Positions 1-6,194 of a DNA stretch of 6,194 nt are shown piece after piece (position 1 is the stretch's first letter; each line of letters starts with the position of its first letter). The notes beneath the pieces were generated by a model, which was given only the letters and a program-made list of their open reading frames with translations, did not search any database and was not told where the DNA came from. The stretch covers positions 1 to 6,194 of the IMG/VR virus record IMGVR_UViG_3300000053_000004; one strand, 5' to 3'. Source of the DNA: a virus. Position numbers and translations under genes: made by a program.

Positions 1-87
1 ATTATGCGAAGCCTCTAGTCAGGAAGGCGCCAGAAAGGCCCTAGGAATTGAGATCTGCTAAAGCTGGTATCAACCAGTGGGTTTTGG
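1..87. repeat. Terminal direct repeat, copy 1 (identical to 6108..6194). Indicates a circular or tandem 6107-bp unit.
   Basis: Base-by-base comparison shows attatgcgaagcctctagtcagg...caaccagtgggttttgg at both ends, offset 6107, with no mismatch. The window begins and ends exactly on the repeat. Confidence 0.95.
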
Positions 88-106
88 TGAAGGCCACTGT
101 AAATGG

Positions 107-1117
107 TCAATTTGAGCCTACAGCGGCTTGAGCGAGATCGGCGGTTGATCCAGGGAGGTTAGAAGATCGTTTTGACTTGGTGTCGCGCGGGCCTGATGAA
201 GATGCGCCAACGATGATGCTACGCGGCAGCGGGTTGGTGATGGCAGACATACAGGCCGGATAGGACATTTTCAGTAGATTGCCCTCGGCGCTATAGCACT
301 GACATTGAGTTTTGGAGCTGATGCAGCCGGCAACAGGGGTAGCCTGCTCCGTTTCACCCCAATCGTACATTTCAGTGGTAGCCGGCTTCTGCGTGCGATT
401 GGTGCCGCCAGCGGCACCCACCCGCACCGCAGACTCCGGCTTTTCTGGTGATGCAGCTGGAGTGGAAGGAGCTGGCGCTTCCTCTTTCGAGATAAGAAAA
501 GAGCTTTCAGTTGTAGATATGTTGTAAGCAACAGCAGCGCTAGACAAGAGAATGAGAAAAAGCATAAAGGCTAGTTTCTTAGGGACCTTGAACTTGTGCG
601 TATGTATGGTGGCTGACTTGTAAAGCTTCATATGAGCTTTAGGGAATGGCCAAGGAACAGAATCCGCCCTGGACTGTTCACCCCTGTCATTTGGGCTGTC
701 TACGCAGTGCTGCCAAGTGTACTTAGTGACAGTTTTCATGCCAAAAGCACGATAGAGATGTATGTGCTCGCCGGCGAGCTTCCTGATGTGATGATTTATA
801 AAACTGGGCGATTGGCTGATAAAAACCAAGTCGTGGCCGGTATGACGGTGAGTCTCCATAGCCTTAAGACGGGTGTCTTTGATTTCACGACCATGACCAG
901 TGGATGGATATAAGTGATCCTGCTGGGCTTCATCATAAATGACTAGAGCACCTTCCATGGTGTCGCGCCAGTCGTCTGGTGCAGGACGGCATTCGGGAAT
1001 ATCGAGGCCTGAAATGTTGGAGTAAACGGGCCTGCCCTCTTCCACCGCTTTAAGAACAAGACCAACGGCAAAGAGTGATTTGCCACTACCAGGGACTGCA
1101 GTAATTAATGTAATCAT
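107..1117 (-). CDS. zot: Zot / pI-family phage assembly ATPase (336 aa)
   Basis: Taken from ORF track 107..1180. Walker A is ITAVPGSGKS and Walker B is ALVIYDEAQ. One TM segment (KKLAFMLFLILLSSAAVAY) is followed by a Pro/Ala-rich and then Cys-containing C-terminal domain, which is the Zot/pI architecture. It is the last gene of the morphogenesis block. I moved the start to ATG 1117..1115 (MITLITAVPGSGKS), which overlaps the upstream stop as ATGA. The 21 codons upstream lie inside the pVI-like gene. Confidence 0.93.
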   Translation of the reverse strand: MITLITAVPGSGKSLFAVGLVLKAVEEGRPVYSNISGLDIPECRPAPDDWRDTMEGALVIYDEAQQDHLYPSTGHGREIKDTRLKAMETHRHTGHDLVFISQSPSFINHHIRKLAGEHIHLYRAFGMKTVTKYTWQHCVDSPNDRGEQSRADSVPWPFPKAHMKLYKSATIHTHKFKVPKKLAFMLFLILLSSAAVAYNISTTESSFLISKEEAPAPSTPAASPEKPESAVRVGAAGGTNRTQKPATTEMYDWGETEQATPVAGCISSKTQCQCYSAEGNLLKMSYPACMSAITNPLPRSIIVGASSSGPRDTKSKRSSNLPGSTADLAQAAVGSN

Positions 1118-1395
1118 GATGAAAGACCGAAGAAGACCTTGGTTGATTGAATAGCAGCACGGGTTAAAAAGGCGCTGCATAAGATCGAAAGACCTTCTGG
1201 GAAGCCAAATAAACTAATGATTTGATAAACAGCTAAAGGCATAGCGCCAAGCAGGTTACGAAGTTGATTTATAAGCTCTTCGACAAGACCAAAAAGCCCA
1301 TAGTAAGTAAAAAGGCCGATTCCCAGGGCGACGAATATTTTTGCTATAACGCTGGATATTATCCAAACGCCTACAGCTGCTAAAACGGCTGGCAT
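1114..1395 (-). CDS. pVI/Ace-like minor virion membrane protein (93 aa)
   Basis: The protein is very hydrophobic with several TM-like segments and sits between the pIII-like and pI-like genes, as in other inoviruses. The C-terminal block MPLAVYQIISLFGFPEGLSILCSAFLTRAAIQS resembles the LPPQYSGFLFFLGLDQALAIVLQALMTRFALRAL block of CTXphi Ace as I recall it. Its ATG (1395..1393) overlaps the pIII stop (TAATG). Confidence 0.75.
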   Translation of the reverse strand: MPAVLAAVGVWIISSVIAKIFVALGIGLFTYYGLFGLVEELINQLRNLLGAMPLAVYQIISLFGFPEGLSILCSAFLTRAAIQSTKVFFGLSS

Positions 1396-2732
1396 TAGTC
1401 AGACCTCCCCATTCCGAGACTTACATATATTGCAGCGATCAAAAAAGCGATTATTACGAATGGCTTTGCAAGAGTGGCAAAGTCACAAGCCGGCTTGAAA
1501 TCAAAAGAAAAAGAACCTTGGTCGGTTTCAATTGGGTATGGTGCAGGACAGGATGCAGAGGATGAGAAAGTTACAGACTCTTCATAGTCCTCATCAGATA
1601 TAAGTTCTGAAAGGTCGGGCTCTTCCTCAGTGAAAGGTGTCCTAACCCATTCGATAAAGGAACAAACTGTTGGCATGAAGTCGCAATCAGTGGGGATATC
1701 AGCAGAAGGTGATTCTACTGTGGTGTTGGTCTCAGTGCTTACAGATGTGCTGGTTTGAGTTCCGTTCTGATATGTATTAGTTACGGTTGTTCCAGTTGAT
1801 GTAATTGAGAGTGGGGAAGTTCCGTATTGGAGCTGTAATGATGGAAGAGATTCGACGACAGTTGTGTCGCCTGTAGTTGGATTGGTGGTAGTTGTCGTAA
1901 CGCCGGGAAGGTCAATGGAGTTTGGGCCGCCAAAGGTTTCTGAATCTGGATAGTCAAATGAGCCAGGAACAGCATCGCTGATATAGGGGGCAGTCGATGC
2001 AGCAAAAGATGGGTCTGATATACCGGAAATAAAAGAATCAATGTCAGAATCAGTGATTGGAAGAGCCTGTGAGCTTACACAAGCAAGAGCACTAGCGGCC
2101 AAAGAAAGACCGGTTGGGCAGGTAGTGCCGGAAGATGAAATCGTAGGGTAGAAAGTTTCTTGATAACTGCCTTGGCTGTAATTTACAGCGCACTTTACGT
2201 CAATGTATGGGCGGTGGCTGTGGATAGAAACAGAGTTTATAGAAGCGCCCCAGGTACTAGCCGCAAATCGGCTAGCAAGCCCCTGGCAGGCACTTATAGC
2301 TGAAGGGTATTTAACACCCTCATGAAGCCAATAAATATCAGAACCTGTTGGCGTAAAGGAGACTGGACTATTGTCCACGCGAGTTATTTGGCTGTTTTCG
2401 TCTATGAGCCAACCAACGGAAGCAACCGCTCCAGTTACTGCGCCGGACAAGAGAAGTTGGCCGGGGTTGAGTTTTATTGCGTTTTTAAGTGCACCGCGAA
2501 AACTTGGCCATGAATACTTTTTTTCTCGAACAACTGGAACCGTGTGACGGTTGCCTTTTTGATCACTGATAGTTGCGTTCCAATCCCTGGAGTCGATAAA
2601 TGCGTCAGGGCCGACACCAGGGCCGTAAGTTGGCTGGAGATCGCCCGGCTGGACAATTATTGTACGTGCAGCATGTGCAGTCAGCGAAAGAGAAAGAAGC
2701 CCGAAGAGACAACAACAAAGAAAACGAGCCAT
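1395..2732 (-). CDS. pIII-like adsorption / minor coat protein (445 aa)
   Basis: The N-terminus is a signal peptide, MARFLCCCLFGLLSLSLTAHA/AR. A long Thr/Ser-rich linker (GVTTTTTNPTTGDTTVV...TSTGTTVTNTYQNGTQTSTSVSTETNTTV) follows. The C-terminal domain contains Cys residues and ends in a TM anchor (KPFVIIAFLIAAIYVSLGMGRSD). It is the largest gene, directly after the coat gene and terminator. I chose ATG 2732 (GGAG 8 nt upstream) over the GTG at 2747 used by the track. Confidence 0.75.
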   Translation of the reverse strand: MARFLCCCLFGLLSLSLTAHAARTIIVQPGDLQPTYGPGVGPDAFIDSRDWNATISDQKGNRHTVPVVREKKYSWPSFRGALKNAIKLNPGQLLLSGAVTGAVASVGWLIDENSQITRVDNSPVSFTPTGSDIYWLHEGVKYPSAISACQGLASRFAASTWGASINSVSIHSHRPYIDVKCAVNYSQGSYQETFYPTISSSGTTCPTGLSLAASALACVSSQALPITDSDIDSFISGISDPSFAASTAPYISDAVPGSFDYPDSETFGGPNSIDLPGVTTTTTNPTTGDTTVVESLPSLQLQYGTSPLSITSTGTTVTNTYQNGTQTSTSVSTETNTTVESPSADIPTDCDFMPTVCSFIEWVRTPFTEEEPDLSELISDEDYEESVTFSSSASCPAPYPIETDQGSFSFDFKPACDFATLAKPFVIIAFLIAAIYVSLGMGRSD

Positions 2733-2764
2733 CCAGAATACTCCCACTCCATAATATGAACTCC

Positions 2765-2793
2765 AAAAAAAAGAGGGAGCGAAGCCCCCTCTT
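2765..2793 (-). terminator. Rho-independent terminator after the major coat gene
   Basis: The minus-strand RNA reads AAGAGGGGG-CUUCG-CUCCCUCUU followed by a U run. That gives a 9-bp stem (one G-U pair), a 5-nt loop and 8 consecutive U. It lies between the coat stop (2811) and the pIII start (2732), the same position as the gVIII terminator in Ff phages. Confidence 0.8.
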
Positions 2794-2810
2794 GTTTGTA
2801 GCGCCTGGGG

Positions 2811-2948
2811 TTAGCGGGCAGTACGGCGGAACATGGCAAAAGCCACAATTACCAGGGTAACGACGAACATTGCACCACCGATGGTGCGAACGTCAGCTTG
2901 CAGGTTGGTGATAGCGGTAATTACGGGGGCGAGAAGATCAGCTTCCAT
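2811..2948 (-). CDS. Major coat protein, Pf3-type, no signal peptide (45 aa)
   Basis: Hand translation gives MEADLLAPVITAITNLQADVRTIGGAMFVVTLVIVAFAMFRRTAR*. It has an acidic N-terminus, one TM helix and a basic C-terminus (RRTAR). The core LQADVRTIGGA matches VQADITTIGGA of the 44-aa Pf3 coat protein as I recall it. It is too short for the supplied ORF track and is followed by a strong terminator. Confidence 0.8.
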   Translation of the reverse strand: MEADLLAPVITAITNLQADVRTIGGAMFVVTLVIVAFAMFRRTAR

Positions 2949-2951
2949 ATT

Positions 2952-3134
2952 TCAGTACCTTTGATGTGAGAGAAGAAAGCGTATTAGTAGATTTAAACCC
3001 CAGGCTGTTGCGTAACACGCGAGAACCGCAAAGCCTAGTTTCAGCCCCTGGGCAACGCTCAGAGGCGGAATTAAAGCGCTGTACTCAACCCAAGTAGTGC
3101 AAGCACCATCGACTAGTTCAGCGCAGATATACAT
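2952..3134 (-). CDS. Small membrane protein (60 aa), candidate pVII/pIX-type minor coat protein
   Basis: The ORF is in the track. Its ATG immediately follows the upstream TAA (TAAATG), with GAGG 8 nt upstream. A C-terminal hydrophobic segment (GLKLGFAVLACYATAWGLNLLIRFLL) is present. It lies just upstream of the coat gene, where Ff phages carry gVII/gIX. The functional assignment rests on position only. Confidence 0.55.
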   Translation of the reverse strand: MYICAELVDGACTTWVEYSALIPPLSVAQGLKLGFAVLACYATAWGLNLLIRFLLSHQRY

Positions 3135-3371
3135 TTAAGCGGCCTCGGCATCGAGTTCAGCTGCAAGGCGTTCAAAAGCAACGACAGCAACTTTCTCGGC
3201 TTCGGCTTGATGCAATTCGTAGGCAGCGGCGCCGATGGCTCCGGAGTCACGTAGGCCACGCAGATAGCCAGCGTGTTCAGAGCTGGAGAATGCGAGTTCG
3301 TAGTGATCAGGGGCGGACTTCATGAGGCACAGCAGGCGCTGGCGTTCTTGATGAAATTCGGCGGTAACCAT
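3135..3371 (-). CDS. Hypothetical soluble acidic Ala-rich protein (78 aa)
   Basis: The ORF is in the track. A strong SD (GGGGAGGG) lies about 8 nt upstream of ATG 3371. It sits in the operon between the SSB and the small membrane protein. It has no TM segment and I recognise no motif. Confidence 0.6.
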   Translation of the reverse strand: MVTAEFHQERQRLLCLMKSAPDHYELAFSSSEHAGYLRGLRDSGAIGAAAYELHQAEAEKVAVVAFERLAAELDAEAA

Positions 3372-3386
3372 GGTGGCGCCCTCCCC

Positions 3387-3671
3387 TTAACCGGCTGCTT
3401 TAACAGCAGCTTGAACGCGGCGAGACTGACGAGGGTCGAAGCTAAATTCGACGCGGCCATCTTTGATGTTGCCTTTAAGGGCGCAAACATACTCACCAAC
3501 TGTAAGAACTTCATCTGGCTTAGAACAGTAGTATTCAAACTTCTGCGGAAAGTCGACACCATCGAGGACGACAAAACATTCAGCCATTGTGTAAGCATTG
3601 CCGCTAACTTTAGCGACACCAGAACGGTGCATACAGGTTGGCGTAACGATCAACTTAACTTCCATAGCCAT
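3387..3671 (-). CDS. ssDNA-binding protein (gene V analogue), Pf3-like (94 aa)
   Basis: An AAGAGG SD lies 7 nt upstream of ATG 3671. The blocks SGVAKVSGNAYTMAECFVVL..FP and VGEYV...DGRVEFSFDP parallel GTSAKGNPYTFQEGFLHL..FP and AGSYQV...NGRPELAFDF of the 78-aa Pf3 SSB as I recall it. Size and position (after rep, before the coat genes) fit. Confidence 0.72.
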   Translation of the reverse strand: MAMEVKLIVTPTCMHRSGVAKVSGNAYTMAECFVVLDGVDFPQKFEYYCSKPDEVLTVGEYVCALKGNIKDGRVEFSFDPRQSRRVQAAVKAAG

Positions 3672-3732
3672 GATATTGCCTCTTTGATGAGCGCCGGTAA
3701 CTTATGACCGGCTGGGTTTGCCCAGGTGGGCG

Positions 3733-3966
3733 TTAATAGCACTCGCCTACGTACGGGGCGGATTTTTCATTGCGGATAACTTTGTATTTGCTGTCATTAT
3801 TGATCTGGACAGCAGACTCAATCTTTTCAGCGGGTGTTCTATTTGCAACAGCGTCATAGCATTCCTGTATGACACTTCCGTTAGTTTGAACATTGCGCAT
3901 TCTCTGTTGAATTTCTTCGCGACGGGTTGACTTGCCCATGAAGAAGTTATCTATTCCGTTTCTCAT
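3733..3966 (-). CDS. Hypothetical hydrophilic protein (77 aa) in a low-GC segment
   Basis: The ORF is in the track. Its ATG 3966..3964 overlaps the stop of the upstream 43-aa ORF as ATGA. It has the same orientation as the operon. I recognise no motif. Confidence 0.55.
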   Translation of the reverse strand: MRNGIDNFFMGKSTRREEIQQRMRNVQTNGSVIQECYDAVANRTPAEKIESAVQINNDSKYKVIRNEKSAPYVGECY

Positions 3967-4094
3967 TTGAAAAAACCTATAAAAAGTGAAATTGTTAAAT
4001 AAGCGGAATAAAGAGCAAGACCAAGACCAGTGATGGCCATAGAAATAATGATGACTTGCCAGAAGAGCCAGCTAATAACGCGAAAGATATCCAT
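3963..4094 (-). CDS. Small hydrophobic membrane peptide (43 aa)
   Basis: Hand translation gives MDIFRVISWLFWQVIIISMAITGLGLALYSAYLTISLFIGFFK*. Its ATG 4094..4092 overlaps the Rep stop (TGATG) and its stop overlaps the next ATG (ATGA). It therefore sits exactly in the translationally coupled chain. It is below the size cut-off of the ORF track. Confidence 0.55.
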   Translation of the reverse strand: MDIFRVISWLFWQVIIISMAITGLGLALYSAYLTISLFIGFFK

Positions 4095-5131
4095 CAGCAT
4101 GCACGCCGTGCGGATTGGTGAATTAATCCGCGATCAAAGAAGAACGCTGGAATAGCGGCGGGCTTGGCTTCCAATATGCGGATCATTGGAATGACATTAG
4201 AGTCGTCGCGGCGGTCGCAACGAATGTTAATGTCAATACCAAGACCCATTAGCTGTTCGCGATGGCGGTAATAAGTGCCATTAGCCAGCATCTGCTTAAG
4301 GTCGTGACCAGCTTTCCAGAGCATATAAGTGCCAAGGATTTTTGATGGAAGTTCCATCATCTGCTTACTGTTTAGTTCAATCTGCTCAGACATATCTAAT
4401 TCCCCTATGAAGTGGCGGTACTGAGCCCATAAAACCGCCGGGGTTAATTGAAACGCATATTCAAGGTCTAAAGCCTTGAGCTTCTTGGAGCGCAAACGCA
4501 GCTCTACACGCAGCTTGTTATCAAGCCATTCGTGAATTTGAGGATTTTCATTTATTTCATCAGGCAACTTGTGAGAGCCGCCAGCATTCAGCTCATCAGC
4601 CTTGCAATAACAAACGACAGACCAATGAGAGGAACCTTTGCCAAAAGTAAGCGTGCCGCGATTGTTTACAGGGCGGCCATGGCGTGACTTGCACTTGAAC
4701 TCACCAGCTCGCAACCAGGAACGAACGTCACCACGGGTTGGCAGCTCAAACATGCGGTTGTAATCGACGCGAGTAACGCGGTACCGCCCTGCCCTAACCT
4801 TCTGTTTTTCGATGTCGGTGGGATTCAGATCAACAAGGCCACAGAGGCGCTGGAAGGTGTCCCACACCAGGGCGACAAGATCGTCGGAGCCGACGAGGTT
4901 GTGACCCTGGAGCCACTTACTGGGATTGCCGTCGATGTAAAGGTGTGTGGCGTTTCCCTTTCCGTCGCCGCCTATGCTGCGAACATGGATGCTCGACTCG
5001 TAAGAACCGCGAACGTGCATCTTGCGAGGGGTTTCCCATGCGACGGTGCCGTCAGCCTCGATGCAAACCACAGCGCCGCTATCTAGCGGTGAGTGCTGTA
5101 GTTCGATCATTACGGCGGCCCAGTCGATCAT
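4094..5131 (-). CDS. Rolling-circle replication initiator, filamentous-phage gene II / CRI / RstA family (345 aa)
   Basis: The conserved blocks I recognise from this family are N-terminal MIDW...; ...VRGSYESSIHVRS...; LYIDGNPSKWLQGHNLVGSDD; VTRVDYNRMF; and VVCYCKADEL (candidate Tyr block). It is the first gene of the operon and is divergent from an HTH repressor, as with rstA/rstR in CTXphi. Confidence 0.9.
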   Translation of the reverse strand: MIDWAAVMIELQHSPLDSGAVVCIEADGTVAWETPRKMHVRGSYESSIHVRSIGGDGKGNATHLYIDGNPSKWLQGHNLVGSDDLVALVWDTFQRLCGLVDLNPTDIEKQKVRAGRYRVTRVDYNRMFELPTRGDVRSWLRAGEFKCKSRHGRPVNNRGTLTFGKGSSHWSVVCYCKADELNAGGSHKLPDEINENPQIHEWLDNKLRVELRLRSKKLKALDLEYAFQLTPAVLWAQYRHFIGELDMSEQIELNSKQMMELPSKILGTYMLWKAGHDLKQMLANGTYYRHREQLMGLGIDINIRCDRRDDSNVIPMIRILEAKPAAIPAFFFDRGLIHQSARRAC

Positions 5132-5258
5132 CCCTAAAACCTGTCAAGACGCATATGTGAGTCGTCAAGGTACAAGATGTGATCGGAGAGAGTCAACAAC
5201 ATCTGATCCGCTAAGGATTCGGATATGATCCAGAGCTTTTGACCAAGGGGTAGGATCG
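5132..5258. promoter_or_regulatory. Divergent control region between rep and the repressor gene (promoters/operators not resolved)
   Basis: This is a 127-bp non-coding gap between divergent start codons. On the rep-sense strand, TTGAC-type hexamers occur at 5191-5196 (TTGACT), 5163-5168 (TTGACG) and 5142-5147 (TTGACA). TTGACC occurs on the + strand at 5239-5244. Three direct AT-N-TGATC repeats lie at 5177, 5201 and 5223. There are four GATC sites in 127 bp. I found no convincing -10 partner, so individual promoters are not called. Confidence 0.6.
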
Positions 5259-5618
5259 ATGGAAGAAACGACGCTGAGCGAAGTGACAATGGCCATAGGC
5301 GAAAACATCAAGAGAGCCAGAGAACACAAGGGGCTCAAGCAGGAAGAAGTAGCCGAGAAAGCAGGCATACCCCTGTCAACATACAAAAATTACGAGCATG
5401 GCAAACAGCCACCGCCAGGGGATCGAATCGGAGCCATTGCGCGGGCGCTGGGAGTATCTGCGGATGAGATCGTTTTTGATGAGAGCGAGAGGCAGGTGAC
5501 GGATGAGCTTAAAGCGATTTTCAGACGATTCGACGAGCTGCCACCTGAACTGAAAACTCAGGCAAAACTGGCAATGAGGGGGCTTTTGATGGGATATGAG
5601 TCGGAGCTGCTGAGGTAA
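5259..5618 (+). CDS. XRE/Cro-CI family helix-turn-helix transcriptional repressor (119 aa)
   Basis: It carries the classic HTH_XRE pattern IGENIKRAREHKGLKQEEVAEKAGIPLSTYKNYEHGKQPPPGDRIGAIARALGVSADEIVF. It is divergent from rep and followed by an intrinsic terminator. The start could alternatively be ATG 5289 (MAIGEN...). Confidence 0.9.
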   Translation: MEETTLSEVTMAIGENIKRAREHKGLKQEEVAEKAGIPLSTYKNYEHGKQPPPGDRIGAIARALGVSADEIVFDESERQVTDELKAIFRRFDELPPELKTQAKLAMRGLLMGYESELLR

Positions 5619-5641
5619 GGGGGATTCCCAAAATGGGACAA

Positions 5642-5670
5642 AAGTCGGGTATCACCTATACCGACTTTTT
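5642..5670 (+). terminator. Rho-independent terminator downstream of the repressor gene
   Basis: The sequence is AAGTCGG(G)TAT-CACCT-ATACCGACTT followed by TTTTT. That gives 7+3 bp of stem with one bulged G. It starts 24 nt after the TAA at 5616-5618. Confidence 0.65.
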
Positions 5671-5804
5671 CGCGATCGGCAGCGCCTGGAAATCCAAAAA
5701 GCCGGCCTGCCGTTTTTTACCTACGGGACCCACCACCGAATATACCTAGCGAGCTGCTGCCGATGCGGTAAAGCGGGTTGGACAGTGATGAGTGCGCCTG
5801 GTGC

Positions 5805-6035
5805 TTAAAGATCGAGGATCTGCCGCGCGAGCTGCTGGAGGTCGGAAACCAGCTTATCGAGGTCCGCGGATTCAGCGTCGAGCTGGGCAAGCCGGCTACG
5901 CATCTGGCGAACATCTGCAACGAGTCGAGGGTAATCAGTCAGCACATGGCAAACCGCGTCCAGGGCATCCCTGGAGGGCGCGTAGAGCTGTGCTTGCTTG
6001 ATCAGGTAGGCAGGTATTTCGAGGGGCGTTCGCAT
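5805..6035 (-). CDS. Hypothetical helical protein (76 aa); coding strand uncertain
   Basis: It has an ATG start, the same orientation as the main operon, and an amphipathic or coiled-coil-like C-terminus (RLAQLDAESADLDKLVSDLQQLARQILDL). A 97-aa ORF with a TTG start lies fully antisense (5778..6071) in this GC-rich stretch. My hand GC3 counts (67% for the minus ORF, 74% for the plus ORF) do not settle the choice. The SD for the minus ORF is weak. Confidence 0.45.
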   Translation of the reverse strand: MRTPLEIPAYLIKQAQLYAPSRDALDAVCHVLTDYPRLVADVRQMRSRLAQLDAESADLDKLVSDLQQLARQILDL

Positions 6036-6054
6036 AATGGCCGTTACATTAAAT
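6027..6054 (+). other. dif-like XerC/XerD recombination site (attP site 1)
   Basis: The site reads CGTTCGCATAA-TGGCCG-TTACATTAAAT, against E. coli dif GGTGCGCATAA-TGTATA-TTATGTTAAAT. That is 9/11 in the XerC arm, 9/11 in the XerD arm, the correct 6-bp spacer and a divergent central region. Confidence 0.8.
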
Positions 6055-6087
6055 CGGGCCTGGACTGGTGACTAGCTTCCAGACCCG

Positions 6088-6119
6088 ACTAAACGTAACG
6101 CCGGTAAATTATGCGAAGC
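6088..6119 (-). other. Second, inverted dif-like site with a 10-nt spacer (attP site 2)
   Basis: The reverse complement reads GCTTCGCATAA-TTTACCGGCG-TTACGTTTAGT. The XerC arm matches dif at 9/11 and the XerD-like arm at 8/11. The arms are 10 nt apart rather than 6. The XerC arm also occurs at window positions 2-12 because of the terminal repeat. Confidence 0.65.
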
Positions 6120-6194
6120 CTCTAGTCAGGAAGGCGCCAGAAAGGCCCTAGGAATTGAGATCTGCTAAAGCTGGTATCAACCAGTGGGTTTTGG
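6108..6194. repeat. Terminal direct repeat, copy 2 (identical to 1..87)
   Basis: See copy 1. The match is an exact 87/87. Confidence 0.95.

Follow-up and report, generated by a model that had tools for sequence, protein, structure and literature searches.

We examined a window of 6,194 nt, the whole stretch of viral DNA under analysis, which represents an inovirus genome with a 6107-nt circle. Its first 87 nucleotides (1-87) are an exact direct repeat of 6108-6194, and this terminal repeat starts at a boundary within a dif-like site (site 2 below), between the XerC arm and the spacer. Two other public assemblies contain 6107-nt circles (L017 and L018) that are 100% identical to the window, with other breakpoints and with the hairpin described below intact, so several samples contain the element in circular form or as a tandem array. 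The repeat length of 87 nt is not a recognised assembler k-mer size. We considered the start of the window at the XerC-arm boundary as proof of integration in the source sample and rejected it, since the identical circles break elsewhere.

The minus strand encodes a pI/Zot assembly protein (107-1117), a DUF2523 protein in the pVI position, a pIII-like protein, coat B, a phage ssDNA-binding protein and a rolling-circle replication initiator of the G2P family, Rep (4094-5131), which defines the coding strand and, as argued below, the probable packaged strand. The pI/Zot gene was called with a shorter start (107-1117), and an exact-protein look-up of the longer Zot ORF returned no match. The sole clear plus-strand gene encodes an XRE-type helix-turn-helix repressor (5259-5618), the counterpart of RstR, and is divergent from Rep. 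Along the minus strand of the circle, the morphogenesis genes end with pI/Zot; then come the hairpin, a 76-aa ORF, the divergent repressor and Rep. The 76-aa ORF (phrog_13909; 5805-6035, minus strand) lies immediately downstream of the hairpin, with its ATG inside the XerC arm of the dif-like site 1.

Scanning every gene call of the identical circles against Pfam and PHROGs revealed no integrase, transposase, recombinase or Xer activation factor; the ORFs matched solely inovirus core proteins, the XRE repressor and unknowns. This agrees with the first-pass annotation, which had been made from the sequence alone and described a phage without a recombinase. The same annotation had called the phage Pf3-like, a description that holds for pI, whose closest named relative is Pf3 (48.6% identity), and fails for Rep, which is closest to that of I2-2 (46.8% identity). 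With the nearest relatives of pI and Rep thus divided between two phages, the genome is a mosaic. The whole window, queried by megablast, matched none of the INPHARED phages.

The strand inside an inovirus virion is the coding-sense one, and all nine CDS of the Pf3 record lie on the deposited strand. Since the core genes of the window are on its minus strand, we infer that this is the packaged (+) strand. Read 5' to 3', it presents the XerC arm of site 2, a 10-nt spacer, the XerD-like arm, the apex of the hairpin and, last, site 1 as its complement, with a 6-nt spacer. This corrects the earlier annotation: the strand that matters biologically is the minus strand of the window.

Two inverted dif-like sites in one hairpin

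Two inverted dif-like sites had been described in this region, and re-reading the sequence at 6027-6054 (plus) and 6088-6119 (minus) confirmed both their coordinates and their sequences. Site 1 (CGTTCGCATAA-TGGCCG-TTACATTAAAT; 6027-6054, plus strand) is spaced canonically at 6 nt and is not the crossover site; its complement provides the 3' arm of the hairpin. Site 2 (GCTTCGCATAA-TTTACCGGCG-TTACGTTTAGT; 6088-6119, minus strand) has a 10-nt spacer and is the 5' arm. It consists of a putative XerC-binding arm (GCTTCGCATAA; 6109-6119, minus), which is invariant in relatives and at attR lies beside the host dif central region, the spacer (TTTACCGGCG; 6099-6108, minus) and an XerD-like arm (TTACGTTTAGT; 6088-6098, minus), whose inner GTTACGTT is invariant in 11 relatives. 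The XerC exchange point would fall at 6108/6109. Both sites lie, inverted, within one 96-nt hairpin.

The degenerate dif pattern TTCGCATAAT-N5-TTAYRTTAAAT matched the window once, at site 1 and with 0 mismatches, and had 0 matches in 200 shuffles. The XerC-arm nonamer TTCGCATAA occurs three times against 0.07 expected, an excess of about 40-fold, one of the three being the copy in the terminal repeat. When the spacer of site 2 (TTTACCGGCG) is set against the TGTATA of dif, central-region homology is confined to the XerC side. The spacer starts with TTT where dif has TGT, a weaker homology than in most relatives (TG or TGT).

The folding of both strands that the first-pass annotation had suggested as a check yielded one significant hairpin (6025-6120), with DNA folding energies of -26.7 kcal/mol on the plus strand (z -4.8) and -28.0 kcal/mol on the minus strand (z -5.15). 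It persists when folded in a 295-nt context. Its shape departs from the earlier description of a forked hairpin with an asymmetric bubble of 5 versus 9 nt: the fold is a simple imperfect hairpin with a 13-nt loop at 6065-6077. In the minimum-energy structure, the XerC arm and the first central T are paired, followed by a 5-nt bulge, TTACC (6103-6107), on the site-2 strand only; the GGC of the spacer is paired. Beyond the bulge, 3 bp lead to a single unpaired G on the opposite strand, after which about 21 more pairs follow with one T.T mismatch. The apical stem and its loop occupy 6055-6087; the stem covaries among relatives, and its closing GGA/TCC is invariant, so the apical part may carry a second function. 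The hairpin region had no Rfam match and no promoter-like or terminator-like match, and a role as a transcription terminator was dropped, since no T-run follows the stem.

Conservation of the fold among inoviruses

We scanned IMG/VR with the pattern TTCGCATAAT-N60-90-ATTATGCGA and found the same architecture in at least 119 contigs, almost all of them inovirus-sized. Among the matches listed, the extra unpaired nucleotides lie on the 5' side, as read on the ORF-rich strand, in 89 of 100 distinct hairpins. Spacer lengths, measured against XerD-arm matches on the ORF-rich strand, were larger at the top (median 11 nt) than at the bottom (median 6 nt) in 81 of the 82 scorable hairpins among the matches listed. 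In relatives, the spacer of the long-spacer site ranges from 8 to 13 nt and, among the matches listed, mostly begins with TG or TGT; the first central T was required by the search pattern, so its invariance in this survey carries no evidential weight. Most apparent exceptions to the 5'-side rule were parsing artefacts or non-hairpins.

An alignment of 11 window-like hairpins gave a consensus structure for the whole element (6025-6120, minus strand; z of about -5 in the DNA folds). No variation occurs in the XerC-arm duplex or in the inner XerD-arm duplex (GTTACGTT/AATGTAAC). The apical stem contains eight pairs with compensatory changes, in which both sides are altered yet remain paired, and the apical GGA...TCC closing pairs and the 13-nt loop length are invariant in these 11 relatives, with similar apical motifs in other types. 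This combination of apical covariation, invariant arms and an asymmetry tied to one strand indicates that the fold is selected as a fold and the arms as sequence. Relatives that preserved the shape of the hairpin and not its arms had been named beforehand as a sign of a structure for packaging or origin function only; in the 11-hairpin alignment, the arm sequences are kept as well.

Integration of relatives at dif

Our search for integrated relatives covered one genome per species and recovered a single close relative, on a 1.05-Mb contig of Pseudomonas sp. NPDC079086 (L019). This prophage of about 6.55 kb is present in a single copy, and its Rep is 98% identical to that of the window. The left junction, attL, reads atgcTTCGTATAA up to the crossover and continues with TTCACAGTCG-TTACGTTCAGT, the apex and then site 1, with the homologous spacer starting right after the host XerC arm. 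At attR, ccttcctgactagaggcTTCGTATAA is joined to TGTATATTATGTTAAAC, that is, the dif central region and XerD arm come after the phage flank, and dif is regenerated on the right; the 17 nt preceding the XerC arm are identical to the window. For comparison, the dif of PAO1 is GATTCGCATAATGTATATTATGTTAAAT (PMC2731167). The crossover interval is a 10-nt block, TTCG(C/T)ATAAT, which includes the canonical XerC cleavage position.

The flanks of this prophage differ in GC skew (+0.045 on the left versus -0.038 on the right), and the KOPS motif GGGNAGGG converges on the site, with counts of 4:0 on the left and 0:3 on the right. The skew switch and the converging motifs identify the site as the true terminus dif. 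Prophages at loci other than dif had been named as an outcome that would speak against the dif-based reading; the one whose Rep is 98% identical lies at the dif of a Pseudomonas chromosome. The first-pass annotation had also expected the junctions to break at the boundary between the XerC arm and the central region, with the two sites separated to opposite ends. The position of the break was borne out, the crossover lying at the XerC-arm/spacer boundary of site 2, and the separation was not: site 2 is split, and site 1 remains whole beside attL (L019:8507-8534, minus), identical to that of the window. Recombination thus does not use the duplex site that looks canonical. The spacer of this prophage starts with TTC, so spacers with weak dif homology do integrate. 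Both of its junctions carry TTCGTATAA where the window has TTCGCATAA, a difference that we counted against our preferred explanation. An unused canonical-looking site is the same paradox that lies behind the ssDNA model of CTXphi.

More distant relatives, with Rep about 80% identical, agree. One of them, the window-like prophage L070, also has both junctions present. In the others, attL junctions with host-type flanks were found at four loci (L002, L003, L006 and L013), a canonical dif regenerated after Zot at three (L008, L010 and L014), and tandem copies about 7.07 kb apart at three (L003, L004 and L009), one of which (L009) has a heterologous hairpin element directly upstream, forming a heterologous array. 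Altogether, integration at dif with a crossover between XerC arm and central region and with a regenerated dif was seen in L019, L070 and nine further loci. A canonical dif is present at 11 loci, and in all of them it follows the long-spacer arm downstream on the same strand.

The exact window genome was not encountered in integrated form: Rep and Zot look-ups returned identical circular contigs only, which have no host flanks. A metagenome scan with a 21-mer spanning phage end and XerC arm yielded one circular relative (L140) and no integrated copy.

A probable CTXphi-type attachment site and its alternatives

We consider that 6025-6120 of the window is probably, with odds of roughly three in four, the attP of an integrase-less filamentous phage that exploits host XerC/XerD in the manner of CTXphi. 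By analogy with CTXphi (PMC3442271, PMC4246890, PMC5357621), its substrate would be ssDNA, catalysis would be by XerC only, resolution would depend on replication, and integration would be irreversible. In such a scheme, the (+) strand, single-stranded in its packaged or rolling-circle form, would pair its site 2 with its site 1 complement, making the XerC arm (TTCGCATAA plus T) double-stranded and the XerD arm imperfectly so. The five extra nucleotides of the 5' arm would be looped out, and the arms would keep the dif-like 6-nt spacing on the other strand. Host XerCD would bind this dif mimic and synapse it with the chromosomal dif, and XerC would exchange the 5'-arm strand at the boundary between XerC arm and central region. 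Homology would be limited to the first T (positions 1 and 3 when TTT is set against TGT), and a second exchange would be blocked by the missing homology on the XerD side. Replication would then convert the pseudo-Holliday junction into a prophage. On the left, the predicted attL consists of the host XerC arm, the spacer and XerD-like arm of site 2, the loop and an intact inverted site 1; on the right, the predicted attR joins the phage XerC arm to the host central region and XerD arm, regenerating dif. Tandem or heterologous arrays could accumulate at the regenerated dif. Excision by Xer is not expected, because the duplex prophage would lack the folded site and the attL spacer is 10 nt long.

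Val et al. reportedly found in 2005 that folding of CTXphi (+) ssDNA creates an XerCD target, on which XerC makes a single strand exchange with dif. As a control, we folded the attP region of a tandem CTXphi record with the tool used for the window, and the comparison with attP(+) that the first-pass annotation had proposed revealed the same geometry and the same genomic position. In CTXphi, attP1 belongs to the coding strand and is flanked by ctxB on its upstream side and by rstR(-)/rstA(+) on its downstream side. When it is folded, its XerC arm and the T that follows are base-paired, five nucleotides then bulge out of the 5' arm, and the complement of attP2 (7-nt spacer) supplies the 3' arm. 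Both phages thus have two inverted dif-like sites and no recombinase of their own. In both, the long-spacer site (10 nt in the window; 12 nt in CTXphi, with site sequences from PMC3089051) is on the coding strand and forms the 5' arm, the short-spacer site (6 nt and 7 nt, respectively) gives the 3' arm, the paired XerC arm and T are followed by a 5-nt 5' bulge, and the whole site has the last morphogenesis or accessory gene on one side and a repressor/Rep pair of divergent genes on the other. Regeneration of dif on one side and tandem arrays, seen in relatives of the window, are further likenesses. The two differ at the apex, which in the window is a single stem of 24 bp closed by a 13-nt loop, the XerC-arm blocks being 69 nt apart, and in CTXphi is forked and about 90 nt long. 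Moreover, the arms of the window match a Pseudomonas-type dif (TTCGCATAA) and not the Vibrio dif, homology past the cleavage point is just 1-2 nt, and the host, the Pf3-like morphogenesis module and the I2-2-like Rep are unrelated to those of CTXphi.

The strategy had been associated with vibrio phages, a link that proved too narrow: CUS-1Phi of E. coli O18:K1:H7 and YpfPhi of Yersinia pestis are non-vibrio inoviruses already listed as CTX-type (PMC4246890, table; PMC3089051). Their attP is reported to have features that fit a direct integration of ssDNA at dif (PMC4246890; PMC3089051), and they form tandem prophages there (PMC7307601). They resemble the window by published description and differ from it in their enterobacterial hosts and genome lineage. 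Phages of the TLCphi type are set apart by the XafT (DUF3653)-like protein, of which the Pfam and PHROGs scans found none among the window ORFs, by a degenerate XerD arm and by an XerD-first exchange, whereas the L019 junction and the homology of the window are on the XerC side.

The VGJphi-type integrative elements (IMEX; VGJphi, VEJphi and f237) are likewise integrase-less, integrate at dif and use an XerC-first exchange completed by replication (PMC4246890), and they suggest a simpler account, in which the duplex replicative form of site 2 recombines with dif through XerC exchange and the inverted site 1 is irrelevant. They are the commoner described class (PMC4246890), and the junctions of L019, L070 and the other loci fit a duplex site 2 equally well; since a ssDNA hairpin and a duplex would leave the same junctions, prophage junctions alone cannot separate the two substrates. 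What makes this account improbable in our judgement is the site itself. VGJphi-type phages recombine reversibly at a single duplex attP of about 29 bp with 6-7 bp spacing as the crossover, whereas the window has two inverted sites, a conserved fold and, on the exchanged site, a non-canonical spacer of 10 nt (8-13 nt in relatives) against a dif central region of 6 bp (PMC3089051). A duplex site offers no reason for a conserved inverted partner with a covarying stem, nor does it explain why 81 of 82 hairpins among the matches listed carry the long-spacer site on the coding strand; the same argument was decisive for CTXphi (PMC3442271, PMC3089051). Far less probable still is that site 1, with its canonical 6-bp spacer, is the real duplex attP and site 2 a decoy or remnant. 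Site 1 does resemble dif more closely, matching the degenerate pattern with 0 mismatches, but in L019 it is intact and internal beside attL while the crossover lies in site 2, the phage XerC arm is in site 2 orientation at every attR locus, and no junction in site 1 orientation occurs among 140 loci.

We also weighed a hairpin that serves primarily as a packaging signal or complementary-strand origin, its likeness to dif being secondary, or, in a weaker form, a dual function with packaging or priming at the apex and Xer recombination at the base. The intergenic position after the last morphogenesis gene suits such a role, as do the apical GGA...TCC and the 13-nt loop, invariant in 11 relatives, and in integrative Xanthomonas phages a short GC-rich stem with an essential loop is the packaging signal (bioRxiv 10.1101/2024.03.19.585677). 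Against the exclusive form stand the integration junctions inside the hairpin (L019 and L070) and the invariant sequence of the dif arms where shape alone would be needed; moreover, no such site is present in Pf3, the named phage nearest in morphogenesis. We therefore regard this role as unlikely to be the primary one, though the apex may carry it as an additional one. Taken together, fold, arm sequence and strand asymmetry are predicted neither by a duplex-only attP nor by a pure packaging hairpin.

Pf3 (NC_001418) has a pI 48.6% identical to that of the window phage, comes close to it in genome size (5.8 versus 6.1 kb) and shares its host genus. It differs in its replication protein, and the window phage adds the hairpin, the 76-aa ORF, the XRE repressor and an I2-2-like Rep. 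We looked for a hidden dif-like site in Pf3 and found none. In the open-access literature, the only Pf prophages described encode an integrase and depend on it, and Pf3 and Pf3-like phages are regarded as non-integrative (PMC7549136); here, a non-integrative Pf3-like morphogenesis backbone appears to have been turned temperate by gaining a small lysogeny cassette.

We found no description of a dif-integrating Pseudomonas inovirus in the open-access literature, which is weak evidence of novelty. That the CTXphi strategy, a known mechanism, extends to a new host group is well supported. Integration of single-stranded phage DNA by host XerCD would then reach Pseudomonas, past the few named cases of CTXphi/RS1, CUS-1Phi and YpfPhi. 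For the annotation of Pseudomonas genomes, the result provides a ready way of delimiting prophages and arrays at dif. A large uncharacterised family stands behind the window phage, and its more than 100 hairpin variants, which differ in spacer length, bulge size and XerD-arm mismatches, offer material on what makes a folded XerC-only substrate. More tentatively, the window may belong to a large and apparently undescribed class of CTXphi-type folded sites, with at least 100 distinct IMG/VR hairpins, in Pseudomonas and other hosts with a TTCGCATAA-type dif. In this class, the exchanged strand would always bear 2-7 looped-out extra nucleotides and always be the packaged strand, and the apical stem-loop might couple integration with packaging or complementary-strand synthesis.

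Integron attC sites are comparable in that a folded single-stranded hairpin with extrahelical bases is the substrate of a tyrosine recombinase, which exchanges one strand and leaves the resolution to replication (cited in PMC3442271 and PMC4792948). Their recombinase is IntI, their site logic is another one and they do not mimic dif, which makes the likeness a mechanistic analogy.

Hairpin arms and apex

A parallel to CTXphi lay in the outer XerD arm, where the 5' arm reads GAG against ACG on the complement of the 3' arm. This mismatch was found in 18 distinct IMG/VR hairpins (among them those of L021, L031, L045, L070, and L113) and in the hairpin at L009:991, and the same GAG/ACG mismatch is present between the long- and short-spacer dif-like sites of CTXphi, attP1 (TTATGTTGAGG) and attP2 (TTATGTTACGG). 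This common feature suggests either that the hairpins share ancestry or that XerD binding imposes the same functional constraint on them.

The XerC arm varied in the prophage of Pseudomonas sp. NPDC079086 (L019), where both junctions with the host (8446-8454 and 14991-14999) carry TTCGTATAA, an Acinetobacter-like variant, whereas the window has TTCGCATAA. Since the 3' arm of this prophage's hairpin keeps TTATGCGAA, a G.T pair would occur in the XerC arm of its phage hairpin.

At the apex (window 6055-6087), a GGA...TCC stem closes around a loop of 13-14 nt and is invariant across the 11 window-like hairpins (alignment columns 43-45 and 60-62); a similar apex, YGGAMMAT...TCCR, is found in other hairpin types. 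This stem-loop may be a packaging signal or a complementary-strand origin located within attP.

Gene context and relation to Pf3

Downstream of the hairpin lies a 76-aa ORF (phrog_13909; window 5805-6035, minus strand), which also follows the hairpin in the L019 prophage and in the circular relative L140. The site 1 XerC arm (TTATGCGAA) contains the ATG of this ORF, such that the attP arm and the start codon overlap. Pf3 (NC_001418.1), the closest named morphogenesis relative, lacks a dif-like site. The window phage looks like a Pf3-type backbone combined with a lysogeny and replication cassette, comprising the hairpin, the 76-aa ORF, an XRE repressor, and an I2-2-like Rep.

Neighboring elements at dif

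In four loci (L022, at 707-3045, L030, L054, and L069), a canonical dif (TTCG[CT]ATAATGTATATTATGTTAAAT) is located only ~2.2 kb downstream of the hairpin. The order in L022 is hairpin, repressor, Rep, a 109-aa ORF, and the canonical dif, followed by coat-like genes. Such loci may represent an RS1-like satellite adjoining another element, or a phage that carries both the hairpin and a full dif. In L009, a hairpin element unrelated in sequence (991-1080) resides directly upstream of a tandem prophage pair (2653 and 9722). Together these elements make up a heterologous dif array, a counterpart of the TLC/RS1/CTX arrays in V. cholerae.

Terminal repeat and record ends

The 87-nt repeat (window 1-87 = 6108-6194) starts precisely at the last base common to the phage-phage and attR (right prophage-host) junctions, which on the minus strand reads ...GGCTTCGCATAAT|. 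Five IMG/VR relatives (L001, L005, L011, L012, and L016) have a record start or end at TTCGCATAAT(G). Ends at these positions could reflect a branch in the assembly graph, or the crossover could be where a provirus was cut. However, the breakpoints of L017 and L018, two circles identical to the window, are located elsewhere.
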